IMG/VR virus record: IMGVR_UViG_2974716960_000001
Location: 13,087-77,086 of that record
Reading direction: 5' to 3' (one strand)
Source: a virus
Lineage: Duplodnaviria; Caudoviricetes
Length of the DNA: 64,000 nt
Part shown: positions 1 through 64,000 of the stretch, piece by piece
Numbering within the stretch: position 1 is the first letter of the stretch
Layout of the letters: each line of letters starts with the position of its first letter
Translations under genes and position numbers: made by a program
The notes under the pieces: model-generated
Seen by the model: only the letters and a program-made list of their open reading frames with translations
Databases searched by the model: none
What the model was told of the DNA's origin: nothing

Positions 1-7
1 TAAGCCG

Positions 8-2845
8 TTGTCTGCGTTCGTTGGTGAGGATGACGCGAAGTTCCTTGAAGTGCTGAATAAGCAGCGTAAGCCGGAAGCTCAGATCAACAATGATGTTCTG
101 GCTCGGGCGCTTACGGGTGATAATCAGGCTCGGGAGCTGTTTGAGAAGTCGGGGGCTTCGTTCTCGCTTAGCGATCTGCTGTATGGCTACAACAATCCGT
201 TGTCGTGGCTGCCGGGGTCGCGTAACGATGACACGCCGGGTCTGTCTCAGCGTGCTCGTGCGGGTGCGAATATCAGCCGGTTCGTTATGGACGACACCAA
301 CCACGCGTTGCAGGTTGGCGCGGAAGTGCGGTCCAACAATGAGGCTGTTACTGGCCGGGCGCAGTTTAAGCCGGGCACGCCTAACCCGTTCGCGGGTCTG
401 GGTAGTCCTTCGCCGTACTACGAGCCTGGGGGCCAGGGCGCGGCGGGTGTGCGTGTCGATATGCGTTTCAGCGATATCCAGCGCAACCATCCGGACCTAG
501 TTGAGAACATTCGGAAGAACGGTGGCCGGTTCGAGGAGCTGGCTGACGGCACGGTGATCCACCTTGACGCGGACCGCGCGGGTATGTACTTGCAGCCTGC
601 GCCTACGGCAGCTACGGGTGGTTTGTTCAGTGGGCCGGGGACGGGTCGTAGTGACTCGATTCTGGCTCGGGTGTCTAACGGCGAGTTCATCACTCGCGCC
701 GATTCTGTGGCTAAGTACGGACAGGAGTTCTTTCACGCTCTTAACAAGGGTGAGATTGATCCGTCCATGCTGCCTGGTTTCGACGGTGGTGGTCTGGTCG
801 GTAGTCCGTTTGACCCGAATCCGTTGCCGATCAGTGGGTTTGCGCCTAAGCCGTTGCCTCCGGTTCCGGCTGCGCCGCCGGGGGCGTTCGATGCGCCGAC
901 GCCGTTGGACATGCTGCCTAAGCCGGTTATTCCGCTTCCGGACCTTGCGAATCCTGGTCTCTACGATCCGTCTACCGGCAAGTACGGTGCTGCGCCAGCG
1001 TCAGCGACTCAGCGTCCGCTTAAGCCAGGTGTCGACGGCGACAAGGGCGAGTCGAGCGGGCCTAATGTGCCGCCGACTGATCCGCGTTCGCCTGCGTACC
1101 CTGCTCACGGCCTGGGTGGTTCGCCAGGGCCGGGTAACGGCATCCCGCATTTGACGGGAGCTGCGCCGGGGCCGGGCACGCCGACTGTTGCTGGTTTGGC
1201 TCTGCCGGGGCTTACGCCTCAGGCGGGTATGCCGGGCAGTGTCCCGAATCCAGGTCTGACGCCTAGTGCGAACGACCCGATGGGCTTGGCTGGTCTACCT
1301 AAGGAGTTGCAGCCGGTAGGCATCTTGGAGCAGATCGGTGAGATTCTGCTTAGCGCGGTGCTGGGCTTCTTTGGCATTGATCCGACGTACTTCAATATCG
1401 GTAAGCGCATCTTTACGGGGCTAACCGGAAGTAACGACGATAAGAACAATAAGCCACGTGACGCTGACCCTCAGGTTCAGCAGATCATTGACGGTTACCC
1501 GACTGATTTGCAGACTCAGTATCCGTTCGTGGGCACGCTTAACGGCGCGTCGGTATCTCCGGCTGCGCAGCGTGCGGCGAATATGGCTGAGCTTATGGCT
1601 GGCAAGCCGTATGTGTGGGGTGGTGGTGGCCTTGATGGCACTGACTGCTCGGGTCTGGTGATGTACGTTGCCGACGCGCTTAACGGTAAGCCGTTCTCGG
1701 GTCGTACGGGTGGTACTGGCGGGTTCGCTCAGTCCATTCCGGCTAAGGGTGGCGTGATCATTAGTGATCCTTCTCAGGCTCCACCGGGTACGTACCGGAT
1801 TGGTTGGAATGCTGCGCATACGGCGGCAACGCTGCCTGATGGTCGGAACATTGAGTCGAGCACGTACGACAAGCCGATTGCGGTTGGGTCGGGGGCTTCG
1901 GGTTATAACGATCCGCAGTTCACGAACTGGGCGTACTTCCCGTTGCCTAGCTTCGCTAGTGGTGGGTTCCTGAGTGGTGCCGGTACGGGCCGCTCGGATT
2001 CGATGCTGGCGCGGGTTAGTAACGGTGAGTTCATCACTCGTGCGGATTCGGTCGCTAAGTACGGTCGGGGCTTCTTTGAGGCTATTAACTCGGGGCGGAT
2101 TGATCCGTCGATGCTGCCGGGCTTCGCGCCTGGTGGTATGCCGTTGCCTCCGGTGACGCCGTTGCCGACGCCTCAGCCAGCTCCACCGCCGCCAGTTGCG
2201 ACGGCTGCGCCGAATGGTGCGCCTGCCGATCCGGCTGCGCCGCCTCCACCGGTTGAGCCTGTTGTCCCTACGGAGACGGCAGAGCAGGCGCTTGGTGGGC
2301 TTGGTAGCGCGCTGTCTGGCACTAACGCCGGGTCGAGCGGGCAGTTGCCGGGTGCGGCTGCGCCGGAGGGTGCTACGCCGGGCGTTGATCCGCGTTCTGT
2401 TGCGGGGGCCGCGCCGACGAACCTTGACCACAACAACCCTGCCTTGAGCAAGGGTATTCAGTCAGGGTTTACGCATGTGGGCAGCTTGATTGCCACGGCA
2501 GCGTCTATGGGCGCTGGCGCGGCGGGTGCGGCTGCGCCGGGAGCTGGTGCTGCCGGTGGTGCGGCTGGTGCTGGTATTCAGGCTGGCGCGCAGATTGCGG
2601 GGCAGGTCGCTAGCGGCGCTGTCAACATTCTGTCGAGCTTGCTGGTGGGCACGCTGTCTGGTGGTTCGTCACCTAACGCGTATGGCGCTCCGGTGCTGCC
2701 TCAGCAGCCTCAGGGTGGCGGTCTGGGTGGACCGGCTGTGGTTAACAACTACGGCGATATCCACACGGCTTCTTATGACCAGTTCTATCAGGGTCAGCAG
2801 AGGCGTGAAGCTCAGACGCAGGTTCCATTCCTGCCGATGAAGTAA
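8..2845 (+). CDS. Tape measure protein, C-terminal part (open at window edge), with an NlpC/P60-like peptidase domain
   Basis: Frame is open to the left edge; Pro/Gly/Ala-rich; GKPYVWGGGGLDGTDCSGLV...WNAAHTA is NlpC/P60-like; sits directly upstream of minor tail genes. Confidence 0.8.
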   Translation: MSAFVGEDDAKFLEVLNKQRKPEAQINNDVLARALTGDNQARELFEKSGASFSLSDLLYGYNNPLSWLPGSRNDDTPGLSQRARAGANISRFVMDDTNHALQVGAEVRSNNEAVTGRAQFKPGTPNPFAGLGSPSPYYEPGGQGAAGVRVDMRFSDIQRNHPDLVENIRKNGGRFEELADGTVIHLDADRAGMYLQPAPTAATGGLFSGPGTGRSDSILARVSNGEFITRADSVAKYGQEFFHALNKGEIDPSMLPGFDGGGLVGSPFDPNPLPISGFAPKPLPPVPAAPPGAFDAPTPLDMLPKPVIPLPDLANPGLYDPSTGKYGAAPASATQRPLKPGVDGDKGESSGPNVPPTDPRSPAYPAHGLGGSPGPGNGIPHLTGAAPGPGTPTVAGLALPGLTPQAGMPGSVPNPGLTPSANDPMGLAGLPKELQPVGILEQIGEILLSAVLGFFGIDPTYFNIGKRIFTGLTGSNDDKNNKPRDADPQVQQIIDGYPTDLQTQYPFVGTLNGASVSPAAQRAANMAELMAGKPYVWGGGGLDGTDCSGLVMYVADALNGKPFSGRTGGTGGFAQSIPAKGGVIISDPSQAPPGTYRIGWNAAHTAATLPDGRNIESSTYDKPIAVGSGASGYNDPQFTNWAYFPLPSFASGGFLSGAGTGRSDSMLARVSNGEFITRADSVAKYGRGFFEAINSGRIDPSMLPGFAPGGMPLPPVTPLPTPQPAPPPPVATAAPNGAPADPAAPPPPVEPVVPTETAEQALGGLGSALSGTNAGSSGQLPGAAAPEGATPGVDPRSVAGAAPTNLDHNNPALSKGIQSGFTHVGSLIATAASMGAGAAGAAAPGAGAAGGAAGAGIQAGAQIAGQVASGAVNILSSLLVGTLSGGSSPNAYGAPVLPQQPQGGGLGGPAVVNNYGDIHTASYDQFYQGQQRREAQTQVPFLPMK

Positions 2846-2862
2846 ACACTCTAACGACGGGT

Positions 2863-2911
2863 TAGCCCCGCTCGAATGCCGGTATTACTCCGGTGGCCGG
2901 GCGGGGCTTTC
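2863..2911 (+). terminator. Hairpin/terminator-like element after tape measure
   Basis: AGCCCCGCTCG ... CGGGCGGGGCT followed by a short T run. Confidence 0.5.
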
Positions 2912-2933
2912 CTGTTAGAAAGACAACTGAATA

Positions 2934-3848
2934 GTGAGCGATTACGTCAAGATTACTTTGACGGGTCGGGATGGTTCTACCTGGTGCTTGTCGGGCGCTG
3001 GCGCGGGTCGAGAGGGTGTCACCCTTTCCCCGAATGTCCAGAATCTTATTGATGCGCCGGTTAAGACTTTGTGGACGCCCGGCCCTTTTGGTGAGCAGTA
3101 CGCCGGTAAGCGTGTGCGTCGGCGCGAGGTCATTTTCTCTGTCCAGGTTGGGCATGAGGGCTTTGATCCTGATACGTGGGCCACGGTCGATTCACGTTGG
3201 CGTTGGGCCTGGGATTACGACCAGGAATGCACGCTAACTGTCGAGACTAGCGACGGCATTCGGAGCCTTAAGCTCCGGCTGCTAGAGGAGCCTAAGGCTT
3301 ACGGGGCGAAAGACCCATTCCTTACGGGCGACTGCGAAGTGATGATGACGACGGTCGCTGAGTTCCCGTATTGGGTGAGCGAGCCGGACGTTTTCATCTG
3401 GAAAACGCCGAACCTTGCGGACCGCACGACGGTGTTTGTTGCCAATAACGGTGACGTGCCGGTGTGGCTGCGGTGGACGTTTACCGCGCCTGGTACGTGG
3501 ACGCTTCCCGATTTCTCGTGGGAAAACGACATGTACGCGCGGGGCGAAATGGACCGTGGCCGAACGCTGGTGCTGCCTGAGCTTAAGCAGGGCGAGAGCA
3601 TCACGGTTGATTCAGACCCGCGTGTCCAGACGATTGTGGCCGCTAATGATGCGCCTGTTCAGCACAGGTGGAAGGGCAACGATCTGCTGTACCCGCTGAT
3701 GCCGGGCAAGAGCGGTGAGCTGCCGGTTGGGTTCAAGGCTAAGCCGACTGAGCCGGGGTCTGAGAATGGCGGCGCTTTCAAGCTAACCGTCCCTAAGTGG
3801 TATTCGCGTCCGTGGTCGCGTCCGCATGTGATTCGGACGGTGCATTAA
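2934..3848 (+). CDS. Minor tail protein (distal tail-like)
   Basis: First gene after tape measure; ITLTGRDGSTWCL N-terminus typical of mycobacteriophage minor tail proteins. Confidence 0.8.
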   Translation: MSDYVKITLTGRDGSTWCLSGAGAGREGVTLSPNVQNLIDAPVKTLWTPGPFGEQYAGKRVRRREVIFSVQVGHEGFDPDTWATVDSRWRWAWDYDQECTLTVETSDGIRSLKLRLLEEPKAYGAKDPFLTGDCEVMMTTVAEFPYWVSEPDVFIWKTPNLADRTTVFVANNGDVPVWLRWTFTAPGTWTLPDFSWENDMYARGEMDRGRTLVLPELKQGESITVDSDPRVQTIVAANDAPVQHRWKGNDLLYPLMPGKSGELPVGFKAKPTEPGSENGGAFKLTVPKWYSRPWSRPHVIRTVH

Positions 3849-5582
3849 ATGTGGCAGGACAGTGACCTTTGGGATATTGACAAGTCTTGCGATTACTACC
3901 GTGGTCGGCACGAGTCGATGCGGAAGGCGCACCCGCTAATCCGTATTTGGATTAACGACCCTGAGAATAGTCATGGCGCTGTCTGTGTCGGGCGGGTCGA
4001 CTTTACGGACACCATTAAGGGTTCGTTCCCATTTAAGAACAACACGGCCACGCAGGGCGTGTTGCAAATCCGAGACGATCATTACATCGCTCTGTTCCTT
4101 AAGCGGTTGCCGCAGGATGAGCGTTACCAGAAGAACGTAATGATCACGGTAGATTTTTACGGCGGCGCTAAGCGCTGGTCGGGGTTGCTGGATAAGTGGA
4201 ACATTAAGACCACTGAGGACGGCGCTAAGTATTTTGAAATGACGTTTCAGGACGACCTGACGTATTTGCAATACCTACTGTGCCCTCCTAATCCGTTCTT
4301 GCCGATTCCGGTATTTCAGTTCCCACGCATGTTCATGCTGGCTGGCCCTAGTAAATGGGCTATCTCAATGCTTATTCTCCTTAACCTGCTAAGGGTCGAG
4401 GGGAACCTTTGGGAATTGCCGGACGACCCGTTTGACCCTGAGGAGTGGGACCAGATTCTTGATTGGTCCGACTGGCAGGTTCATATCAAGGGTTCGCCGT
4501 GGCTGGTGGACGACTCGTCTATGTGGACGTTCCTGTCTGCGCGTATGAATCCGGTGGACGCGGTTATCGCTGATGCGCTGGACGATTGCCAGCTCACGAT
4601 GACGTACCGCCGAGTCCTTACGGACGATGGCGAGGTCGCGGACGGCCTGATGGGCATTGCGGACGGTACGCGCGTTAAGAACGGCGCGCTGGTGTTCGAG
4701 GTTGTCGATAACTCTAACGCGCACGCTTTCGATGGCACGTTCCTGTCGGGCACGGTCATTGACGGTTTCGCGCGGTCGCTGATCACGTATGGCGGCGGGT
4801 TTGTTGAGGATGTGTTTAACCAGGTCGGGGAGGACTCGACTCTGCATCCGGACGAGTATTACCAGTCCGGTTGGTTGGGCACTATCGCTAAGCAGCCGTG
4901 GCTAGTTATCCGTGACAGTGAGTGGACGCCGATTACGTCGTCTGACATGTCGTGGGGTCCGTCTAAGAACGTATCCGTTGTTGTGGGTGGTGATAACCCG
5001 GCGGCGGACGCCATTGCAAAGCTGATCATTGAGACGACTGGCGCGCTTATCGGCTATTTCCTATTGGCTGGGTTCTCCGGCTTGGGCAGTATCGCGGCTG
5101 ACGTGATTATGCCGTTCCTGGTGGGAACTATCGCGGCCTGGCTGCAATGGAAGAACACCGGGCGGGCTAACGCGCTTGGCTGGATGCACTACTGGGAGCT
5201 GTATCAGGCCGGTGCCGAGAATAACTCTTGGTCCCTGGCTGCGCTTAGCGCGCTTCGTGGTGGGTTCCTAGTCGGTAAGTCTGAGACGACTCACCTGGTG
5301 GCGCTGCACGATTCGTGGGCTATTCCTGGTCTGCATTTCGATATCGGTCACCGGATCGGTACGACGGTGGATTCGCCGGGCGTGCAGGACATTGTTTGGG
5401 TTAACCAGGTCGAGGAAATGGTTGCGGAGTGGGATAACTCCGGCGACGGACAGCCGTACGCGTGGGTCATTAAGGCCGGTAAGTCGCAGCGGAACATGAG
5501 CGTCGGTGAGCGCCTGGCGCGGCTATCGAAGAAGTTCCTAGATGCAATTAACAACGTCGGTGTTCACCTTGTGCAGGGTTAA
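3849..5582 (+). CDS. Minor tail protein (baseplate hub-like)
   Basis: 577 aa; RWSGLL..W, LLCPPNPFLP..FQFP motifs typical of the large conserved mycobacteriophage minor tail protein; abuts upstream gene. Confidence 0.85.
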   Translation: MWQDSDLWDIDKSCDYYRGRHESMRKAHPLIRIWINDPENSHGAVCVGRVDFTDTIKGSFPFKNNTATQGVLQIRDDHYIALFLKRLPQDERYQKNVMITVDFYGGAKRWSGLLDKWNIKTTEDGAKYFEMTFQDDLTYLQYLLCPPNPFLPIPVFQFPRMFMLAGPSKWAISMLILLNLLRVEGNLWELPDDPFDPEEWDQILDWSDWQVHIKGSPWLVDDSSMWTFLSARMNPVDAVIADALDDCQLTMTYRRVLTDDGEVADGLMGIADGTRVKNGALVFEVVDNSNAHAFDGTFLSGTVIDGFARSLITYGGGFVEDVFNQVGEDSTLHPDEYYQSGWLGTIAKQPWLVIRDSEWTPITSSDMSWGPSKNVSVVVGGDNPAADAIAKLIIETTGALIGYFLLAGFSGLGSIAADVIMPFLVGTIAAWLQWKNTGRANALGWMHYWELYQAGAENNSWSLAALSALRGGFLVGKSETTHLVALHDSWAIPGLHFDIGHRIGTTVDSPGVQDIVWVNQVEEMVAEWDNSGDGQPYAWVIKAGKSQRNMSVGERLARLSKKFLDAINNVGVHLVQG

Positions 5583-5605
5583 TCCGACTTAGGGGGAGAT
5601 AAGTA

Positions 5606-6103
5606 ATGCTATCGCAGAACGAATGCGACATGGAGAATCCGGAACAGTTTGCGGCGTGGGCGTTCGCTGCGGGGGTACCTGACCCTCGCGGCGAGCGTTA
5701 CCCGAATCAGCCTTTGATTCCCGCTAAGTGTTTCGCGGGCTTGTCGCAGATGCTTTGGGATTTCGGTTTCCGTTGGCATGAGGATAAGCAGGTCAAGTGG
5801 GTTAGTCCTCGGACCGGGCCGACGCGCAACTTTGAGGCGTGGGGCAGCACGGATATTAAGCCTGAGGACATTATGGGCGACGTTGCCCAGATGGCGGTTG
5901 AGGAGTTCCCGCAGATCGCGGCCAAGGTTGCGTCGGTGACTCCGGAGAAGCACCAGGAAGCGCTTGAAGAGGCGACTAAGGACTTGCTTAGCAAGATTGA
6001 GCGTCTTAGTGAGGCGCGGGCGCGTATGGAGAGCCGTTTGGCTGAGCGCGCGGACCGGGAGGTAACTCCGGAAGCGGAGGCGGTCGATGGCGGGTCTGCC
6101 TAG
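5606..6103 (+). CDS. Minor tail protein (DUF2744-like)
   Basis: P..FAAWAF...P, LSQMLWDFGFR motif; conserved position in the tail operon. Confidence 0.7.
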   Translation: MLSQNECDMENPEQFAAWAFAAGVPDPRGERYPNQPLIPAKCFAGLSQMLWDFGFRWHEDKQVKWVSPRTGPTRNFEAWGSTDIKPEDIMGDVAQMAVEEFPQIAAKVASVTPEKHQEALEEATKDLLSKIERLSEARARMESRLAERADREVTPEAEAVDGGSA

Positions 6104-7883
6104 TGGTGAAGCTGGTCTAGACGACCCGAAGTATGTAATCCAGAACACTGTTAAGGCGCTTGCGCAGCGGACGCAGGAGAACGTTGAGGCTGAGCATCGG
6201 GCGGCGGTGCAGGCGGCGGGCAATCCGTTGGACCCTGCATTGCAGTTCTTCTTTAACACGATCATGGGTGGTTTTCAGACCATCGGCAATCTGCTTGAGC
6301 AGATCATTCAGGCCGTAACTGGCGCTGCGGGTGGAACGTTAGCGACACTTTCCACATATATGGCGGGGTTGGTCACCGATATCAGTAATGCGCTGGGGTG
6401 GCTGGCCGACTTGGTTGACGATCTGTGGAATAACGCGGCATCGGTGATCGGGTCTATCCCACAGACGCTTGTGTCGGGCCTACAGGCTGCGCTTAACGGG
6501 ATTAACAACACGATTCAGCAGGTCATTGAGGGCATCGTTGGCGCTATTCGCGGTATCCCGTTGGTGGGTGCTGGCATTGCTGATCTGGTGTCGATCCTTA
6601 CGGGTTACCGCGAGGGTGTTGAGACCGACCAGATTACTCAGCAGAACCTAACGATTTCGTCTACGAGCGCGGTGCAGCGGCAGCCTGCTTGGGCGTCGGC
6701 CTACCCGATTTCGGCGGTGACGTATCCGGCGATCCTGCATTCCGATTTCACGGTCTATGCGGAGACGGTCGGGCCTGCTACGGCGGGTACTGCGCACTCG
6801 CACGAGATTCGTGGGTCGACTGACGACGCTTACGCAATCGCGCCGTTCTGGGCTTGTGAGCAGAACGGCAGCTTGGGCGGGTTCGTCACGGTGTCTGAGG
6901 ACACGGTGTTCTCCAAGTTCGGCATGGTGATTTTTGCGGACACGACGCCGGTCCCGGCTGGGACGGTCTATTTCGAGGTTTACCGGGAGCAGCCTGGCGG
7001 CAGTTTGGACCGGCTGACTCAGACTGATATCTCGGCGAACATCACCAGTACGAGCAAGCTTTTGGTGTTGCAGTGGACGGACTTCCGGATCGTTGCGCGC
7101 CGGGGCGAGCGGTACCTACTGCGGATTAAGAACACGTCGAGTCCTAGCGTTGTGCCGCGTTTGCGTGGCCTTGCGTGGGGCACTGGTGTTCCGGAGATTC
7201 AGTGGGAAACAACTACCGCGACCGATACCAATAAGACGGCGTACACGGCTGCGGAGTCCGCTGCAATTATCTCTACGTCGGGTATCACGCCGTGGCTGAT
7301 GTTGGCGGCTGAGGAAACTGACATTCCTGAGGCTCGCACGTGGGCTGACGACTTTAACCGTCCCGAGCTGGGCTACTTGTGGAACCACAGCAAGGCCGAT
7401 AACGGCGATCTGGTCATTACCGCTAACAAGCTTTCGTATGGCGGGACCACTAACGGTTTCCAGCAGGCTTTGTATATCCATCCGCTAGCTACGGACAAGT
7501 TCAAGCTGACGGCTGAGGTTTCAAATCTGGGCGGTACGGGCCAGGTGTATTTCATGTGCGCGGGTGGCCGTAATAACAACGTGTCTGCGGTGCTGGCGAT
7601 TGGCGCTTCGGGCGTGTCTATTCAGACGTTAATTGGCACGACCGTGACGGTGCGCGCGCAGGTGCTTCGGACTAACAACGCGGGGAAGTACACATTTACG
7701 TATGACCCGGCGTCTAAGACGTACAACGTGTTGCTTAACGATCAGCCTATCGGGCTGTCATGGACGGACAGTGCCAACTTGCTAGATAAGGGTGTCCAGT
7801 TCCGGTATTTCCAGATTCAGATTCAGCGCGTCAGTGGCGTTAATGGGGGGCAGGTAGACAATTGGGTGATTCAGGACAACTAA
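6087..7883 (+). CDS. Minor tail protein
   Basis: 598 aa; helical N-terminal repeats, beta-rich C-terminus (DDFNRP..G..W); tail operon position. Confidence 0.75.
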   Translation: MAGLPSGEAGLDDPKYVIQNTVKALAQRTQENVEAEHRAAVQAAGNPLDPALQFFFNTIMGGFQTIGNLLEQIIQAVTGAAGGTLATLSTYMAGLVTDISNALGWLADLVDDLWNNAASVIGSIPQTLVSGLQAALNGINNTIQQVIEGIVGAIRGIPLVGAGIADLVSILTGYREGVETDQITQQNLTISSTSAVQRQPAWASAYPISAVTYPAILHSDFTVYAETVGPATAGTAHSHEIRGSTDDAYAIAPFWACEQNGSLGGFVTVSEDTVFSKFGMVIFADTTPVPAGTVYFEVYREQPGGSLDRLTQTDISANITSTSKLLVLQWTDFRIVARRGERYLLRIKNTSSPSVVPRLRGLAWGTGVPEIQWETTTATDTNKTAYTAAESAAIISTSGITPWLMLAAEETDIPEARTWADDFNRPELGYLWNHSKADNGDLVITANKLSYGGTTNGFQQALYIHPLATDKFKLTAEVSNLGGTGQVYFMCAGGRNNNVSAVLAIGASGVSIQTLIGTTVTVRAQVLRTNNAGKYTFTYDPASKTYNVLLNDQPIGLSWTDSANLLDKGVQFRYFQIQIQRVSGVNGGQVDNWVIQDN

Positions 7884-7888
7884 GCAGG

Positions 7889-8059
7889 ATGGGCGTCTAC
7901 GTGCCAGATAAGGGCACGGCGGCGGTCCCTGACAATGTGCGCCAGAAGCCGTCTGTTAAAAAGCCGGTCCTTTCGGAGAGCGCACAGTTTCGTGAGCAGA
8001 TTGTCGAAGCAACCCTTAAGCGCGCTAGGGCCGAGAAAGGGGGGCTAAGTGTCACTTAA
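7889..8059 (+). CDS. Small hypothetical protein
   Basis: ATG 5 nt after upstream stop; overlaps next start. Confidence 0.5.
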   Translation: MGVYVPDKGTAAVPDNVRQKPSVKKPVLSESAQFREQIVEATLKRARAEKGGLSVT

Positions 8060-8324
8060 GAAGTTCACGCAAGACCCAGATGAAGTTTTGGACTACACGA
8101 TTGATTGGTCGGAGTGGCTGGCTTCGGGTGACACGATCACCGAAGTTACGGCTACTCCGGCTTCTGGCATCACGGTTGATTCCAGTTCTTTCACGGTTAG
8201 TTCTACGACCATTTGGGTTTCTGGCGGCGCGGCTGGTCAGCGGTACGACATTAGCGTGCATGTCGTTACTAATGGCGGGCGTGAGGGTGACCGGTCGATC
8301 ACGATTGAGATTAAGGAGAAGTAG
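8049..8324 (+). CDS. Tail-associated small protein
   Basis: KKFTQDPDEVLDYTIDWSEWL motif of a widespread phage tail/baseplate accessory family. Confidence 0.65.
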   Translation: MSLKKFTQDPDEVLDYTIDWSEWLASGDTITEVTATPASGITVDSSSFTVSSTTIWVSGGAAGQRYDISVHVVTNGGREGDRSITIEIKEK

Positions 8325-8408
8325 TGACGAATCCGGTTTTTACTCTGGTGGCTTTCGCTTCTGCGGAGGTCACTCCGGCTAATACACAACTAAATATGGA
8401 GGACAGTA

Positions 8409-8795
8409 ATGACGGTCGGGATTCACACGGTCAACCTGGCGAATAAGTGGCTTGGCATCCTGCGGGGCACGGCTTTCACTGCGCCTAGTGGGATTTACAT
8501 TCAGCTTCATAAGGGCGATCCCGGCGGGGCGGGTACTGCGAACCTTTCGGCGGTGACGACGCGGGCGCTTGCGACTTTCGCGGCTCCGGCTTCAGGCGCT
8601 ATCGCACTTACGGGCACTAACCCATCGTGGACGATGACGGCCACGGAGACGATTACGCATATCAGCGTGTGGGATGCGTCGACTGGCGGGAACTTTCTGT
8701 GGTCGGCTGTTCTGGCTGCGTCTAAGAATGTGCAGTCGGGTGACACGTTGACGCTTACTACGTGCGGGCTGTCGCTGGGCGCTTTGGCGGCTTAA
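8409..8795 (+). CDS. Minor tail protein
   Basis: YIQLHKGDPG..GTAN motif; GGAGG RBS upstream. Confidence 0.7.
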   Translation: MTVGIHTVNLANKWLGILRGTAFTAPSGIYIQLHKGDPGGAGTANLSAVTTRALATFAAPASGAIALTGTNPSWTMTATETITHISVWDASTGGNFLWSAVLAASKNVQSGDTLTLTTCGLSLGALAA

Positions 8796-11096
8796 ATGGC
8801 TATCGCGTTCAACGCGGCCACTGTTGGGGGCATCACCGCTTCTGGGCGGACCGCTTCTGTTACGCATACGGCTAACGGCTCTAACCGGGCTGTAATCGTT
8901 ATGGTCGTCGGTGGGTGCGGGCCGAGCAATGAACAGCCTTGGGGCAATGGCGATTCCGAGGGCTTGACCTGCACCTACGGCGGCTCGGCTATGACCCTGT
9001 TGGGTCATATCGGCACTAACGCAGGCACTTTCGGTGGCGTGGCGTTCTTCGGGATGCTTAACCCGCCTACTGGTGTGCAGACTGTCGCGTTCTCTAAGAC
9101 GAACAACACGTGGTCGCTGCGAGCGGCGGCTATGTCGTATACCGGGGTGGCGAGCTTCGGGGCTGCTAGTGCGACTTACGGGACTGGCTCGGGGGCCGGG
9201 CTTGGAATGACGGTCTCGGCAGCGGTGGGCGAGGTTGTCGCCCAGGCTTTCGTGACTCTATTGGGCACGGTTACCAGTTGGTCGGCTACCGGCGGTGGCA
9301 CGCAGCGGCAGATTGTTAACGCCACTGATTCTGGCGGCGGCGCTTACGGAGTTTTCGGCGATGCACCGGGCGCGGCGTTGGTTGCGTTCAGTGGTACGCG
9401 CACGACTTCGGGTGACCAGTATGCGGCGGCTGCGGTTCGCCTGTTGCCTGCGGCGGGCGGCGAACCGGAGAACCCTGGTGAGCTGACGACGATTTCGGCG
9501 ACGGGCGCGTATACGTACAACATTCCGTCGTGGGCCACACATGTTGACATTGTTGCGATTGGCGGCGGTGGCGGCGGCGCTGGTGGCGCTAACGTCGGTA
9601 ACGGCGATGGGCAGGGCGGTAACGCTGGCACCTGGCAGTCGGTAACCGTCAAACGTGGGGTGGATATCCCATCGGGTGTCACGCAGATTACGGGCGTTGT
9701 CGGGACGGGCGGCGCGGGTGGCGATACCACGCTTTCGAGCGGCAACGCTCCCGGCAGTGCGGGCAATCAATCAACTGCGTTAGCGTCTGGGCTTAGCCTT
9801 TCGGCTGCCGGTGGAGCTGGCGGCTCTGGGATTAACACTACTGGGGGCAGCCTTACTTACGGTAAGTCGCCGGGGAATCTGATCTTTAACGGCCAGACGT
9901 ATACGGGTGGTGCTCAAGCTGGCGCGTCGAATAACCCGAGTGGTAATGGCGTGGCGGGCAATGCTCCCGGCGGCGGTGGTGAAGGCGGCGGTGGCACGCT
10001 GTTTGGCACTGGCTCAGATGGTGGTGCTGGTGGCGCTGGGCGTGTGTTCTTCTACGCGTATCACGTAGGTACCGACTATGAGGGCCAGGCCGCGCTTGCG
10101 GTGGCGGTGTCCACAGAGGCGTCTGCCACGCTGCTCGCTGTAGCTCAGGCGTTTTTGGCTGTGGATGCGGTTCCTGTGTCGGCGGTGTCGCATGGGCAGG
10201 CCATAGAGGCGTCTCTAAGCGTCTCTGCGGACCCAGACGACGTGGCCCGGTATGACGCGTTCACCAACACCGATCTGTTCCTAGACGTGGCTTTCACGGC
10301 TTCGGGGATGAAAACCCTGAACGGAATTGCGGTGCTGTCGTTGACGGCGGATACGTGGGCCGACGTGACGGAGTTCAGTGTGGCTGACGCGGAGCTGCCG
10401 GTGGTCGCTGATATGTGGGCTGAGCTTTCCCAGTTGCAGGGGATTGGCGGGGTGCTGGCGGTCGGGGTTACGCCTACGGGTGAAATGTCGCAGGGCCAGG
10501 ACGTGGCCGCTGATCTTGAGGCTGTGGTGTCGCCTACGGCAGCGATGCTTTACGAGGGCACGGTGCGGGCGAACCTGGTGGTTAACGCAACGTTCGTCGC
10601 GGTCGGGGAGCGGAATGCTCTTACCGGCGCGGACCTGCCTGTGGTGGTGGTTGGCACGGCTGACGCTTCGTCGGGTCCGGTCGCTGGCTCCGGCTTGGCT
10701 GTGGTGGTGACGACTACGGCGGCGGCGCAGCGCACGCAGTACGTGGATGCCGACTTGTCGCTTAGCGCTGTTACGGACGGCGATTTGTCTGCGAGTTTCG
10801 GTATTGATGCCGTTTTGGAGCTGGTCGCTAACGCGTCGGTTTATTTCGGTTCGATCCGCGAAATTGTGGTGGTGCCTTTCCATGATCGGCACGCGGTTGT
10901 GCCTGAGAATCCGCGCTTAGTGGAGGTTAAGGGCGAGCTGCGCCTAATTAGCGCCGGGGGCGAGAACCGATTTGTTGGTGTGCCTGAGGTTGAGCGCGTG
11001 GTTTCGGTTGGCGATTCGGATAGGTCCGTGGCGGTGGCCCCTGCTGATAGGTGGGTTCAGGTCGCGCCGGTACCTAAGGCGGTGGCGGTGCGCTAA
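8796..11096 (+). CDS. Glycine-rich minor tail/fibre protein
   Basis: IGGGGGGAGG glycine-rich domain; Ala/Val-rich repetitive C-terminus; abuts upstream stop. Confidence 0.75.
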   Translation: MAIAFNAATVGGITASGRTASVTHTANGSNRAVIVMVVGGCGPSNEQPWGNGDSEGLTCTYGGSAMTLLGHIGTNAGTFGGVAFFGMLNPPTGVQTVAFSKTNNTWSLRAAAMSYTGVASFGAASATYGTGSGAGLGMTVSAAVGEVVAQAFVTLLGTVTSWSATGGGTQRQIVNATDSGGGAYGVFGDAPGAALVAFSGTRTTSGDQYAAAAVRLLPAAGGEPENPGELTTISATGAYTYNIPSWATHVDIVAIGGGGGGAGGANVGNGDGQGGNAGTWQSVTVKRGVDIPSGVTQITGVVGTGGAGGDTTLSSGNAPGSAGNQSTALASGLSLSAAGGAGGSGINTTGGSLTYGKSPGNLIFNGQTYTGGAQAGASNNPSGNGVAGNAPGGGGEGGGGTLFGTGSDGGAGGAGRVFFYAYHVGTDYEGQAALAVAVSTEASATLLAVAQAFLAVDAVPVSAVSHGQAIEASLSVSADPDDVARYDAFTNTDLFLDVAFTASGMKTLNGIAVLSLTADTWADVTEFSVADAELPVVADMWAELSQLQGIGGVLAVGVTPTGEMSQGQDVAADLEAVVSPTAAMLYEGTVRANLVVNATFVAVGERNALTGADLPVVVVGTADASSGPVAGSGLAVVVTTTAAAQRTQYVDADLSLSAVTDGDLSASFGIDAVLELVANASVYFGSIREIVVVPFHDRHAVVPENPRLVEVKGELRLISAGGENRFVGVPEVERVVSVGDSDRSVAVAPADRWVQVAPVPKAVAVR

Positions 11097-11127
11097 GGCC
11101 GCTTAATAACTAAATAGAGGGGGTCCA

Positions 11128-11277
11128 ATGATTATGGATCACGCGGGGGAGCCGGAGGTTCGCTGCGTTGCTTGCGGCGACCGCAGTGTTGACCATCCCA
11201 CTTTCAAGCATCGGTTTTGGAACTGGCTGGCGGCTTCCGAGGCTTTCGTGCGGTTTCACCTGGGGCGGGTGCTCTAG
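11128..11277 (+). CDS. 49-aa hypothetical protein (not in ORF track)
   Basis: GAGGGG RBS, ATG, CxxC; its TAG abuts the GTG of the next gene. Confidence 0.5.
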   Translation: MIMDHAGEPEVRCVACGDRSVDHPTFKHRFWNWLAASEAFVRFHLGRVL

Positions 11278-12219
11278 GTGAAGCACGAAGCTGTTTTGAG
11301 CACGATCCCCATGTCGCGGGGGTCGGGATTTAAGTACGAGTTGCGCGGTAAGCCGGGCGATTACTGGCCGGAGTCGGGCACCGCTTACGTGGTGTTTTAC
11401 GAGTCGACGGGCGCGGTGATTGCGACCCTTGAGGGGTTGGTTAAGCCGGAGCTGTTGCTGTTTGAGGCTGAGCCAACGGAGATTGAGTTCATTCCGCATG
11501 GCGCGGGGTTTGAGCTGTTCGTGACGCCGGATGAGACCGGTGTGCCGGTGATGGTTCGTTATGGGACGGTCACGCGGCGGGAGGTCCGGTTTCCGGATGC
11601 GCCCGCGACTGATGTTTCGGATACGGCGCTGCTTTACGCGGACGATATGCAGCGGACGATCCTTGGGCCTCGGTGGCGCAAGGTTGGCGGCAAGGCCGCG
11701 ATTTACGACGACTGGATTTCGCTGCATCCTAAGCGCGCTATCGGTCCGGACTTTGTGTTCTTTGACCGGGCGTCGGTGTTGTGGTTTGCGCCGCTGAACT
11801 TGGATTCGGTGACCGTCAACGTCAACATTGTTAACGCGGGTGCCGGTAAGTCGACGGTCGTTTTGGCGTCGGACTACAACATGACTTCATGGCTTGGGGT
11901 TCAGTTTGAGACGGGCATTTCTAATAACAAGTGGCACATCGTGGTCGGGCATTCGCCGCAGGGTGATGACTATGAGATTAAGGCCAGTGTTGACGCGAAC
12001 TCGGACAACGGCAATAACGCGCTAATCAAGTTTAATCACGCTGCGCGGCAGATTACGGCGTTCCGCAATAACGGGACTACGCCTCTTTTGACGTGGACTG
12101 ACGAGACTGAATCGCTGCCTATTGGTGACGGTTTCCGCTATACGGGGTTCTCTTGGATTTCGTCTCTGGCTGCTCGTGGTGCGTGTTTCTATGACTGGTG
12201 GGCTAAGGACGGTATTTAG
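11278..12219 (+). CDS. Minor tail protein
   Basis: Y.DDMQR..LGPRW motif and lectin-like beta C-terminus; last gene before lysin. Confidence 0.7.
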   Translation: MKHEAVLSTIPMSRGSGFKYELRGKPGDYWPESGTAYVVFYESTGAVIATLEGLVKPELLLFEAEPTEIEFIPHGAGFELFVTPDETGVPVMVRYGTVTRREVRFPDAPATDVSDTALLYADDMQRTILGPRWRKVGGKAAIYDDWISLHPKRAIGPDFVFFDRASVLWFAPLNLDSVTVNVNIVNAGAGKSTVVLASDYNMTSWLGVQFETGISNNKWHIVVGHSPQGDDYEIKASVDANSDNGNNALIKFNHAARQITAFRNNGTTPLLTWTDETESLPIGDGFRYTGFSWISSLAARGACFYDWWAKDGI

Positions 12220-12222
12220 CAG

Positions 12223-13176
12223 ATGGCTTTTGTTAGCAGGTATGGAAACTGGTATTCGGAGAACGGTTGGCGTATGTGTGACGCTAACGAGCTTGACCGG
12301 GGGGCGGTGCCGGGCACTTCGCTGGTGTTGCCCATCCGGAAGGGTGTTGCCAACCTGATCCTTAAGGGTTGGGTGGCGTGGTTCCACCGGAATGTTGAGT
12401 CGTTGAATAACGCTCGCGGGTTCTCCGATGAGGGCGCGTGGACGCCGACTAATGACGTTGCGAACTCTAACCACCTGTCAGGTACGGCTGTAGACCTTAA
12501 CTGGTCCGACCACGCCTTTCGGGTGTCGTATTCGGGGTTCACTCAGGCGGAGATTAACAAGGTTCGTGAGGGCCTAAAGCTGTTTGAGGGGACGATCTGG
12601 TGGGGGCAGGACTGGAACTCGCCTAAAGACCCGATGCACTTCCAGCTTAACTACGGCGAGGGTGACGCGCGGAATGCGGCTTTCGCTACCAAGTTGCAGA
12701 ACGGGTATCTCGGTATCTGGTCTGGCGGCGGCGGGGTTGTTGAGCCTCCGGCGGGTGTGGATGACATTTACGCGGAAGAGGGCGACTCGGGCGACCGGGT
12801 TAAGCGTTTGCAGCAGTTCTTTAACGACAACTTTAAGAGCTATTCGCGGCTTGAGGTCGACGGCGATTTCGGACCGGCGACTAAGGCTGTGGTTGTCGAG
12901 TTTCAGAAGCGGGTTGGCGTTTTGGCTGACGGCATTGTCGGGCCGGTCACATTGGGCAAGTTGGTGGATAACGGGTTCAAGCCCGAAGGAAAGGACGTGG
13001 TTGTAGTGGCTACTGATCGGCAGTTGCTTGAGCAGATTAGTGCCGACGTTAAGGAGATTCGGGCGCAGCTAAGCAGCGATGGTCACCCGTCGTGGGCACC
13101 GAACGGTCCGGACGGTAAGCGCATGTCGGTGCGCGATTCCATTGCGGCGTGGGCTAAGAAGCTCGATGCCGCTTAA
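12223..13176 (+). CDS. lysA: Lysin A: M15-type peptidase plus peptidoglycan-binding domain
   Basis: SENGW N-terminus, SNHLSGTAVDLN and DPMHFQ zinc-peptidase motifs; GDSGDRVKRLQ...DGDFGPATKAVVVEFQ...DGIVGP PG-binding domain. Confidence 0.9.
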   Translation: MAFVSRYGNWYSENGWRMCDANELDRGAVPGTSLVLPIRKGVANLILKGWVAWFHRNVESLNNARGFSDEGAWTPTNDVANSNHLSGTAVDLNWSDHAFRVSYSGFTQAEINKVREGLKLFEGTIWWGQDWNSPKDPMHFQLNYGEGDARNAAFATKLQNGYLGIWSGGGGVVEPPAGVDDIYAEEGDSGDRVKRLQQFFNDNFKSYSRLEVDGDFGPATKAVVVEFQKRVGVLADGIVGPVTLGKLVDNGFKPEGKDVVVVATDRQLLEQISADVKEIRAQLSSDGHPSWAPNGPDGKRMSVRDSIAAWAKKLDAA

Positions 13177-14293
13177 GGTCGGCTCGCAGGGCGAGCTAGT
13201 TAACCAGTGGGTCCGGACGATGAACAAGCGTTTCTCCTCCTACTCGCGCGAGAAGGACGGAACTCCGCTTAAGGTCGACGGCTATTTCGGCTATCCGGAC
13301 CGTGACGTTCAGATGGAATACGAGCGGCGGACCGGCCAGGTACGGGACGGCGTTGTTAGTGACGCTGACCTAGTTGCGTTGGGGCTGGCTGAGGCTGAGC
13401 CGCTGCACGCGCTGCTGACGTTCTCGGGGACGTGGGCCGCGCCGGGCACTGGTTACCCGTCGTGGGTGGCGCAGCGCTGCTCTGGCGTGGTCGAGGAAAT
13501 TCCGGTGCAGTCTCCGTGGAGTTTCGGCCCGGTCGGTGGTGACGTTCAGTCTCCGTCGTACAAGGAATCGGTCGCAATCGCTGTGGAATGGGCGGTGGCG
13601 TGGCTGCTGGCGCATCCAAACCGGACGTTCCTACTTGGGGGCTACTCGCAGGGTGCGGAGGCCGCTAGTCGCGTTTACATGGAGTTGCTGCCGGGTGGCC
13701 GTTTGGTGCATCTGCGGAAGAACTTTGTGGGCGGGTTCGGCATTGGCAATCCGTGTCGCCAGAAGGGCCACACGTACTACGGCGGGTCTGATCCCGGCGG
13801 GCAGGGCATTGCCACCGTTCGCCTTAAGGACATGCCGGTCTGTTGGCTTGAGTGCGCGAAGCCGGGCGACCTCTATACGACGTGTCCGGACGATAAGTCG
13901 GGCGAGATTGAGACCAGCGTCTACGAGATTGCGACGAGCATTGGCCTGGGTGACCCCTTGGGCCTGGTGCAGGCGTTCATTAAGAACGCGCTGGCAATCG
14001 TTGACGACCTGGGCGGGCTGCCGGGAATTGTGGGCGGTCTCGGTGCGGGTCTGATCCCTGCTGTGCTGCTGGGTGTCCTCGCGGGCGTCCTGAATAAGCC
14101 GACGACTGACGCCGGGCTGGCTGCCGCTATTAAGGCGGCGATTACCGGCATTAAGTTCATCGCGGCTAATCCGCCGACTGAGCCACATATCACGTACGAG
14201 TTTCCGATTCCAGATCAGCCGTGGTGGTCGTATATCGACCTTGCGGTTCAGCACGTTAAAGATTGGTCGGGCCGCGTCCCGGCTCGCGTTTAG
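13166..14293 (+). CDS. lysB: Lysin B (cutinase-like esterase)
   Basis: GYSQG serine-hydrolase motif, GFGIGNP; N-terminal PG-binding-like segment; ATG at 13166 overlaps lysA stop. Confidence 0.9.
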   Translation: MPLKVGSQGELVNQWVRTMNKRFSSYSREKDGTPLKVDGYFGYPDRDVQMEYERRTGQVRDGVVSDADLVALGLAEAEPLHALLTFSGTWAAPGTGYPSWVAQRCSGVVEEIPVQSPWSFGPVGGDVQSPSYKESVAIAVEWAVAWLLAHPNRTFLLGGYSQGAEAASRVYMELLPGGRLVHLRKNFVGGFGIGNPCRQKGHTYYGGSDPGGQGIATVRLKDMPVCWLECAKPGDLYTTCPDDKSGEIETSVYEIATSIGLGDPLGLVQAFIKNALAIVDDLGGLPGIVGGLGAGLIPAVLLGVLAGVLNKPTTDAGLAAAIKAAITGIKFIAANPPTEPHITYEFPIPDQPWWSYIDLAVQHVKDWSGRVPARV

Positions 14294-14301
14294 GAGAATG
14301 A

Positions 14302-14775
14302 TTGATGTTGATTTATGACGAGCAGGTCGCGTTTCTGAGCGATGAGAATTTTGCAGGCGATGAGGTAACGCTATTGGCGGTGCGTGGGGGAAAGGTCGAT
14401 AAGCATTTCCGGCGCAATTACGCATGGGCTAAGCACGCAGCGGACCGGGGCCAGCTAAAGAAGATCGTTGTGAAGGTCGCGGTCAATAAGGACACGTGGG
14501 TTCACACGGTGGGTGCTGTTACGTCGGCCCTATCGGGTCAGCGGTTGCATCCACTGGCGGCTTTCAATGTGGACGCGGACGTGCGGGATATCGGCGGCGA
14601 CAAGCTAACGCAGGTATTGGGGGCGCTTAAGGAGCTGGCACCTAAGCCAGCGGCCTTCATGGCGTCGAATGCCGACGTTAAGGCTCTTGTACGGGCACAG
14701 AACGCGCAGGCGAAGAATGCGCCCAAGCCGGGGCCTAAGAGTGATGACACTAAGGACGTGAAGGACGGTGAGTAA
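14302..14775 (+). CDS. Degenerate GH25-like (muramidase-like) protein
   Basis: DKHFRRNYAWAKHAADRGQL..IV and LHP.A.F.VD resemble the GH25-type domain of mycobacteriophage lysin A; DxE replaced by DAD. Confidence 0.55.
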   Translation: MMLIYDEQVAFLSDENFAGDEVTLLAVRGGKVDKHFRRNYAWAKHAADRGQLKKIVVKVAVNKDTWVHTVGAVTSALSGQRLHPLAAFNVDADVRDIGGDKLTQVLGALKELAPKPAAFMASNADVKALVRAQNAQAKNAPKPGPKSDDTKDVKDGE

Positions 14776-15029
14776 TGAAGATTCTCGGGCACAAGCCAAG
14801 CGAGATTCGGAAGTCAATTGCGGGGTTCGCGGCTGCCCTGTTGGTACTGCTAGTGGCGTTGCCTGTGGCCGGTCTACCGGTAGGTGTTGCGGCTGTAGTG
14901 GCGACTGTGACGGCCTTCCTGACGGGTGTGAGCGTCTACCTCGCTAAGCCCAATGTGGCTGCGGTAATTGATGGGCTGGACATGATTGACCCGCCTGTCG
15001 AATACCCACCATTTATTGAGAAGTCATAG
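14775..15029 (+). CDS. Holin
   Basis: 84 aa, two hydrophobic segments, in lysis cassette. Confidence 0.75.
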   Translation: MKILGHKPSEIRKSIAGFAAALLVLLVALPVAGLPVGVAAVVATVTAFLTGVSVYLAKPNVAAVIDGLDMIDPPVEYPPFIEKS

Positions 15030-15031
15030 CC

Positions 15032-15454
15032 ATGCCGGAGACGGGCGACTGGATTGGGGTGCTGGTCACTAACTGGCCTGAGCTTGCAGTTATTGCCAGC
15101 TTAGTGTTCGGCGTTTATATGATCGTTCGTTTCCTGGCGGGCACCTTTGAGTCGTTTAGTAGGGCGCTAGGGCCGGTGGGGCGTTTCCTCCGTGCCCAGC
15201 GCGCTATTAACAAAGCTGAATCAGACGACATGCGGAAGCGGATTGCGTACCTGGATGAGCGGGTTACGCGTCTGCTTTACCGCGATCAGTGTTATTTCGC
15301 GTACGTGTTGGCTGACACGGAGTGGCATCGCAGGCATGAGCTTAAGGCGGCGGCACTTGGTTGGGTGTTTGAACCGCATGTGTCATTCCTTGAGTTCCGC
15401 GACCGCTGGATGCGCGAGCGTGGACTAGATAAGGAATTGGACATTTGGAAGTAA
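15032..15454 (+). CDS. Lysis-associated membrane protein
   Basis: N-terminal TM helix then coiled segment; follows holin. Confidence 0.6.
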
Positions 15455-15711
15455 CGGTTTACTCACCGGAGACCGCTTGCACGAGCTGCATGGCAACGAA
15501 GCTCGCGCTTAAGAAGCAGACTATCCCGTTTACGGCGGTAGTCGCTTCTGATGCGCAGATCGAGCAGTTTAGGGCGGATGGTCACACGTCATTCCCAATC
15601 GTGATTGTGGATTGCGGCGATGGCGCTACGTGGACGTGGAGTGGTTACCGCCATGACGACATTAAGCGACTTAAGGAACTACGGCAGGAACGGACGCCAT
15701 TGGCGGCTTAA
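15445..15711 (+). CDS. nrdH: NrdH-like glutaredoxin
   Basis: VTVYS...CTSC redox motif, FPIV, WSGYR.D.I. Confidence 0.85.
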
Positions 15712-15714
15712 ATA

Positions 15715-15774
15715 GACTCGGGCACTCGCGCTCCCCTCTTTCCCCTGGGGTTGAGCGCGGGTGCCCGTCTTTTT
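15715..15774 (+). terminator. Rho-independent terminator ending late operon
   Basis: GGGCACTCGCGCTC / GAGCGCGGGTGCCC stem followed by TTTTT, at the strand switch. Confidence 0.85.
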
Positions 15775-15780
15775 GTGTCT

Positions 15781-16128
15781 CTAGCAGTATCCGCAGTTGC
15801 AGTCGTCGGGCGACCGGCTGGATATCACCATCACTGCGCCTTGCGGCTCGGCTGGCTCCGGCTGGTCGATCTTGGCCGGGGGGAACTTGCCGTATATGCC
15901 GTCCTCGAATCCGGCCAGGGTCCGTTCGTGTTGCCAGTCGGCCCGCTCGATGAGCGCCTGGTCCCGCTTGGCCCTTTCTGCGGCCTGAGCGTCCTGCCGC
16001 GCGACGATCTTCCGCGCGATGAGGTAAGCCAGCCAGACCAGCGTTACGCCTAGCAGAAGCGGCCACACGACTTTGACCACTAGGACTACCACTACGGCGA
16101 TAGTCAGCCAGACGGCGAACTCACTCAT
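15781..16128 (-). CDS. Membrane protein
   Basis: Two N-terminal hydrophobic segments, charged tail. Confidence 0.65.
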   Translation of the reverse strand: MSEFAVWLTIAVVVVLVVKVVWPLLLGVTLVWLAYLIARKIVARQDAQAAERAKRDQALIERADWQHERTLAGFEDGIYGKFPPAKIDQPEPAEPQGAVMVISSRSPDDCNCGYC

Positions 16129-16133
16129 GACAC

Positions 16134-16466
16134 TTAGGCTCCTGTCGCGTATATCGCAGGCTCGTGCTGGGGGCAGTAGAAGGCGACCGCGCCGCTAAGG
16201 ATGCCGACCGCGAGGGCCTTGTCCCCTAGCAGGCCGGTGTCGTCGGCCACTATGTCGCGCCACTGCGCGCCGCCCGTCAGTTGGTCGCACCGCGACTTAG
16301 CGATGGGTACAACCATGTTGCAGTTCACGTTGCGGCCCGTCTGGTCCGTTAGGTAGGTGCAGAACTCGTAGTCGTCCTGCGGCGCGGCGGCGGCTTGCGG
16401 CGCGGCTAGGACGCTGAGTGCGAGGGCTGCAAGCCCCACAAGCGCGCGTGCGTGTCGATTAACCAT
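16134..16466 (-). CDS. Secreted DUF732-like protein
   Basis: Signal peptide; D.EF..YL, C..L..G, AVAFYCPQH pattern. Confidence 0.7.
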   Translation of the reverse strand: MVNRHARALVGLAALALSVLAAPQAAAAPQDDYEFCTYLTDQTGRNVNCNMVVPIAKSRCDQLTGGAQWRDIVADDTGLLGDKALAVGILSGAVAFYCPQHEPAIYATGA

Positions 16467-17152
16467 TGGTCGATCTTGGCCCGGTTAGGTTCGTCTGGCA
16501 AGGAGGTCGTAGCCTCCGCGCGTTGGATCATGTCGCGCCAGTCCCGAATGTCCTCTAGCACTTGCTCCTGGGCGACCTCGCCGTTGCGGATGCTGAGCAG
16601 GTAGTCCCGCCTCAGCTCCATCATTGGCATCTGCATTTCCTGGCTGACCAGCATTTCGTGGCCCTGCATAAGCAGGCGCAGCGCATGGAAGGCGGCCTTA
16701 GTGTCGTAGCCGTGGGCCTCGATTAGCTCGGGCCGGTTGGTGCGCGGCGCGCGTTCGCCGGTCAGCCGGGCAGACATTGAGTCTGCGTATCCCATGTGCC
16801 GGGCTGCTAGGCGCTTGCTAAGGAATAGCTGCCGGTTCTCTTGCAGCCTGATCATGTCAGGGAAGATCAGATTAGGGGTGAACAGCAGGGTCATAACCGT
16901 AGGGTTGCCCTGGCAAACGAGGCTCACATATTTACGCAGACCGTAAAACTGCGTCTCGGAGTCCCCGGCCTCACTCTTGACACCTTCGGGCTTATCGCGC
17001 TGACGTACAGCTCCGACCGGCGGCTTAAGGCCGATTAGCGCCTCTGGTGGATCGGCGTAGATGCCGATGTAGTCATGGTCGGAGTCCTCACGGTTTAGGC
17101 CGTGGGCAAACGATCCAATCTCGCCAATGATCAGTGGCCTAATCTCGGCCAT
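16406..17152 (-). CDS. Pol-beta superfamily nucleotidyltransferase (RlaP/PF10127-like)
   Basis: GSFAHGL...SDHDYIG (GS..DxD) signature; GNP.V..LL and YDTKAAFHALRLL C-terminal motif. Confidence 0.8.
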   Translation of the reverse strand: MAEIRPLIIGEIGSFAHGLNREDSDHDYIGIYADPPEALIGLKPPVGAVRQRDKPEGVKSEAGDSETQFYGLRKYVSLVCQGNPTVMTLLFTPNLIFPDMIRLQENRQLFLSKRLAARHMGYADSMSARLTGERAPRTNRPELIEAHGYDTKAAFHALRLLMQGHEMLVSQEMQMPMMELRRDYLLSIRNGEVAQEQVLEDIRDWRDMIQRAEATTSLPDEPNRAKIDQWLIDTHARLWGLQPSHSAS

Positions 17153-17240
17153 ATTCCCCCCCTTTTAAAGCAAGCTAGCCCCGGTTGGCGCTCCCCCTCC
17201 CAAGAGAGCGTCCAGCCGGGGCCAGCGGTCCGTGTTGCCG

Positions 17241-17705
17241 TTAAGACTGCCCGGCGGCTGAAAACTGCGGGTCGTCTTTCTTCGGTGCCGGTGCAGCTTT
17301 CTTAGCTGGCGCGGCTTTCTTGGCCGGTGCAGCGGCTTCCTTGATTTCGTCGCCGGTAGGTGAGCCCGCGGCTTTCCAGTCCCGCACGATCTGCGCGGAG
17401 ACGCGGCCACGGTCGGACACTTCGTGCCCGTTGAGCTGCGCCCACTTGCGAACGTCTGCGAGCGGCAAGCCCGGCTCCCCGCCGGAAAACGTGTTCTTGC
17501 TGCTAGAACGCTTGCGTCCGGATTCCTTGCCGACCCGCGAGGCGACCGCCAGCCATTTCTCCATGTCCTTGTCGAACTGCTTAGCGTTCTTCTCGGACAG
17601 GTCCAGGTGGTAGTTGACTCCTCCGACGCCGAAGTCACGTTCAACCTCGGCTTCCAGTTCCGGCTCGTAGTCATCGAACAGTGTGACGGTTACCCGCTTA
17701 CCCAT
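17241..17705 (-). CDS. lsr2: Lsr2-like nucleoid-associated protein
   Basis: MGKRVTV...DD, Y.LDLSEKNA, VRKWA..NG.EVSDRGRV AT-hook; PAKKAA tail. Confidence 0.92.
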   Translation of the reverse strand: MGKRVTVTLFDDYEPELEAEVERDFGVGGVNYHLDLSEKNAKQFDKDMEKWLAVASRVGKESGRKRSSSKNTFSGGEPGLPLADVRKWAQLNGHEVSDRGRVSAQIVRDWKAAGSPTGDEIKEAAAPAKKAAPAKKAAPAPKKDDPQFSAAGQS

Positions 17706-17782
17706 TTCGGTACCCCTTCGTTTTCGTTGTTTCGGGTATGTGGTGCGTACACAGTAAGCACCTTAATCATTATCCGTCAACT

Positions 17783-18160
17783 TCACCTGAGCGGATTAGT
17801 CGCTAATTGCACAATGAACAGGACGAACATGGTTAGCACCACAGCCGCGACGATACCCCCGACGATGAGTTGGGTAGGCGTTACGCGCCGATAAACCGGG
17901 ACGTAAGGCTTCTGGCGAGTCAACGCAGCGGACCAGTTGAGTTCTAGGCGGTTGAGGTCGGCGGCGAGCTGGTCGTACTTCCGCTCGTGCTGCATGTATT
18001 CGGCCTGCCGCCAGACGCCGGGGGTGCGCTGCCAGTCGTTCAACGCTTCCCGGTATCGCCGGAGAGCCGCGTCTGCCTCGCGCAGCGCAGGTACGGACCC
18101 GTCACGTCGGATGGCGTCTTGTAGCGCCTGGATGAAAGCGGGGTTTGGGGCGATGCTCAT
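17783..18160 (-). CDS. Hypothetical protein with C-terminal TM helix
   Basis: 125-aa ORF, hydrophobic C-terminus. Confidence 0.55.
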   Translation of the reverse strand: MSIAPNPAFIQALQDAIRRDGSVPALREADAALRRYREALNDWQRTPGVWRQAEYMQHERKYDQLAADLNRLELNWSAALTRQKPYVPVYRRVTPTQLIVGGIVAAVVLTMFVLFIVQLATNPLR

Positions 18161-18476
18161 GCGCGCGTGTCTCCTACCGGACTTAGGTAACCACTAGTTA
18201 CGAGGACTGTTCACTTACTCAACGTGAGTTGCGTTAGGCGAGCGATTAGATGTTTTCGTTTAAAGACCCGATGCCCAAGGTGACGTTTGGCGGGTTGTTG
18301 TCGTTGCTTGGTTGGGGAACGCTACTAGCGAGTGTCCTGTTATAGGACAGCAGGAATTTCACAAATTATGGAAATATTAAAGAGAACCCACAGACTTCTC
18401 ACAGGGGCGAGGGGTTGCCCAGACGTGTCCGCAGGTGTAGGGGTCGCAGCGCTCCGACCAGGGCCGATCCGACTCT

Positions 18477-18676
18477 TAGTTGATACTTTTGTTGATACCT
18501 CGGAGAAAAACACCCTCTGACCTGCATGTTCTTAACGTCACCAGAGGATTAAAAGCCCGTAGGTATACCCCCTGCACACGTGCGTGTATGGTGTCAAACA
18601 TGCAGCTAAGGCGAGTTAAGAGTCTCTAGAGGACTCAGGATGACTCCACCGTAGTTGATACCTGTAGTTGATACCT
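18477..18676. other. Putative attP with arm-type integrase sites
   Basis: GTTGATAC pairs at 18477-18500 and tandem GTAGTTGATACCT x2 at 18651-18676 flanking a 150-bp centre, immediately upstream of the integrase. Confidence 0.7.
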
Positions 18677-18699
18677 GGGCACCGCGAGAAGGGCGAAAC

Positions 18700-20004
18700 G
18701 TGGCTGACGAGCCGAAGAAAAATAAGAGGCGCGCGAAGGGCGATGGAGGGCTGTATGAGGACGCCAACGGGTTGCATGTCGGCATCGTCTGGGTGACCGG
18801 TCCGGACGGCAAAAAGAAGCAAAAGCGAGTCGCCAGCAAGAGCAAAGCGGAGGCCGCTGCGAAGCTCAACAAACTGCGCGCCGACGTACTCGCCGGGAAG
18901 GTCGGCACCACGCCGGGGAAGGTTCGCACGGTGGGTGAGTGGCTGGACTACTGGCTGACCGTTAAGAAGCGCGAGGTTCGTCCGAAGTCGTACACCAGTT
19001 ACGAGGGCACGGTGCGGCTGTACCTCAAGCCGCATATCGGCCATATCCGGCTGGACAAGCTGACGGTCGCTCAGGTCCGCTCTATGCTCTCGGCGCTACA
19101 GGATGGGTCCGGAGACACCAAGGGGTCGACGCGGAACGCTGAGAAGGCGTACCAGGCGCTCAACAACGCACTCAAGCAAGCGGTCAATGAGTCCGCGATT
19201 CCCCGCAACGTGTGCGATGCGATCAAAAAGCCGAAGCACCGGAAGGAGCAGCGCGGCGCTTTCGAGAAGAACGCAGCGGTCCACATTCTGCGGACGGCAG
19301 CCAAGCGGGACGACGAAGACGACCCTAAGCGGCCTAAGCTCGCGTCCCGGTGGGCGGCGGCGTTCATGACCGGCGCGCGGCAGGCTGAGCTGATCGGCTT
19401 GGAGTGGGATCGGGTCGACACAAAGAACGGCGTGCTGGATATCTCGTGGCAGTTGCAGCGGCTCTCGTATGAACATGGCTGCGGCGAGCCTAAGGACGGT
19501 AAGTACCCATGCGGCAAGGTTCGGGTCGGGTATTGCCCTGAGAAGAAGTTCGCGCCGCCACCCGGCTTTGAGTCCCGGCATTGCCACCGGTCGCTGTTCT
19601 GGACCCGGCCTAAGACGTACTCGGGGGAGCGGACCGTGCCGATGGCACCGCTACTGATTGAGTCGCTTAAGGTGCATTCCCGGCTTGATACGGACCCGAA
19701 CCCGTATGGGCTGGTGTGGCATCACCGGGACGGTAGGCCGCTAAGCCAAGAGGACGATAACGAGCAGTGGAACATGCTGATGGCTGCCGCCGGGATTGAG
19801 AAGCTGCCTCGGCAAGTGGTGTTGCATGAGGCGCGGAATACGGCGGCGACGATGCTGTTGGAGTCCGGTATCGACGCCAAGATCATTCAGCAGATTTTGG
19901 GCCACGCGTCGATCTTGCAGACGCGCGAATATCAGAGGGTCAGTTTGGAACTGGGTAAGAGCGCCGTGTCTAACGCGTTCGACGCTCTGCTCCCAGACGT
20001 TTAG
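18700..20004 (+). CDS. int: Tyrosine integrase
   Basis: RAKGDGGLY N-terminus; GARQAELIGL (R), LHEAR (HxxR), LGH, Y catalytic residues; GTG start at 18700. Confidence 0.95.
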   Translation: MADEPKKNKRRAKGDGGLYEDANGLHVGIVWVTGPDGKKKQKRVASKSKAEAAAKLNKLRADVLAGKVGTTPGKVRTVGEWLDYWLTVKKREVRPKSYTSYEGTVRLYLKPHIGHIRLDKLTVAQVRSMLSALQDGSGDTKGSTRNAEKAYQALNNALKQAVNESAIPRNVCDAIKKPKHRKEQRGAFEKNAAVHILRTAAKRDDEDDPKRPKLASRWAAAFMTGARQAELIGLEWDRVDTKNGVLDISWQLQRLSYEHGCGEPKDGKYPCGKVRVGYCPEKKFAPPPGFESRHCHRSLFWTRPKTYSGERTVPMAPLLIESLKVHSRLDTDPNPYGLVWHHRDGRPLSQEDDNEQWNMLMAAAGIEKLPRQVVLHEARNTAATMLLESGIDAKIIQQILGHASILQTREYQRVSLELGKSAVSNAFDALLPDV

Positions 20005-20005
20005 A

Positions 20006-20788
20006 TCAGGCCGCGCCGTCGAGCTGCTTAGGCAGGGATTGCTTAGACCTCTGCTTAAGCGGCTTCTCTGCGCGAATGCGCTTCCACATGTGGGCCTTAA
20101 GGTGCCGCTGCTTGCGGGTCCACGAAAGGCTCATGGCGGCTGCTCCGACAATCGCGGCAACGACGGTGATTCGCCACGGCCACCGGCCCTCAGCTAACCC
20201 GATGGTTGACAGCACAGGCGCAGTGAGCGCGATACCGGTAGCGGTCAGATAGAGGTTCACGATCAGCGGAGTACGTGGGTCGCTCATGCGGATGCACCAG
20301 AACAGCCAGTACGTATTGGCGAGAAGCCAGAAGTAGACCACGGTCACCAGCGGCGTAATTGCGACGTGATCGCCGGTGAGCCATAGCCCGACGAGCGTTG
20401 GCAGAGCCACGGTGAGTGGCAGGCCAATGTGGGCGTTGAGGCGCGCGACTTTGTATTGGTGGCTCCACGTCATGCGCGAAATGAGGTCGCTCAAAAAGAC
20501 TGCGTGGGCGCAGATGAGGGCGATGTGTCCGATGAGGAACTGTGCGGGGATGTAGCTGCACGTAAATGTGTTGGGCAACAACGGGTTAAGCACGTTGAGC
20601 CAGGGTGATAACAGGATCAGCGCGGTTAGCGTGAGTGCGGCGCTGGCGGTTGTGCGGATTTCCCACCGCACGCGCCAGGTGTGTCGTCGTAGTGCCTGGT
20701 TGACGGTTCCTGCTGCGATCAGCGTCCACAAGAGCGCATGGTCTACGAGGGGAGTTAGTTCGTTGGCAAGGTGGAACTGTTCGAGCAT
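20006..20788 (-). CDS. Multi-pass membrane protein downstream of repressor
   Basis: About seven hydrophobic segments; co-oriented with repressor. Confidence 0.75.
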   Translation of the reverse strand: MLEQFHLANELTPLVDHALLWTLIAAGTVNQALRRHTWRVRWEIRTTASAALTLTALILLSPWLNVLNPLLPNTFTCSYIPAQFLIGHIALICAHAVFLSDLISRMTWSHQYKVARLNAHIGLPLTVALPTLVGLWLTGDHVAITPLVTVVYFWLLANTYWLFWCIRMSDPRTPLIVNLYLTATGIALTAPVLSTIGLAEGRWPWRITVVAAIVGAAAMSLSWTRKQRHLKAHMWKRIRAEKPLKQRSKQSLPKQLDGAA

Positions 20789-20799
20789 AGGGTCGTGCC

Positions 20800-20934
20800 T
20801 TTACGGGAGGGGCTGGACTCGCGTCCGTTGGGAGGGTGGAAACGGCTTGTGACTCAGGCCGTTACAGGGAATGTACTGCCCCCGTTACCCCGGCGTCAAT
20901 GGCCGTTTTCCCACCCGCAACCTCCCGTAAAAGG
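20800..20934 (-). promoter_or_regulatory. Long imperfect hairpin in repressor-membrane gene spacer
   Basis: TTTACGGGAGG/CCTCCCGTAAA plus inner GGGTGGAAACGGC/GCCGTTTTCCCACCC pairing. Confidence 0.6.
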
Positions 20935-20938
20935 CGCA

Positions 20939-21319
20939 TTACAGAGGCGGAATATCGGTCCGCGCCCTGGGCCGGTTAAGTCGGCTCCTGGTCCGTCTCC
21001 TCACTGTCGTTAGCACCGGAGGGTCCAACGTCACATCGCTCACGTCGGCTATGACCTCACCCTCCCGCTCTAGGAAGTCGATCAGGTCCGTTTTGGACAG
21101 GTGGCCGAAGCGCACCAACAGATCAACCTTGTCTAGGCCGAAGTGCTCAGCGACCGCCATGAGGTTGGGGATGCTGTTCAGCACGCCCTTGTCACGCTGC
21201 TCGTAATAGGTGGAGCGTGACATGTTCAGCGCGCTCAGCGCCTCTTGCATACGTACCTGTCGTTTAAGCAGGTAGCTCACTACAACGATCAGGTCATTGT
21301 CTTCGTCTCTGGCCGACAT
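20939..21319 (-). CDS. Immunity repressor (HTH)
   Basis: EALSALNMSRSTYYEQ HTH-like segment; divergent from Cro-like gene, near integrase; start ATG 21319 preferred. Confidence 0.7.
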   Translation of the reverse strand: MSARDEDNDLIVVVSYLLKRQVRMQEALSALNMSRSTYYEQRDKGVLNSIPNLMAVAEHFGLDKVDLLVRFGHLSKTDLIDFLEREGEVIADVSDVTLDPPVLTTVRRRTRSRLNRPRARTDIPPL

Positions 21320-21330
21320 GCCGACCATCT

Positions 21331-21415
21331 TGTCCGACTTGCGGGACAAGTGTCAACCCGGTTGACCAGCAAAGACGGTCTTACACGTCTGTAATTCTGT
21401 CCGATTTGTCGGACA
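21331..21415. promoter_or_regulatory. Two palindromic operators in the genetic switch
   Basis: TGTCCGA-CTTG-CGGGACA (21331-21348) and TGTCCGA-TTTG-TCGGACA (21398-21415). Confidence 0.75.
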
Positions 21416-21456
21416 AAACCCTTCCGAATCGGACCGGGCTGTGTATCGTTCAAACC

Positions 21457-21744
21457 GTGACGCCGACAACCTCCCAAACCTCAGCCCACACAATTCGCTG
21501 GATTCCTGACGCCGTGCAGAATCTCCTGCATAACCACGACATTCTGACGCGCACCGAGCTTGCAAACACGCTGGGTGTAGCGCGTTCCACCGTGTACCGC
21601 ACGTTCGATGACGATTGGTCCGGTGAGCCGAGCATGACGATGCTGGCCAAGATGGCGGGCCACTTCCGCGTCCCACTCAATCGCATCGTCACAGAGCCGG
21701 GCAGCGGGGCCGCGAGGCGCAAAACTGTCCGGATGGCCGGATGA
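21457..21744 (+). CDS. Cro-like HTH protein
   Basis: TRTELANTLGVARSTVYR HTH; TATCGT -10 box 7 nt before GTG suggests a leaderless start. Confidence 0.8.
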   Translation: MTPTTSQTSAHTIRWIPDAVQNLLHNHDILTRTELANTLGVARSTVYRTFDDDWSGEPSMTMLAKMAGHFRVPLNRIVTEPGSGAARRKTVRMAG

Positions 21745-21956
21745 CTGCCGCCACAGTGCTTCTGTCCGATGAACCCGACAGATTGCTTGTCACTCGCCCA
21801 GAAGCCGCACGAATCTTGTCCCTATCCGTTCCCGAGATTGACCGGCTACGCCTGGCTGGAAAGCTGCTGGCGAAGAAGCACGGTTCAAAGGTGCTGTTCC
21901 CGATGAAAGAGCTTGAGCGTTTCGCTAATGACCTGCCTTGGGAGCTTGACCAGTGA
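21741..21956 (+). CDS. Excisionase-like HTH protein
   Basis: LLVTRPEAARILSLS...IDRL...G.L pattern; follows Cro. Confidence 0.75.
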   Translation: MTAATVLLSDEPDRLLVTRPEAARILSLSVPEIDRLRLAGKLLAKKHGSKVLFPMKELERFANDLPWELDQ

Positions 21957-22315
21957 CGAGAACCCGCATTGAACCCGATACCGAAGCTGTCGAAGAACTT
22001 AAGGCCGCGTTAGAGCGGCTTAGGAAGGACGGATGGAACCGTGGAAAGTTTCACGATTTCGCCACAGGCCAGTGCTGTGCTCTTGGGGCATTCGGCCACC
22101 AGTTCCCCACGGACTCGCCGGGCGTTAAGTACCTCGCCTACGCAATCCGCACCCGCAAAGGCGGGCATCCATACCCGGCAGACATGCCCGATATGTCCGT
22201 CGTCATTCGTTTCAACGATGCACATGGCCGCAAGTGGGCAGACGTTGAGGCCGTTTTCCTCGCCGCTATCCGTTACGCGGAAGGTAAAGGCGTCTATGTC
22301 CGAGAAGGCCGTTAG
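21953..22315 (+). CDS. Hypothetical protein (DUF6197-like)
   Basis: GWNRG...CCALGA, FND..GR...V..VF pattern. Confidence 0.6.
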   Translation: MTRTRIEPDTEAVEELKAALERLRKDGWNRGKFHDFATGQCCALGAFGHQFPTDSPGVKYLAYAIRTRKGGHPYPADMPDMSVVIRFNDAHGRKWADVEAVFLAAIRYAEGKGVYVREGR

Positions 22316-22402
22316 GGATAACGTGCTGGCCGCTGTGTCGCTGGCTGCGTTGATCCTGCTCGGTGCCATCGTTCTTAACGACCTGTTCGCGGCGTGGAAC
22401 GT

Positions 22403-22816
22403 ATGAGTACAGCGCCCGTACAGAAACTCGGTTCTATTGCTTCCATAGAACCCGAGAACTACGTAGAGTTATTAGTAGAGGGGGAGGGGATGAGAAAGTT
22501 CCGAGACGTGATCAACGAAGCGCGAAAGGTCGCAATGTTGAATCCACTCGCACGTAACACCGGTAAGGGTTACTACGAGTACGGAGAGCCTTGCTGCTTC
22601 TTCGGTCACGTCTTGGAACGTCTCGGACTTCCCGTCGCCAAATGGGAAATTGCCCTCTTTAACACCTACACACTTGCTGAACTGCCCTGGTTGCATTGGG
22701 GCATCGAAGAACCTAATGAGTATCAGCGGTTATGGATCGCTAAGGTCCAAGCCGCTGCCGATAACGGAGACTCGTGGATTATCGCTATTGCGATGGCGGA
22801 CGCGACTCTCATTTAG
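22403..22816 (+). CDS. Hypothetical protein
   Basis: ORF coupled to upstream small ORF (ATGA overlap). Confidence 0.6.
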   Translation: MSTAPVQKLGSIASIEPENYVELLVEGEGMRKFRDVINEARKVAMLNPLARNTGKGYYEYGEPCCFFGHVLERLGLPVAKWEIALFNTYTLAELPWLHWGIEEPNEYQRLWIAKVQAAADNGDSWIIAIAMADATLI

Positions 22817-23026
22817 ATTTCAGCCCTGCCCCTGAGGCTGACTAACAATAATCAGCGGCACTTAGTAACAAGTTGTTGACCTCTACGAAGTAACTCCGTG
22901 GTCGGAGCGTCTGTGTTTAGTGTCCAGACGGCAGAGTGGTTCGCCTGCAAGTAAGTCAGCATGAGTACGTATCTCACACACGTCTACGTCTGACGTTATT
23001 CAGCGTCAGGGGTGTGTGTGGGGGTA

Positions 23027-23132
23027 GCGATACGCGGTTGGTACCTGAGGGTGACCGCATGAAAACGCTCTGGCGGGGTCCGTGGCCTTATCTACGGGTC
23101 AGAGCATCCCAGTTCGATTCTGGGGTATCGCA
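23027..23132 (+). ncRNA. Atypical tRNA-like RNA
   Basis: GCGATAC/GTATCGC 7-bp acceptor stem plus A, CCCAG-TTCGATT-CTGGG T arm, enlarged D-like and anticodon-like arms; intergenic. Confidence 0.6.
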
Positions 23133-23282
23133 CGAGGCCGGGAGGTTGAGGCGCACGGCACTAACGGGCATTAGTGCTTAGGCGCGGGACGTAAGGGTGT
23201 GGCGTTCGCGCTGCCTTGTTTGCGCTCCCTCCCGGCCATTCTCTTAACCACCGATCACCACATCACCACGAAAGGGCGCGCT

Positions 23283-23639
23283 ATGGCGGTTATCTATCTG
23301 GGTGAACCCACCGGGCCACGACTGCGGAGCGTGAGCCGGGAGAAGGAACGCGAGCTGGACGAATGGCTCTCAGACGCGCTTGAGCACGGTAGCCCACGTG
23401 ACCACGACATTCCCGTCAACTTCACACGCGCGCTAAGCGCCTTAGCTAAGCGGCGCGGAATCCAGTTTCACTTTAACTCCGACCGTATGCGGGTACGCGG
23501 CGAAGTGGTTCTGGGTAAGAACTTGCCCGGCTGTGTTGGCGGGTCGAAACGAAAGGTAACTGCGGGCAACGAACGCGCAGAGGCCGCGAAACATGGGCAG
23601 CGCGTCGAACCCTGGAATATGAGGGATTGGCGTGAATGA
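23283..23639 (+). CDS. Hypothetical protein
   Basis: AAGGG RBS and ATG at 23283. Confidence 0.6.
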   Translation: MAVIYLGEPTGPRLRSVSREKERELDEWLSDALEHGSPRDHDIPVNFTRALSALAKRRGIQFHFNSDRMRVRGEVVLGKNLPGCVGGSKRKVTAGNERAEAAKHGQRVEPWNMRDWRE

Positions 23640-24663
23640 GTTGACACCAACGGTACAAGCGCTGTACCGTGATGACTGCGAGGAGTTCAGAAAGTGGCAA
23701 AGCAGTTTTCTTGCCCGCTGGAATGTGGAGCCTCCTACTCCGAGGAGTACCAGCTTCACCTTCACGAATACGCATCCGAAAAAGGCATCCTTCCGACGTG
23801 TGGTCGGGGGGCCGAACGAAAGGCGCGCTATGCCGGAGGCGATCACGCTGCAATCGGACTTGAGGCAGCCTGAGAAGCTAATGCTCGCCGGGGACTGGCA
23901 CGGCAATCTGCCGTGGGCGTTCAAGGCGATCCACTTCGCTAAGGCGAACGGCGCAGACACGATTCTGCATGTCGGCGACTTTGGCTGGTGGGCACCGACT
24001 GAGCGGACGTTCCAGTTCCTGGGGGAGGTCGACAAAGAGCTTAAGGCTGTCGGTATCGACCTTCTGTGGGTCGACGGTAACCACGAGGACCACGCCTTTT
24101 GGCACCAGTTCAATGCGCCGAAGGCGTATCCGCAGACGTTCATGTCTTACTCAAGCATCACGCACTTGCCGCGTGGCTTCCGGTGGAAGTGGTGGGGCGA
24201 CGTGTGGATGGCGCTGGGTGGCGCTCATTCGGTCGACCGCTCATTCGCCGTTGAGGGTGAGTCATGGTGGCCGGGCGAGTGGTTGCAGGACGACCAGCTT
24301 GAGTACGCCATGCGGGACGGCAAGGTCGACATAATCGTTGCCCACGACGCGCCGACCAACGTCACCATTCCCGGCATCGTGCCAGGTAAGGCGATTTACC
24401 TCCCTATCGGAGGGATGAAGCGCCGGGTTCCGCAGGTCGACTTGCTTAAGGCCGAGGAGCACCGCGCCCGTATCCAGCAGGTGGTGGACGCGGTTAAGCC
24501 GGTGGAGTTTTACCACGGCCATTACCACCGCGCTTACCAGTCCTTAGCGCGCCATGAGGGCGGCGGTTACACGTTGTGCCGTGGCCTGGATAAGGACGAA
24601 ACCACGATGGCGAAGAACACCCATTTCATCACCGGAGGGACGCAGGATGACGACGATGACTGA
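23632..24663 (+). CDS. Metallophosphoesterase (calcineurin-like); true start may be 23830
   Basis: GDWHG, GDFG, GNHE, HD, GHYH motifs. Confidence 0.9.
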   Translation: MNELTPTVQALYRDDCEEFRKWQSSFLARWNVEPPTPRSTSFTFTNTHPKKASFRRVVGGPNERRAMPEAITLQSDLRQPEKLMLAGDWHGNLPWAFKAIHFAKANGADTILHVGDFGWWAPTERTFQFLGEVDKELKAVGIDLLWVDGNHEDHAFWHQFNAPKAYPQTFMSYSSITHLPRGFRWKWWGDVWMALGGAHSVDRSFAVEGESWWPGEWLQDDQLEYAMRDGKVDIIVAHDAPTNVTIPGIVPGKAIYLPIGGMKRRVPQVDLLKAEEHRARIQQVVDAVKPVEFYHGHYHRAYQSLARHEGGGYTLCRGLDKDETTMAKNTHFITGGTQDDDDD

Positions 24664-24979
24664 CCTTGCGCGGGAGGTCGTCCTTTCACCCGACGGCAAC
24701 TTGTCGATCAAGGGGACCAACGTTTGGTTGCCATCCGATCCAGACGAGTTGGAGCGGGAGCGCCAGGTATGCGCGCAACGCTTAGCCGACATTTTCCAAG
24801 CTAAGCGCTACCTCCTCGAACAGGAGGACCGGGAGTACGGCGGCGCTATCGACTTCGCCACCCGCAAGGCTAACGAGACGTGTGGTCGCAGCAGTCAGGT
24901 TCTCTATCGGGACATGTCCAGCCGCGATAAGCGCTGGTGGGTGGCGTTCCTTAAGGCGGTGCGCAATGAAGGCGAGTGA
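24647..24979 (+). CDS. Hypothetical protein
   Basis: GGAGGG RBS; overlaps upstream stop. Confidence 0.55.
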   Translation: MTTMTDLAREVVLSPDGNLSIKGTNVWLPSDPDELERERQVCAQRLADIFQAKRYLLEQEDREYGGAIDFATRKANETCGRSSQVLYRDMSSRDKRWWVAFLKAVRNEGE

Positions 24980-25283
24980 ACGTCTCGCGGAGCGCAACGA
25001 CATTCTCGAAGTCATCGCGGAGATTGATTCCGAGTTGGCTGCCCTTATTGGGGTGAGGTCTTTCCGCGCGGCGCAGGAGGCGCGGGAGAAGTTGGATATC
25101 CGCCGGGGTTTGGAGGCGGAACTTAACGCGCTCGGGTTTAAAGCGCCTGAGCTTGATGAGAGGTTGAAGAACCGTGAGGTTACTCGCAGCAGTGCTGCTA
25201 CTGGCGGTGATCATTCTGGCGGTGGTGGCGGCGATTCAGTGGTTGCGAAACGCCGTATTGGACCGTCGCCTCAAGCGAGCTAA
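24966..25283 (+). CDS. Hypothetical protein
   Basis: Coupled start; overlaps next ORF so 3-prime end uncertain. Confidence 0.45.
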   Translation: MKASERLAERNDILEVIAEIDSELAALIGVRSFRAAQEAREKLDIRRGLEAELNALGFKAPELDERLKNREVTRSSAATGGDHSGGGGGDSVVAKRRIGPSPQAS

Positions 25284-25419
25284 CGACCCGTTGCAGTACC
25301 TCACCCGGCAGGAGCGTCGGGAACATGCGCGGGCGCTCGCTAAGCGTCACCTGTCCGAAGCGGACGAGGCGTATTACCAGCGCCTTAACGACATGCTCCA
25401 AATCAAGCCGGTCCTGTAA
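25174..25419 (+). CDS. Small membrane protein
   Basis: N-terminal TM helix. Confidence 0.55.
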   Translation: MRLLAAVLLLAVIILAVVAAIQWLRNAVLDRRLKRANDPLQYLTRQERREHARALAKRHLSEADEAYYQRLNDMLQIKPVL

Positions 25420-25456
25420 CTCAGGGCCACCCTCTAAGAAAGGTAATCGCACCAAA

Positions 25457-25585
25457 ATGAAGAAGATCATGGAGTTCTTCGGTTTCACGTCGGCGGGCGC
25501 TTTCATGAAGGAATGGAAGGCGCTGGACGAGGCCGACCAGGCGCAGCTCAAGGCCGGTATCGAGGACGGCTCGCTGACCTACTAA
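25457..25585 (+). CDS. 42-aa hypothetical protein
   Basis: GAAAGG RBS, phage-typical codons, followed by terminator. Confidence 0.6.
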   Translation: MKKIMEFFGFTSAGAFMKEWKALDEADQAQLKAGIEDGSLTY

Positions 25586-25600
25586 CCGCACTTCCCGACT

Positions 25601-25636
25601 AAGCCCCCACTGACTCCGGTTGGTGGGGGCTTTGTT
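25601..25636 (+). terminator. Rho-independent terminator
   Basis: AAGCCCCCAC / GTGGGGGCTT then TGTT. Confidence 0.7.
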
Positions 25637-25675
25637 GCGCCTTAAAACAAATCCCTTTAGAAAGGAACCCTTACG

Positions 25676-26635
25676 TTGAACCGTAAGAAAATCGCGGCTA
25701 TGGCTCTCGCGGCGGCTGCCGTTCTTCCCGTCGTCGCATGTTCGACTTCGGTCCCGGCTGGCGTTACCGCTGTCAAGGTGGAGGACTACGCGTTCATCCC
25801 GACCGATCCGACCGTCGAGGGCTGCATGAAGCCGGAGACGAACGAGTACAACCCAATCGGCGGGTTCAAGGCGTACATGTACCCGGCCCGGCAGATCAGC
25901 TACGACGCGCTGGACCAGGAGGGCGCGGAGGCCCCGGCCACCGTCGTCGTGTCGAACCGCGAGGCTCCGGCTGAGCTTAAGGTGCCGGTGACGGTGACGT
26001 TCGACCTCACGCAGGATTGCGAGCTGCTTAAGCAGTTCCATCGGGACTTCGGCACCAAGTATCAGGGCTGGCTTAACAGCGACGGCACCACGTCGCAGGG
26101 CTGGAAAGACCTGCTGAATTACGTGGTCGGCCAGCCGTTGCAGAACACGTTGGTGTCGATTGCGCAGAAGTACGAGTGGCGCAAGATTTGGAACGACGAG
26201 GCCGTGCGCGTCGAGTTCCAGAACGCGCTGCGCGAGACGCTGCCTAAGGTGTCGCGGGACCGTACTAACGGCGTCGACTACTTCACCAACTTTCAGGTGA
26301 CGGTGATGAAGCCGGACCCGGTAGACGCCACGCTCAAGTCCGCGATCATTGCGGAGCAGCAGGCTATCGCCCAGGCGAAGGCCACCGAGGCGAAGGGCGT
26401 TGCGGACGCTAACGCTGCGGAGGCTAAGGCTAAGGCTGACGTGACCGCTGCGGAGGCTCAGACGAAGGTGGCTGAACAGGAGGCTCTCAAGCGGGCTGCT
26501 GAGATTCGCGGCTACCCGTCCGTTGAGGCTTACCTTGACGCGCAGGAAATCGCCGCCAAGCGTGAGGCTATCGCGCGGGGTCTGAACCCGTACCCGTCGC
26601 CCATTGTGGCGGGTGTTGGCGCTACCGGGCGCTAA
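25676..26635 (+). CDS. SPFH/band-7 family lipoprotein
   Basis: Lipobox VVAC; V.VTVTF, P...L...IIAEQQA and AEA-rich coiled C-terminus. Confidence 0.75.
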   Translation: MNRKKIAAMALAAAAVLPVVACSTSVPAGVTAVKVEDYAFIPTDPTVEGCMKPETNEYNPIGGFKAYMYPARQISYDALDQEGAEAPATVVVSNREAPAELKVPVTVTFDLTQDCELLKQFHRDFGTKYQGWLNSDGTTSQGWKDLLNYVVGQPLQNTLVSIAQKYEWRKIWNDEAVRVEFQNALRETLPKVSRDRTNGVDYFTNFQVTVMKPDPVDATLKSAIIAEQQAIAQAKATEAKGVADANAAEAKAKADVTAAEAQTKVAEQEALKRAAEIRGYPSVEAYLDAQEIAAKREAIARGLNPYPSPIVAGVGATGR

Positions 26636-26816
26636 TGCTTAGCCGCATTACACCGGGCGATAGGCGCTTTCTACTGATCTGCGTTGGTGTCATTATCGGC
26701 GTCCTGATCGGGTTGGCGTTCCTCGCCTAGCTAACCCTCCCTAGATGGGGCGCGCATATCTAGGGGTGATTAACGCACGCGCAACCTAAACCCTTTCATG
26801 AAACCTAAGGAAAAAC

Positions 26817-27242
26817 ATGTCCAAAAAGTCCCTGTTCAAGCAACCGGGTGTCGAGCAGTTGGTCCCCGGCGCGGACCTGCCGGTCGGCGTTAAGGTCACC
26901 GGTCGCAACATGCACGCCGTGTCCCTGCTGGCGTCGGTGAGCGGCGAGAAGCTGGGTAAGCGGACCATCGTCAAGTCTTACTTTGAGGCTGACGGTTCGC
27001 TGTCGCACGTCCGGCTGGTTGACGAGGACGGCACCGTCGATATCAAGGCGGGCGACTACATGATGCTGAGCGACGACCGGGAGACCATCGTCATCGGCAA
27101 CGCGCAGGAATACGCGGCCCTTAAGGCCATGCTGCCTCTCGTCGTCGCGCTCGGGGATGCCTTCGCTAAGGCTGGCCCCGCGACCCTGACCGGCCTGCCG
27201 ATTCTGGACGGGATGCTGGCGAGCTTCGGGAACATCTTCTGA
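26817..27242 (+). CDS. Hypothetical protein
   Basis: AAGGA RBS; good codon usage. Confidence 0.6.
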   Translation: MSKKSLFKQPGVEQLVPGADLPVGVKVTGRNMHAVSLLASVSGEKLGKRTIVKSYFEADGSLSHVRLVDEDGTVDIKAGDYMMLSDDRETIVIGNAQEYAALKAMLPLVVALGDAFAKAGPATLTGLPILDGMLASFGNIF

Positions 27243-27481
27243 TGGCGCTTTTCAAAAAGGCTGCGCCGGTATTCGTCGCCCCTAAGTCCGTGGCTTCTAT
27301 CACGGAGGGGCTGAGCGACACCCTCGCGGAGCTTGAGGCGCACGCCGAGGATCAGGCGCAGCAGGTTTCGTTTCAGAACATGCTAGCGGCCCAGGCGCGG
27401 AACGCGGCTAAGGAGCATGAGGTAGAGCACGACAAGGCGCTTAAGGTGGCCGGGAACATTAGGGCGCTACTCGACGCATGA
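27242..27481 (+). CDS. Hypothetical protein
   Basis: TGATG coupling with upstream gene. Confidence 0.6.
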   Translation: MALFKKAAPVFVAPKSVASITEGLSDTLAELEAHAEDQAQQVSFQNMLAAQARNAAKEHEVEHDKALKVAGNIRALLDA

Positions 27482-27608
27482 TCAATTTCGTTTGGCGGAA
27501 CCTGTCCGCGCTTCATTATTTCCGTAAGGAGCGCGGCAGGTTTCCCACCCTCGCTGAATTTCGTGATGAAACACGATGACACTACGACTTGCCCTTTAAG
27601 GAGACCTA

Positions 27609-29033
27609 ATGACCACCTTTTTGCAGAGCCTAAACGGCCAGCTAAACACGACCCGCACGGAGAACGGCGATAAGGCGCATAAGTCGTCGCTTGATCCGGT
27701 GGTCGATTACTTCGGCTTGGCGGGCGCTATGCGTGACCGCGCCGAGGCGAGCGCCGACCTGTTTGAGAAGGCGTACCGTGCTGACCCGCAGGCTGCGGTG
27801 CGGACCCTGTTCTATCTGCGTGATGTGCGCGGGGGCCAGGGGGAGCGCGACGTATTCCGTGCCGGGCTTAAGCGCCTGTTCCATATGGACCCTTACACCG
27901 GTATGGCAGTTGTGGAGCACACGCCGTTCTATGGGCGCTGGGATGACTTGTTCATCTTCGGGTCTCAGGTTCCGGCGGGTATCTCGGCACTTATCCGTGA
28001 GCAGTGGGCCGAGGACGTTGACGCTTACGAGCGCGGCGAGAAGGTCTCACTGTTGGCTAAGTGGCTGCCTTCCGATAAGGCTGCGAATAAGGAGCTGGCT
28101 ATCGCTGTCCGGACGGTGCTGGGCCTGACGCAGCGCGAGTACCGGCAGACGCTTAGCGCGCTGCGGGAGCGGATTGGCCTGCTTGAGCACGCTATGTCGG
28201 ACGGCGTTTACGCCAACGTCGACTACAGCAAGCTCCCGGCGCAGGCGCACCGTAAGCACGTTAAGGCGTTCCGGCGCAACGACGGTGAGCGGTACCAGGC
28301 GTTCCTAGACGCGGTTGACCGTGGCGAGGCCAAGGTGAACACGTCGACCCTGTATCCGTACGAGCTGTACGACTTGTGCCGGTCGGACCCGAACGCCGCT
28401 GACACGCTGTGGAACAACCTGCCGGACTACACGCGGCCCGGCCAGGACGCGATCGTTCTAGCGGACGTTTCAGGCTCCATGTGGGGTCGGCCTATGTCTG
28501 TGTCTGTGTCGCTGGCTTTGTACTTCGCAGAGCGCAACACAGGGCCGTATAAGGGCTACTTCATGACGTTCGCCTCTACGCCTGCGCTGGTGCAGGTGAC
28601 CGGTAAGACGTTGCAGCAGAAGCTCCACGCTATCGAGCACTCGACTGGCTGGTGTGGGTCGACGGACTTGGAGGCCGCGTTCAAGGCGATCTTGCGCGCC
28701 GGTAAGCAGTCGGGCACCGTCCCGGCCACGCTCTACGTCGTGTCGGACATGCAGTTCAATCAGGCGCTTAACCACGCTGACCTGAGCGTGTTTGAGTCGG
28801 CCCGGCTGGACTTCCAGCGGGCGGGCCTTGAGCTGCCGCATGTCGTGTTCTGGAACGTCAACGCGCGCCACGATCAGCTTCCGGCCACGATCCTTGACGG
28901 GAACGTGACGCTGGTGTCTGGCTTGGCGGCTACGACTTTCGGCATGGCCGTGGAGGGTAAGACCCCTCGTGAGCTGGTGAATGACGTGATCAATAGCGAG
29001 CGGTACTCGCAGATCAACGTTTCCGGTTCCTAA
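27609..29033 (+). CDS. Ro60/TROVE-like RNA-binding protein (DUF2828-type) with vWA domain
   Basis: TENG..AHKSS...VDYF, DPQAAVRTLFYLRDVRGGQGER, SLLAKWLPS, LYPYEL; MIDAS DVSGSM, T (STDL) and D (SDMQF). Confidence 0.85.
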   Translation: MTTFLQSLNGQLNTTRTENGDKAHKSSLDPVVDYFGLAGAMRDRAEASADLFEKAYRADPQAAVRTLFYLRDVRGGQGERDVFRAGLKRLFHMDPYTGMAVVEHTPFYGRWDDLFIFGSQVPAGISALIREQWAEDVDAYERGEKVSLLAKWLPSDKAANKELAIAVRTVLGLTQREYRQTLSALRERIGLLEHAMSDGVYANVDYSKLPAQAHRKHVKAFRRNDGERYQAFLDAVDRGEAKVNTSTLYPYELYDLCRSDPNAADTLWNNLPDYTRPGQDAIVLADVSGSMWGRPMSVSVSLALYFAERNTGPYKGYFMTFASTPALVQVTGKTLQQKLHAIEHSTGWCGSTDLEAAFKAILRAGKQSGTVPATLYVVSDMQFNQALNHADLSVFESARLDFQRAGLELPHVVFWNVNARHDQLPATILDGNVTLVSGLAATTFGMAVEGKTPRELVNDVINSERYSQINVSGS

Positions 29034-29072
29034 TGTTTCCGGATACCGGGTGCCGCCCGGTATCGTAAAACT

Positions 29073-29127
29073 TGTGGACGCTAACAGCAATTAAAACTGT
29101 TTGCGGATAACAATAAAATGCGTCCAG
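29073..29127 (+). ncRNA. Y-RNA-like element 1 (short)
   Basis: TGGACGC/GCGTCCA terminal stem, ACAGCAAT motif, AACAG/CTGTT hairpin. Confidence 0.65.
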
Positions 29128-29135
29128 TTTAAACG

Positions 29136-29258
29136 TGTGGACCCCCACAGCAATTACTACATTCCATGATAAGGACGAGGTTCGGGTTCGAGTCCCGGCG
29201 GTGGCCCTGTGTCGCTGTAGCTTAATGGCAGAGCGCGTATGTAAACCAAGGGGTCCAG
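29136..29258 (+). ncRNA. Y-RNA-like element 2, YrlA-type circularly permuted tRNA mimic
   Basis: TGGACCCC/GGGGTCCA terminal stem, ACAGCAAT, T arm CGGG-TTCGAGT-CCCG preceding a closed acceptor hairpin and D arm TAGCTTAATGGCAGAGC. Confidence 0.8.
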
Positions 29259-29267
29259 TTAAGCGGC

Positions 29268-29325
29268 TGTGGTCACTAACAGCAATCAAAAAACTTTCAC
29301 TGTTAATGAAATATAATGTGACCAG
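29268..29325 (+). ncRNA. Y-RNA-like element 3 (short)
   Basis: TGGTCAC/GTGACCA terminal stem, ACAGCAAT, TAACAG/CTGTTA hairpin. Confidence 0.65.
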
Positions 29326-29339
29326 TCTTGCCGCGCATT

Positions 29340-29373
29340 AACCCGCTACCCGGTCGACGGGGGCGGGTTTTTT
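29340..29373 (+). terminator. Rho-independent terminator after Y-RNA array
   Basis: AACCCGC...GCGGGTT followed by T run. Confidence 0.85.
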
Positions 29374-29518
29374 GTTGCCTTGAGGAGGACTTACATGCCT
29401 GGACCAATGTCCGCGCCCAACGGAAACGCGCTGATCACCTACAGCGCCGAGGCGCGCAAGAAAGCCGGTCGGACCGGCAAGACGGAGCTTGTGAAAGCCC
29501 GTAAGGGGGAGAAGAAAA

Positions 29519-29854
29519 ATGCGTAAGGGAATCGTCGCGGTAATGCTGGTCGGCGCGTTGTCGCTGGTCGGGTGCGCCACCCAGAATCAGCACTGGGAGC
29601 GTGGCTGCAAGGTCCAGTCAAAGGACATGCTGTACGGCAGCGACAGCGAAGGTGCCACTAAGCGCACTAAGCGCATTAGCACCACGTGCGGGGCGTTCGA
29701 CGTAGAGGACGCTATCGAGGTCGGCCACATGAACAGCTACGACCTGTGGGCCAAGCTCGAAGAGGGTAAGACCTACGACCTCAAGGTCGGCGGGCTGCGT
29801 AACGGGTTCTTCTCCATGTTCCCCACCGTCTTGGAGGTTAAGGATGCCGGTTAG
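29519..29854 (+). CDS. Secreted lipoprotein
   Basis: Lipobox LVGC; C..F.VED, L.EGKTY.L.V.G.R pattern. Confidence 0.7.
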   Translation: MRKGIVAVMLVGALSLVGCATQNQHWERGCKVQSKDMLYGSDSEGATKRTKRISTTCGAFDVEDAIEVGHMNSYDLWAKLEEGKTYDLKVGGLRNGFFSMFPTVLEVKDAG

Positions 29855-30161
29855 CGTTAGCGAGGCGATCCTTCGCTACAAAGAGGCGCAGGCTAAGAAG
29901 CGGGGCGAGACGCTGCCGGAGAAGTTCTACCGGGTGCCCAATCGCCGGTCTATCCGCGCGCACCGCTTCGGCGGGTTCCGCGAGGGTATGGGTAGCGGCG
30001 ATTCTTTCGTCCTGGTGAGGCCGTACCGGTCCCGCATTCAGCGGGGCAAGTCGCGTCCTCAGCCACGCGGGCAGATCGTTAGGCGGGGTTTCAAGGATTA
30101 CCTCGAAAACGGTCCGGACGCCGACCGGGGCAAGGTCACCGGCTGGACGCAGAAGCTATGA
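29844..30161 (+). CDS. Basic hypothetical protein
   Basis: Overlapping start, Arg/Lys-rich. Confidence 0.5.
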   Translation: MPVSVSEAILRYKEAQAKKRGETLPEKFYRVPNRRSIRAHRFGGFREGMGSGDSFVLVRPYRSRIQRGKSRPQPRGQIVRRGFKDYLENGPDADRGKVTGWTQKL

Positions 30162-30326
30162 GCTATCGCGTAGAAGTTCTACTTAATGACCGGTTGCTCC
30201 CGCCGATGATTGCCGTGAGGGAGCCTGAGGTTAATCACACCGGCCATCTGCAAGTAATGCTCAAGGATGGCTATTTGGTGTACGCGCCGGGCTATTGGTT
30301 GAGCTACGGAGTTAAGGAACACAAAG

Positions 30327-30530
30327 ATGGCTAAGGTCGGCACTGTCTACCGCAAGGATTACGAGCCTGGCTGCGGCTGTGGCCCGGCTCCATGTTTCGA
30401 CATGTACGTCAAGACGCTGGACGGGTGGCTACTGGTCGACCAGTACGGCCCCCAGGGAATCGTGGCAAATAAGCCGTGGAAGCGCGCTACCGGGTTTGTC
30501 CGGTTCCCGCCGAAGGTTAGCGAGGATTAA
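30327..30530 (+). CDS. Hypothetical protein
   Basis: AAGGA RBS. Confidence 0.5.
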   Translation: MAKVGTVYRKDYEPGCGCGPAPCFDMYVKTLDGWLLVDQYGPQGIVANKPWKRATGFVRFPPKVSED

Positions 30531-30571
30531 TCACTGATTATCAAGTAAAGCGCGACTACTGGGACCGTCCG

Positions 30572-31504
30572 ATGGTTTACCCACCGGACTTCCAGGGTCC
30601 GCTAACGGGGGAATGGCGCGAAGGCAGGGGGCGCGATGGAAAGCAAAAGCGCTGGTGGTACTCCAAAGACGCCAAGGGATACAGCCGGGCGTCCGGTGCG
30701 GGCAAAGGTCTCGACACCAAAGATGGGCTTATCGACTGGGCAGCCTGTCAGGCAGCCGTTGGCATCCTCTTGGACGCCTCCGCGCGCTCAGAGGTCGCAA
30801 CGCTTATCAACGAGTACGACGCCGACCCCTGGTACAAGGGAGACGACGGCGGTACCCGCTCCGGTAAAGAGCGGCTTAAAGCGGCTGTTGAGCAAGCGCG
30901 TAACACTGCCGGTCAGCACACTGCTGCTAGCGCTGGCACTGAGTTCCATAAGCTCGGTGAGCTTCGCAATAAGGGCGAAACGCCGCGCGTAGTTCAGGAG
31001 CACCTTAAGGCACCGCTCGCGCAGTACGACAAAGCGGTTGAGCCTATCGAGTTCATTGATCAGGAAATGCTGATCGTTAACGACAAGCTGGAACTGTGCG
31101 GGTCTGTCGATTACCTCATGGCGTTGCCGCCGGGGATCACCACGCCGGATGGCGTTAAGCACGATCAAGAGCTTGTCGTTGTGGGCGACCTTAAGACGGG
31201 TCGCTGGGACGCTAAGCGCCCTATGGGTGTGACGTGCCAGTTGGCGGCTTATGGGACGGGTCTGCGTTACGACCAGGAGACGAACACTCGGACTCCGCTG
31301 CATAACCAGATCAATAACAAGTGGGGAGTGATGGTTCATTTCCCAATCATGACTAAGAACCCTCAGGTCAAGTTCTATTGGGTTGACCTTGAGCTGGGTT
31401 TGCAAGCGGCGATGCTCGGTAAGCAAGTCGAGGCGATGCGCCGCGTTTTCAATTCTAAGGATTCAGAGCTTAAGGAGTTGAGCCTTGACCGTTATCAGTG
31501 GTAG
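30572..31504 (+). CDS. PD-(D/E)XK exonuclease (RecE/Cas4-like fold)
   Basis: GTEFH, GSVD, VGDLKTG, QLAAY motifs; adjacent to ERF annealase. Confidence 0.85.
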
Positions 31505-31799
31505 CCGGGAGACCAGCTTGGCGGCGTACGAGTCGCTGGATAAGGACTATCTGCGGGAGTCGCAGAAGGCAGTGCTTAAGGCGCTGGGCCGGTTGCGTAA
31601 GGGCGGTACCGATACGGATATCGCGCGGGTCTACAACCGGTCCAAGTGGGGCGCGGTGTTGCCTCAGTCGCCTTCGGGTTTGCGGACTCGTCGGTCGGAG
31701 CTGGTGCGGCAGGGGCTTGTGGTGGATACCGGCGCGCGTAAGCGGCTGGCGAGTGGTCGTCAGTCCGTGGTGTGGGCCAAGGCAAAGAACGGGGCGTAA
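31485..31799 (+). CDS. Winged HTH DNA-binding protein
   Basis: GTDTDIA...[21 protein letters not shown]...SGR...VW. Confidence 0.7.
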
Positions 31800-32555
31800 T
31801 TGACTGCGACTAAGGCAGAGCTGGAAACCGCGCTAGCGGAGGCTGACGCCAAGATCGAATCCCTTGAGGAGGAGATTAAGAACGCGCCGACGTGGGACAA
31901 GTCGGACGTTCCGACCGTCTTTGTGGCGTGGAACCGTGTTATGCGCGATGTGCAGGCGATCCGCAAGGATTCCTACAACCAGGGCCAGAAGTTCAACTTC
32001 CGTGGCATTGACGCGGTGATGAATGCGGTCGGCCCGGCGCTGCGCACGCACGGTGTGACGGTTGTGCCTCTGGCGCGCGACCACGACGCGGAGCGTTACC
32101 AGACCGCTAAGGGCGGTCAGATGTGTAACCGGACCGTGGAAATGGGTTTCCGCGTCTATGGGCCTGCCGGTGACTATTTCGACGGCAAGGCGTTCGGCGA
32201 AGCTGCCGACTCCGGCGATAAGTCGATGACTAAGGCGGAATCGGTCGCGCTGCGGACGTTCCTGCTACAGGCGTTGATGATTCCGACTGACGATCCGGAC
32301 CCTGACGCCGAGTCGCATGAGCGGGCCACTCCGGCGACGGCTGCGCGGATGCAGCCTCCCGCGCCTGTCGGTAATGCGGATTCCGCTAGTGCCCGCGCGA
32401 AGCTGCGCGAGCTGGCGACCGCTAAGAGCTGGGACTTGAACGGCATCGCTAACAAGTTCGCGGAGCACAACAAGGGCCGGGAGCTTAAGGACGCCACTGC
32501 CGAAGAGGTCACGGCGTTTACGAACCTTCTAGAGACAGGGGCGGTCACCGTCTAA
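31800..32555 (+). CDS. ERF-family ssDNA annealing protein
   Basis: FNFRGIDAVMNA..PAL, GEA.DSGDKS..KA.S.A.R..L. Confidence 0.88.
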   Translation: MTATKAELETALAEADAKIESLEEEIKNAPTWDKSDVPTVFVAWNRVMRDVQAIRKDSYNQGQKFNFRGIDAVMNAVGPALRTHGVTVVPLARDHDAERYQTAKGGQMCNRTVEMGFRVYGPAGDYFDGKAFGEAADSGDKSMTKAESVALRTFLLQALMIPTDDPDPDAESHERATPATAARMQPPAPVGNADSASARAKLRELATAKSWDLNGIANKFAEHNKGRELKDATAEEVTAFTNLLETGAVTV

Positions 32556-32755
32556 TGTTCAACAACACGATTGCAGGTATCCCTGTGGAGCTGGTCGACG
32601 CTCCACAGGGCATCGTGGTTCCGTGTGAGCTTTGCTTCGTTAAGGAGGCTGAGTTCGCGGTTGGTTCGCACGATCACAAGCTGGTGTGCGAGGGCTGCCT
32701 TGATTACGGCGATTCGCGGCGGTTCTGGAATCTGGAACCGAGGCAAGCTCTGTGA
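32555..32755 (+). CDS. Small Zn-ribbon protein
   Basis: Two CxxC motifs. Confidence 0.5.
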   Translation: MFNNTIAGIPVELVDAPQGIVVPCELCFVKEAEFAVGSHDHKLVCEGCLDYGDSRRFWNLEPRQAL

Positions 32756-33036
32756 CGGTAACTAAACCGGCTGAGCTGTGGAATGCCCGCCAGATCATTG
32801 AGACATTCGAGGATGGCGAGGGTCACGGCTGGCATGAAGAACTGCAATGGCTGTGGTTTGACGACCGTGAGCGCACCATGCAGTTACTCGATGAAGTCGG
32901 CAGGGTCGGACAGATTCGGGAGCCGGTCGAAATCGGGCATGACCGCCGGGTGTGGAACGGGCATCACCGTATCGCGGTGGCCTTAGCTCTTAGCTTGCCG
33001 GTGCCGGTGGTCTTTCATGAACAGGGGGACCGTTGA
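32752..33036 (+). CDS. ParB/Srx-like domain protein
   Basis: PV.I......VWNGHHRIAVA..L...VPV. Confidence 0.75.
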   Translation: MTVTKPAELWNARQIIETFEDGEGHGWHEELQWLWFDDRERTMQLLDEVGRVGQIREPVEIGHDRRVWNGHHRIAVALALSLPVPVVFHEQGDR

Positions 33037-33392
33037 GTGAGTACAACCCGGTATCTGTAGAGCAGGAAATCTTAGCGACCGTTAACGATATCTCGTCTGG
33101 GATTATCACGGCGCGGGATGCTCACGAAAAAAAGCTGGAAACGGAGCGCGCGTATAAGCGTGCTTACGCTCGGGCGTTCATGGCGCATAAGGGTCCGCAG
33201 ACGGAGAAAAAGGTCGCGGCGAACATCGTTGAGGATGTTATGAACGCCGAGGATGAGCGCGACGCCTGGGCAGTCGCGTACGAATACGCGAAAGACAACA
33301 ACAGGGCGCTCAGCTCAAAGCTTGACGCTATTCGTTCGGTAGGCGCTTCTGTGCGCCAGGCATACGCAAACGCGGGGAGGGGCGAGTGGTGA
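33033..33392 (+). CDS. Hypothetical helical protein
   Basis: Coupled start; coiled-coil-like. Confidence 0.6.
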   Translation: MSEYNPVSVEQEILATVNDISSGIITARDAHEKKLETERAYKRAYARAFMAHKGPQTEKKVAANIVEDVMNAEDERDAWAVAYEYAKDNNRALSSKLDAIRSVGASVRQAYANAGRGEW

Positions 33393-33438
33393 GGTTCATT
33401 CACTGGCTCTGGCTCCATGTGTGCCCACCCGCTCGGGT

Positions 33439-33825
33439 ATGAGCGAGAAGAAATGCCGTCAAATCCTCAAGGTCCGCTCTGAGGGCTTCTGTGAGCGATG
33501 TACGCGGTGGGGCAACCTCACCCTTCACCATCGCTTGAAACGCTCTCAGGGCGGCTTGTGGACGGCTGAAAACTGCGTTCTGGTGTGCGGCCACGGTACG
33601 ACCGGCTGCCACGGATGGATTGAGCACCACCCAGACCAAGCGGAAACGCAGGGCTGGCATGTGCGCCCCTGGCAAAACCCGGCTGAGATTCCCCTGCTTT
33701 GGCGGGGGTCGACCTGGGTTCTCTTAACCAACGATGGAGGGATTCAGCATGTCGAGAAACCTCAAGGTGCTCCTGGCAGCATTCGGGACGGCTTTAGCTA
33801 TGACCGCGTGCCAGCCGAGCGCTGA
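33439..33825 (+). CDS. HNH endonuclease
   Basis: CERC, HHRLKRSQGG, N...VCG.GTTGCHGWIE. Confidence 0.85.
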   Translation: MSEKKCRQILKVRSEGFCERCTRWGNLTLHHRLKRSQGGLWTAENCVLVCGHGTTGCHGWIEHHPDQAETQGWHVRPWQNPAEIPLLWRGSTWVLLTNDGGIQHVEKPQGAPGSIRDGFSYDRVPAER

Positions 33826-33982
33826 GAACGGGGTCAGCACCGACTCTGGCACCAGCACCGGCGACTCCGGCTCAGGCTTCGTTATCAGCCCTAAGGGCGG
33901 TATCGGTATCGACCTGGGCGGCGGTATCCACCTTGACCCGTCGACCGGCGGCATCGGCTTCGGGGGCCTCCCGCTGGGATGA
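33749..33982 (+). CDS. Small lipoprotein
   Basis: GGAGG RBS, signal with lipobox MTAC, Gly-rich tail. Confidence 0.6.
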   Translation: MSRNLKVLLAAFGTALAMTACQPSAENGVSTDSGTSTGDSGSGFVISPKGGIGIDLGGGIHLDPSTGGIGFGGLPLG

Positions 33983-34659
33983 GCGACTTCGGGAAAATCC
34001 ACCGGAAGTTCTGGGACCACCCAAAGGCTAAGCAGGCCGGTAACGCTGCGCTTGGCCTCTGGGTCAAAGCCAACGCGTGGACTCGGGATAACCGATCCGG
34101 AGGGTTCGTCCCGCGCGATGTGGCGCTAGAGCTGGGAACACGCGACGAGGCTAATGCACTGGTGAAAGCCAGGCTTTGGCGCAGGGTCGATAAGGACGGC
34201 GAGTTCATCGGCATTCAGTTCAACGACTACGAGCACTGGAACGATGACGTTGAGCCGAACACCGAGGCGGGCAAGCTGGTCCGGAAGGTAATTCCGGAGT
34301 CCCACCCGTTCGCTATCCGGCAACAGCTCGTCAAAAAGACAGCTGAGCTGCTGCGCGAGGGTATCGACCTAGAAATCATGGAACGTGCGCTTAACCTCTG
34401 GCTCGCTAAGGACTTCGGGCCGGGCATTTTGCCTAGCCTGGTTAGCGAGGCGCAGAAAGAGGCGCAGCGCGCGGCCACACTAAGGAACACGATCACCGCG
34501 TGCCTTAAGTCGGGGCAGGTTTCACCGCTTAAGGCTTACGGATATATCTTCTCGCCTCCCGTTCCGCCGGATGGCCTAGACGTGAGTGAGCGTCGGGTTT
34601 GGATGGACCGCGCTAAACGGGATTGGCTGAATGAACTCCGTGGAAGGGTTGCAGCTTGA
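33979..34659 (+). CDS. Replication initiator/helicase-loader-like protein
   Basis: F.KIH.KFWDHPK....GNAALGLW pattern; directly upstream of DnaB. Confidence 0.6.
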   Translation: MSDFGKIHRKFWDHPKAKQAGNAALGLWVKANAWTRDNRSGGFVPRDVALELGTRDEANALVKARLWRRVDKDGEFIGIQFNDYEHWNDDVEPNTEAGKLVRKVIPESHPFAIRQQLVKKTAELLREGIDLEIMERALNLWLAKDFGPGILPSLVSEAQKEAQRAATLRNTITACLKSGQVSPLKAYGYIFSPPVPPDGLDVSERRVWMDRAKRDWLNELRGRVAA

Positions 34660-35921
34660 CCGAGGCACAGCCACCTAATGATCAGACTGCCGAGCAGTGC
34701 GTTATTGGGTCGCTGCTCATGTCGTCTAAGGCGCTTAACACGCTTTCGACGTTAATTACAGGCGAGGACTTCTACCGGCCTGTTCACGCCGATATCTTCT
34801 CTGCGGCGATGGGTCTGCTGGCTGCCGGTGAGCCGGTCGACGCAATGACCGTCGCCAAGGAACTAGAGACGCGCGGCCAGCTCCGCAAGATCGGTGGGGC
34901 ACCGTACCTGCTGACCTGCATGGAGAACACGCCGACCGCCACGAACGCTGAGGCGTACGCGCGGATGGTCCTCGACAAGGCGAAGCTACGGCGCATGGCC
35001 GAGCTGGGTATCCGGCTTAAGGCACTGGCCTACGACGAGACCTCGACAAGCGATGACGTGGACCGGCTCATGGGCCAGGGTGAGAAGTTCTTCCGCCAGG
35101 AGCACGAGCCTGACGACCGGGCGCTTGGGTTCGGTCAAATGATCGAGTCCTGGGAGCACTGGCAGACAACGGCAGAGGGCTATATCAAGACGCCGTGGGA
35201 AGCGCTCAATGCCCGGCTGAATGGCGGGCTACAGCGCGGCAGGCTCTACACCATTGCGGCTAGGCCGGGCGTTGGAAAAAGTGTCGCAGCGTTGCAGATA
35301 GCGAGCAATGCGGCCTTTTGGGGTTTCCCGTCCGCGTTTTTCACGCTGGAAATGTCGACCGACGAGGTTACGTCCCGGTTGATGGCTGCCGGGTCGAGCG
35401 TCGACTTCTCAAAGATCATGCGTAAGGACTTGGACCTTACCGACCGCGAGAAGATCGACAATTTCATTAAGTTGAACGACACCATTCCGCTACAGGTTGT
35501 GGACCGGGCAACGATCACCACGGAGCAGATCGTGGCTCACTGTCGTTCAATCGGAAACCTGGGCGTCGTAGTCGTGGACTACCTGCAATTGGTTAAGCCG
35601 TCCGATAGCAAGGTGTCGCGCGAGCAGCAGGTGTCGCATATGTCGCGGTCACTCAAGATCGCGGCGCGTGAGCTTAACGTGGCGATGGTCCAGTGTGCCC
35701 AGTTGAATCGCGGTCCCGTTAAGGACGGTAAGCCGCGCGCTCCGACTATTGCGGACCTCCGCGAGTCGGGAGCGATTGAGCAGGATAGCGACGTGGTTCT
35801 CCTATTGCACAACGATGAGGACGACCCCGGCATTATCCAAATGATCATTGGTAAGAACCGGAATGGCCGAATGGGCGATCTGGCTCTGAATTTCGAGGGC
35901 CACTATCAGAGGATCACGTGA
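34656..35921 (+). CDS. dnaB: DnaB-like replicative helicase
   Basis: PPND..AEQ.VIG, ARPGVGKS, VVVDYLQL, QLNR, DLRESGAIEQDSD, KNRNG. Confidence 0.95.
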   Translation: MTEAQPPNDQTAEQCVIGSLLMSSKALNTLSTLITGEDFYRPVHADIFSAAMGLLAAGEPVDAMTVAKELETRGQLRKIGGAPYLLTCMENTPTATNAEAYARMVLDKAKLRRMAELGIRLKALAYDETSTSDDVDRLMGQGEKFFRQEHEPDDRALGFGQMIESWEHWQTTAEGYIKTPWEALNARLNGGLQRGRLYTIAARPGVGKSVAALQIASNAAFWGFPSAFFTLEMSTDEVTSRLMAAGSSVDFSKIMRKDLDLTDREKIDNFIKLNDTIPLQVVDRATITTEQIVAHCRSIGNLGVVVVDYLQLVKPSDSKVSREQQVSHMSRSLKIAARELNVAMVQCAQLNRGPVKDGKPRAPTIADLRESGAIEQDSDVVLLLHNDEDDPGIIQMIIGKNRNGRMGDLALNFEGHYQRIT

Positions 35922-36157
35922 GCGTTGATATTAAGGCCCTAATGGAAGGTAAGCCGCTGCGTTGGCAAGACGAGGCGGTTTGCGATGGCGACGACCGTTT
36001 TACCGGTCGGGTCGAAACGCTTAGCTGGCGTGACCACGTTGAAATGCGGCTCTTGTGTGACAAGTGTCCGGTGTTCGGCGAGTGCGCTGAGTGGGCTGAG
36101 CGTGAACAGGTAATCGAGGTATTCGCAGCGGGGCAATGGAGGTACCCGAATGGATGA
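35918..36157 (+). CDS. WhiB-family protein
   Basis: W...A.C, CxxC, C spacing; V.AG. Confidence 0.7.
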   Translation: MSVDIKALMEGKPLRWQDEAVCDGDDRFTGRVETLSWRDHVEMRLLCDKCPVFGECAEWAEREQVIEVFAAGQWRYPNG

Positions 36158-36323
36158 GTACGACGACGACTACAACGACGTAGACGAGGAATATCCACGT
36201 GACCAAGCCTGATGACGATTACGAAAACCCGGTCGGCGAAGTCTTAGACGACGAGACGGTTGAGGAGCTTGCTAAGTCTCACCTGGTCTACAGCATTTCC
36301 AAGTTCCTGGGATTGGGGAATAA

Positions 36324-37181
36324 ATGGCCGTTCATCTGAAGGTCTATAACGAGAAGCTAGGCACCATTAACGGTGCTGCGGAGCCGTTCACCTTCCCCGG
36401 CGGGGAACTGCACCTTAGGAGCATTCTTCCGCCGCTGATTGATGGGACGTGGATTGCGGACGTGCGGGGCGCTGCCACCGACGACCTGGTGACAGCGCTG
36501 CTGCTGGCCGACCACGCAGCGCAACAGGGCCAGCCGTTCGTGTTGTTCCTGCCGTACCTTCCGGCTGCTCGCGCGGACCGGGGGACGCCGTTCGGCCTGC
36601 GGGTGTACGCGGACATGATCAACAACTGCGCGTATGCGGAGCACGTCATTGTCATTGACCCGCATTCGCCGGTCGCTAAGCGGCTGGTTAGGAACATCTG
36701 CCCGCTTGACCCGCTGCCGCTGCTGGACAGGGCGCTAGAGAGCCAAGGGCATTGGCGGTACGACGCAATCATTGCGCCAGATAAGGGCGCAGTGGACCGG
36801 GCCGAGAAGGTCGCTAAGCATTATGGCCTAGACCTGGTTGTCTGCGACAAGGAACGCGACTTTGATACGGGCCGGATTACCAAGTACAAGGTTCCGGCTC
36901 TGTCCACTAAGGGCAAGTACCTGGTGATAGACGATATCTGCGACGGCGGCGGCACATTCGCACTGCTTGCTAGCGAGTCACTTATCGCTAAGACGAACTT
37001 GGACCTTTGGGTCACGCACGGCATTTTCTCCGGAGCTGCTACCAACCTCCGGAATTACTACGGGCGCATTATGACGACCGACTCTCATCCTGGTCATAAC
37101 CGGGTGGGTGTGGCTACGTCGATTGTGCCGACTTACACATACATGCACCAAGCGATGGTTGGCCTTAAGGGGATAGGGTGA
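36324..37181 (+). CDS. Ribose-phosphate pyrophosphokinase-like enzyme (candidate Adps)
   Basis: FPGGE, PYLP.ARADR, DPHS, PDKGA, VIDDICDGGGTF, THGIFS. Confidence 0.9.
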   Translation: MAVHLKVYNEKLGTINGAAEPFTFPGGELHLRSILPPLIDGTWIADVRGAATDDLVTALLLADHAAQQGQPFVLFLPYLPAARADRGTPFGLRVYADMINNCAYAEHVIVIDPHSPVAKRLVRNICPLDPLPLLDRALESQGHWRYDAIIAPDKGAVDRAEKVAKHYGLDLVVCDKERDFDTGRITKYKVPALSTKGKYLVIDDICDGGGTFALLASESLIAKTNLDLWVTHGIFSGAATNLRNYYGRIMTTDSHPGHNRVGVATSIVPTYTYMHQAMVGLKGIG

Positions 37182-38662
37182 GCACGAAATTTGCGCCGGT
37201 CGCGGCGCTATTCGAGACGGACGCATACAAGCTGGGTCACGTTGACCAGTACGCGCTTAGCGGCGACGTGACGCGGGTGTATTCCAACTACACCAACCGC
37301 AAGTCTCGGCTGCCGGGCGTCGATAAGGTCGTGCATTTCGGGTTGCAGGCTTACATTGCTAAGCACCTGATGGAGGCTTTTGAGCCGTTCTTCGCGGCGA
37401 AGGAGAATGAGGTTGCCGCGCTTTACGAGGAGCGGGTTGCTCAGATTCTCGGGCCGGATGCAGCGCACTCGATTGGCTCGGACCATATTCGCCAGTTGCA
37501 TGGGCTTGGGTTCCTGCCGCTGCGGTTCAGCGCGGTGCCTGAGGGGACGCTAGTGCCTATCGGGGTGCCGTCGTTCACGGTGGAGAACACCCACGAGTCG
37601 TTCTACTGGCTGACCAACTACATCGAGACCGGCCTTAGCGCCGGGGTGTGGCAGGCCAGCACGTCCGCGACCATCGCTAAGCAGTACCGGCGGGTGCTTG
37701 AGAGCGCAGCTCTGCGGACCGGTGCGGACCTGGCGGGCGTCGACTGGCAGTGCCATGACTTCTCATATCGGGGTATGTCGTCGCATGAGAGCGCGGCAGC
37801 GTCGGGCGCGGCTCACCTGTTGAGCTTTACCGGTACGGACTCGCTGGTGTCGCTGGATTGGATCGACCGTTACTACGGCGGCGAGTACATCGCTGGGTCG
37901 GTGCCCGCTACCGAGCATTCGGTGATGTGTACCGGCATTGAGACGGTCGGGGAGCTTGAGACGTTTAAGCGCCTGCTGGACCTGTACCCGTCCGGCATCG
38001 TTAGCGTTGTCAGTGACACGTTCGATCTTTGGCGCGTGCTAACCACTTATTTGCCGACGCTGCATAAGCAGATCGTGGGCCGGGACGGGAAGCTGGTCAT
38101 TCGGCCTGACTCCGGCGATCCAGAGAAGATCATTTGTGGCGATCCGGACGCGCCAGTTTCCTCTAACGAGTGGATGGGCGTGCTGGGGCTGCTCTACGAG
38201 CACTTCGGCGGCAAGAAAAACGCTGCCGGGTTCATTGAGCTTGATCCGCACGTCGGTGTGATTTACGGCGACTCAATCACGGTTGAACGCGCTACGAGCA
38301 TCACCGCGCGTATGGAGAAGCTGGGCTACGCGTCGTCCAACGTGGTGTTTGGCGTGGGCAGCTTTACGTACCAGTACAACACCCGCGACACGTTCGGGTC
38401 CGCGATGAAGGCGACGTGGGCTGAGGTCGACGGCAAGGGTTACAACCTGCTCAAGAATCCAGTGACCGACGACGGGACTAAGAAGTCTGCGACGGGTCGG
38501 CTGGCGGTGTTGGAGAACATCTGGGGCGATCTGGCGCTCAAGCAGAACGCCACGATTGAGGACGAGAAGGCGAGCTTGCTCCGTCCCGTTTGGGAGAACG
38601 GAAAGTTTCTAGGCCGGCAGTCGTTTGCGCAGGTCAGGGCGGTTCTGGCCGCTCAGCGGTAG
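37178..38662 (+). CDS. Nicotinamide phosphoribosyltransferase-like enzyme (candidate Namat)
   Basis: TDAYKLGH, HDF.YRG, VPATEHSVM, SVVSDTFD, IRPDSGDP, IYGDSI, FGVGS; GTGA coupling to upstream gene. Confidence 0.92.
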   Translation: MSTKFAPVAALFETDAYKLGHVDQYALSGDVTRVYSNYTNRKSRLPGVDKVVHFGLQAYIAKHLMEAFEPFFAAKENEVAALYEERVAQILGPDAAHSIGSDHIRQLHGLGFLPLRFSAVPEGTLVPIGVPSFTVENTHESFYWLTNYIETGLSAGVWQASTSATIAKQYRRVLESAALRTGADLAGVDWQCHDFSYRGMSSHESAAASGAAHLLSFTGTDSLVSLDWIDRYYGGEYIAGSVPATEHSVMCTGIETVGELETFKRLLDLYPSGIVSVVSDTFDLWRVLTTYLPTLHKQIVGRDGKLVIRPDSGDPEKIICGDPDAPVSSNEWMGVLGLLYEHFGGKKNAAGFIELDPHVGVIYGDSITVERATSITARMEKLGYASSNVVFGVGSFTYQYNTRDTFGSAMKATWAEVDGKGYNLLKNPVTDDGTKKSATGRLAVLENIWGDLALKQNATIEDEKASLLRPVWENGKFLGRQSFAQVRAVLAAQR

Positions 38663-38669
38663 GTGAGGG

Positions 38670-38687
38670 TGTCCGACTTTTCGGACA
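38670..38687. promoter_or_regulatory. Remote copy of switch operator
   Basis: TGTCCGA-CTTT-TCGGACA perfect-arm palindrome upstream of pnk. Confidence 0.7.
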
Positions 38688-38748
38688 CTTTCGCATGTTT
38701 CCGGAGTACACGTGTTGTACTTGAAAGCGAGCAAGAGAGGGGGTCGGA

Positions 38749-39675
38749 ATGACGACCTTATGGGCGATGCGGGGTTATCCCGGCTCTGGTAAATCCACCA
38801 GGGCGCGTGAAATCGCTGACCAGAACGGCGCGGTGGTTGTGTGCCGCGACGATCTGCGCAACATGCTTCATGGCACCTATTTCTCGGGCGTCAAAGAGCG
38901 TGAGGATGAGGTCACGGTTGCGGAGCGGGCGCAGGTTAGCGCGTTCCTTAAGGCCGGTATCTCTGTGGTGGTAGACGCTACTCACTTGGAGCCGTCTTAT
39001 CTGCGTAAGTGGGCGAAGATGGCGAGCATGTACGGCGCTGACTTTAAGCGCGTTGACGTTGACACTGCGGCCCACCTTTGCATCGTGCGTGACTTTAAGC
39101 GCGGCGAGGCCGGAGACCGGACTGTCGGCGCGGAAGTGATTAACCGGATGGCTAAGCGTCACCCGATTAAGAACTGGCCGAACATTCAGGCTCCCCCGAC
39201 GTTCGACCCTAAGCCGGTCGAATGGATTGAGGGTCTGCCGGAAGCCATCATCGTTGATATCGACGGCACGGTGGCTCACATGACGGGCCGGTCACCGTAC
39301 GACTACACGCAGGTTCACACCGACGTGGTTGACGAGCAGATTCGGTGGCTGGTCGGCCTGGTGGACTACTACGGCGGTCCGAACGGTGTCCACGTGCTGA
39401 TCGTGTCGGGCCGGGACGACTCGTGCCGGGTGGCGACTCAGGAATGGTTGTGGAAGAACGCCATTCCTTACGACGAGCTGCACATGCGGCCTACTGGCGC
39501 TAAGGATGAGCACGGTAACAAGCTGCCGGATTACCTGGTCAAGTACGACCTGTTCGACCAGAACATTCGCGGCAAGTACAACGTGCGCTTTGTGTTGGAC
39601 GACCGGGACCAGGTTGTGAATCTGTGGCGGTCGCTGGGCCTTAAGTGCCTGCAAGTGCAGCCGGGGGACTTCTAA
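38749..39675 (+). CDS. pnk: Polynucleotide kinase/phosphatase
   Basis: GYPGSGKS P-loop, RDDLR, VVVDAT; HAD DIDGT, SGR, DDR.QVV.LW. Confidence 0.92.
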   Translation: MTTLWAMRGYPGSGKSTRAREIADQNGAVVVCRDDLRNMLHGTYFSGVKEREDEVTVAERAQVSAFLKAGISVVVDATHLEPSYLRKWAKMASMYGADFKRVDVDTAAHLCIVRDFKRGEAGDRTVGAEVINRMAKRHPIKNWPNIQAPPTFDPKPVEWIEGLPEAIIVDIDGTVAHMTGRSPYDYTQVHTDVVDEQIRWLVGLVDYYGGPNGVHVLIVSGRDDSCRVATQEWLWKNAIPYDELHMRPTGAKDEHGNKLPDYLVKYDLFDQNIRGKYNVRFVLDDRDQVVNLWRSLGLKCLQVQPGDF

Positions 39676-39789
39676 TGGAACCGTTTCTGTTCACCGTAGG
39701 GGTGCTGGCGTTGGCGGGCTTTGCCGCGTTCTTTGGCGTAATCGCGTACTTCATCTGGTCGGTCTACAAAGAGCTAAGGGGGCCGCGCA

Positions 39790-40038
39790 ATGGGAAGCGT
39801 CGTAATCACCGGTAACGGCGGGGGTGCCATTACCCCTCAGGGTGTGCAGGTCAGCTTGCCTGATACCGACGTGGTGTTTAAGTACGACACCGCTACGCAC
39901 ACAATCACCATTGAGGGCGCAGAGTTCGCGCGGTTCTCGGATGACATTAAGTCAAACCACCTGTTTTTCAGGCAGGACCGAAATGCTGCGCAGGAGATAG
40001 TGCTACTTCATCCAGATTGGCCCGGCTTTAAGGGCTAA
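39790..40038 (+). CDS. Hypothetical protein
   Basis: AAGGGG RBS. Confidence 0.5.
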   Translation: MGSVVITGNGGGAITPQGVQVSLPDTDVVFKYDTATHTITIEGAEFARFSDDIKSNHLFFRQDRNAAQEIVLLHPDWPGFKG

Positions 40039-40199
40039 CCCAAACTTGGATGGGTGCGTTAAAGGGCGGTTGACCCGATCCCAAGGCGGGATGGTTCCCA
40101 TGACGCCCCAAGCCTGGCCCATGACCCGAATCGAAGCGGTGAGGTCTGTGCTGCGCACCCATCTAACTAACTTTCCCCCTCCCCTAACGGGGGACAGTT

Positions 40200-40613
40200 T
40201 TGGAGCACCTGCTAGTAGCGCCTTTCAAACGGCCACCAATGACCGCAAACGATCAGCGGCGCGCACATTGGGCGGTAGTCCGAAAGGCCAAGCAAGAGGT
40301 AGGGGACACGGTTTATTGGCTGGCGCAGCGGGCGGGCATTAAGGACTTAGGTCCGTCCGTTGTGTCATTCCTCTGGTACACGCCGACGCGGCGCGCTACC
40401 GATTCCGATTCCCTCGGCCCTTTCGTTAAGGGGGCCTTAGACGGATTAGTGAGGGCTGGCGTTTGGCCCGACGATAACTCTAAGTACGTCAAACAAACGC
40501 GTATGGCAGTAACGGACTCGGATACGAAAAATCCACGGATTGAGATAAGGATTTGGGAAGTTGGCGAAACTGGAATCGAGTTGGCGGGAGCTGGCGGCGT
40601 GCCAGTTCATTGA
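40200..40613 (+). CDS. rusA: RusA-like Holliday junction resolvase
   Basis: D.D...K..LDGL..AGVW.DD motif. Confidence 0.85.
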   Translation: MEHLLVAPFKRPPMTANDQRRAHWAVVRKAKQEVGDTVYWLAQRAGIKDLGPSVVSFLWYTPTRRATDSDSLGPFVKGALDGLVRAGVWPDDNSKYVKQTRMAVTDSDTKNPRIEIRIWEVGETGIELAGAGGVPVH

Positions 40614-40857
40614 CCCCGAACTGTTCTTCCCGACTAAGGGTGGATCGGCTGACGCGCCTAAGCGTGTCTGCAACACCATGTGTGAAGTGCGGGAGCAATG
40701 CCTAGAGGGCGCGATGCGCGAGGAATACGGGCTTAACAAGAGTCACCGGTTTGGGGTTCGGGGCGGGCTGGTACCGAACGCCAGGTATGCGCTGGCTCTA
40801 GAGCGGGGCGAGTACGTCGGCAAGAGCGAGTGGGAAATTCACGGAGAGGTTGCGTAA
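40561..40857 (+). CDS. WhiB-family protein
   Basis: WRELAACQ..DPELFFP, C...C, C, GVRGG. Confidence 0.88.
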   Translation: MAKLESSWRELAACQFIDPELFFPTKGGSADAPKRVCNTMCEVREQCLEGAMREEYGLNKSHRFGVRGGLVPNARYALALERGEYVGKSEWEIHGEVA

Positions 40858-41262
40858 GTGTATTCAGTCAACCAGCGAGTAGGCGTTGAAATGCGTTTCC
40901 ACGCTAATGCGATCAATCGGGGAAGCGCGTTCAGCATTCCCGTCACGAACGTGAGCGGCGTGCGCAGCAAGCTTATCCCTGAGCTGGATATTCCCGATCT
41001 GCCGGGAGCGGCCTGCAAGGGGACTGTGACTGACGCTGACGACGACCCGTTCTTTCCTAAGGCTGGGGCTGGTGGGCGTAAGCAGGTCGCGGCGGCTCGC
41101 GTGATGTGCAATGGCTGCCCGGTAAAGCAGAAGTGCCGGGACGCGGCGCTCGATTGGGACCGCGCACACCCTGACTATTTCGACCGCACGCAAGGCGTTT
41201 GGGGTGGCACCACGGAAGCGGAGCGCCGGGAAATCCTTAAGGAGGAACAAAATGCTGCTTAG
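40858..41262 (+). CDS. WhiB-family protein
   Basis: AAC, FFP, CNGCPVKQKC, GVWGGTTEAERR. Confidence 0.88.
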   Translation: MYSVNQRVGVEMRFHANAINRGSAFSIPVTNVSGVRSKLIPELDIPDLPGAACKGTVTDADDDPFFPKAGAGGRKQVAAARVMCNGCPVKQKCRDAALDWDRAHPDYFDRTQGVWGGTTEAERREILKEEQNAA

Positions 41263-41482
41263 CGCAACGATAAAGCTCAACTGCGGGGTATTGGAGTATT
41301 CGTTTAACCCGGCGCATAACTACCACCTGGTGACCGTCTCGCAGGGCTGCACGAGGGCCTTCCGCCGGGAGCTGCACAAGTCGGCGGGTGAGGCGATCAA
41401 CACGCTTGCTCCGTACCGCGAGGAGAGCTACGAGGTAGCGACGTTGATTCGCTGGCTGTCCCGATTCCCACACGATGCGTAG
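41252..41482 (+). CDS. Hypothetical protein
   Basis: GGAGG RBS, overlapping start. Confidence 0.55.
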   Translation: MLLSATIKLNCGVLEYSFNPAHNYHLVTVSQGCTRAFRRELHKSAGEAINTLAPYREESYEVATLIRWLSRFPHDA

Positions 41483-41560
41483 GCGTCGTAAGCACCGCCG
41501 GAACTGGCGGCGGTTCCTGGCTGACCTATTCGATGGATTCCTAGAAGGGCTGATCGACGC

Positions 41561-42127
41561 ATGGGACTAGCGGAACGCTGCCGGGCGGGGCGCAGGTGTG
41601 TCAGTCGCACTCCGGACGGCCCGGCGCTGGTGTCGCTGCGTCCACTGTGCGACGGCTGCGTTAAGGACATTCAGAAGTGCCTAGATGAACTCCCGACCTA
41701 TTCCGACTTGCTCGAAACATATAAGGGCTACGTGCCCGGTTCGGTGGGGCAGTCGAAAGTCAGTTCGTCGGCAGAACCTAAGGCTCCGTTAAACCTGACG
41801 GTCGTTGATCTGATCGGCCAGATTCGCGCGGTGATGTACCGGGCGGATGGCTACCAGGTGCGCGACTTGATCACGCTTACCGGTGGCCTAGAGGTAGCGC
41901 TTGATATCCGTGAGGTCTATTCCAAGGCTGACGGGATTATCGGGCTGCAAAGGGTGTGGGAGCGGAGGCGCGTCCCATGTCCTGAGTGCGCTTTACCCAC
42001 TCTCGGGGGATGGGTGGGCGAGGACCGCATCTACTGCACTAACGCAGATTGCGGGAACGTCTTAACGAAAGCGCAGTACGAAGATTATTGCGAAATGAAA
42101 TCAAAGGAGAAACGTGCCAAACGCTGA
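41561..42127 (+). CDS. Cys-rich hypothetical protein (start uncertain)
   Basis: Several CxxC motifs (LCDGC, CPEC, CTNADC). Confidence 0.6.
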   Translation: MGLAERCRAGRRCVSRTPDGPALVSLRPLCDGCVKDIQKCLDELPTYSDLLETYKGYVPGSVGQSKVSSSAEPKAPLNLTVVDLIGQIRAVMYRADGYQVRDLITLTGGLEVALDIREVYSKADGIIGLQRVWERRRVPCPECALPTLGGWVGEDRIYCTNADCGNVLTKAQYEDYCEMKSKEKRAKR

Positions 42128-42503
42128 AATTACGATTCAGGGCAACCTTACCGCTGATCCGGAATTGCGGTTCCTTGATTCGGGCGTGGCCGTCGCTCAG
42201 TTCTCGGTGGCTTCTACGCCTCGGGTTAAGAAGGGCGATGAGTGGGTGGACGGGGAGACGCTGTTCCTCCGTGCCACCGTGTGGCGCGAGCTGGCTGAGG
42301 GTGCGGCTGAGGCTCTGCGTAAGGGCGATTCGGTCGTGGTGATCGGCAAGCTCAAGCAGCGGTCGTTTGAGACCCGCGAGGGTGAGAAGCGGTCCGTGTT
42401 TGAAATCGACGGCGAGTTCGTCGGGAAGAACGTTCGTAAGCGTCGGGAGCAGGGCGGCGGCGGTTATCAGTCTGCCGCGAGTAACGACGCTCCGGCCTGG
42501 TAG
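42114..42503 (+). CDS. ssb: Single-stranded DNA-binding protein
   Basis: GNLTADPELRF..SG.AVA.F.VA, WRELAE, C-terminal APW. Confidence 0.95.
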   Translation: MPNAEITIQGNLTADPELRFLDSGVAVAQFSVASTPRVKKGDEWVDGETLFLRATVWRELAEGAAEALRKGDSVVVIGKLKQRSFETREGEKRSVFEIDGEFVGKNVRKRREQGGGGYQSAASNDAPAW

Positions 42504-42565
42504 GCGAAATTCCGGAGGTAGGGCTAGCGACCCTGGCCCTACCTCCCGGCCCGTAAGGATACGAA

Positions 42566-42784
42566 ATGTCTCACGAGAAAACGTCCGTTGTGCTGCGAAA
42601 GATCGACAAAGCCGCGCGAGTGCGAGGGCTTAACTTCGAGATTCGACGGCCCGGCGGTAATCACACCATTTACGACTTAGACGGTCTGATGGTCACTATC
42701 CCTAATGGCACTAAGGTCACGCGGGTTGAGGCCACTTACCGGCAATTGCAGGACAAACTTGGAAAGGGCTGGTGGCGGCAGTGA
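42566..42784 (+). CDS. HicA-like protein
   Basis: GGNHTIY......VTIP dsRBD-like HicA pattern with catalytic His. Confidence 0.65.
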   Translation: MSHEKTSVVLRKIDKAARVRGLNFEIRRPGGNHTIYDLDGLMVTIPNGTKVTRVEATYRQLQDKLGKGWWRQ

Positions 42785-42848
42785 CGTGGCGCAAGGTTCT
42801 TAAGGTAATCGACCGGATTTTGTGGGGTGTTGAGGGGCGGTGGGTTAA

Positions 42849-44129
42849 GTGAGCTTTGACGCGCCGGAGAACGCTAACTACGCGGCGACAATCGTCAAGC
42901 TGCCGCAGGGGCTTCTCCTAGAAGGTCTGGACAACCTGGTGGGCGTGCCAATGTTCGGTTACCAGGCGCTCACCCAGAAAGAGGGCTACGAGCTGGGCGC
43001 GCTGCGTGTGCTGTTCATGGCTGAGACGCAGCTTGACCCCGACTACGCGCGGGAAAACAACCTGTTCCGTGAGGCCACGCTGAACCGGGACGCCAGCGAG
43101 ACCGGCTACCTAGAGCCGAATGCCCGCGTGAAGGCGCTCCGGCTGCGTAAGCACCAGTCAGACGCGCTGTTGATGCCGCTGTCGTCGCTGGCCTACACCG
43201 GCTACGACGTGTCGGCGCTCAAGCCGGGCGATACGTTCGACAAGCTGAACGGCCACACGATCTGCCGTAAGTACGTGGCGAAGGGTAAGAAGCAGGCCAC
43301 GCAGGGTCAGCCCAAGGTTCGTAAGCAGGTTGACGAGCGGCTGTTCCCGAAGCACTTGGACACGGAGCATCTGTTCCGGAACCTGCACTACTTCCGTGAC
43401 GCTAAGCCTGTCGTGGTGACGCAGAAGTTGCACGGCACGAGCTGGCGCGGCGGCAATATCCCGGTTAACCGGACTAAGGGTCGGTTTGAGCGGTTCCTGA
43501 ACCGTCTGGGCATTGCCACTCCGGACACTGAGTACAAGCATGTGTTCGGCTCTCGGAATGTGGTTAAGGGCCGGTCGGATAATAACCACTTCTACGAGTC
43601 TGATTTGTGGGCGAAGTTCGGCGAGAAGCTTGAGGGCAAGATTCCGGAGAACTTCATCATTTACGGCGAGCTTGTCGGGTGGGTTAGCGAGGATGAGCCG
43701 ATCCAGCGGGGTTACACGTACGACCTGCCGCCGGGGCAGTGCGAGCTTTACGTGTACCGGGTGGCGACGGTGAACCCTAAGGGTGTTATCGCGGACCTGT
43801 CATGGGAAGGCGTTAAGGACTTCTGCCGGACGTTGGAACTCAAGACGGTGCCGGAGTTCGGTTTCGACGTTGAGCATGTGCCGAACTTTGAGGCCGAGGA
43901 GCGATTCGTCCTGGCTTACCAGGAGACGTACATGGACTTGCGTTACGCGGACGCTTACCCCAATGGCGGGTATCTGCCGCTGAGTGACCGCAAGACGGTT
44001 GACGAGGGTATCTGCGTCCGTATCGAGGGCCAGGTGCCGCGCGTGCTCAAAGCCAAGTCGCCGAAGTTCCTTGAGCATGAGACTAAGCAGTTGGATAAGG
44101 GAGAGGTTGACCTTGAGTCGGTGGCGTAA
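42849..44129 (+). CDS. ATP-dependent RNA ligase (Rnl2-like)
   Basis: VTQKLHGT motif I, YGELVG, EGIC, K.KS..FL motifs; N-terminal OB-like domain. Confidence 0.88.
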   Translation: MSFDAPENANYAATIVKLPQGLLLEGLDNLVGVPMFGYQALTQKEGYELGALRVLFMAETQLDPDYARENNLFREATLNRDASETGYLEPNARVKALRLRKHQSDALLMPLSSLAYTGYDVSALKPGDTFDKLNGHTICRKYVAKGKKQATQGQPKVRKQVDERLFPKHLDTEHLFRNLHYFRDAKPVVVTQKLHGTSWRGGNIPVNRTKGRFERFLNRLGIATPDTEYKHVFGSRNVVKGRSDNNHFYESDLWAKFGEKLEGKIPENFIIYGELVGWVSEDEPIQRGYTYDLPPGQCELYVYRVATVNPKGVIADLSWEGVKDFCRTLELKTVPEFGFDVEHVPNFEAEERFVLAYQETYMDLRYADAYPNGGYLPLSDRKTVDEGICVRIEGQVPRVLKAKSPKFLEHETKQLDKGEVDLESVA

Positions 44130-44328
44130 AGCCGCAGTGGTGGGCGCAGTTCTGGCAGCTTTCGGGCTGTCAGGCTGCGCCTCCAACATTCAGGATAAGC
44201 AGACGTACGGCGGCGATGCCGAGTCTGGTGCCCAATATTGGGATGGCTACCTAAAGACGCGCAAGGGTGATGTGTTCTGCGTGTTCTATGACCGTGGCGT
44301 TAGTTGCGATTGGAGCAGCATTAAGTGA
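44113..44328 (+). CDS. Small lipoprotein
   Basis: Lipobox LSGC. Confidence 0.6.
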   Translation: MSRWRKAAVVGAVLAAFGLSGCASNIQDKQTYGGDAESGAQYWDGYLKTRKGDVFCVFYDRGVSCDWSSIK

Positions 44329-44981
44329 GCGTTGACATTAAGGACGCATTCAAGGCGGCTAAGCTGCGTGAGGCTGAGGCTAAGGCTGAACTCGCGGAGT
44401 TGCAGACCGGCCAGGCGTTGCGCGCCGAGCGCCATTTCCAGGCGACCGACGACATGGTTCACCAGCACTATTTCATCGGTGGCGTGGACTCTAAGAACGT
44501 CGCTGAGTGCGCGCAGCACCTTGAGTTCTGGCACCGGCTGGACCCCACGTGCGACATGAACATCGAGATTCACTCCGGCGGGGGTTCTGCGCTGGCGGGC
44601 CTGAGCCTGTTTGACAACCTGACGCGCTACAGCTTGAGCGGCGGCGGTAAGCACAAGGTGACCATGACTGTCCGTGGCCTGGCCGCGAGCATGGCGACTG
44701 TGCTGGTGCAGGCTGCCGACGAGCGGGTTATCGGGCCTGAGTCGTTCTTCATGGTTCATGAGCTGTCCGGCCAGACGGCGGGCAAGATCGGTGAGCTTGA
44801 GGACACGATGGCGTTCTACCGGAAGCTGAATACGCGTATCGGTGAGATTTACGTCGAGCGGTCCGGCGGTAAGTGCTCTGCCGAGCAGTTCGCGGCGCTG
44901 TGGACGCGCCAGGACGTGTGGCTTACCGCTCGGGAGGCTTTCGATCTGGGCTTTGTGGATCGGATCGAGGGGGCTAGCTAA
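44325..44981 (+). CDS. clpP: ClpP-like serine protease
   Basis: IHSGGG, AASMA (Ser), MVHE (His), D.WLTA.EA...GFVD. Confidence 0.9.
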   Translation: MSVDIKDAFKAAKLREAEAKAELAELQTGQALRAERHFQATDDMVHQHYFIGGVDSKNVAECAQHLEFWHRLDPTCDMNIEIHSGGGSALAGLSLFDNLTRYSLSGGGKHKVTMTVRGLAASMATVLVQAADERVIGPESFFMVHELSGQTAGKIGELEDTMAFYRKLNTRIGEIYVERSGGKCSAEQFAALWTRQDVWLTAREAFDLGFVDRIEGAS

Positions 44982-45413
44982 GTGGCTGAGACGTACGAGG
45001 ACTATATCGGTAGGGGCGCTAAGGCTCCTACGTTGACGCTGAATGGCCGCAAGGGTGGGCACGCGGTGCAGCCACATGAGGTGGCCCGCTCGCAGACCTT
45101 GCCGACTCAGCAGGGGACCGGCGAAGTCCTGGCCCTTACCGAGCCTGAGCGTAAGGCGGCGCGTAAGGCCATCGGTCAGGTTCACGCCAACATGGACGTG
45201 AAGCTGCAAGCTGTGCTGGACGCCATTAACCACGTGCGGACTCACGATCCGGTGGGGACGCTGCGTAAGAACAGCAAGGGCGTGTACGCGTTCTCATTCG
45301 AGCCGGGCAAGTGGCTGCTCATCGACGTGGATAAGCCCGCGTACCGGTCGGTGGAGACGCCTGCCGATAACGCGGCCATCCAGAACTCTTGGGAGCTGGT
45401 GGTTTCCGGCTAG
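44982..45413 (+). CDS. Hypothetical protein
   Basis: Abuts clpP stop; typical codons. Confidence 0.6.
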   Translation: MAETYEDYIGRGAKAPTLTLNGRKGGHAVQPHEVARSQTLPTQQGTGEVLALTEPERKAARKAIGQVHANMDVKLQAVLDAINHVRTHDPVGTLRKNSKGVYAFSFEPGKWLLIDVDKPAYRSVETPADNAAIQNSWELVVSG

Positions 45414-45513
45414 TGGTTAATTACCTGTCGGGGTTTGGCGTGGGCGCGGTCCTGGGGATCGTGCTCACGCTTTACCTATTTGCAAGCGGCAAGCTCAACA
45501 TGGAGGGGGAGTA

Positions 45514-45735
45514 GTGGCCTACAAAGTTGTGAAGATCACCGGCCCTAACTCAGCGATTATCGAGCATGAGCCGGGCGAGGTTTTCGAGTACGCGAATATC
45601 GGCGGCTTGATCGTGTCGTACGTGCGGGTCACCGATCCTTTCCCTTGGGATGGTAAGTACGTGGCCGAGTTCAGCACCCTTGACGAACTGAGGGTGTGGT
45701 GGCGTTACGACCGGACCATGCCCTTAGCGGCATGA
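45514..45735 (+). CDS. Hypothetical protein
   Basis: GGAG RBS. Confidence 0.5.
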   Translation: MAYKVVKITGPNSAIIEHEPGEVFEYANIGGLIVSYVRVTDPFPWDGKYVAEFSTLDELRVWWRYDRTMPLAA

Positions 45736-46070
45736 GTAAGTGGCCGTGGCCTGCTGACACTAAGGACGACCGGTACCGCAGGATCATTGACCACTACCGG
45801 TCAGCCCTAGCGGAGATTGACCTTGAGGCGTGCCTAGTGGTCGATAAGAAGATGGCAGAGTACGGGCAGCCGTGGGTGTCTGATAACTCGATTATCGACG
45901 TGAACGAAATGCTGAGCGCTAAGCAACTGTCTGAGCGGTTCGGCATTTCGGAGTGGGACGTACGGAACTGGGCTAAGCGTCATCCGGACAAGATTCGGCG
46001 GCATAAAGCGGCTAACGGTCGGACGCTATTCCGCGTGGGTGACGTGCTCACGTATCACGCCACCCGCTAG
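45732..46070 (+). CDS. HTH DNA-binding protein
   Basis: LSAKQLSERFGISEWDVRNWA...G.TLFRVGDV. Confidence 0.7.
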   Translation: MSKWPWPADTKDDRYRRIIDHYRSALAEIDLEACLVVDKKMAEYGQPWVSDNSIIDVNEMLSAKQLSERFGISEWDVRNWAKRHPDKIRRHKAANGRTLFRVGDVLTYHATR

Positions 46071-46117
46071 GGAACTCTTGGTCATGATTTAATTAAAGAG
46101 GGGAAAGTTGTACCCAA

Positions 46118-46531
46118 ATGTGGGCTGATATTCCTATTCCAGAGCTTAAGGGGTACCAGGCCAGCGATCAGGGCAAGATTCGCGGTCCCCGCAAGGAACT
46201 GTCCGAGTGGGCAGACGAGCGGGGCTGTATGCGCGTTAAAGCGGCTGGGAGGCCGTGGGCGGTACACATGCTGGTCTTGCTGACGTTCGTCGGTCCTCGT
46301 CCATCTGGGGGCACTCCACGGTGGCTTAATGGTGATCCCACGGATAACCGGCTGGTGAATCTGAAATGGCACACCGAAGATGAGCCGGAAGTTCTGACGC
46401 GGGTCAACCGTTGTCGTAACAATCACGTGTACTCACGAGAAAACACAAAGGTATGGGGTTCGGGTCACCGGGTTTGTCTCGATTGCGAGAGGGGCATTCC
46501 TAAGGTGGTTCAGCTTCCAGAAGTGATTTAG
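46118..46531 (+). CDS. NUMOD4/HNH endonuclease-like protein
   Basis: W..IP...GYQASDQG.IR, VH.LV..TF.G, NGD..DNRL.NL.W, C.NNH. Confidence 0.8.
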   Translation: MWADIPIPELKGYQASDQGKIRGPRKELSEWADERGCMRVKAAGRPWAVHMLVLLTFVGPRPSGGTPRWLNGDPTDNRLVNLKWHTEDEPEVLTRVNRCRNNHVYSRENTKVWGSGHRVCLDCERGIPKVVQLPEVI

Positions 46532-46576
46532 CGCGCCCGCCTCGATCAAAATTTGAAAGGCGGTTCTGGCTGCGCT

Positions 46577-46619
46577 GAGGCGGGTGTCCTGGCGAGGGGT
46601 CGGGGCACCCGCCTTTCTC
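46577..46619 (+). terminator. Rho-independent terminator
   Basis: AGGCGGGTGTCCTGGC / GTCGGGGCACCCGCCT then TTCTC. Confidence 0.65.
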
Positions 46620-46632
46620 TTAAGGGGGTGCA

Positions 46633-46893
46633 GTGAAGCCATCTGACTATGCGTGGTTGGCGCTGCTTAGCGCGATTGTCGGATATGAGATTGCGGCACC
46701 GCCCGGCGAGCTTCTTAGTGAAGGCTGGGACCGCTACTTGCTGAGGTTTCCGATTGGCGCGCGTGTGTTGCCGTTGGTGCTGACCTTGCATGTGATTAAC
46801 GCGCTGCCTGAACGCTATGACCCGGTTCACCGGTTGTCGGAGCTGTTCGCGGCGCTTGGGGGAAAAATTGACCGATCCAAAGGAAGTGCTTGA
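46633..46893 (+). CDS. Small membrane protein
   Basis: AW..L...IV.YE..AP.GELLSEG.DRY pattern. Confidence 0.6.
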   Translation: MKPSDYAWLALLSAIVGYEIAAPPGELLSEGWDRYLLRFPIGARVLPLVLTLHVINALPERYDPVHRLSELFAALGGKIDRSKGSA

Positions 46894-47236
46894 GCACCTA
46901 GAAGCCGAGAAGGCTGCTAAGGCAGTTAAGCGTGACGCTATCAACCCGCAGCATTACAAAGATGGCTGGTCGGACGGCGCAGAGCTGATCAGCATTACAG
47001 AGAACTTAACCAGCTCAGGCGGGCAGGCTGTGCAGTACATTGCACGGTCGACGCGGCTGGATTCCAGTAAGAACAAGGGTAAGAACACCCTTGAGTGGAT
47101 TCAAGACCTAGAAAAGGCTAAGTGGTTCCTTGACCGGGAGATTAAGCGTCTCCGGAGCAAGACTGCATTGCCGGTTAAGCCGTACTTGATCAATGAGTTC
47201 ACGTATCCGATGAACGTTTACGGGGGCTTTCGTTGA
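46868..47236 (+). CDS. DUF3310-like protein
   Basis: DAINPQHY, QYI.R, DLEKA.W.L.REI. Confidence 0.75.
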   Translation: MTDPKEVLEHLEAEKAAKAVKRDAINPQHYKDGWSDGAELISITENLTSSGGQAVQYIARSTRLDSSKNKGKNTLEWIQDLEKAKWFLDREIKRLRSKTALPVKPYLINEFTYPMNVYGGFR

Positions 47237-48015
47237 GCGCGCGTGTCTTGATCCTCGACATTGAGACGCAGCGGGCCATCGTTGAGACGTTCGGCTTGTT
47301 CAAGCAGTTCATTGGTATTGATCAGGTGCAGGTGCCTACGCGTGTCCTGTGCTGGGCTGCTAAGTGGCGCGGCGAGGATCGCGTGATGTTCAAGGCCGCG
47401 TGGGACGACAACGACGAGGCCGGATACCGGGCCATGATGCAAACGATGTGGGATGCGCTGGATAGCGCCGACATTGTTGTCACGTGGAACGGTGATCGTT
47501 TCGACCTGCAATGGCTTGAGGCCGAGTTCCTGCGCCTGGGTATGGGTCGTCCGTTGCCGTACAAGTCGGTTGACTTGATTAAGACGGTGCGCCGTTGGTT
47601 CAAGGGCGGGCTGATGAGCATGAAGCTCGATTGGTCGTCCCGCATGATCCTTAAGGACCGCAAGGTTCACCACGGAGGGAGTGACCTCTGGTGGGATATT
47701 AGGCACGGTACGCGGGCTGAGAAGCGCGCCGCGCAGAAGATTATGCGCGAGTACAACGAGCATGACGTTCGTTTGACGGGTCGACTGTTTGAGCATCATT
47801 TGCCGTATCTGAACCTGAACCTTGCTTTGTATGAGGAGACGGTGGACGACGGTATTGAGCGTTGCGTTAAGTGCAATAGCGAGAACTTGAAGAAAGACGG
47901 CGTGAAGGCTTACGTCACTTCGGCGGGCGTTTATCAGATGCTCCGCTGTAAGGACTGTGGTGCGACTTCGCGCGGTAAGCGTATTCGTGGAACGACTGAA
48001 TTGAGGCCGGTGTGA
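47233..48015 (+). CDS. DnaQ/RNase H-like 3'-5' exonuclease
   Basis: LDIET, TWNGDRFD, YNEHDV (DEDD-type) plus C-terminal Zn ribbon. Confidence 0.85.
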   Translation: MSARVLILDIETQRAIVETFGLFKQFIGIDQVQVPTRVLCWAAKWRGEDRVMFKAAWDDNDEAGYRAMMQTMWDALDSADIVVTWNGDRFDLQWLEAEFLRLGMGRPLPYKSVDLIKTVRRWFKGGLMSMKLDWSSRMILKDRKVHHGGSDLWWDIRHGTRAEKRAAQKIMREYNEHDVRLTGRLFEHHLPYLNLNLALYEETVDDGIERCVKCNSENLKKDGVKAYVTSAGVYQMLRCKDCGATSRGKRIRGTTELRPV

Positions 48016-48094
48016 GCGTGCTAGTCGGGGCTTTGGTCCTGGGTATGGCTGGTTGGTTTGGATGGTTCATCCGTGACGTACGAAAGAATGGTTT

Positions 48095-48694
48095 GTGGTG
48101 AAGCCTGTAGCGCAGCCGAATATGCTGCACCAAATGATCGTTGGCACTCTGCTGGACAATAAGCAGGTGTATGTCCCTGCCCCTAAGGGTGTGGATGGTC
48201 CTGGTCATTGGCGGGGCACGTTGGCGAATAACGTGTCTGAGCTGAGCATGGATCGCGCGGCTAAGCGGTGGCTTAAGTGAACGTGGTCGAGGACCACGCG
48301 GAGTTCATGCCCGGCGGCGAGCATTTCGGCTGCCGGGTTATGTCTCTAACGCCGAATGGGCCTTGGCAGTGTGTTGGTATGCACTGCGCGTTCTGTGGCA
48401 AGCCCTGCGGCTCGCAGGGTCATTACTCGTGTTGGGAGAAGAACCGTGAGCAAGGCGGCGGCCAGGTATCGGCAGGAGCTACGCCGGTCTAATGCGGCGG
48501 TCCCGCACCGTAACCGTTACCGGGAGTTCAAGAGTGGAAAGGGTCGACATGGGGAGGCCATAGCGGAGGGTTTGACCGACTGCGATTGTCATGCCCGCCT
48601 GATGCCGGGGCTGCACTGTTCGTGGTGCGATCCCGACGATAAGGGGGAATGTCGGTATGCCGGGGAATCTGCGGAAGAAGGGTGGGACTGGTAA
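48095..48694 (+). other. Run of small overlapping hypothetical ORFs, several Cys-rich
   Basis: 48095-48280, 48277-48492 and a frame ending 48694, coupled starts; individual boundaries uncertain. Confidence 0.4.
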
Positions 48695-49079
48695 AACTGA
48701 GCGTGATTACCTTAGGGCGCGTAAGCGCGTACTGAGGCAGTCTCAGATTTGCGCACTCCCAAGTTGCCGTAAGGCGATTGACCTCACCCTTAAGCCGGTC
48801 TGCCAGTTCGTGGATACGAGCAAGTACACGGTGGAGACGGCGCACTTGATTCCTTTGGACTGTGGCCCTGACTGTCGGGAGCTTAAGCATTACCGCAAGA
48901 GCAATCCGTGGGGGCCGTCCGCTAACCATAAAATCTCGGTGGCGTCGTTGCCGCCCGATTCACCACTGTTGGCGTCCGCTAAGAACCTTGAGTCCATGCA
49001 CTTGAAGTGCAATCAGGAGCTTGGCGACGGCAAAAACGCTAAGCCTCGAAATAAGACTTCGAGAGATTGGTTCGCATAG
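48657..49079 (+). CDS. HNH endonuclease-like protein
   Basis: R.R.RVL....C...C...ID, H.I.V, NL..MH..CN. Confidence 0.7.
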   Translation: MPGNLRKKGGTGKTERDYLRARKRVLRQSQICALPSCRKAIDLTLKPVCQFVDTSKYTVETAHLIPLDCGPDCRELKHYRKSNPWGPSANHKISVASLPPDSPLLASAKNLESMHLKCNQELGDGKNAKPRNKTSRDWFA

Positions 49080-49884
49080 TGTCGGATAATTCTTCGCCCG
49101 ACGACCAGGGCAACATCATGGTCGGGGAGCTGCGCATCGTTCAGTACATTGACGGTGATGGCGTCCTTAGCACGGTTGACCTGTCTCAGGGGCCGGGTGG
49201 CGCTGAGCTTGAGGAGGAGGCGTATTCGCAGTTGCTCGATTGGGCACATGCGTTCACGTTGGCCCCGAAGGTTGCGGCGATTCTCGCTAATGAGTGAGGT
49301 TTACAAGTCGGAGGTTTTCGCGCGTTGTGTGGCGTGTGATGATTCGATCCGGCTGGGTGATGAGGTTTCCGAGTTCGCGGGGGAGTTGTTTCATGCCGAG
49401 TGCGTCTAAGGTCAAGCGGCCTTGCGTGGCGTGCGGCAAGAGTGTCCCTACTGAGCGTTTCCATAAGACTTGGGGTCGTGGTTGGGAGAAGCTATTTCAT
49501 GTGGAGTGTGCGCCAAAGCAATTGGACTGAGCACATGCGCTCACTGCTGGGTGAGCAGGTGGTGGTGGTGCTTAACCGTGAGCCGCTGGCTACGGCGGTG
49601 GGTGAGCTGCTGTCGTTTGAGGATGGCGGCGAGGTCGTCATTCGTGACGATATGGGTTTTGTGCATTACTGCTGGCCTGCCCTTGAGGCTAGGGGGACTT
49701 CATGGAGTTCAAAGCTAGGTGCTGCGCGCCGGGCCATGACTGGTGCGATCCTTGCTGCGTGTGTGGGGAGCCGGAGGGTATTAATGAGCGACCTGACCTT
49801 GCGCCACCGTCTAACCCGGTTCCGTCGCGGATAAAGCGGAAGATCAATAATCCTTGGCCGACTGAGAATCGTTGGAAGAAGTAG
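49067..49884 (+). other. Run of small hypothetical ORFs
   Basis: 49067-49297 and several short Cys/His ORFs; boundaries uncertain. Confidence 0.4.
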
Positions 49885-49891
49885 CAGTAAG

Positions 49892-49964
49892 GCCACCTTA
49901 GCTCAGTTGGTAGAGCAGCGCCTTCGTAACGCGCAGGTCAGCGGTTCGATTCCGCTAGGTGGCT
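49892..49964 (+). tRNA. tRNA-Thr(CGT)
   Basis: GCCACCT/AGGTGGC, D arm AGCTCAGTTGGTAGAGC, loop TTCGTAA, T arm GGTTCGATTCC. Confidence 0.92.
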
Positions 49965-50152
49965 CGTAGTAAACATAATTGAATAGGGAGATTGATATGA
50001 CTGAAAAAGACCCGATCAAGGTTTCTAAAGACAAGCTTGACGTTGTGCAGGAGCTTCGGGATCGCACGGCGTGGCCTAAGGCCGAGGTTCCAGAGCAGGC
50101 GAAGAAGCCCGCGAAGGTCGGTAACGCTTAAGTTTGTCCCCTTCGGGGGTTT

Positions 50153-50226
50153 CTGGCTGTAGCTCAACTTGGTAGAGCGCTGGCTTTGGGTGCCAGGGGT
50201 TCGGGGTTCAAATCCTCGCAGCCAGA
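50153..50226 (+). tRNA. tRNA-Pro(TGG)
   Basis: CTGGCTG/CAGCCAG, loop TTTGGGT, TTCAAAT T loop. Confidence 0.92.
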
Positions 50227-50478
50227 CAATGGGTCGTGTCCCCACCGATTGAGATTGTGGAGTGTCACCGTGAAGGTGGCAGGGGCCAAATGGTTGGTTC
50301 TGGCAGAGATACCCGATCACCGCCCTCGGGCCAGGCGGTATATAAGTGGGCCATCTTCTTTAGGGATTACCCCGCCTCACGGCGTGCGGCCCCTCGGTTA
50401 GTCCACCGATTGGACGGCAGGAGACAATGCGGAAACGTAGTTAGCAGGTTGGGCGCTGTTTCTCCGTATAGCCCGCAT

Positions 50479-50551
50479 AGCTCGGTAGCTCAATTGGTAG
50501 AGCAGCGGTCTCCAAAGCCGCAGGTTCCCCGTTCGAGTCGGGGCCGGGTTG
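50479..50551 (+). tRNA. tRNA-Trp(CCA)
   Basis: Loop CTCCAAA, T arm CCCCG-TTCGAGT-CGGGG. Confidence 0.9.
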
Positions 50552-50584
50552 CAAAGTGAAGTACAGGCCGTATACAGTGTTGGC

Positions 50585-50797
50585 ATGTCCAAGTCACTCA
50601 ACTGGCACCGCGTCTATAGCGGCGAGGGTGCCGATTACGTCGCAGACGGTGCGAGCCAAAACTATCTGGCTGTGCGCTATGCGTACGGGTGGGAGCTGTT
50701 CTACCTGCCGCATGGTGAGACGCATCCGACGTGTGTTGGTGATGGTCCGTGGCATCGCCTTAGGGACGCTAAGGCGCACGCTCAAGGGATGGAATAA
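50585..50797 (+). CDS. Hypothetical protein, probably leaderless
   Basis: TTGCAA-18-TACAGT promoter 6 nt upstream of ATG; LRDAKAHAQ C-terminal motif. Confidence 0.6.
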   Translation: MSKSLNWHRVYSGEGADYVADGASQNYLAVRYAYGWELFYLPHGETHPTCVGDGPWHRLRDAKAHAQGME

Positions 50798-50800
50798 GAA

Positions 50801-51130
50801 ATGAGCACTGAGTTCTGGTTGGGTATGGCCTGCATTCCGGTGGTCGTCGCGCTGTTGGCGTTGATGGCTGCCGCGATCATGGGGCTGATATACGCCTCGT
50901 CGCAGTGGGATTTCGGTACGTACAAGCTCTGGCCGCACCGGACTAAGCCGGAGGTCATTGCAGCCACGGTGGCTTGCGCTAAGTCGCGCCGGTATCTGTG
51001 GATTCCCGGCTGGCATGTGGTGATCTGTCGGACGACTTTGTTTAACCGTGATGACGCTGAGGATATTGAGCGTCACCGGAAGGTTCAGTGGGCTGTGCGT
51101 GATGCGTTGAACGTCGACCCATTTGATTGA
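50801..51130 (+). CDS. Membrane protein
   Basis: N-terminal TM helix. Confidence 0.55.
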   Translation: MSTEFWLGMACIPVVVALLALMAAAIMGLIYASSQWDFGTYKLWPHRTKPEVIAATVACAKSRRYLWIPGWHVVICRTTLFNRDDAEDIERHRKVQWAVRDALNVDPFD

Positions 51131-51140
51131 TGCTTTATTA

Positions 51141-51214
51141 GGAACCGTAGCCCAATTGGCAGAGGCAGTAGGCTTAGACCCTATCCAGTGTGCGTTCGAG
51201 TCGCACCGGTTCTA
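51141..51214 (+). tRNA. tRNA-Leu(TAG), short variable loop
   Basis: GGAACCG/CGGTTCT, loop CTTAGAC, T arm GTGCG-TTCGAGT-CGCAC. Confidence 0.85.
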
Positions 51215-51288
51215 CGCGAGGTAGCTTAAGTAGTAAAGCCCCCGACTGTGACTCGGGTGATTCGGGTGCAAGTCCCGGCCTGTCGCCA
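51215..51288 (+). tRNA. tRNA-His(GTG), imperfect acceptor stem
   Basis: CCCGA-CTGTGAC-TCGGG anticodon arm; C discriminator; two acceptor mismatches. Confidence 0.7.
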
Positions 51289-51289
51289 T

Positions 51290-51364
51290 TGACCGCTAGC
51301 ACAATTAGGCAGTTGCGCCGGAATCTGACTCCGGAGGTTCCAGGTTCGATTCCTGGGTGGTCAG
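51290..51364 (+). tRNA. tRNA-Gln(CTG)
   Basis: TGACCGC/GTGGTCA, CCGGA-ATCTGAC-TCCGG, GGTTCGATTCC. Confidence 0.88.
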
Positions 51365-51479
51365 CGTTAACCTCCCCCGCGCCTTCGAGGTTGCCGGGCC
51401 GCTGAAAGAGGCGGTTAAATATCCGGTGGTAAGTCCATCGGGGAGTGCCGTGTTGAGGGGCGTAAAGACACGGACCCAA

Positions 51480-51553
51480 GTGCTAGTAACCCATGTTGGC
51501 TGGGTGCCACTCTTCCAAAGTGGATTTCGCGGGTTCGATTCCTGTCTAGCACA
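51480..51553 (+). tRNA. tRNA-Gly(TCC)
   Basis: GTGCTAG/CTAGCAC, CCACT-CTTCCAA-AGTGG. Confidence 0.88.
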
Positions 51554-51667
51554 CGTTACGGGTGCCGGTGAAGGCCGGTCACACAGGGTGCAGTCACAAC
51601 GCTGCCGAGTGGAGCAATAGAGCGGTCCCCTGTTGAAATGAGGCAATAACGCGCCTCCCGTATCCAA

Positions 51668-51743
51668 GCCTCGTTAGCTCAGTTGGTAGAGCAGCCGACT
51701 CTTAATCGGCGGGTCACAGGTTCAAGTCCTGTACGGGGTACCA
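51668..51743 (+). tRNA. tRNA-Lys(CTT) with encoded CCA
   Basis: GCCGA-CTCTTAA-TCGGC, GGTTCAAGTCC, 3-prime ACCA. Confidence 0.93.
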
Positions 51744-51744
51744 C

Positions 51745-51833
51745 GGAGAGTAATGCAGCGGGGGTGGCCCGCGACCGGCCTTGAAAGCCGGGTAGCCGTT
51801 ATGGAGCTTGGGGTTCGATCCCTCTGCTCTCCG
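51745..51833 (+). tRNA. tRNA-Ser(TGA)
   Basis: GGAGAG/CTCTCC, loop CTTGAAA, long variable arm. Confidence 0.88.
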
Positions 51834-51875
51834 CTTATGAACACGTACTCATGCTGACTTACTTGGGGGTGGTCT

Positions 51876-52565
51876 GTGTCTAAGGTGCTTAGCCTTTACG
51901 GCACGAGGTCATCTAAGTATTGGTCCGAAGCTCCGGCGAAGATGGACGCGCTGAATCTGCGTGCGATCTTCCCGTCGAGCAATCCGTTCGGTTTCCCTGA
52001 TCTTGAGCGGTGCGATTGGGTGCCCGACTACCTGGGGGCGTGGCATCTCCCGCGTCAGCGGGAGCGTGCAGCTCGGGAGAACGGGGCGATCCACTTCTTT
52101 TTGGACGACTACCGTTTTGAGACGGCGTTTACAAGCCCTGAGAGGACGCTGGGGCGAGTTACAGCGGTCGGTGGTGCCCTGACACCAGATTTCAGTTTGT
52201 GGCGCGATATGCCGCGTGCAGCGCAGTTGTGGAACGTGTACCGGTCCCGCTGGTGTGGCGCGTACTGGCAGAGCCACGGCGTGAACGTGATTCCTACGGT
52301 CTGCTGGGCACGCTCAGACACGTTCGACTTCTGTTTCGAGGGTCTGCCTCGGGGCGGACCTGTGGCCGTGTCTGCGGTCGGTGTGCGGGCGAAGCCGGAG
52401 GATCAAGCGCTGTTCCGTGAGGGCCTGGCCGCGATGGTCGAGCGTCTTGAGCCGGCAATTTTGCTTAGTTACGGGCGGCTTGTGCATGTGGAGGGTTTGG
52501 ACCTGCCACCTGTGCGGGAGTTCCCGACGTTCTGGGATGAGCGCCGTAAGGCGGTTAACGCTTAG
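51876..52565 (+). CDS. DUF4417-family protein
   Basis: IHFFLDDYRFE, TPDFSLW.DMP.A.Q.WN.YRSRW.GAYWQ..G..VIPTV.W. Confidence 0.85.
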   Translation: MSKVLSLYGTRSSKYWSEAPAKMDALNLRAIFPSSNPFGFPDLERCDWVPDYLGAWHLPRQRERAARENGAIHFFLDDYRFETAFTSPERTLGRVTAVGGALTPDFSLWRDMPRAAQLWNVYRSRWCGAYWQSHGVNVIPTVCWARSDTFDFCFEGLPRGGPVAVSAVGVRAKPEDQALFREGLAAMVERLEPAILLSYGRLVHVEGLDLPPVREFPTFWDERRKAVNA

Positions 52566-52573
52566 GGGGTGTG

Positions 52574-52924
52574 ATGGGCGGTCGCGGCGGTGGTGGCGGT
52601 GGCCCGGTGAGCACCAGGTCATCCACGGTGACGCTGTATCACAGGACTTCTGCGGATGCGGCTCGCGCGATTGTGGATGGTGGGTTTCGTCCGCAGTTCC
52701 GGCCTGGCATGGATAAGTCTTATCGGGATGAGAACTCGCAGTATGGGTTCTTTAGTAAGACGGTTAAGGGCCAGGAGGGTTACGGCCAGAGTGTTGTGGC
52801 TGTGGAGGTTCCGAAGTCTGCTGTTGAGCGTGATCCGTGGTCGGGTCATGTTCGGGTGCGGGTGGAGGAGCTTAGTAACGCAAACTTCCGGCACTATGAG
52901 GGTAAGCGCCGGAAGAAGCGGTAA
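52574..52924 (+). CDS. MGGRG-leader protein with ADP-ribosyltransferase-like domain
   Basis: MGGRGGGGGG leader; TLYHRTS..AA..I...GF, GFFS, YG..V..VEV resemble the ART fold. Confidence 0.6.
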   Translation: MGGRGGGGGGPVSTRSSTVTLYHRTSADAARAIVDGGFRPQFRPGMDKSYRDENSQYGFFSKTVKGQEGYGQSVVAVEVPKSAVERDPWSGHVRVRVEELSNANFRHYEGKRRKKR

Positions 52925-52925
52925 T

Positions 52926-52996
52926 GCCGTTGTGTCCGAGTGGTTAGGTGCCAGGCTGCAAACCTGGTTAGTCCGGTTCGATTCCGGGGGACGGCT
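52926..52996 (+). tRNA. tRNA-Cys(GCA)
   Basis: CCAGG-CTGCAAA-CCTGG, TCCGG-TTCGATT-CCGGG. Confidence 0.88.
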
Positions 52997-52997
52997 C

Positions 52998-53168
52998 TTA
53001 TGCGACAGGCATTCCGAACCGGATGGTTGCTTTAGCCATTCGGCGGTAGCGGTCCTTACCCTTGGGTCCAAGGTCGTCCCAAGTCGTGTGACCGGGGATG
53101 AGTTCGCCTTTGTCGCCGGTCGGCAGGCTGGCTAGGAATACCGACTTGGCGGCGGCGTCCTGGTCCAT
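52998..53168 (-). CDS. Small hypothetical protein
   Basis: WDDL...KDRYRRMAKA phage-type motif; part of a run of tiny leftward ORFs to 53438. Confidence 0.55.
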   Translation of the reverse strand: MDQDAAAKSVFLASLPTGDKGELIPGHTTWDDLGPKGKDRYRRMAKATIRFGMPVA

Positions 53169-53455
53169 CACTCGTCGTCCCAGTCGTTGGGCTTGATGAT
53201 GCCCTTGTGCATGAGCCAGCCCTTGAACTTGAAGTAGACGCCTACGGGCCACAGGAAACGGCCTAGACCGGCCCAGCCGGGTTCAATGTCGTCGTGGTCG
53301 TGGGTGCTGCTCATTCTTCCTCCATCCAGATTTCAGAGTCGGGCAGGATGCCCTGTAGGTTCTTGACAAGACTGCTCGCCTTATCGTGGTTAAGACCGTC
53401 TAAGACGAAACGGTCGTCGTCTATGGCGTCTTTCATCCATACTGTCCACATGCAT

Positions 53456-53528
53456 TCCTCCGTAGCTCAATTGGCAGAGCGCGCGACTGTTAATCGCGTG
53501 GTTGGTGGTTCGAGTCCACCCGTTGGAG
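53456..53528 (+). tRNA. tRNA-Asn(GTT)
   Basis: CGCGA-CTGTTAA-TCGCG, GGTGG-TTCGAGT-CCACC; two acceptor mismatches. Confidence 0.85.
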
Positions 53529-53529
53529 C

Positions 53530-53721
53530 TTATTGGCGCTTAATCGTCACGCTGGCTATATGGCCGTGCTTCTCGATTTCGTGCTGTACCGCCTCGGCTG
53601 CTAGTTCACGTATGAACGTCTTAGCGGTGAGCGGTCCGACTAGCTTAAAGTCCTCTATCAACTTGTCTAGGTCCATTGTGCAGACGAGTGTGATGAGGAA
53701 TTGGCCTTTAGGGCGTTGCAT
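53530..53721 (-). CDS. Small hypothetical protein
   Basis: ATG 3 nt after tRNA-Lys discriminator. Confidence 0.45.
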   Translation of the reverse strand: MQRPKGQFLITLVCTMDLDKLIEDFKLVGPLTAKTFIRELAAEAVQHEIEKHGHIASVTIKRQ

Positions 53722-53724
53722 GGG

Positions 53725-53797
53725 TGCCCCCACAAGGGATCGAACCTTGGACCCGATGATTAAAAGTCACCTGCTCTGCCAACTGAGCTATAGGGGC
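53725..53797 (-). tRNA. tRNA-Lys(TTT)
   Basis: Minus strand GCCCCTATAGCTCAGTTGGCAGAGC...GACTTTTAATC...GGTTCGATCC. Confidence 0.92.
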
Positions 53798-53966
53798 GCG
53801 GGCGACAGTGTAGCAGGTCACGGAATCACCCAAAGAAGCAGTTCAACGAGCACGAAGATCAGCCCGCCGAGCAGCAGAAACAGCCAGACAACAGCGGCGC
53901 GACTCATGTCCTCAAGCTTGTAGTCGTACCTGTACGCGGCGCACAGCTCCCAGAATCCCTTAAGCA

Positions 53967-54401
53967 TTAGCTCATCCTTACGTCGGAGCGGCGCTTAACA
54001 ATCTTGGCTATGGCCTCCTCGGCGTCCTCGTCGGGAGCGTCGATAGCCTCTATGCCGTGAGCTGCCGCCTCAGCTCCGGAGGAGAACAGCGGGACGGTTG
54101 TCGTGTAGTCGTACGTGGCGTCCAGCTCATCGGGCGACATGGACCCGAACGCGGATGCCAGGCGCAGCGATAGCAGGTTGTCGGGGCCGTGGGTGCCGAC
54201 CCAACCGGCGCAGAGCCGGGCGTGCGGGTCGTTCCGTTCGTTCTGGTGGCACTGGAACAGGCCGGTCGGCTGGTAAGGCATGTCAGCGTCGTACTGGGGG
54301 AGCTTGACGTATTCCTGTTCGGCCCAGATGCCACTTGGCACGTCGCGCCGGTACGGGCATGAGGCGCATGGGTTGGGTGCGGGGCGGTTGATATCGCTCA
54401 C
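53967..54401 (-). CDS. DUF6283-like Cys-rich protein
   Basis: PCASCPYRRDVPSGIW, FQCH, CAGW. Confidence 0.75.
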   Translation of the reverse strand: MSDINRPAPNPCASCPYRRDVPSGIWAEQEYVKLPQYDADMPYQPTGLFQCHQNERNDPHARLCAGWVGTHGPDNLLSLRLASAFGSMSPDELDATYDYTTTVPLFSSGAEAAAHGIEAIDAPDEDAEEAIAKIVKRRSDVRMS

Positions 54402-54405
54402 TGCC

Positions 54406-54753
54406 CTAACCTCCTAGCCCTAGTTCTTCAATTTCGACCAAGTCGATTGCCTCTTTGAAGGCGCGTGACCGCGCGGCTGCCGCGAACCCGTTTAAGGCTG
54501 TCGTGCTTGGGCTGTAGATTATGTCGTCAGCTTTGGCGCGCAGTTTCTTGAGTTCGGCTTTGACGTTTTCAAGGTTGTTCGGTTTGTCGAACTCACCTTC
54601 GTCGGTCCAGTCGCCTGTGGCATTGGTAATGCTGAGAATGAACTTGTGGAACAGTTGTGGTGTCGCTGCGCAGCTCTGCCAGTCTGCGGTTTCGGCTAGG
54701 TGCCGAACTTGGTCTAGCCGAGCTTCGGGGCTGCCGTGCTTTCGGTTGCTCAC
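54406..54753 (-). CDS. Hypothetical protein
   Basis: Leftward operon, coupled stop/start. Confidence 0.5.
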   Translation of the reverse strand: MSNRKHGSPEARLDQVRHLAETADWQSCAATPQLFHKFILSITNATGDWTDEGEFDKPNNLENVKAELKKLRAKADDIIYSPSTTALNGFAAAARSRAFKEAIDLVEIEELGLGG

Positions 54754-54784
54754 ACACTCACCGTACAGCGCATATACGATGGCG

Positions 54785-55309
54785 TCAAGCCACCTGATAT
54801 TTTTCCTTAAGCGCGCTTAGCTCAGCTTCTAACTCGGCTACGCGTGCCTCAGCCTTTTCGCGCAGAGCGTGCGGGGTCCGGTCCTTAGCCTTAGCGACGT
54901 AGAACACCCACTCTTGGTTAGTGTCCTTCTCGCGCAGCCGGGATTCCAGATAGTTGGCGTCCTCGGGGTACTGCGCGTGCCACACCTTAGCGATAGCGAT
55001 GAACTGATCGGCTAGCCAAGCTGGCAAGCCCAAGCTGAAAGCATTGGGGTCCAGCTCGCTAATCATCGAGTCAGTCTCAGCTTTCAGGTGCGCCTTGACC
55101 TTGGCGTACTTCTCAGCCTTCTTAACGCTCTTATGCCGGTCCTCCGGCGGAATGCTGAGGACTAGCCGGTTCTCGGAGCGCCACCCTTTATCGTTGCCGT
55201 CGTCCTTAATGACGGCGTGCGGCCAGGTTAGCCCGATAACGTTTATGAGCGTGCCGGTAATGTCGATAGGCAGCGGCAGCTCAATGCGAATATCAACGTT
55301 TTCAGTCAT
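54785..55309 (-). CDS. Hypothetical protein
   Basis: AAGGA RBS; coiled C-terminus. Confidence 0.6.
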   Translation of the reverse strand: MTENVDIRIELPLPIDITGTLINVIGLTWPHAVIKDDGNDKGWRSENRLVLSIPPEDRHKSVKKAEKYAKVKAHLKAETDSMISELDPNAFSLGLPAWLADQFIAIAKVWHAQYPEDANYLESRLREKDTNQEWVFYVAKAKDRTPHALREKAEARVAELEAELSALKEKYQVA

Positions 55310-55417
55310 CGGGCAATTCCTTAAAGCAGTCGAAACAGTAGGTTAGGTAATCTTCTTCTGTCGGTGACAGGTCGATCTTGACTCCGCAGACGTTGCAACG
55401 GGTGCCCATTTCGGCCA

Positions 55418-55663
55418 TTAGTCGTCCTCGTTCCAGCGCTCTCCGGCGTAGGTCGGGTCAAACCAGCTTGGCGGCTGGTCGGTGTCGGGGTAGTTCCGGC
55501 GGATAGCGTCGATCTGTGGTTGCACACGTTCGACGTACAGCCCGTAGTGATGTTCGCAGCGCGGGTAGGACTCACCCGATCCGGACAGGGACGCGTAGAG
55601 GCTCACTACGCCCTCGCAGGCTCCCAGGTCGTCAACGTGGCCGTGATCCACACACTGAGTCAT
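55418..55663 (-). CDS. Small Cys/His protein
   Basis: AAAGG RBS; C.G.V, RCE.H, PP.WFDP.YAGERW. Confidence 0.6.
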   Translation of the reverse strand: MTQCVDHGHVDDLGACEGVVSLYASLSGSGESYPRCEHHYGLYVERVQPQIDAIRRNYPDTDQPPSWFDPTYAGERWNEDD

Positions 55664-55691
55664 TCCGACACCTTTCGTCACTGTGACATTT

Positions 55692-56543
55692 CTACTTCAT
55701 GAGGCCGAGCTGGCGCAGCACGCCGGGCACGAACTTACCTGCCTGTGAGTCGCTGGAAATGCAGGGAATGTAAATCGAGTACGGAGGAAAGTCCTCCATG
55801 TCCTGAGCGTTGTTGATGCACGAGCCGTACCCGCCTGACGGGTAGATGCCGCAAGCATCGCGCACGTCCTCGTCGTGGGCGTGCATCGCGTTAAAGATGT
55901 GAGCGCGCAGGAATGAGTTGTGAGTCAGCGCGTACATAAACATGGACACGTCGAATGCCTCACCGGCCTTCTTAAGCCGCACAGCGGTACGTGCCCGGTA
56001 TTCGCTACCGTAGCCACGCACGTACATGTCAACCCAAATCTCAGCCTGCATACCGGCGGTTTCGATGGCCTCGACTAGAGCAAACATTGCCTGGCCGTTT
56101 GTCTTAATCGCGCTAGCGCTAATCATGCAGTTGTAAGTGATGTTAAGGATGAGCGCGACGATCTTGTTCTGGCCGGGTTCCTCGGTTGGCGTGAAGTCAA
56201 CCATGCACTCCGGCTCACCTTCCATGTAGCGCCCCATGTCCACGAATGCCCCGGCAGTGTCGTGGTACTCGTTGTATGCGGGCCGGTACAGATCGCCTGC
56301 CAGCAGGGCTACCTTGTGCTCTGCAATGTTGATGGCCTCGACACCGGCCTTAGGCAAACCCTTCTGGCCGAGCTTGTCGGCTTCCTGCATGTTCTTGACG
56401 CCATAGAAATCTAGGTCGTCCATGTGCTTAGAGCGGTGGTCCTTGCCTTCCCGGTTGTGGGTTAGCAAGTCATCGAACGAATCGAACGTGACAACGCTGC
56501 GCTTGAGGTTACGTTCCTTCTCGTTATGGCGCTGCATACGCAT
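55692..56543 (-). CDS. vWA-like protein, paralog A
   Basis: DTAGAFVDMGRYMEGEPECM; paralogous to 59568-60416. Confidence 0.7.
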   Translation of the reverse strand: MRMQRHNEKERNLKRSVVTFDSFDDLLTHNREGKDHRSKHMDDLDFYGVKNMQEADKLGQKGLPKAGVEAINIAEHKVALLAGDLYRPAYNEYHDTAGAFVDMGRYMEGEPECMVDFTPTEEPGQNKIVALILNITYNCMISASAIKTNGQAMFALVEAIETAGMQAEIWVDMYVRGYGSEYRARTAVRLKKAGEAFDVSMFMYALTHNSFLRAHIFNAMHAHDEDVRDACGIYPSGGYGSCINNAQDMEDFPPYSIYIPCISSDSQAGKFVPGVLRQLGLMK

Positions 56544-56639
56544 GGTTAATACACCCCTTTTAGGTTTAGTAAATTTAGGATGCTTTAGCGGAAAAGGCTA
56601 AAGCGGAAAAGTTTGATGGAATGGGAGACGAGCGGGGGA

Positions 56640-57014
56640 CTATGCCCCCGCCCGCTCCACCATTTCGACCACCTGATCGGGGACGGCCAGGGTGTTGCCG
56701 TCCTCGTCTGCGCCACCGGTCACCACAACCACGCCGCGCAGGTGGTCTTTGCCGGTCATAACAGGGTTCACACTCCACCACAGAGTGGTTGCCTGCCAGT
56801 TCACCGGCTGATCCAAGATTCTACCTTCATCGTTGAGGAAGAAGGTCACATCGGCAGCCTCCACGTCGGGGCCAGTCCACCCGTACGTAGCCTCGATGTT
56901 CCCGTCCACGGCGTGCCGCATGGCTGTCAGCTCGTGGGCCGGGGATACCTCCATGATCCAGCGTGCCCCCGAAGGGTGGAGGACCAGGGCGCGAGTGCTG
57001 CTGTCGTTGCTCAT
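56640..57014 (-). CDS. DUF3846-like protein
   Basis: V.G.IE, FLNDEG.....PVN..AT, L.G.VVVTG. Confidence 0.75.
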   Translation of the reverse strand: MSNDSSTRALVLHPSGARWIMEVSPAHELTAMRHAVDGNIEATYGWTGPDVEAADVTFFLNDEGRILDQPVNWQATTLWWSVNPVMTGKDHLRGVVVVTGGADEDGNTLAVPDQVVEMVERAGA

Positions 57015-57021
57015 GTCACTC

Positions 57022-57050
57022 ACGGTACACGGCTAGTACAGCCGTGTCAA
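57022..57050 (-). promoter_or_regulatory. SigA-type promoter, leaderless
   Basis: TTGACA-17-TACCGT, ATG 7 nt downstream. Confidence 0.8.
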
Positions 57051-57280
57051 CACCGATCTTCAATTGAGAGTCGCGGGTTCTTACCGGCGGCGATGTTCTG
57101 CAAAGTGCCGCGCGTGAACTTAGTTGCTACTTCTAGCTCGTTATACGAATAGCCGGTTTCTTTAGCTTCGCGTATGGCGTCGTAGAGCGCCACGGTGTCA
57201 GCGATAATCGCCTCGGTGCGGGCGGCTATGGAAATCAGCGTGGCGTCAGAAACCATGCTCGGAGAGTACACGCTCTCCAT
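57047..57280 (-). CDS. Small HTH protein
   Basis: GYSYNELEVATKFTRGTLQNI HTH-like. Confidence 0.6.
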   Translation of the reverse strand: MESVYSPSMVSDATLISIAARTEAIIADTVALYDAIREAKETGYSYNELEVATKFTRGTLQNIAAGKNPRLSIEDRC

Positions 57281-57449
57281 CGTTAACCTCCCTTAGGCGC
57301 GCGTCGATTGCGTCGATGCGGTGTTGGTTGTGCTCAATCTCGCGTACTAGGCGTATCCGCTCTTGTGTCAGGCGTTGTCGCTCTTGTCGGAGCATGAGTG
57401 CTGCGGTGCTGTCGGGTATGTCTGGGAGAAAGCTAGCCACCCTTACCAT
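57246..57449 (-). CDS. Coiled-coil hypothetical protein
   Basis: Overlapping operon member. Confidence 0.5.
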   Translation of the reverse strand: MVRVASFLPDIPDSTAALMLRQERQRLTQERIRLVREIEHNQHRIDAIDARLREVNDGERVLSEHGF

Positions 57450-57528
57450 TCCTTAGCTTTAAATGTGTGCGGGCGGACCTGGTTATGTGATAACACCAGG
57501 CCCGCCCACTAAGTTACACCGGTGGACG

Positions 57529-57792
57529 CTAGCCCACGGCTTCTGCGAGTGCTTTAGCTAGGTGCTCGAAGTAGGGGAGCACCGGCTGGTTGCACACATC
57601 TAGCCTGACCAGCGTGTTCTTGATCTGTAGCTGTTCGGACGCGGACACGCTCTTGGCTACCTCTACCACCACGGCTACGGGGATCAGGTGCGATTCCCAC
57701 TGGTGGCCGGGTGTTTCGATGACGAACGTGTGGTCGAGGTTCACGCCCTTCTCGTCTAGGAACGTGTCAATCCATTTCGTGAATGCGTTCAT
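57529..57792 (-). CDS. Hypothetical protein
   Basis: AAGGA RBS; W.DTFLDEKG, F.HLAKAL. Confidence 0.6.
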   Translation of the reverse strand: MNAFTKWIDTFLDEKGVNLDHTFVIETPGHQWESHLIPVAVVVEVAKSVSASEQLQIKNTLVRLDVCNQPVLPYFEHLAKALAEAVG

Positions 57793-58108
57793 GTTTGTCA
57801 GTCCTTGGGTAGTTTCACGCCGAACATGGGCGGGTGTGTTGCGTGGATCGCCATTACGGGTGTGCCGCCCACGATGAGGGACGCCATGACGACTTTCCAG
57901 ATCGCTAGGGCTTGCTCCTGCCAGGCCAACATGTCAGTTCTCCTCCGTTGCGGGCTTGAGTGCTTTTACGAGTGCGACGAGCTGCAAGGTGTCCTCCCTG
58001 CTCATTTCCGCAGTCTCGCGCTTGTGCTTGGCGGTCTTGCGGTCGTAGATGCACGCGGCCCAGATGACGACGGCAGCTAGGACGTTGATTGCGGTCATGA
58101 TCGCCATG

Positions 58109-58324
58109 TCAGCTAGCCATCGCTAGCGCGTCGGCGGCGTCCTCGTCAGCCATCACGGCCTGGACCGCGCCCTTGAGGCCGAACTTGCCCTTGTTCGACG
58201 TGTCCTCGCGGGGGAGCTGCGGGTGACGCTCGGTCGGGAAGTCGTAGGTGACAGAGCCGTCCTCGTGTTCGTACATGACGGTGTACCCGGTGGGGCTGAC
58301 CCACTTGACTCGGCTGTTGCTCAT
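58109..58324 (-). CDS. Hypothetical protein, leaderless
   Basis: ATG 7 nt downstream of promoter -10. Confidence 0.6.
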   Translation of the reverse strand: MSNSRVKWVSPTGYTVMYEHEDGSVTYDFPTERHPQLPREDTSNKGKFGLKGAVQAVMADEDAADALAMAS

Positions 58325-58331
58325 GGACCTC

Positions 58332-58359
58332 ACAATACATGCCCTGTACCGGGTGTCAA
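58332..58359 (-). promoter_or_regulatory. SigA-type promoter, leaderless
   Basis: TTGACA-16-TATTGT. Confidence 0.75.
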
Positions 58360-58383
58360 CTGTTCTTACTAAGGGGGTTAAGC

Positions 58384-58866
58384 ATGGGCGGTCGCGGTGG
58401 CGGTGGTACCGGCGGCGGCAAGGGCGGCAATAAGGGCGGTGGCAGCGATCTAACTGTCGATAAGCGGCCTGCTGTGGACGATGCTGCTGAGAAGCACAGT
58501 GACCCGAACGCGGCTGCTGACGCTCTTGGCCTTACTGGGTCCGACAAGGAACACTTTGTGAACGGCGCTAACGCTGAGGGTAAGCGGATTCCTCGCATTG
58601 GGCGCGATGAGAGCAAGATTATTAAGCCAGCGGATGCGGCTAAGTTGCTCGCTGCACACAAGGCCGCTGTGGTCGCGTATGAGCGCAAGTATGGGCGCGG
58701 TGCGGCTCAGGCGTACTCACGTGGTGCGTACTGGTCTCTGGTGCGGTTTATCAAGACGGTTATGGCTGTGTCGTCCACGGTCACGCAGGCGGGTAGTGCT
58801 CCGGCAATGGCGGCTGTGAATGCGGCCATGCTGACTGCCTACTGGGTGGATCGCGCGAAGCGCTGA
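58384..58866 (+). CDS. Second MGGRG-leader protein
   Basis: AAGGGGG RBS, MGGRGGGGTGGG leader; lone plus-strand gene in a minus-strand region. Confidence 0.65.
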   Translation: MGGRGGGGTGGGKGGNKGGGSDLTVDKRPAVDDAAEKHSDPNAAADALGLTGSDKEHFVNGANAEGKRIPRIGRDESKIIKPADAAKLLAAHKAAVVAYERKYGRGAAQAYSRGAYWSLVRFIKTVMAVSSTVTQAGSAPAMAAVNAAMLTAYWVDRAKR

Positions 58867-58930
58867 TTTTCCCAATTTTCCAATTTTCTCAATTCCGCAA
58901 TTTTCCAATTTTGCAATTATGCCAATTCTT
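58867..58930. repeat. AT-rich degenerate tandem repeat (seven CAATT units)
   Basis: TTTTCCCAA TTTTCCAA TTTTCTCAA TTCCGCAA TTTTCCAA TTTTGCAA TTATGCCAA TT. Confidence 0.85.
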
Positions 58931-59517
58931 CCCCCCGGCCCCCGGCTGGGCGTTTGGCCTGGTCAGGCGGGCGGGGGCGGTGGAGAACCGAGCAGCCCCC
59001 TCGGCTGGGAAGGGGCTTAGGCTTAGGTCGCCCCTGGTCAGCGGGTACGCAGCGGGGGTTAGGCCGGGTGGGAACCGAGCAGCAGCCTCGAACGGATGAG
59101 CGATTTGCCCGCTAAGCGATCGAACGCCCGTTCGACCCATTTACTTAGGCAAACGAACCTTTTTTGGACCAAACCCTTAGGCTTGCGAACTAGTTAGCGG
59201 GAGCCGCTGCCTAGTGCCCGCTAGCGCTGGTCACAGTGCCTCACGGCTAAGCGCGCTTAGGTTGCTTAGCGCCAGCGGCCAGGGCACGCCTTAGGGCACG
59301 TGCCAGGGGACCGGGTAGGCCAGCCGGGCACGCGGCCAGGGCAACGGGACCGGGAGCCTGCCAGGGGACGGGTACGCGCCAGGGCATAACTAAGCCAGCC
59401 GGGAGCGCGCCAGAATGGCCGCTAGATTCAACGCTGAGCGACTTTTAGGGACCGGTTAGGGTAACGGTGCCCTAGAGCACGCTAGGGACGCTTAGGGGAC
59501 GCGCCAGCCAGGGCACG

Positions 59518-59552
59518 AAAAAGCGCCAGGGCACTTGCTCCCCTGGCGCTTA
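59518..59552 (-). terminator. Rho-independent terminator
   Basis: GCGCCAGGG/CCCTGGCGC stem with T run on minus strand just after vWA gene. Confidence 0.75.
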
Positions 59553-59567
59553 GCGGACCGGTACCGG

Positions 59568-60416
59568 CTAGCCGATACCTAAGTCGCTGAGAACCTGCTT
59601 AACGGTCTCTTCTGCATTGTCACCCAAGCGCACGGCTGGCAAGTAAACCGCTCCATCACCGTATGTCTCAGGGACGCGCACAGATTCCTTAACCACGTAC
59701 CCGTAGCCGCTACCGACGTTGTACTTACGTTGCTCCGACGCGGGTAGCGCGTGCATAGCGTTGAACTTGAGAACGCGCAGCATGGACGGGTCTGTGAACG
59801 CGTACATCACAGCACCCATGTCTAGCGGCTGGCTGGCTGCCTTGATCTTGACGCTAATGCGGTAATACTCGTCAATCGTCTCGTAACCCTTACGCGCTTG
59901 GTTAGTTGAGTCGGTCCACAGCTCAGTAGACCGGCCCGACGTTTCTACCGCCTTGATCAGTGCCACGATCAACCGACCACGGTCCCGTAGTTCATCCTTA
60001 CCGATACCGCCCGACGCGTTGATATTGCTAACGATGGTCACGACGGGACGGGTAACGGGAACTTCATTGAACGCGGTCTGAATCATGCACTCTGGCTCAC
60101 CGGTGACAAACCGCCCCATATCGACGTAAGAACCCGACGTGTCGTAAAGGCTGTCCATGTCGTACGCGGACACTTGCCGCATGGCGCTATCGGACAGGGA
60201 CCGGGACGTGTCCAGCACCCTTACGCCCTCTTCTGGCAGTCCGGCTAGTGCCCGGTCGCACGCCTCGTTAATGCTGGCTACGCCGGAGAACTCACGGTTA
60301 GCCGCTGCGCTGCGCTTGTCCATGTCGTAGTGCTTGTGTGAGCGCTGGTACTCAGCGAACTCAGCCAGGCTGGCGTAGCTGTGCTGGATAATGTTGCCCG
60401 GTTTCGTGACCTTCAT
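59568..60416 (-). CDS. vWA-like protein, paralog B
   Basis: DTSGSYVDMGRFVTGEPECM; downstream of AAA+ ATPase. Confidence 0.72.
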   Translation of the reverse strand: MKVTKPGNIIQHSYASLAEFAEYQRSHKHYDMDKRSAAANREFSGVASINEACDRALAGLPEEGVRVLDTSRSLSDSAMRQVSAYDMDSLYDTSGSYVDMGRFVTGEPECMIQTAFNEVPVTRPVVTIVSNINASGGIGKDELRDRGRLIVALIKAVETSGRSTELWTDSTNQARKGYETIDEYYRISVKIKAASQPLDMGAVMYAFTDPSMLRVLKFNAMHALPASEQRKYNVGSGYGYVVKESVRVPETYGDGAVYLPAVRLGDNAEETVKQVLSDLGIG

Positions 60417-60578
60417 TTTTCAATCCTCCCGGTGTGGTGTGGTGACCTGCTAGCCGTCAAGTTACAGCACTTGTACGGTGGCGCGCAACATTGCGCGGCC
60501 AGGGGACGGATACCAAGCAGCTCCGTCATGCTGGCTGGCGGCCAGGGCACACGCTAAGGCGTGCTTAGGGCACAAAGT

Positions 60579-60612
60579 AAAGGGACCGGCTACCAGAGCG
60601 GTAACCGGTCCC
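60579..60612 (-). terminator. Terminator-like hairpin after AAA+ gene
   Basis: GGGACCGG/CCGGTCCC with short T run on minus strand. Confidence 0.6.
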
Positions 60613-60626
60613 CTGTGGGCTAGTGG

Positions 60627-61865
60627 CTAGGCCACCTTACGCCACGTAGCTTCATCCATGCCCTTACGCAGTGACCAAGCGACTGCCTTATCCCAATCCA
60701 CGTTACGCGCCAGAAGCGCGGCCATCTTCTGAGACGCACGCGGCGAGATAACCACACCGGTCACAGCCTCACGCTTGACGTTCTCCCGCACGCGCTGCAC
60801 GTAGGCAACTGCACGCTTGGTCACGTCGACCGGAGCACCCTTAGCCATAGCGGCTGCCATTTCAATGTCGGTATCAATCTCAATCTCCATTGCAATGAAG
60901 CGGTCCATGAACTCAGCGCTGAATTTCTGAGCCGCCGGGTATTCCCACGTCGGACCCATACCCCACGTGTTGGTAGCGGCCAGAATCACGTGGTTGCTAT
61001 TGAGACGCACAATCTCACGATTGGGGAGCGCCAGGAACCGGTTAGACAGGATGGAGTTAAGGCCAGCCAGGATACCGGCGTGCGCGCGGTCCACTTCATC
61101 GCAGAGCAACACGCCGCCCTCAGGGTTGGTTGCCCAATCGTAAACCGCTGTGGGCACGTACTCGCCGGTAGCGGACATGTAACCCTTGAGTTCCGACGCT
61201 GTGCTCTGCAAGTGAAAGTTGACCACGTAGAACTCACGGCTAAGCGCTTCTGCCACCTGCTCGCACACGTGAGTCTTACCGACGCCGGGACCGCCGACCA
61301 GCTGCACGTTCTCGCCGCTGGCGATAGCGTCGAGAATGTCGCCGAACTGCTTATGCGTCACGCCTTCAATCTCGCGGGTCTCGGTCTCGGTCTGGACAAA
61401 CGTCCGCGTCGGGTAGACGTATTCGTCCATTTTGCGCGAAATGATCGCTTCAATCTGGGTCTCGTCAAGCTGCTGCTTACCGAGAACCTTAAGCAACAGT
61501 TCGCGCAGCGCGTCCATTTCGCCAGCGTCGGCAGCCTTAGCGCCAGTGGTGGGCACGGTCTCGGTCCCGGTCGACGTGGGCACGGTCTCGGTACCCGTCT
61601 CGGTCCCGGTCCCGGTCTCGGTCCCGTTGCTGCCGGTAGCGTTACCGCTCCCGTTGTGGGTGCCGTAGTTGTCGACGCACACGTGCAGGAATTGAGCCGG
61701 GATGGACTCACCTTGCGCGGCAGCTTTGGTCAGAGCGTTCTTGATAACCAAGTGCTCAGCGCCGTTCTCGTCAGAAGCGAGGTAGAACGGTCCCTCGTTG
61801 TGGCACTTAGGGCAGCCGGTGCGCAGCGTCCGCTGTGAAAGCTTGGTCAGGCTGGAAACGGTCAT
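60627..61865 (-). CDS. MoxR/CbbQ-type AAA+ ATPase with N-terminal Zn ribbon and Thr/Gly/Glu linker
   Basis: GGPGVGKT, LLCDEVDRA, ILAATNT, MDRF; CPKC...C; start at 61865 (AAAGGA RBS). Confidence 0.88.
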   Translation of the reverse strand: MTVSSLTKLSQRTLRTGCPKCHNEGPFYLASDENGAEHLVIKNALTKAAAQGESIPAQFLHVCVDNYGTHNGSGNATGSNGTETGTGTETGTETVPTSTGTETVPTTGAKAADAGEMDALRELLLKVLGKQQLDETQIEAIISRKMDEYVYPTRTFVQTETETREIEGVTHKQFGDILDAIASGENVQLVGGPGVGKTHVCEQVAEALSREFYVVNFHLQSTASELKGYMSATGEYVPTAVYDWATNPEGGVLLCDEVDRAHAGILAGLNSILSNRFLALPNREIVRLNSNHVILAATNTWGMGPTWEYPAAQKFSAEFMDRFIAMEIEIDTDIEMAAAMAKGAPVDVTKRAVAYVQRVRENVKREAVTGVVISPRASQKMAALLARNVDWDKAVAWSLRKGMDEATWRKVA

Positions 61866-62368
61866 TTCGGTAGTCCTTTCGCGGGCCGGTTGGTTGGGCC
61901 GGTTGGTTGTGGTGACAAGAGACAAGTTACACAGCGCTTACTGTGTCCGCAACTTGTTAGGTATATCCCGCATAAAGTGCCTGATCAGGCTGTGTGGCCT
62001 AGCGTGTCGCTAGCTGTGGCTAGGTGGTTCTAGTGCGCAGCGGCCAGGCGTGAGGCTTAGGTGGCTTAGGCCAGCGGCCAGGCCAGCGACGGAGCTGCTT
62101 GGTTCGTGTCCGGCTGGCTGGCGCTCAGCGCGGCCAGGCCACGCGCTAAGGCACGGTTACGCGGCCAGGGCAGGAACACGCGCCAGGGACGCGCACAGCG
62201 GCCAGGGACACGCCACACAAAGCAGAGAACCCGCTACCCAATCGGGCAACGGGTTCTGAGCTAGGGGAGCGTGGCTAGCGCGGTTTGTCCCTAAGGCAGT
62301 CGCACGTACGGCAGTCGGCGCAATGGTTGGCGTTGTGTGCCATGCAGCCATGCCATACCGGGATGAAG

Positions 62369-62608
62369 CTACGCATTGCGGTCCCCTGTCGCGTCGTCGC
62401 TGTACGTGTCGCAATCGTCTAGGTAAACGTGTCCATCCACATTGGTCACTGTGCAGCGCAGTACGGGAGCGCTCAGCGTGTCCGCGTGCGGCCAGTACAG
62501 CGCCAGCGCGGCCAGGCCAGCGCCAAACGTGACCAGCGCGGCCAGGCGCATTACTCCGGCCCGCGTCATGCTGCGTTCTATGGTGACGTTGATCTGTTGA
62601 GTGTTCAT
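62369..62608 (-). CDS. Small membrane/secreted protein
   Basis: AAGG RBS, one TM helix. Confidence 0.5.
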   Translation of the reverse strand: MNTQQINVTIERSMTRAGVMRLAALVTFGAGLAALALYWPHADTLSAPVLRCTVTNVDGHVYLDDCDTYSDDATGDRNA

Positions 62609-62695
62609 GCTCGGTTGTCCTGCCTTAGGTGGTTGTGGGTTAGGTAAGGGACCGGCCCGGCTGGCTGTGTGCCAAACCGGGCCGGGTAACGCTGG

Positions 62696-63193
62696 CTAGT
62701 ACCGGCCCTTAGCCGCTGCGTAGGAATTGTTGAGACGGTCAATCAAGCGTGTTGCCTCACCAATCACGTGGTTAGCCTCACCGGTGGCGTAATCGTCCTT
62801 AGCGACTGCCAGGGCACGCTGTGCGGTCTCGATAGCCGATTGCGCGTAGCCGACGCGGGAGGACATGTAAGCGCGGTCAAGCAAGCCGTTAGCGCGCTGC
62901 ATGAACCGCGCAAACGCCAGCTCGTCCTTAGCGGTATCCGCCCAAACGATCATTTCGGCGATATCGTCCGCTGTCGTGTCGTCAACGCTAGGCGCTGCGT
63001 ACTCCGACATGTCGACGGTCTCGGTAGCGGTCTCGTCAACGTCGACCCACGTGGTTGCGCTGGTACGCACGTCGACCCAGGGCACATATCCGACGCTACG
63101 CAGAAACGCGGCCCGGTCCTGTGCTTCTGCCAGTGTTGCGTAGCACTCGGTAGCGCCAGAAACGTGAACGCGTGCGGTGGCTTCGATGGTCAT
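62696..63193 (-). CDS. Hypothetical protein
   Basis: AAGGGGA RBS; helical C-terminus. Confidence 0.6.
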   Translation of the reverse strand: MTIEATARVHVSGATECYATLAEAQDRAAFLRSVGYVPWVDVRTSATTWVDVDETATETVDMSEYAAPSVDDTTADDIAEMIVWADTAKDELAFARFMQRANGLLDRAYMSSRVGYAQSAIETAQRALAVAKDDYATGEANHVIGEATRLIDRLNNSYAAAKGRY

Positions 63194-63299
63194 TTCGTCC
63201 CCTTAGGGTTTGGCGCTTGTCAGGCGCGGTTGTGGTGACAAGCGACAGAGTACGCGCTGTGTACCTAAGGCGCAACACGTGCGTAGGTGAGGGTTAGAA

Positions 63300-63760
63300 C
63301 CGAGCAGCTTTTCAGAACACAGCGGCCATACACACAGCGCTAGCCGCACCGCACAGCGCACAGCCCACAGCCACGCGGCCAGGGCACACACAACACAGCC
63401 TCACAGCCACGCACAGCCACGCACACACAGCGGCCATACGCACGCCTAGCCATAGGGCACAGGGACGCACAGGGACACACACAGCGTCATTCCCATGCCG
63501 CACACAGCGCAGCGCACACACAGCCAGCCACACAGCGGCCAGAGCGCACAGCCATACCGGACACACAGGGCACACCTAAGCGCCAGCCCACAGGGCACAC
63601 AGCCACACATAAGGCGCATACCTAAGCCATTGCACAGGGGAGCGCTAAGCACAGCGCCATGCGCCACACAGGGCACAGCACACAGGGCACTAGCGCACAG
63701 CACTAAGGGCACGCCTAAGGGCGCGTTAGCCACAGCGCGACACGCCAGAAACCGACACGC
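63300..63760. repeat. Low-complexity CACAGC/GCACA-rich non-coding tract
   Basis: Many CACAGC, GGGCACA, GCACAC units on one strand; overlapping ORFs are low-complexity artefacts. Confidence 0.75.
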
Positions 63761-63768
63761 CAAAGGTG

Positions 63769-63798
63769 TTGACATGCACCGTACACGTGCTGTACGAT
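63769..63798 (+). promoter_or_regulatory. SigA-type promoter facing the window end
   Basis: TTGACA-18-TACGAT. Confidence 0.65.
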
Positions 63799-64000
63799 GC
63801 GCGGCCCTCGACGGAGTTAATTAGACATGCGTGTTTGCTGACACAGCCTAAGCCATTGTTTCGATCCTAGCAGCATAACCGCAGGTCAGAGCATGTGCGC
63901 TTAGGTCAAAGCTTGTGACTCGTAAGTTACCGATGAGTAATGAGGCGCGCAGCAAACAGAGAAACCGCAGGTCAGAGGCCGATCCCCCTGGGGGGTGTCG

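Follow-up and report, generated by a model that had tools for sequence, protein, structure and literature searches.

A conserved tRNA-shaped RNA module with lineage-specific central cassettes in Cluster L mycobacteriophages

tRNA-shaped elements act as punctuation or processing signals within several longer transcripts, among them the mitochondrial polycistrons, the MALAT1-mascRNA transcript and the TMERs of gammaherpesvirus 68. RNase P, RNase Z or the 3′ exonucleases, and the CCA-adding enzyme all recognize the half of the tRNA that consists of the acceptor, the T arm and the elbow. A tRNA scaffold for expressing RNA inserts has also reportedly been engineered by Ponchon and Dardel. In phages, stable RNAs that resemble tRNAs have been known since the work on T4 and T5 and, to our knowledge, none of them has an assigned function. 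They include the species 1 and 2 RNAs of T4 (rnaC and rnaD) and the comparable RNA1 and RNA2 of T5, which are annotated as "tRNA-like stable RNA with unknown functions" (NC_005859, 30501-30644 and 32959-33083) and fold with tRNA ends around an enlarged middle.

A further group of tRNA mimics, the YrlA RNAs, has conserved T and D arms (Chen et al. 2014, PMC4201824). The YrlA RNA of M. smegmatis has a 7-bp acceptor, is cleaved by RNase P and receives CCA, and mycobacteriophages with a Ro-like gene encode YrlA RNAs (PMC4201824). The 5′ and 3′ ends of YrlA form a Ro-binding stem that carries GNCGAA (PMC4201824). In the literature we found no description of the tRNA-like RNA of Cluster L mycobacteriophages that is reported here.

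The DNA analyzed, hereafter the window, is a stretch of 64,000 nucleotides that corresponds to positions 13087-77086 of a 77,086-bp virus record (IMG/VR, IMGVR_UViG_2974716960_000001). The tRNA-like element lies on its + strand at 23027-23132, and all bases quoted for it were located at the window coordinates given. The 2.5 kb around the element is 88-89% identical to Cluster L phages (Bazzle, Archie, Tourach, Faith1 and others), and the 73 records that matched this region were all from Mycobacterium phages.

A tRNA-like frame in Cluster L phages

The ends of the element form a perfect 7-bp acceptor stem between GCGATAC (23027-23033, +) and GTATCGC (23125-23131), the latter followed by a discriminator A at 23132 (3′ strand with discriminator, 23125-23132, +). 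The T arm, CCCAG-TTCGATT-CTGGG (23108-23124, +), is canonical and occurs once in the window. The D-like arm (23034-23058, +) is set directly on the acceptor with no 8-9 linker, and in the minimum free energy (MFE) fold it has an outer stem of 6 bp, a GGT bulge, an inner stem of 3 bp and a TGAG loop. A single-stranded linker of 8 nt, ATGAAAAC (23059-23066, +), leads to a central arm (23067-23105, +), in which an 8-bp helix, GCTCTGGC/GTCAGAGC, is followed by the 5-nt bulge GGGGT, a second helix of 5-6 bp, CCGTGG/CTACGG, and a loop of the form CC-NN-AT, so that a 14-bp bulged arm with a loop of 6/8 nt stands at the anticodon position. The earlier note on this DNA had described these four features, namely the perfect acceptor plus A, the canonical T arm, the D-position arm without a linker and the long two-part helix at the anticodon position, and each was borne out at the coordinates above. 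The MFE structure of 23027-23133 is this cloverleaf, with -48.8 kcal/mol (z = -3.9) and with 0 of 200 shuffles equally stable, and the opposite strand folds more weakly (-37.3 kcal/mol, z = -2.7). Position -1 of the element is A or G, and the discriminator is followed by CGA in the window's copy, compared to CCA in the L3 and Bromdenvirus copies.

The 7-bp acceptor with its discriminator and the 5-bp T stem with a TTCRA-type T-loop are those of a canonical tRNA; a 5-bp anticodon stem and a 7-nt loop with U33 are absent. The earlier note had taken the element for a tRNA mimic that does not decode and had suggested scanning it with ARAGORN and Rfam, and neither calls it. ARAGORN reported 12 tRNAs in the window, at 49892-53797, and made no call at the element in the window or in 10 relatives, and no Rfam family matched the element either at the gathering threshold or at E<=10. 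The proposal of a mimic agrees with this result, with the 14-bp bulged arm and with the unrelated sequences that occupy its place in relatives. Three further identities were tried and rejected. An intron-containing tRNA was dismissed because no segment removal restores a 17-nt anticodon arm and the inserts of relatives are unrelated; a tmRNA because ARAGORN reports none, the body measures 37-82 nt and every copy has G-C at pair 3-70 in place of the G3:U70 of alanine identity; and an attP core because the integrase gene is 3 kb away and a complete covarying 5′ half is kept.

The homologous stretch was taken from 16 other Cluster L genomes, which together with the window gave 17 copies: LeBron for L1; Faith1, Crossroads, Archie, Bazzle, Tourach, Loadrie and one IMG/VR record for L2 (Faithunavirus); DyoEdafos, Chaser and Bromden for Bromdenvirus, with Douge grouping beside them; and Whirlwind, Snenia, Lolly9 and MiniMac for L3 (Lumosvirus). 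The frame of acceptor, D-like arm and T arm was present in all of the 17 copies examined. RNAalifold, applied to 11 copies, predicted without guidance the same helices of the acceptor and of the D-like, central and T arms, and a covariance model built from the frame alone (R1) retrieved 17/17 copies with scores of 26.8-126 bits. In the R1 alignment of the 17 copies, which is fitted to the model and therefore leans toward structure, standard pairs filled 97.6% of the pair cells, compared to 30-54% in slid controls whose partners were displaced by 1-3 columns, both sides had changed in 10 of the 21 frame pairs, and the observed covariation score was reached by none of 500 shuffles. An alignment made with MAFFT only agreed with this picture (93.5% paired, double changes in 11 of 34 pairs). 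The stems, whose covariation in related phages the earlier note had proposed to check, are thus kept in these relatives rather than broken.

The changes are distributed over all three arms of the frame. The acceptor stem was paired in 100% of cells in 16 distinct copies, and in the L3 phages both sides of pairs 6 and 7 had changed, from A-U to G-C and from C-G to A-U or G-U. The outer stem of the D-like arm, GCGGT/ACCGC, is replaced in L3 by GTAGC/GCTAC, with three pairs double-changed, while the GG dinucleotide in the bulge of this arm, which would be offered to the elbow, is kept in every lineage. The T stem was 100% paired and showed compensatory changes in 3 of its 5 pairs (CCCAG/CTGGG, CCCGG/CCGGG, CCAGG/CCTGG, TCCGG/CCGGA and CCGGG/CCCGG), and its loop is TTCGATT, or TGCAAYC in L3. 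The constant part of the element is the "top half" of a tRNA: a 7-bp acceptor stacked on a 5-bp T arm with its T-loop, together with the D-like arm. The fold is specific to the + strand owing to several conserved G-U pairs.

The tRNA-like fold of Cluster L is a real, selected RNA structure. The region could instead have no function as RNA and be a decaying tRNA pseudogene or a feature of the DNA, for example a hotspot of recombination or a repeat bound by a protein. Such a reading would fit the T arm of several relatives, which is identical to that of the phage tRNA-Gln, and the cassette boundaries described below, which behave like recombination points, but it is disfavoured by the covariation, the 10 of 21 compensatory pairs and the 97.6% pairing being retained while the flanks are only 50-80% identical. 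The strand specificity conferred by the G-U pairs also speaks against it, as does the transcription of the region, which is over-represented in an RNA library of a relative, and we regard it as very improbable.

A perfect acceptor, a discriminator A, a canonical T-loop and, in some lineages, a CCA end are also what might be expected of an aminoacylated non-ribosomal tRNA, charged by an anticodon-blind synthetase and serving to donate amino acids or as a regulator, and the best match of R1 outside the family was a class II tRNA-Leu (27.7 bits). However, G3:U70 is lacking, LeBron has G as its discriminator, no tRNA class has a D region like that of the element, and no enzyme that would use such a tRNA is encoded nearby; the chance that the element is charged in this way appears very slim.

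The family was also sought outside the 17 copies. Two frame patterns retrieved only Cluster L isolates from IMG/VR, and in genome and metagenome contigs the 5′ frame pattern had no matches and the T-arm/acceptor pattern matched only chance coding sequences and ordinary tRNAs. Across 151 Mycobacteriaceae genomes, R1 returned one tRNA-Leu and one spurious match in a coding sequence, and blastn of 23027-23243 against 401 Mycobacteriaceae genomes yielded chance fragments only. Within the samples and patterns searched, the tRNA-like family thus appears so far to be restricted to the Cluster L mycobacteriophages.

Central cassettes between the D-like and T arms

The segment between the D-like arm and the T arm is a cassette, which falls into at least eight unrelated types in the 17 copies. 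Type A occurs in the window, Bazzle, Tourach, the IMG/VR record, DyoEdafos, Chaser and Bromden; type B in Archie; type C in Faith1 and Crossroads; type D in Douge; type E in the Loadrie group; type F in LeBron; type G in Whirlwind; and type H in Snenia, Lolly9 and MiniMac. The identity of these cassettes to that of the window is bimodal, either 94-100% or 37-50%, and is uncoupled from the identity of the flanks. For instance, the flanks of Archie are 94-97% identical to the window whereas its cassette is 45% identical, and in the Bromdenvirus phages the flanks are 63-81% identical whereas the cassette is 94-98% identical. These comparisons suggest that the constant arms act as points of recombination or exchange for the cassette.

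The type A cassette is 94-100% identical in 7 phages of two genera. Its substitutions, three in Tourach and one in Chaser, preserve the helices, and the dinucleotide in the middle of its loop varies (UU, GA, AU or GU). The 8-nt linker before the cassette arm is found in type A copies only, and the other types have 1-6 nt at this place. Types D and E are nested tRNA-like bodies, comprising a D arm, an arm with a loop of 8 or 7 nt, and a UGCAAAU T-loop; they score 36.2 and 26.2 bits, respectively, with the Rfam tRNA model, of which only the score of Douge reaches the tRNA threshold, and the two types share 75% identity, the T stem showing compensatory changes between them. No cassette was found outside this locus in 50,697 phage records, and a search for the source of the type A and Douge cassettes gave no match beyond the tRNA-like locus.

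None of the cassettes has a canonical anticodon arm of 5 bp and 7 nt. The element is a genuine RNA module with the shape of a tRNA, and it cannot decode.

Cassette diversity of this kind could be the product of an arms race, in which the element would serve as a decoy or sponge for host defence toxins that target tRNAs, either enzymes acting at the acceptor end (nucleotidyltransferases of the MenT/AbiEii type or pyrophosphokinases of the CapRel type) or anticodon nucleases. The earlier note had suggested a decoy, or a substrate for the RNA-repair enzymes of the phage, as a possibility. MenT-type toxins that target tRNAs occur in mycobacteria, and the phage invests heavily in tRNA biology, encoding a T4-like polynucleotide kinase and a T4-like RNA ligase in addition to its 12 tRNAs. 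The conservation of the acceptor/T half and the fast turnover of the cassettes, including the variable loop dinucleotide in otherwise identical type A arms, are likewise consistent with a decoy. On the other hand, the cassettes do not mimic anticodon stem-loops, with arms of at least 14 bp, loops of 6 or 8 nt and no U33, which weakens the version that involves anticodon nucleases. The toxins and any partner are moreover candidates only, and among Cluster L phages obtained from one and the same host strain all carry the element, yet their cassettes differ. We therefore consider a decoy function possible but unlikely.

The surrounding non-coding locus and its transcripts

The element had been described as an orphan, a view that is contradicted by its surroundings, since it is one module of a conserved, multi-domain non-coding locus of ~470 nt in every Cluster L subcluster examined. 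In Faith1, genes 45 and 46 are separated by an unannotated gap of 470 bp that is the counterpart of the locus; the integrase, repressor, cro-like and HTH genes lie upstream of this gap and a metallophosphoesterase gene downstream of it. None of the records examined has an annotated feature under the element. The position after cro/xis that was given previously agrees with the cro-like and xis-like genes annotated in Faith1, and the distance of 27 kb to the tRNA cluster was measured as 26.8 kb.

The upstream gene (22394-22816, +) is a homologue of Faith1 gp45 (phrog_572), whose real start is probably the ATG at 22490. Downstream, within 23283-24663 (+), lie the gene of a 118-aa protein (phrog_5916) and that of the metallophosphoesterase (23632-24663, +). 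Pfam, PHROGs, NCBIfam and the protein atlas gave no function for the flanking small proteins, and the phosphoesterase had no sequence relative in the PDB; transformation of its LeBron homologue into M. smegmatis failed (PMC13148394).

Farther downstream, 4.5 kb from the element and on the same strand, the phage encodes a Ro60-like protein (DUF2828 + VWA, 27609-29033), and the type A cassette contains GGUCCG, which is close to the vertebrate Ro-binding motif GGUCCGA. For YrlA RNAs, the characteristic distance from the Ro60 gene, on its strand, is about 4 kb or less. The element could be a Y-RNA-like partner of this protein, tethering it to another factor through the tRNA-like half. This reading is rated as improbable because of the wrong topology, the absence of a YrlA match and the variability of the candidate binding arm: the element has the normal order of tRNA arms and not the rotated T-acceptor-D order of YrlA, its ends form an acceptor and not a Ro-binding stem, no Rfam family, YrlA included, matched at E<=10, and the putative binding arm is the unconserved part.

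The 5′ domain of the locus (M1, 22876-22970, +) consists of three abutting hairpins followed by a 23-nt antisense segment (22948-22970). It is conserved in L1, L2, L3 and Bromdenvirus, and hairpins 1 and 3 show compensatory changes. Between M1 and the element, directly 5′ of the latter, is a variable hairpin region with a G-rich leader (M2, 22971-23026, +), the sequence of which differs among close relatives. The antisense segment is the perfect reverse complement, over 23 nt, of 51843-51865 (+), a site in the tRNA cluster that lies 9 nt past tRNA-Ser(TGA), in its trailer. The two sites are exact inverted copies of a lineage-specific sequence and co-vary in four lineages, with a length of 27 nt in LeBron (L1), 25 nt in Whirlwind (L3), 23 nt in Faith1 (L2) and 22-23 nt in three Bromdenvirus-type phages. 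Both are on the + strand of rightward transcripts, and their RNAs could therefore pair as a perfect duplex, although the paired sites may alternatively represent a site at the DNA level that is read in both orientations.

On its 3′ side the element is followed by a structured RNA (M4, 23136-23242, +) with a 10-bp GC closing stem, inner hairpins, the motif ACGTAAGGGTGTG and a short 3′ tail. M4 is conserved in 17/17 copies; its closing stem and inner hairpin co-vary, and its motif, of the ACGUAAGGGUGUG type, is invariant across the copies. It is about 102-110 nt long (~105) and begins 2-4 nt past the discriminator in all copies. CCA directly follows the discriminator in 8 of the 17 copies, and in the L3 and Bromdenvirus copies the spacer is CCA(A), so the CCA end is encoded in those lineages.

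A consensus scan detected no sigma-70-type promoter for the element. Early rightward transcription in Crossroads starts upstream of gene 41 and spans genes 41-48, with the gap included (PMC6426596). We made use of four RNA-seq runs from 2019 with a relative of the Crossroads/Faith1 type, evaluated as contigs and k-mer depth; local depth comes from run X4 only, as X3, X5 and X6 each gave one contig of 31-35 kb. The X4 depth was 1242 over the upstream gene (22000-22520), 7431 over the stretch from the upstream domains through the tRNA-like element to 22 nt past it (22491-23158), 25000 for 60-nt contigs within M4 (23189-23242) and 1562 over the downstream flank (23220-24660). In this one library of a relative, the element region was thus present at 5-6x the depth of the flanking genes, as a contig of 674 nt. 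The non-coding locus is transcribed in the relative and accumulates there above its neighbours. The contig runs through the 3′ boundary of the element to 23158, so precursors exist.

The X4 contigs also contained back-joints from 23240/23242 to 23136, with depths of 1442 and 6500, and one loose contig end reads ...CCTCCCGGCCATTCTTG before 23136. In the contigs of this one run the 5′ end of the joined M4 is fixed at 2-3 nt past the discriminator, and its 3′ ends are ragged. The joints indicate head-to-tail copies of M4, either circles or concatemers, which we treat as a lead and not as a finding, since they may also have arisen through template switching by the reverse transcriptase or as an artefact of assembly.

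Proposed processing of the element and comparison with known RNAs

Processing of the element by the tRNA maturation machinery, as the earlier note had proposed, is plausible, with indirect support from the conserved acceptor/T/elbow half, from the CCA encoded in 8 of the 17 copies and from the 5′ end of M4 in the contigs of a relative. The explanation that we consider best supported, and to which we assign about an even chance, is that of a non-decoding tRNA chassis that is cut out by host enzymes of tRNA processing, punctuating the transcript, and that presents a cassette; it is favoured because the conserved half is the one recognized by these enzymes, the rest is exchangeable, adjacent RNAs lie directly against the element, and CCA is encoded in some lineages. 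The element would be transcribed within the early rightward operon, and both of its ends would be cut by host tRNA-processing enzymes, the identity of which is presumed here, as are the exact ends. These cuts would punctuate the non-coding transcript of ~470 nt, freeing upstream the antisense domain, which may form a duplex of 23-27 bp with a tRNA trailer from the phage's own cluster, and downstream the structured RNA of ~105 nt, which would accumulate to high levels. The stable tRNA-shaped RNA that remains would display its lineage-specific cassette in place of the anticodon arm to a putative binding partner, and its constant arms would double as recombination points for the exchange of cassettes.

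Several observations weigh against this chassis. RNase P prefers U at position -1, which is A or G in the element, and tRNA enzymes might recognize the element less well because it lacks the 8-9 linker and has an oversized D-like arm. The RNA support consists of contigs from one run with a relative, and one of these contigs crosses the 3′ boundary. Moreover, a processing signal alone would leave unexplained both the stable helix that is always present in the cassette and the conservation of type A across two genera. The cassette probably has a function of its own.

In an extended form of the chassis model, which we put forward tentatively and rate as rather unlikely, this temperate mycobacteriophage would have a non-coding RNA operon, punctuated by the tRNA shape, from which three products arise. 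These would be an antisense RNA that pairs perfectly over 23-27 bp with the tRNA trailer from the phage tRNA cluster and directs its processing, for example by RNase III; a tRNA chassis whose exchangeable cassette confers specificity, as an aptamer or decoy for a host factor or defence protein; and an RNA of ~105 nt that is circularised in vivo, possibly by the phage RNA ligase, and kept as a stable circle.

The Cluster L family is a tractable one, as these are well-studied, engineerable mycobacteriophages that grow on M. smegmatis, and their natural variation provides a ready-made cassette-swap experiment. Two more conserved RNAs are joined to the element in the same locus, and for one of them a target in the phage tRNA cluster is clearly predicted. 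A conserved, unannotated RNA gene would be added to more than 60 deposited genome records. If a processing or decoy mechanism were true, it would represent a use of the tRNA shape by phages beyond decoding.

The element shares with canonical tRNA (RF00005) the 7-bp acceptor, the 5-bp T stem, the TTCGATT loop and the discriminator, but it has neither an anticodon arm nor the 8-9 linker, and its D-like arm is oversized. It resembles the engineered tRNA scaffold in that the acceptor, D and T arms are retained and a structured insert replaces the anticodon arm, although the element is natural and its D arm is remodelled. By analogy with the known punctuation signals, it is a tRNA-shaped module in a longer transcript, the excision of which would set the ends of its neighbours; in contrast to those systems, the host is bacterial, the neighbours are structured non-coding RNAs and cleavage is predicted. 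YrlA RNAs are circularly permuted, with the T arm, a closed acceptor and the D arm in that order and with the ends forming the Ro-binding stem, whereas the Cluster L element has the normal order.

By analogy of architecture, the closest described RNAs are RNA1 and RNA2 of T5, which are likewise phage-encoded and have a tRNA-type terminal stem, D and T arms and an enlarged middle that is not an anticodon arm. There is no homology between them, however, and with R1 the T5 RNAs do not score higher than ordinary tRNAs do. The RNAs of T5 and T4 also sit inside a tRNA cluster, whereas the Cluster L element lies ~27 kb away from one, in the immediate-early operon and within a larger RNA, and it differs from them in its hairpin-bearing D-like arm and in the lack of the 8-9 linker. 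The Cluster L element gains interest from the exchange of its cassettes and from its linkage both to an antisense RNA directed against the tRNA cluster and to an adjacent RNA that is very abundant.

T arms and nested cassettes of the tRNA-like element

The tRNA-Gln of the phage (51332-51356) carries the T arm CCAGG-TTCGATT-CCTGG, and Bazzle, Tourach, Archie and Bromden have the same T arm in their copies of the tRNA-like element. Since these arms are identical, the sequences hint at an exchange between the tRNA-like element and true tRNA genes. In Douge and Loadrie, a tRNA-like cassette is itself nested within the tRNA-like frame (L010:541-613 in the Douge sequence and L011:542-606 in that of Loadrie). 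In both cassettes the D arm is normal and the T-arm loop reads UGCAAAU; their "anticodon" loop is either 8 nt long or degenerate. The Douge cassette reached the Rfam threshold for tRNA; ARAGORN made no tRNA call on it. In two metagenome contigs, L052 (6823-6935) and L068, chance pattern matches fell on genes resembling tRNA-Gly(GCC) that carry an insert of 43-48 nt immediately after the anticodon (position 37/38). These genes are not related to the family of the tRNA-like element.

Upstream gene start and repeats

Within the upstream gene, which was called from a GTG at 22394, there is a strong ribosome-binding site, GGGGGAGGGG, followed by an ATG at 22490 (22480-22492), suggesting that the true start of this gene would be the ATG rather than the GTG. 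In the long form of the gene product, the PHROG match does not start until residue 34, and an RNA library of a Crossroads/Faith1-type relative (run X4) has an RNA end at 22491, marked by a junction with the sequencing adapter.

A perfect inverted repeat of 23 nt connects the early non-coding locus (22948-22970) with the trailer that follows tRNA-Ser in the cluster of tRNA genes (51843-51865). Exact inverted copies of this pair are present in L1, L2, L3 and Bromdenvirus phages, with differing sequences. The pairing predicts an RNA-RNA duplex between the two sites that would be long enough for RNase III. A separate AT-rich patch in this GC-rich genome (58863-58929) holds an 8-9-nt unit resembling CCAATTTT in six copies that overlap one another; this may be an iteron or protein-binding array.

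The downstream RNA and its gene neighbourhood

Directly 3′ of the tRNA-like element lies a conserved structured RNA of ~105 nt (23136-23242), which had the greatest depth of any feature in a single RNA library of a relative (25000 versus ~1400 for neighbouring genes). Head-to-tail joints were seen in this RNA in the same library and suggest circular or concatenated molecules. The phage that carries it encodes both an RNA ligase (42849-44129) and a T4-like polynucleotide kinase (38749-39675). These belong to a clustering of RNA and NAD functions that also comprises a Ro60-like DUF2828/VWA "RNA-binding protein" gene (27609-29033) and a phosphoribosyltransferase and NAMPT-like gene pair (36324-38662).

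Directly 3′ of the RNA locus is a metallophosphoesterase gene (23632-24663), whose homologue in the L1 phage LeBron, gp46, could not be introduced into M. smegmatis by transformation (PMC13148394). This gene order, in which a structured and abundant RNA precedes a putatively toxic gene, here the metallophosphoesterase, recalls an RNA-antitoxin-like arrangement.

What the first reader, a model, noticed from the sequence alone, without database searches (positions are those of the whole stretch)
29136..29258. Middle Y-like RNA is a circularly permuted tRNA that keeps an Ile(GAU)-like anticodon arm
Seen, in 5'-3' order: TCC-ATGATAA-GGA hairpin, GAGGT variable loop, T arm CGGG-TTCGAGT-CCCG, a weak acceptor hairpin closed by a loop (GCGGTG...TGTCGC), then D arm TAGCTTAATGGCAGAGC. 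Known: YrlA RNAs mimic tRNA with the T arm before the D arm and a closed acceptor stem. Inference: it derives from a tRNA-Ile-like 3' half and could act as a decoy for anticodon nucleases or tRNA-modifying enzymes, or as a tether to a nuclease.
Basis: partly seen in the sequence, partly recalled or inferred. Interest (0 to 1): 0.75.

Follow-up and report, generated by a model that had tools for sequence, protein, structure and literature searches.

The report
Phage Y RNA mimicking a whole tRNA
This 120-nt mycobacteriophage RNA, encoded beside a Ro60-shaped protein gene, is a YrlA-type Y RNA whose tRNA-like half also carries a conserved anticodon-arm look-alike, a part the literature has so far labelled only a 'variable' stem-loop.

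Summary
Comparative data support them far beyond chance.

The RNA is the middle of three small RNAs that follow a DUF2828/vWA gene in a cluster L mycobacteriophage. The predicted fold of that protein matches Ro60.

The RNA belongs to the YrlA class of tRNA-mimicking Y RNAs: T arm, closed 7-bp acceptor, then D arm. It differs in two ways. Its partner protein is not a TROVE protein. Its stem carries an ACAGCAAU motif instead of GNCGAA.

The 3-bp, 7-nt-loop hairpin is real. It covaries, and it is completed by two base pairs formed with the two nucleotides after the D arm. That gives a 5-bp stem and a 7-nt loop with U33, R37 and A38, followed by a normal AGGU variable loop.

The same design occurs in Bxz1, in mycobacterial YrlAs and in the validated M. 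smegmatis YrlA. There it was published as the 'V' stem-loop. So the element is known, but reading it as an anticodon arm is new.

The 'Ile' identity is not conserved: close relatives show GAU, GGU or GUU. Descent from a tRNA-Ile half is not supported.

Function (tether, gate or decoy) remains inference. No expression data were found.

The parts
27609..29033 (+). Gene for the presumed protein partner: a Ro60-fold protein (Pfam DUF2828 + DUF7788/vWA), annotated 'Ro-like RNA binding protein' in related phages.
   Evidence: Pfam hits, with no TROVE hit even at E<=10. AlphaFold model pLDDT 83.5, pTM 0.83. The top 13 Foldseek PDB hits are all Ro60/Rsr/TROVE, TM 0.5-0.6, E down to 1.7e-6. Annotation of relatives.
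29138..29145 (+). Terminal stem, 5' strand (TGGACCCC). It pairs with 29250-29257.
   Evidence: Sequence, MFE fold and unit finder. The same GAC.../...GTC stem is found in all units of the family.
29146..29154 (+). Single-stranded CACAGCAAT motif. It is the family-wide (N)ACAGCAA(Y) signature and the presumed binding site of the Ro-like protein. It takes the place of the GNCGAA motif of classical YrlA.
   Evidence: Invariant in alignments A2, A3 and A6. It is present in over 100 distinct short units next to DUF2828 genes. Binding to the protein is inferred, not shown.
29155..29162 (+). Linker TACTACAT. It contains the YUAY element (CTAC) that precedes the 'V' stem-loop in YrlA RNAs, and it can pair weakly with 29238-29244.
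   Evidence: MFE helix UUACUAC/GUA-UGUAA; Chen 2014 section 6. The pairing is poorly conserved in relatives, so it is tentative.
29163..29175 (+). Anticodon-arm-like hairpin: TCC (nt 29-31), loop ATGATAA (nt 32-38, 'anticodon' GAU), GGA (nt 39-41).
   Evidence: All three pairs show compensatory changes: UCC/GGA, CCA/UGG, UGG/CCA, UGC/GCA, GAA/UUC.
29176..29177 (+). CG (nt 42-43). It pairs in trans with 29236-29237 (nt 27-28) and completes a 5-bp anticodon-like stem.
   Evidence: The 28-42 pair is standard in 20 of 21 distinct sequences, with four Watson-Crick types (G-C 9, U-A 8, A-U 2, C-G 1). The 27-43 pair is standard in 21 of 21. Helix 2 is 93-100% paired.
29178..29181 (+). Variable loop AGGT (nt 44-46 and 48). 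U29181 can form the Levitt pair with A29225 (nt 15).
   Evidence: 15-48 is A-U, G-C or U-A in 25 of 29 distinct sequences. G26 goes with A44 and A26 with U44.
29182..29198 (+). T arm: TCGGG, TTCGAGT, CCCGG.
   Evidence: helix 3 is 100% paired and 3-4 of its pairs are compensatory.
29199..29217 (+). Closed acceptor-like stem: 7 bp (CGGTGGC/GTCGCTG) with loop CCTGT.
   Evidence: 6-7 of 7 pairs are compensatory. M. smegmatis YrlA also has a 7-bp stem here, which RNase P cleaves in vivo (Chen 2014).
29218..29237 (+). U8-A9 (TA), D arm GCTT, AATGGCA, GAGC, G26, and C27-G28.
   Evidence: The D arm plus G-CG resembles the phage's own tRNA-Asn.
29238..29257 (+). A-rich 3' strand of the internal loop (TATGTAAACCAA), then the 3' strand of the terminal stem (GGGGTCCA).
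29075..29126 (+). Sister unit 1 of the array: the same stem and ACAGCAAT motif with a simple hairpin.
29270..29324 (+). Sister unit 3 of the array: the same stem and motif, with a 5-bp, 7-nt-loop hairpin TTTCA, CTGTTAA, TGAAA.
   Evidence: Model R1 hits it at 32.8 bits.
29341..29377 (+). GC-rich hairpin followed by TTTTTT: the likely intrinsic terminator closing the RNA array.
   Evidence: Sequence and the stem drawn in the BcKCsr2 alignment. The consensus scan did not list it because the stem is imperfect.

Best explanation
Window 29138-29257 (+) encodes a YrlA-class Y RNA. It is the RNA partner of the Ro60-fold DUF2828/vWA protein encoded just upstream.

One end is the 8-bp terminal stem plus the unpaired ACAGCAAU motif. 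This is the protein-binding module (inferred).

The other end is a nearly complete tRNA body in permuted connectivity. In order it has:
- an anticodon-stem-loop mimic, with 3 pairs inside a hairpin, 2 pairs with the nucleotides after the D arm, and a 7-nt U-turn-type loop;
- a 4-nt variable loop;
- a T arm;
- a closed 7-bp acceptor;
- a D arm.

The stem that leads to the protein branches from the 5' strand of the anticodon-like stem, between nt 28 and 29.

As in other Ro/Y RNA particles, the tRNA-like module most likely recruits a tRNA-recognising host or phage factor to the Ro-like ring, or gates access to the ring, during infection. By analogy with the host's own YrlA, RNase P may nick it in the acceptor loop.

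Shown: the structure, its conservation, the fold of the neighbouring protein and the class relationship. Inferred: binding, processing and function.
For: - Position: the RNA lies directly downstream of a gene whose model matches Ro60 structures over its full length.
- Linkage: the same gene-RNA pairing recurs in about 120 loci from phages, prophages and metagenomes.
- Structure: 100% pairing and 14 of 21 compensatory pairs on a MAFFT alignment. Pairing is 96.8% on a 44-sequence model alignment and 97.5% on a 20-sequence one.
- Independent model: R2 was built without any mycobacterial sequence. It hits this RNA at 58.9 bits, classical Rsr-linked mycobacterial YrlAs at 43-67 bits and Bxz1 YrlA at 43.9 bits.
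- Tertiary pairs: 15-48 and 26-44 covary.
- Anticodon-arm mimic: cis plus trans pairs sum to 5; 7-nt loops dominate; U33 17/17, R37 15/17, A38 15/17.
- Validated relative: the M. smegmatis YrlA 5' probe and primer sequences give UUAC, CCA, CUUCUAA, UGG, AA, UGGUC. That RNA binds Rsr, is cut by RNase P and receives CCA (Chen 2014).
- Independent hint: GenBank annotators called the 5' part of the orthologous RNA 'tRNA-Thr' or 'tRNA-Asn' in Zakai and Wilder.
- Context: the same phage encodes Pnkp and an RNA ligase. This parallels the bacterial rsr-yrlA-rtcBA repair operon.
Against: - No expression, end-mapping or binding data exist for this RNA.
- The Rfam YrlA model gives only 21.7 bits against a gathering score of 69. 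A tRNA-tRNA junction in the same phage scores the same.
- The GNCGAA Rsr-binding motif is absent, and the partner is not a TROVE protein by sequence.
- The folding energy is no better than shuffles.
- The cis stem is only 3 bp, and A29175 could pair with U29238 instead. The helix linking to the terminal stem is poorly conserved.
- Alignments A4 and A7 were fitted to the model structure, so they lean towards it.
- The effector is unknown even for classical YrlA.
Confidence: 0.7

Rival explanations
1. Decoy. The RNA, alone or on the Ro-like protein, mainly soaks up host enzymes that read tRNA anticodon loops (anticodon nucleases, toxin RNases, modification enzymes), and so protects real tRNAs during infection. 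The sister units would offer further loops.
For: - The anticodon-loop signature is conserved, while the central triplet changes even between near-identical phages (GAU/GGU/GUU).
- Many short sister units carry 5-bp, 7-nt-loop hairpins such as CUGUUAA, CUGCUAA, CUUCUAA and CUUUUAA.
- Loops identical to those of ANN-decoding tRNAs recur.
- The phage also carries a tRNA set, Pnkp and an RNA ligase, the classic answer to anticodon nucleases.
Against: - No nuclease or enzyme is linked to it.
- Only 17 of 40 seven-nt loops in short units have both U33 and R37.
- The host itself encodes a YrlA of the same design, which is hard to explain as an anti-defence decoy.
- A 3+2 split stem may not be recognised like a real anticodon stem.
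- This reading overlaps the tether model rather than excluding it.
Confidence: 0.15
2. Processing or stability element. The tRNA-like fold serves mainly as an RNase P/RNase Z-type punctuation mark, or as a nuclease-resistant cap. It would mature and stabilise the three-RNA array or the upstream mRNA, and it has no trans-acting partner of its own.
For: - The three units lie head to tail between the gene's stop codon and one terminator, so a common precursor is likely.
- M. smegmatis YrlA is cut by RNase P. Chen 2014 suggested that the stable tRNA fold may protect Y RNAs from exonucleases.
Against: - RNase P would cut inside the unit, in the acceptor loop, not between units.
- Units without a tRNA module exist in the same arrays and would need other processing.
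- Conservation of the anticodon-like loop signature and of the terminal stem and motif is not explained.
Confidence: 0.1
3. A real but unusual tRNA gene (permuted or split) or a decaying tRNA pseudogene. After processing it would yield a decoding tRNA-Ile, or it would have no function at all.
For: - Annotators of three related phages called part of it a tRNA.
- The D arm plus G26-C27-G28, the T loop and the variable loop resemble the phage tRNA-Asn.
Against: - ARAGORN and the Rfam tRNA model do not call it here or in 37 related loci.
- The acceptor is closed and no CCA is encoded.
- The anticodon-like stem is split.
- The whole unit, with its terminal stem and ACAGCAA motif, is conserved with compensatory changes across distant phages. 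That rules out decay.
- The 'anticodon' is not conserved.
Confidence: 0.03

Closest known systems
Mycobacterium smegmatis YrlA (Chen et al. 2014, RNA 20:1715, PMC4201824): Rsr-bound, RNase P-cleaved, CCA-added Y RNA of this phage's host
   Same: The order of elements is the same: YUAY, 3-bp hairpin with a 7-nt loop, two nucleotides, a 5-nt variable loop, T arm, closed 7-bp acceptor, D arm. The published probe and primer read UUAC, CCA, CUUCUAA, UGG, AA, UGGUC. It is also encoded next to a Ro60-fold gene.
   Different: Its partner is a TROVE Rsr and its stem carries GNCGAAN0-1G. It lies upstream of the gene. Here the partner is DUF2828, the motif is ACAGCAAU and the RNA lies downstream, in a three-unit array. 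Expression and binding are shown for the host RNA but not for this one.
YrlA of cluster C mycobacteriophages (ET08/Bxz1; Chen 2014), upstream of TROVE gene gp220
   Same: The composite anticodon-like arm is the same: CUC, AUUGCAA, GAG, then AG pairing with CU after the D arm, then AGGUC. Model R2 hits it at 43.9 bits. It is a phage-borne Y RNA.
   Different: Its protein is TROVE + vWA_Ro60 and its motif is of the GCCGAG type. It has a long acceptor-like stem and is a single RNA rather than part of an array.
Salmonella Typhimurium YrlA, Rfam RF02553, crystal structure 6CU1 (Wang et al. 2018, bioRxiv 10.1101/312249)
   Same: T arm before D arm, a closed acceptor, tRNA tertiary pairs and an L-shape. 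The anticodon-stem position leads to the Ro-binding module.
   Different: Salmonella YrlA has no hairpin before the variable loop: its anticodon-like stem is formed entirely in trans and has no loop. The Rfam model built around it scores this RNA only 21.7 bits.
Thermus phage phiLo Ro60 with Yrl1/Yrl2 (NAR 2025, PMC12135203)
   Same: A phage-encoded Ro60-fold protein with adjacent phage-encoded Y-like RNAs. It was proposed to hijack host PNPase.
   Different: Those RNAs carry the CGAA motif, and no tRNA-like module is described for them.
Permuted or split tRNA-type genes (two-piece tmRNA, Cyanidioschyzon permuted tRNAs); from general knowledge
   Same: The 3' half of a tRNA body is encoded before the 5' half.
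   Different: Those are processed to give free, aminoacylatable acceptor ends. Here the acceptor is a closed hairpin and the ends sit in a protein-binding stem.

Membership tests
YrlA-type bacterial/phage Y RNA (Chen 2014; Rfam RF02553) | Encoded next to a Ro60 orthologue | tested here: inconclusive
   The RNA is adjacent to a protein with a Ro60 fold. The protein belongs to Pfam DUF2828/DUF7788, with no TROVE match even at E<=10. It is therefore a structural relative, not a recognised orthologue.
YrlA-type bacterial/phage Y RNA (Chen 2014; Rfam RF02553) | T-arm-like and D-arm-like stem-loops with the conserved tRNA nucleotides, T before D, and a stem-loop (AS) between them | tested here: met
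   these helices are 97-100% paired, with compensatory changes in the T and AS helices.
YrlA-type bacterial/phage Y RNA (Chen 2014; Rfam RF02553) | Levitt 15-48 pair kept by covariation (G15:C48 or A15:U48) | tested here: met
   The window has A15-U48. Across 29 distinct relatives there are 15 G-C, 9 A-U and 1 U-A.
YrlA-type bacterial/phage Y RNA (Chen 2014; Rfam RF02553) | YUAY element and a less-conserved 'V' stem-loop upstream of the T arm | tested here: met
   CUAC at 29157-29160 is followed by the hairpin at 29163-29175. Bxz1 and mycobacterial YrlAs show the same arrangement.
YrlA-type bacterial/phage Y RNA (Chen 2014; Rfam RF02553) | GNCGAAN0-1G motif near the 5' end (the presumed Rsr-binding site) | tested here: not met
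   The 5' part reads UGGACCCCCACAGCAAU. The family-wide motif here is (N)ACAGCAA(Y).
YrlA-type bacterial/phage Y RNA (Chen 2014; Rfam RF02553) | Score at or above the Rfam gathering threshold (69 bits) | tested here: not met
   The score is 21.7 bits. Accepted members also fail: Bxz1 scores 32.5 and mycobacterial YrlAs 33-52 bits. A tRNA-tRNA junction in the same phage scores 22.5. The threshold is not informative in this clade.
YrlA-type bacterial/phage Y RNA (Chen 2014; Rfam RF02553) | Expressed and bound by the Ro protein | not testable with these tools
   No RNA run holds the sequence. The RNA-protein complex cannot be modelled with the tools offered.
tRNA (RF00005) | Cloverleaf in standard order with free acceptor ends; called by tRNA finders | tested here: not met
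   There is no ARAGORN or Rfam tRNA call at 29138-29257. The order is permuted and the acceptor is closed.
Dictyostelium Class I RNA (RF01414), considered for the ACAGCAA stem design of the array | Score at or above the gathering threshold (41.5 bits) | tested here: not met
   Only sister unit 3 hits, at 21.9 bits and E 0.13. There were no hits at E<=0.01 in 15 AT-rich related loci.

The most novel reading that the evidence does not exclude
The 'V' stem-loop of YrlA-type Y RNAs, in this phage, in Bxz1 and in the host's own YrlA, may be a true anticodon-stem-loop mimic. It would be assembled from a 3-bp hairpin plus 2 trans pairs. These RNAs would then copy an entire tRNA, with the Ro-binding stem branching off the anticodon stem. 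Their unknown effectors would include proteins that read the anticodon loop. Phages would pair this module with a second, sequence-unrelated family of Ro60-fold proteins (DUF2828) through a different handle (ACAGCAA). They would vary the displayed 'anticodon' to engage or divert host anticodon-directed enzymes.
Probability: 0.3. Interest if true: 0.75.

Novelty: new variant of a known kind. Interest (0 to 1): 0.55.

Why it matters
The effector bound by the tRNA-like half of YrlA RNAs has been unknown since 2014. The search has focused on the elbow. If the module also presents an anticodon-loop look-alike, the candidate list widens to anticodon nucleases, loop-modifying enzymes and synthetases. 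That gives simple tests: loop swaps and compensatory stem mutants.

The finding also ties tRNA-mimic Y RNAs to a second, uncharacterised family of Ro60-shaped proteins. DUF2828 is common in phages and also occurs in plants. The link comes through a different RNA handle, which suggests that Ro-type particles are more widespread and modular than TROVE-based searches showed.

For phage biology, it places a Ro-like particle beside tRNA genes, Pnkp and an RNA ligase. This could be part of an RNA-damage or counter-defence toolkit.

Tried and rejected
- **Rfam YrlA model as a membership test.** It was not discriminating: 21.7 bits here, 22.5 for a tRNA-tRNA junction and 32-52 for accepted members.
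- **Single-sequence thermodynamics.** z = 0.16, uninformative.
- **Profile search of the protein against PDB sequences.** It found no Ro60. Only the fold comparison did.
- **RNA-seq look-up.** No RNA holder is listed, only one DNA run that may be the source sample.
- **MAFFT alignments A2 and A5.** They were out of register around the hairpin and were not used for counts.
- **Pattern scan CTTCCA-N7-TGGCGAGG of viral contigs.** Too unspecific, with 115 or more mostly chance hits. The stricter UCC-type pattern found only two known relatives.
- **Descent from tRNA-Ile.** Rejected, because the triplet varies among close relatives. The best match among the phage's own tRNAs is tRNA-Asn, and that match is weak.
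- **Link to Dictyostelium Class I RNAs through the CUNACAGCAAU motif.** It stays below threshold and did not repeat in other loci. It is kept only as a curiosity.
- **Literature.** Supplementary tables of Chen 2014 and the 2020 Annual Review on bacterial Ro60 are not held. I therefore could not check whether cluster L phages were in their lists. No held paper links DUF2828 to Y RNAs.
- **Promoter and terminator scan.** It gave one weak promoter-like site inside unit 1 and missed the imperfect terminator.

Full report
**Where it lies.** The window is most of a 77-kb cluster L-type mycobacteriophage. It is 85% identical over this stretch to L2 phages such as Faith1, Zakai and Loadrie. Gene 27609-29033 (+) is called 'Ro-like RNA binding protein' in related records. 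Between its stop codon and a GC-rich hairpin with a T-run (29341-29377) lie three head-to-tail small-RNA units. Each has a terminal stem (TGGAC.../...GTCCA) and an unpaired (N)ACAGCAAT just after the 5' strand. The finding concerns the middle unit, 29138-29257.

**The observation.**
- hairpin TCC, ATGATAA, GGA (29163-29175);
- AGGT (29178-29181);
- T arm (29182-29198);
- a closed 7-bp acceptor-like hairpin (29199-29217);
- TA and the D arm (29218-29234);
- an 8-bp terminal stem around it all.

A single-sequence fold recovers these helices, but its energy is ordinary (z = 0.16). The case therefore rests on comparison with relatives.

**Relatives.** I collected the DNA around relatives of the protein:
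- 35 viral loci;
- 7 loci from bacterial genomes, including a Mycolicibacterium sphagni prophage and MAGs of other phyla;
- 80 metagenome loci.

A simple unit finder showed ACAGCAA-stem RNAs beside these genes almost everywhere. They come in three designs:
- plain hairpin units;
- permuted tRNA-like units, like the one in the window;
- unpermuted units with D arm, anticodon arm, variable loop and T arm sitting on the same stem. ARAGORN calls several of these tRNAs.

**Tests of the structure.**
- On a plain MAFFT alignment of eight permuted units from mycobacteriophages and unrelated metagenomes, my structure gives 164 of 164 standard pairs. 14 of 21 pairs have changes on both sides, 0 of 500 shuffles are as good, and slid controls give 32-47% paired.
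- A model built from that alignment finds 45 matches in 100 loci. Pairing on the resulting alignment is 96.8%.
- The stricter test used model R2, built only from four non-mycobacterial sequences. It hits the window RNA at 58.9 bits (E 2.9e-11) and nothing else in the window at E<=0.01.
- R2 also hits Rsr-linked mycobacterial YrlAs at 43-67 bits and Bxz1 YrlA at 43.9 bits.
- On that alignment 97.5% of cells pair. All three hairpin pairs and both trans pairs show compensatory change.
- The tertiary Levitt pair 15-48 is A-U, G-C or U-A in 25 of 29 distinct sequences. G26 goes with A44 and A26 with U44.

**The hairpin.** Two subtypes of the permuted design exist.
- In subtype A, five nucleotides before the variable loop pair with the five nucleotides after nt 26. 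This matches the Salmonella crystal structure. Examples are L1-type phage DirkDirk, the L011/L020 group and several mycobacterial YrlAs.
- In subtype B, which includes the window, only the two outer pairs (27-43, 28-42) are made that way. The inner three are made with an upstream strand, closing a loop.

For subtype B:
- Cis plus trans pairs sum to five: 3+2 in most, 4+1 or 5+0 in a few.
- In 21 distinct sequences the three inner pairs are standard 21 of 21 times, with 3-5 pair types each.
- Pair 28-42 is standard in 20 of 21 (G-C 9, U-A 8, A-U 2, C-G 1). Pair 27-43 is standard in 21 of 21.
- Among model-aligned rows with all five pairs, the loop is 7 nt in 19, 8 nt in 3 and 1 nt in a single row that looks like a fitting artefact.
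- The 17 distinct 7-nt loops have U at position 33 in 17, a purine at 37 in 15 and A at 38 in 15.
- Shuffled sequences give the composite arrangement in 2-4% of trials.
- After the stem comes a 4-5-nt loop, AGGU or AGGUC, like the variable loop of an ordinary class I tRNA.

This geometry fits an anticodon arm plus a normal variable loop much better than it fits a class II variable arm.

**Relation to what is published.** Chen et al. 2014 described YrlA RNAs next to Ro60 genes in over 250 bacteria and phages, including mycobacteriophages. [quoted passage not shown] Wang et al. 2018 state that YrlA 'lacks the anticodon loop'.

I find the subtype B arrangement in three published or classical cases:
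- Bxz1: CUC, AUUGCAA, GAG, AG ... CU;
- mycobacterial YrlAs L139, L140 and L142;
- the validated M. smegmatis YrlA, read from its published probe and primer as CCA, CUUCUAA, UGG, AA, UGGUC.

The object is not new, but the reading is, and my counts favour it. It also fits the dimeric-tRNA origin model cited by Wang et al., in which the T arm comes from an upstream tRNA.

**What is not supported.**
- The triplet is GAU in the window, L007 and L009. It is GGU or GUU in otherwise near-identical L2 phages. Elsewhere it is UUU, UUG, UUC, UGA, GUG, UGC, UCU and others. There is no Ile identity.
- Among the phage's own tRNAs, the weak best match for the D arm, G26-C27-G28 and T loop is tRNA-Asn(GUU).
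- In cluster L, the two hairpin types (UCC/GGA and CCA/UGG) combine freely with three different T/acceptor/D modules. All six combinations occur. The parts are exchanged rather than inherited as one tRNA half.

**The partner protein.** Pfam gives DUF2828 + DUF7788 + a weak vWA match, and no TROVE even at E<=10. Bxz1 gp220 is TROVE + vWA_Ro60. A profile search of PDB sequences finds nothing. The AlphaFold model (pLDDT 83.5) nevertheless matches Ro60, Rsr and phage phiLo Ro60 over its full length. These are the top 13 hits, with TM 0.5-0.6. Hence it is a Ro60-fold protein of a separate sequence family, with a different RNA handle: ACAGCAA instead of GNCGAA.

**Mechanism.** I commit to a YrlA-class Y RNA (confidence 0.7).
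- The stem and motif hold the Ro-like ring.
- The tRNA-like module recruits or blocks a tRNA-recognising factor.
- The 7-bp acceptor makes RNase P nicking likely, as in the host YrlA.
- The phage's Pnkp (38749-39675) and RNA ligase (42849-44129) echo the bacterial rsr-yrlA-rtcBA repair operon.
- A phage Ro60 has been reported to capture host PNPase.

A decoy role for anticodon-directed enzymes is attractive, given the variable triplets, but it is untested. No RNA-seq run holds the sequence.

**Verdict.**
- Observation: confirmed.
- Interpretation: partly supported. The class and the anticodon-arm likeness hold; the Ile identity and tRNA-Ile ancestry do not; the function is open.
- Novelty: a new variant of a known kind. 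It is a YrlA-type tRNA mimic attached to a non-TROVE Ro60-fold protein, and it gives comparative evidence that the YrlA 'V' arm is an anticodon-arm mimic.

Noticed in passing
window 29075-29126 and 29270-29324; loci L003-L124: The gene-linked ACAGCAA-stem RNAs form a large family next to DUF2828 genes in phages of many hosts. Arrays hold 1-5 units. The most common hairpin in short units has a 5-bp stem and a 7-nt loop (40 of about 130 hairpins). Only 17 of those 40 have both U33 and R37.
   Followed up: partly
L066:1181-1272, L080:620-724, L083:676-781, L089:1185-1283, L094:357-452: Some units carry an unpermuted tRNA-like body (D arm, 5-bp/7-nt anticodon arm, variable loop, T arm) on top of the ACAGCAA stem. 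ARAGORN calls them tRNA-Met, Ile, Pro or Ser. So both topologies of tRNA mimic are used with the same handle.
   Followed up: partly
L001, L003, L007, L009, L010 versus window 29163-29234: Cluster L phages show all six combinations of two hairpin types (UCC-AUGAUAA-GGA, CCA-CUGNUAA-UGG) with three T/acceptor/D modules (acceptor hairpins of 19, 27 and 28 nt). This implies recombination inside the RNA gene.
   Followed up: no
L001:1607-1677 (Zakai), L002:1607-1677 (Wilder); Gardann: GenBank records annotate the 5' two-thirds of the orthologous RNA as tRNA-Thr or tRNA-Asn. These look like mis-annotations of the Y RNA.
   Followed up: yes
window 29271-29325: Sister unit 3 gives a sub-threshold match (21.9 bits, E 0.13) to Dictyostelium Class I RNA. 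The two share a short end stem plus CUNACAGCAAU. The match did not repeat in 15 other loci. Class I RNAs are said to be unique to dictyostelids.
   Followed up: partly
window 29046-29066: A perfect GC-rich hairpin (GGATACCGGG-TGCC-GCCCGGTATC region) lies just after the stop codon of the Ro-like gene. It is conserved in L2 relatives and has no T-run. It may be a processing or attenuation site between the mRNA and the RNA array.
   Followed up: no
window 36324-38662, 38749-39675, 42849-44129, 44325-44981: The window also holds a phosphoribosyltransferase-like gene plus a NAMPT-like gene, a T4-type Pnkp (kinase plus HAD phosphatase), an RNA ligase (PF09414) and a ClpP-like protease. Together these form an RNA-repair and NAD-salvage neighbourhood.
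   Followed up: partly
L026:964-1395, L041:1-1412, L050:11-1411, L108:2723-3751: DUF2828 loci in other phages sit beside tRNA gene arrays, and in L026 beside a tmRNA gene.
   Followed up: no

Follow-up and report, generated by a model that had tools for sequence, protein, structure and literature searches.

Why would a phage set a small glycine-led protein directly behind a DUF4417 gene, in the midst of its tRNA genes, and what could the two products do together? The window (the whole 64,000-nt stretch of DNA analyzed here, from a Cluster L mycobacteriophage) carries such a pair, made of a DUF4417 gene and a gene for a short protein that starts with the tag MGGRG and looks like a minimal ADP-ribosyltransferase (ART); we call it the mini-ART (Table 1). 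The pairing of the two genes exceeds chance. Our preferred reading, which we hold with about as much belief as doubt, is that they represent one cassette of a widespread two-component phage system, in which DUF4417 would be the reader of the tag and the tagged proteins would be clients to be delivered. The parts of this reading differ in strength: cassette membership and the ART fold are very probable, an action of DUF4417 on the tag is somewhat favored, and loading into the virion as the purpose is a tentative proposal.

Table 1. Positions of the cassette, its flanking tRNAs and a further tagged gene in the window.
Feature	Position	Strand	Basis or remark
tRNA-Ser(tga)	51745..51834	+	ARAGORN; left neighbor of the DUF4417 cassette
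DUF4417 gene, 229 aa, GTG start, TAG stop	51876..52565	+	Pfam PF14386
Mini-ART N-terminal tag, MGGRG and Gly run, residues 1-10	52574..52603	+	Translation
Tagged mini-ART gene, 116 aa and stop	52574..52924	+	phrog_6170, E 2e-60
Predicted mini-ART core, about residues 18-108	52625-52897	+	
Mini-ART basic tail, GKRRKKR	52901-52921	+	Translation
tRNA-Cys(gca)	52926..52997	+	ARAGORN
Second MGGRG-tagged gene, 160 aa, phrog_6176	58384..58866	+	Pattern search, translation, PHROG match

The gene pair and its surroundings

The DUF4417 gene ends with a TAG codon (52563-52565), followed by a GGGG(G) run of the Shine-Dalgarno type and then by the ATG of the mini-ART at 52574, which is internal to the listed ORF (52571-52924, + strand) and gives a product of 116 aa. 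The stop and ATG positions confirm the gap of 8 nt between DUF4417 and the MGGRGGGGGG protein, and ARAGORN confirms that the pair stands between tRNA-Ser and tRNA-Cys, both as initially described. A programmed frameshift fusing DUF4417 to its client was considered and dropped, given the stop codon, the 8-nt gap and the Shine-Dalgarno run in the window.

The cassette sits inside an array of 12 tRNAs detected by ARAGORN, and in Cluster L phages it is found at the end of the rightward replication-gene operon, within the tRNA array and away from the head genes. Because tRNA-Cys begins 2 nt past the mini-ART stop, an immunity gene could not fit directly downstream, and none is present there. The gene pair is retained in 43 Cluster L phage records with 80-96% DNA identity, and diverged versions of it recur in unrelated phage backgrounds. 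The window also codes for a PNKP, an RNA ligase and a NAMPT-type pair. It was previously suggested that the ART draws on NAD+ restored by a NARP1-like pair; such a pair is indeed encoded in the window (36324-38662), but nothing connects it to the mini-ART.

The MGGRG tag and its many bodies

Phages, metagenomes and bacterial genomes supplied 166 DUF4417 loci, 894 kb in total, at which the association of the tag with DUF4417 was surveyed, a tag ORF being defined by the start M-G-(G/K)-R-G. The link between DUF4417 genes and following MGGRG ORFs, put forward in the preliminary description, was borne out by this neighborhood survey, as 150 of the 166 loci harbor a tag ORF on the same strand, and the 894 kb contain 173 tag ORFs on the same strand as DUF4417 vs. 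a single one on the opposite strand. Tag ORFs usually start at the DUF4417 stop, and for 127 of them the start lies between -40 and +120 nt relative to where the DUF4417 domain ends. The DUF4417-adjacent tag is carried by 165 distinct proteins, and the loci originate from Actinomycetota, Chloroflexota, Gammaproteobacteria, Melainabacteria, Clostridia, and Zixibacteria. The tag codons vary synonymously, which indicates that selection acts on the peptide. No tag ORF was found at the other 16 of the 166 loci, some of which lie on incomplete contigs. Text searches on DUF4417 and MGGRG, which covered part of the DUF4417 literature, retrieved no published account of this pairing, and the articles containing the string MGGRG concern unrelated subjects, judged by title and abstract among the matches listed.

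Diverged homologs of the mini-ART also begin with MGGRG and, in phages of other backgrounds, directly follow DUF4417. Most phages other than those of Cluster L have the cassette next to their terminase and portal genes or at the genome end; outside Cluster L it has no tRNAs nearby and a terminase gene adjacent to it. One locus (L006) shows the order DUF4417, tagged gene, small terminase, large terminase, and portal. As a converse test, IMG/VR was scanned for ATG-GGN-GGN-CGN-GGN-GGN-GG, a pattern for which chance or internal matches predominated, such as the Walker A motifs of terminases. About 14 clean starts of ORFs of at least 100 aa were obtained, 8 of them with DUF4417 directly upstream; five incomplete contigs (10-72% complete) had the tag without DUF4417. 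The neighborhood of one tag-only family (L141) was uninformative.

Within the tag, the Arg is always retained and flanked by Gly, and the sampled loci contain no tag devoid of Arg. Residue 3 is Lys instead of Gly in three lineages, in which DUF4417 residues 143/145, flanking W144, become Gly or Asn. This covariation is weak, with 2-3 events, and Gly145 occurs with the common tag too.

Judged from their sequences, MGGRG clients are built of the tag, a Gly/Ser-rich linker and interchangeable bodies. The bodies of the tagged proteins at DUF4417 loci sort into 25 or more families unrelated to one another, a number of them toxin domains, and these families include ADPrib_exo_Tox, a papain-fold glutamine deamidase and DUF3626 (Pfam), as well as a PHROG family annotated "peptidase." Tandem arrays of 2-4 tagged genes exist, and the large tagged proteins of Chloroflexota (600-970 aa) match no Pfam family. 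The whole 77-kb phage encodes three tagged ORFs for a single DUF4417. Gene 1, immediately before a small-terminase-like gene, is one of the three. Another, the 160-aa protein, presents a Gly/Lys-rich linker and an unrelated body; its gene is a lone rightward gene amid leftward genes and is kept in further Cluster L phages (L120, L148, L181). The pair had been proposed to form a modifier-plus-effector system. The linkage between tag and DUF4417 underlying this proposal is real, but the system is wider than one modifier and a single ART, because the tag is found on many unrelated bodies and on three genes here.

The mini-ART domain also occurs at the C-terminus of larger proteins, namely a MuF/protease-type head protein of another phage (P0133; phrog_1522, E 2e-59) and connector-like proteins in other phages (P0130, P0138). 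In the survey by Iyer, Burroughs and Aravind (PMC9503650), phage ARTs are often packaged in the head, and their genes often neighbor those of the terminase and portal.

Predicted folds of the two proteins

The DUF4417 protein matches Pfam PF14386 over residues 33-215 (E 1.4e-60; 204.4 bits for a cut-off of 28.9), and its AF2 model (pLDDT 85, pTM 0.83) predicts a TIM-barrel-like, enzyme-like protein. Among 23 diverse members, the motifs HFF(L)DDY(R)FE, (T)PDFS, W144 and AVS...G are invariant and located at strand ends; D77/D78, D105 and S107 are among the invariant residues. A ParB-type N-terminal domain fused to DUF4417 is common in phages. Archaeosine TGT (Z 7.9), DpdA (Z 7.8), QTRT2 (Z 7.5), and TGT (Z 6.8) were the top 4 of 48,161 chains compared with the model by VIA, generic TIM barrels coming next at Z 6.8-5.6, i.e., with a margin of about 1. 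The top Foldseek matches were also TGTs (E about 0.015, probability 0.9), and the ESM Atlas gave no usable look-alike. Searches against PDB sequences, performed with the single sequence and with a 55-sequence profile, returned nothing at E up to 10, and hhalign of the DUF4417 alignment with a small set of four bacterial Tgt sequences gave a probability below 1%. The 229-aa protein contains four scattered Cys and no CxCxxC motif, and the model ends with the barrel. TGT and DpdA are consequently only marginally the nearest solved folds, and sequence comparison lends the resemblance no support.

The mini-ART reads MGGRGGGGGG, then TLYHRTS...AARAI...GF...YGFFS...GYG...VVAVEV. The 116-aa protein belongs to no family in a Pfam search, and phrog_6170 (E 2e-60) is its sole PHROG match. 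In its AF2 model (pLDDT 77) the N-terminal tag is probably disordered, since pLDDT is low there. Foldseek matches of the model in the PDB were exclusively ARTs (ExoA, Tpt1, TreTu, PARP10, DarT1), and those in BFVD were ART and PARP proteins. By VIA, the model aligned with the catalytic domain of diphtheria toxin over 93 aa (Z 8.3), with TreTu (Z 7.2) and with Tpt1 (Z 7.1, rmsd 2.8). The family profile gave only weak matches in the PDB, to Tpt1 (top) and PARP10 (E 0.2-1), in an alignment that rests on the LYH(G/R)T and aromatic-F motifs. Distant family members overlap Pfam matches to PARP and Exotoxin-A, and one of them also bears an Arr-ms domain. The claim of an ART fold made from the sequence alone was thus well founded, being corroborated by Foldseek, VIA and the weak Tpt1/PARP10 profile matches.

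Both features on which this claim had been based, an early H-x-T/S strand and a later aromatic motif, are conserved. In motif I, H23 of TLYHRTS is kept in at least 90% of 41 family members and aligns to the LYHGT of PARP10 and Tpt1. In motif II (YGFFS, 57-61), F59 aligns to the Tyr of the PARP10 sequence GVYFA, and the column is occupied by Y, F or W in most aligned members. In contrast, the Glu of "VEV," also taken as an ART feature, does not hold as such: E78 of VAVEV, considered for motif III, where ARTs carry a catalytic Glu or its replacement on strand 5, is variable (E/Q/K/D/T) even between close relatives. D87 of DPWSG, kept in at least 70% of family members, is a candidate third catalytic residue. 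Altogether, the protein models as an ART of about 100 residues from the His-aromatic (diphtheria toxin/PARP/Tpt1) side, with a basic tail. With D87 a mere candidate for the third catalytic residue, the protein could be an NAD binder, an NADase or inactive.

Proposed mechanism and its place among known systems

In the mechanism that we propose, the initiator Met would be removed and the exposed GGRG end would be bound, perhaps chemically processed, by DUF4417. This step would mark out the clients for delivery, with loading into the virion as the likeliest route, so that they would enter the host together with the DNA. Early in infection, the mini-ART would then spend NAD+ on modifying a protein or nucleic acid of the host. 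We infer the action of DUF4417 on the tag, which we judge somewhat more probable than not, from the gene linkage, the enzyme-like conservation and the weak covariation seen in the sequences. Virion loading, favored by the mini-ART domains on head and connector-like proteins and by the published head-packaged phage ARTs but disfavored by the Cluster L position away from the head genes, is a proposal that we would put a little short of even.

The same tag linkage data would also be expected if DUF4417 handled tagged toxins inside the producing cell, where it would mature, activate, restrain or dispose of its clients through the tag; these would never be packaged and would instead work within the infected cell, toward taking over the host or excluding other phages. 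We consider this unlikely, even though DUF4417 looks enzyme-like and the Cluster L cassette stands in a tRNA array at the end of the replication operon, far from head genes. Moreover, another safeguard would be useful because the mini-ART has no immunity gene downstream. However, most other phages place the cassette by the terminase and portal genes or at the genome end, the same bodies are fused to head and connector proteins, and neutralizing 25 different catalytic domains would be hard for a single tag-binding protein. The cassettes beside packaging genes are also compatible with DUF4417 being a true TGT/DpdA-type transglycosylase of DNA or RNA, whose clients would be covalently joined to phage nucleic acid and travel along with it. 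The incoming group would be the guanidinium of the tag Arg, a guanine look-alike, or the free N-terminal amine of Gly; if phage DNA were the acceptor, the terminase would package the joined effectors, to be injected with the genome. TGT and DpdA as best fold matches, the ParB fusions mirroring DpdB and DpdA, the tag Arg always kept between Gly and the basic tail of the mini-ART would all suit such chemistry, of which we know no precedent in the form of protein-to-nucleic-acid transglycosylation. Nonetheless the fold likeness is marginal and devoid of sequence-level homology, the TGT zinc-site CxCxxC is absent and the catalytic Asp residues could not be matched to counterparts in DUF4417, so that we hold this explanation to be very improbable.

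The position between tRNA-Ser and tRNA-Cys raises a further alternative, namely that the pair serves the tRNA biology of the phage, DUF4417 performing a TGT-like base exchange and the mini-ART acting as a Tpt1/KptA-like, NAD-dependent enzyme that processes RNA ends, both of them serving the phage tRNAs alongside PNKP and RNA ligase. The fold matches to TGT and Tpt1, the latter with the best rmsd and the top profile match, point in this direction, as do the PNKP, the RNA ligase and the NAMPT-type pair coded in the window. We nevertheless give it quite little credit, since elsewhere than in Cluster L the cassette has no nearby tRNAs and lies by the terminase, the body is freely exchanged for a deamidase, an R-S-E ART or other domains, and the part of Tpt1 that the mini-ART matches is confined to the NAD lobe (chain residues about 88-180), the RNA lobe having no counterpart. 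Finally, the two genes might have no joint function at all, MGGRG being a favorable translation start or a GC-rich low-complexity accident within an inherited synteny. Chance GGNGGNCGNGG matches are abundant in high-GC genomes and most Cluster L copies are simply inherited, but this explanation is hard to reconcile with the strand bias of the tag ORFs (173 vs. 1), with the synonymous codon variation in the tag, with a linkage that spans six phyla and extends to contigs of low GC content from Clostridia and Melainabacteria, and with a 77-kb genome that has only three real tag ORFs; we regard it as extremely improbable.

Effectors are known to be injected through fusion to head proteins (MuF, portal) or by means of the T4 capsid-targeting peptide. 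To these routes, the delivery reading would add a five-residue address label that has a conserved reader resembling an enzyme, occurs in six or more bacterial phyla and heads at least 25 kinds of cargo. If true, it would assign a function to DUF4417 and account for many "hypothetical" first genes in actinophage genomes. It would also point to hundreds of effectors yet to be tested, very small ARTs among them, and supply a transferable tag with which proteins of choice could be loaded into phage particles. Whether a TGT-shaped barrel reads a peptide becomes testable. Should the transglycosylase explanation be true instead, it would represent an unprecedented protein-to-nucleic-acid conjugation chemistry and cargo-loading route.

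The enzymes of the TGT family carry a C-terminal zinc-binding subdomain with the signature CxCxxC...H. The DUF4417 model resembles TGTs and the DpdA/DpdB system in that these are its best structural matches (PDB 7ui4, 1iq8, 6fv5, 3unt), and DpdB, which is of the ParB type, works with the DpdA barrel, just as many phage DUF4417 proteins bear a ParB-type N-terminal domain. Unlike TGT and DpdA, the DUF4417 barrel is smaller (about 180 residues), with no CxCxxC and no detectable sequence homology. The linked partner of DUF4417 is a tagged protein and not, as for DpdA, a base-synthesis pathway, and no genes for queuosine or deazaguanine synthesis were seen at the DUF4417 loci examined.

Tpt1/KptA enzymes consist of an N-terminal RNA-binding lobe, holding most of the Arg-His-Arg-Arg tetrad, and a C-terminal NAD lobe. 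With minimal ARTs such as TreTu (7zhl), the Tpt1/KptA NAD lobe (8tfz, 9ldi) and Arr (PF12120), the mini-ART shares a core of about 100 residues in which strand 1 bears a His and strand 2 an aromatic residue, at a sequence identity of 7-19%. Unlike Tpt1, it lacks an RNA lobe and its N-terminus is a disordered Gly tag, and unlike TreTu it has neither an Rhs carrier nor an immunity partner.

In phage T4, a short N-terminal capsid-targeting peptide directs injected proteins, i.e., the internal proteins and Alt, among them an ART, into the head; the scaffold reads this signal, which the prohead protease cuts off. The MGGRG tag is likewise a short N-terminal peptide instead of a domain. It differs in being Gly-Gly-Arg-Gly and in having an enzyme-like TIM barrel as partner, and packaging is here only inferred.

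The closest parallels are the MuF polymorphic toxins of temperate phages (Jamet et al., 2017, PMC5576092) and the head-protein/effector fusions surveyed by Iyer, Burroughs and Aravind (PMC9503650). As in these systems, for which delivery from the head is assumed, phages encode swappable effector domains such as ARTs, deamidases and peptidases near terminase and portal genes. As with MuF toxins, the C-terminal toxin domain is common to other carriers, the mini-ART domain being found on a MuF/protease-type head protein. In contrast to MuF toxins, the mini-ART protein has no MuF or other structural domain and no following immunity gene; its constant part is a five-residue tag with a Gly-rich linker, accompanied by a separate, conserved DUF4417 partner gene.

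The gene pair and its phage

The window makes up the rightmost 64 kb of a virus record of 77,086 nt, and 43 mycobacteriophage records of the Crossroads/Faith1 group (Lclasvirinae), known as Cluster L, show 80-96% identity to it. The preliminary description had a DUF4417 gene followed 8 nt later by a small gene, the pair lying between tRNA-Ser and tRNA-Cys, and was right in all details; the gap contains a G-run Shine-Dalgarno. The small protein, for which no Pfam family was found, starts with Met-Gly-Gly-Arg-Gly (the tag) and is called here the mini-ART (ART, ADP-ribosyltransferase). Proteins starting with the tag are termed clients, and the part after the tag their body.

Over the whole record, the tag pattern matched four times on the forward strand and never on the reverse, one forward match being a 10-codon ORF. 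The second tagged gene is the only rightward gene amid leftward ones and is kept in other Cluster L phages. The third, gene 1, lies immediately 5' of a small-terminase-like gene (L296:454-843). As these two join the mini-ART gene, the phage totals three real tagged genes and one DUF4417 gene; a single DUF4417 thus seems to serve several dispersed clients.

Features of the phage record (window coordinates, except gene 1; G000 and L296 both denote the phage's own record)
Feature	Position	Strand	Remarks
NARP1-like pair	36324-38662		PRPP-synthetase-like gene overlapping NAPRTase/NAMPT-family gene
PNKP	38749-39675		downstream of NARP1-like pair
RNA ligase	42849-44129
ClpP-like protease	44325-44981
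tRNA-Ser(tga)	ends 51834		left of DUF4417 gene
DUF4417 gene	51876 to 52563-52565	+	GTG start, TAG stop, 229-aa ORF; full DUF4417 domain (Pfam, E 1.4e-60)
mini-ART gene	52574-52924	+	ATG start, 116-aa ORF; phrog_6170 matched end to end
tRNA-Cys(gca)	starts 52926		two bases past mini-ART stop codon
Second tagged gene	58384-58866	+	160 aa; Gly/Lys-rich linker; body phrog_6176, hydrophobic C-terminal part
Gene 1, third tagged gene	G000 nt 68-445 (L296:68-445), outside window	+	MGGRG start, 125 aa, basic

The regions 36324-39675 and 42849-44981 together resemble a tRNA-repair and NAD-salvage block. The mini-ART had been proposed to use NAD+ from the NARP1-like pair; the pair is present, but nothing ties it to the mini-ART, and no link with PNKP, the RNA ligase or the ClpP-like gene was found in the window either.

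Linkage of the tag to DUF4417

DUF4417 loci were surveyed blind to the downstream gene (79 from IMG/VR, 7 from metagenomes and 80 from bacterial species genomes, where 429 relatives were found), covering Actinomycetota, Chloroflexota, Gammaproteobacteria, Melainabacteria, Clostridia and Zixibacteria. Tag ORFs were counted when at least 50 aa long and starting M-G-(G/K/RG/QG)-R-G. The suggestion that MGGRG ORFs often follow DUF4417 genes was borne out: a same-strand tag ORF was present at 150 of 166 loci, and across all 894 kb the opposite strand held a single one. Relative to the end of the DUF4417 domain, 127 start at -40 to +120 nt, 41 farther downstream, with as many as four genes in tandem, and 5 upstream. 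Since the tag codons vary synonymously (GGC, GGA or GGT for Gly; CGN or AGR for Arg), selection acts on the peptide and not on a DNA site. The consensus reads M-G-G-R-G-[SGA]-[SGA]-G-G, after which comes a linker rich in Gly, Ser and Pro. Diverged standalone relatives of the mini-ART (45-55% identity) also begin with MGGRG, and on metagenome contigs such relatives lie immediately 3' of a DUF4417 gene, mostly with stop/start overlap. In one phage background, DUF4417 and the tagged gene precede, in this order, the small terminase, large terminase and portal genes.

Several loci (L261:3611-5560, L266, L270, L071, L076-L079, L084) carry one DUF4417 gene and then two to four tandem MGGRG genes with differing bodies, and in L075, L082 and L085 a tagged gene is upstream. 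At Cluster A-like phage left ends (L020-L065; e.g., L033:1061, L022:1321), the tag ORF often starts exactly where DUF4417 homology ends, the DUF4417 frame staying open 90-170 nt more across the Gly-rich linker, hence long out-of-frame overlaps. No tagged ORF was found within 3 kb in L208 (a Mycolicibacterium sphagni contig) and L012, with DUF4417 85% identical to that of the window; their client is either elsewhere, like the second tagged gene here, or lost. The pairing is not described in the literature searched, where the listed papers with the MGGRG string concern unrelated subjects.

The mini-ART and other cargoes

A word-based search with the mini-ART reached Cluster L relatives only, two of them called ADP-ribosyltransferase by UniRef, and a profile search found 54 relatives among 1.8 billion representatives. 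In the AlphaFold model (built on 41 relatives; pLDDT 77), residues 1-17, with the tag, are disordered, and the core has six strands and three helices. All Foldseek matches in the PDB were ARTs, those in BFVD were ART and PARP proteins, and VIA comparison gave the diphtheria toxin catalytic domain (Z 8.3), the 112-aa Rhs toxin TreTu (Z 7.2) and the NAD lobe of Tpt1/KptA (Z 7.1, rmsd 2.8). Against the PDB, the family profile gave weak matches to Tpt1 and PARP10 alone, aligning LYHRT over LYHGT and the aromatic of YGFFS over the motif-II Tyr of PARP10. All agree with the suggestion of an ART-like protein, and we accept an ART fold from the model, enzymatic activity being putative. Conservation in the family extends to H23, the motif-II aromatic position, G69-Y70-G71 and D87, but not to the Glu in VAVEV singled out earlier. 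The GKRRKKR tail, being basic, may bind nucleic acid.

Gene 114 of ScoobyDoobyDoo (MZ820085.1 65758-66000), a 158-kb Mycobacterium phage of another group, matched the mini-ART weakly by tblastn (29% identity, E 1e-3). Relatives P0139, P0143, P0152, P0168 and P0177 start differently, with a highly basic MPKRR... sequence in which a G-[KR]-F motif is frequent; it may be a second leader type.

The 165 distinct tagged proteins have at least 25 unrelated body families, including R-S-E type ARTs (ADPrib_exo_Tox), a papain-fold glutamine deamidase toxin, DUF3626, a PHROG family annotated "peptidase" and small helical proteins; none was found for tagged proteins of 600-970 aa. Polymorphic effector systems are built in this way, with an N-terminal address that stays constant and a cargo that varies. 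Elsewhere, the mini-ART domain forms the C-terminal end of connector-like proteins and of a head protein of the MuF/protease type, and its fold lies inside ParB-domain multi-domain phage proteins (BFVD A0A411AZ66 of Mycobacterium phage Stubby, 569 aa; P0151, 997 aa), so that ParB-type domains are linked to this cargo by another route. Phage ARTs are often head-packaged, with genes beside terminase and portal, in published surveys that mention neither DUF4417, ParB nor a Gly tag (PMC9503650).

DUF4417 as a candidate reader of the tag

By parsimony, Lys replaced Gly at tag residue 3 in three lineages, where DUF4417 has Gly/Asn in place of Cys/Ser at residue 143 and invariably Gly at residue 145, Gly145 also being found with the common tag. 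Both residues neighbor the invariant W144, and this covariation, over two or three events, would fit a contact. The initiator Met is cleaved off before Gly. Cassette, ART fold, tag linkage and swappable cargo are established; we infer that DUF4417 would bind or process the exposed GGRG end and so route the clients, most probably into the virion.

Rival readings are that DUF4417 handles toxins within the cell, that clients are coupled covalently to nucleic acid, or that the pairing of DUF4417 with the tag is a coincidence. A tRNA-centred role of the pair, suggested by its location between two tRNA genes, is weakened because in other phages the cassette adjoins the terminase without tRNAs and because the mini-ART is devoid of the RNA lobe of Tpt1.

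As to the proposed tag reader itself, DUF4417 is modelled as a seven-strand alpha/beta barrel (pLDDT 85, pTM 0.83). The residues invariant in 23 diverse members (H73, F75, D78, Y79, F81, P104-D105-F106-S107, W144, A164, S166, G169) map at or just past the strand ends, the usual catalytic face. The protein is matched by positions 139-366 only of the phrog_940 profile (388 positions). The best Foldseek matches were tRNA-guanine transglycosylases (TGT; E 0.015, probability 0.9), and an independent all-against-all VIA comparison ranked archaeosine TGT, the DNA preQ0 insertase DpdA, QTRT2 and TGT first (Z 7.9-6.8), with generic TIM barrels close behind. No sequence-level support for TGT or DpdA kinship was found, and the CxCxxC zinc-site motif is absent from the DUF4417 sequence; a "TGT-shaped enzyme" is a lead from the model, not a membership. 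Many phages carry DUF4417 as a fusion with a ParB-type domain, already described (10.1101/2025.10.10.680097), and this arrangement recalls the pair formed by DpdB and DpdA.
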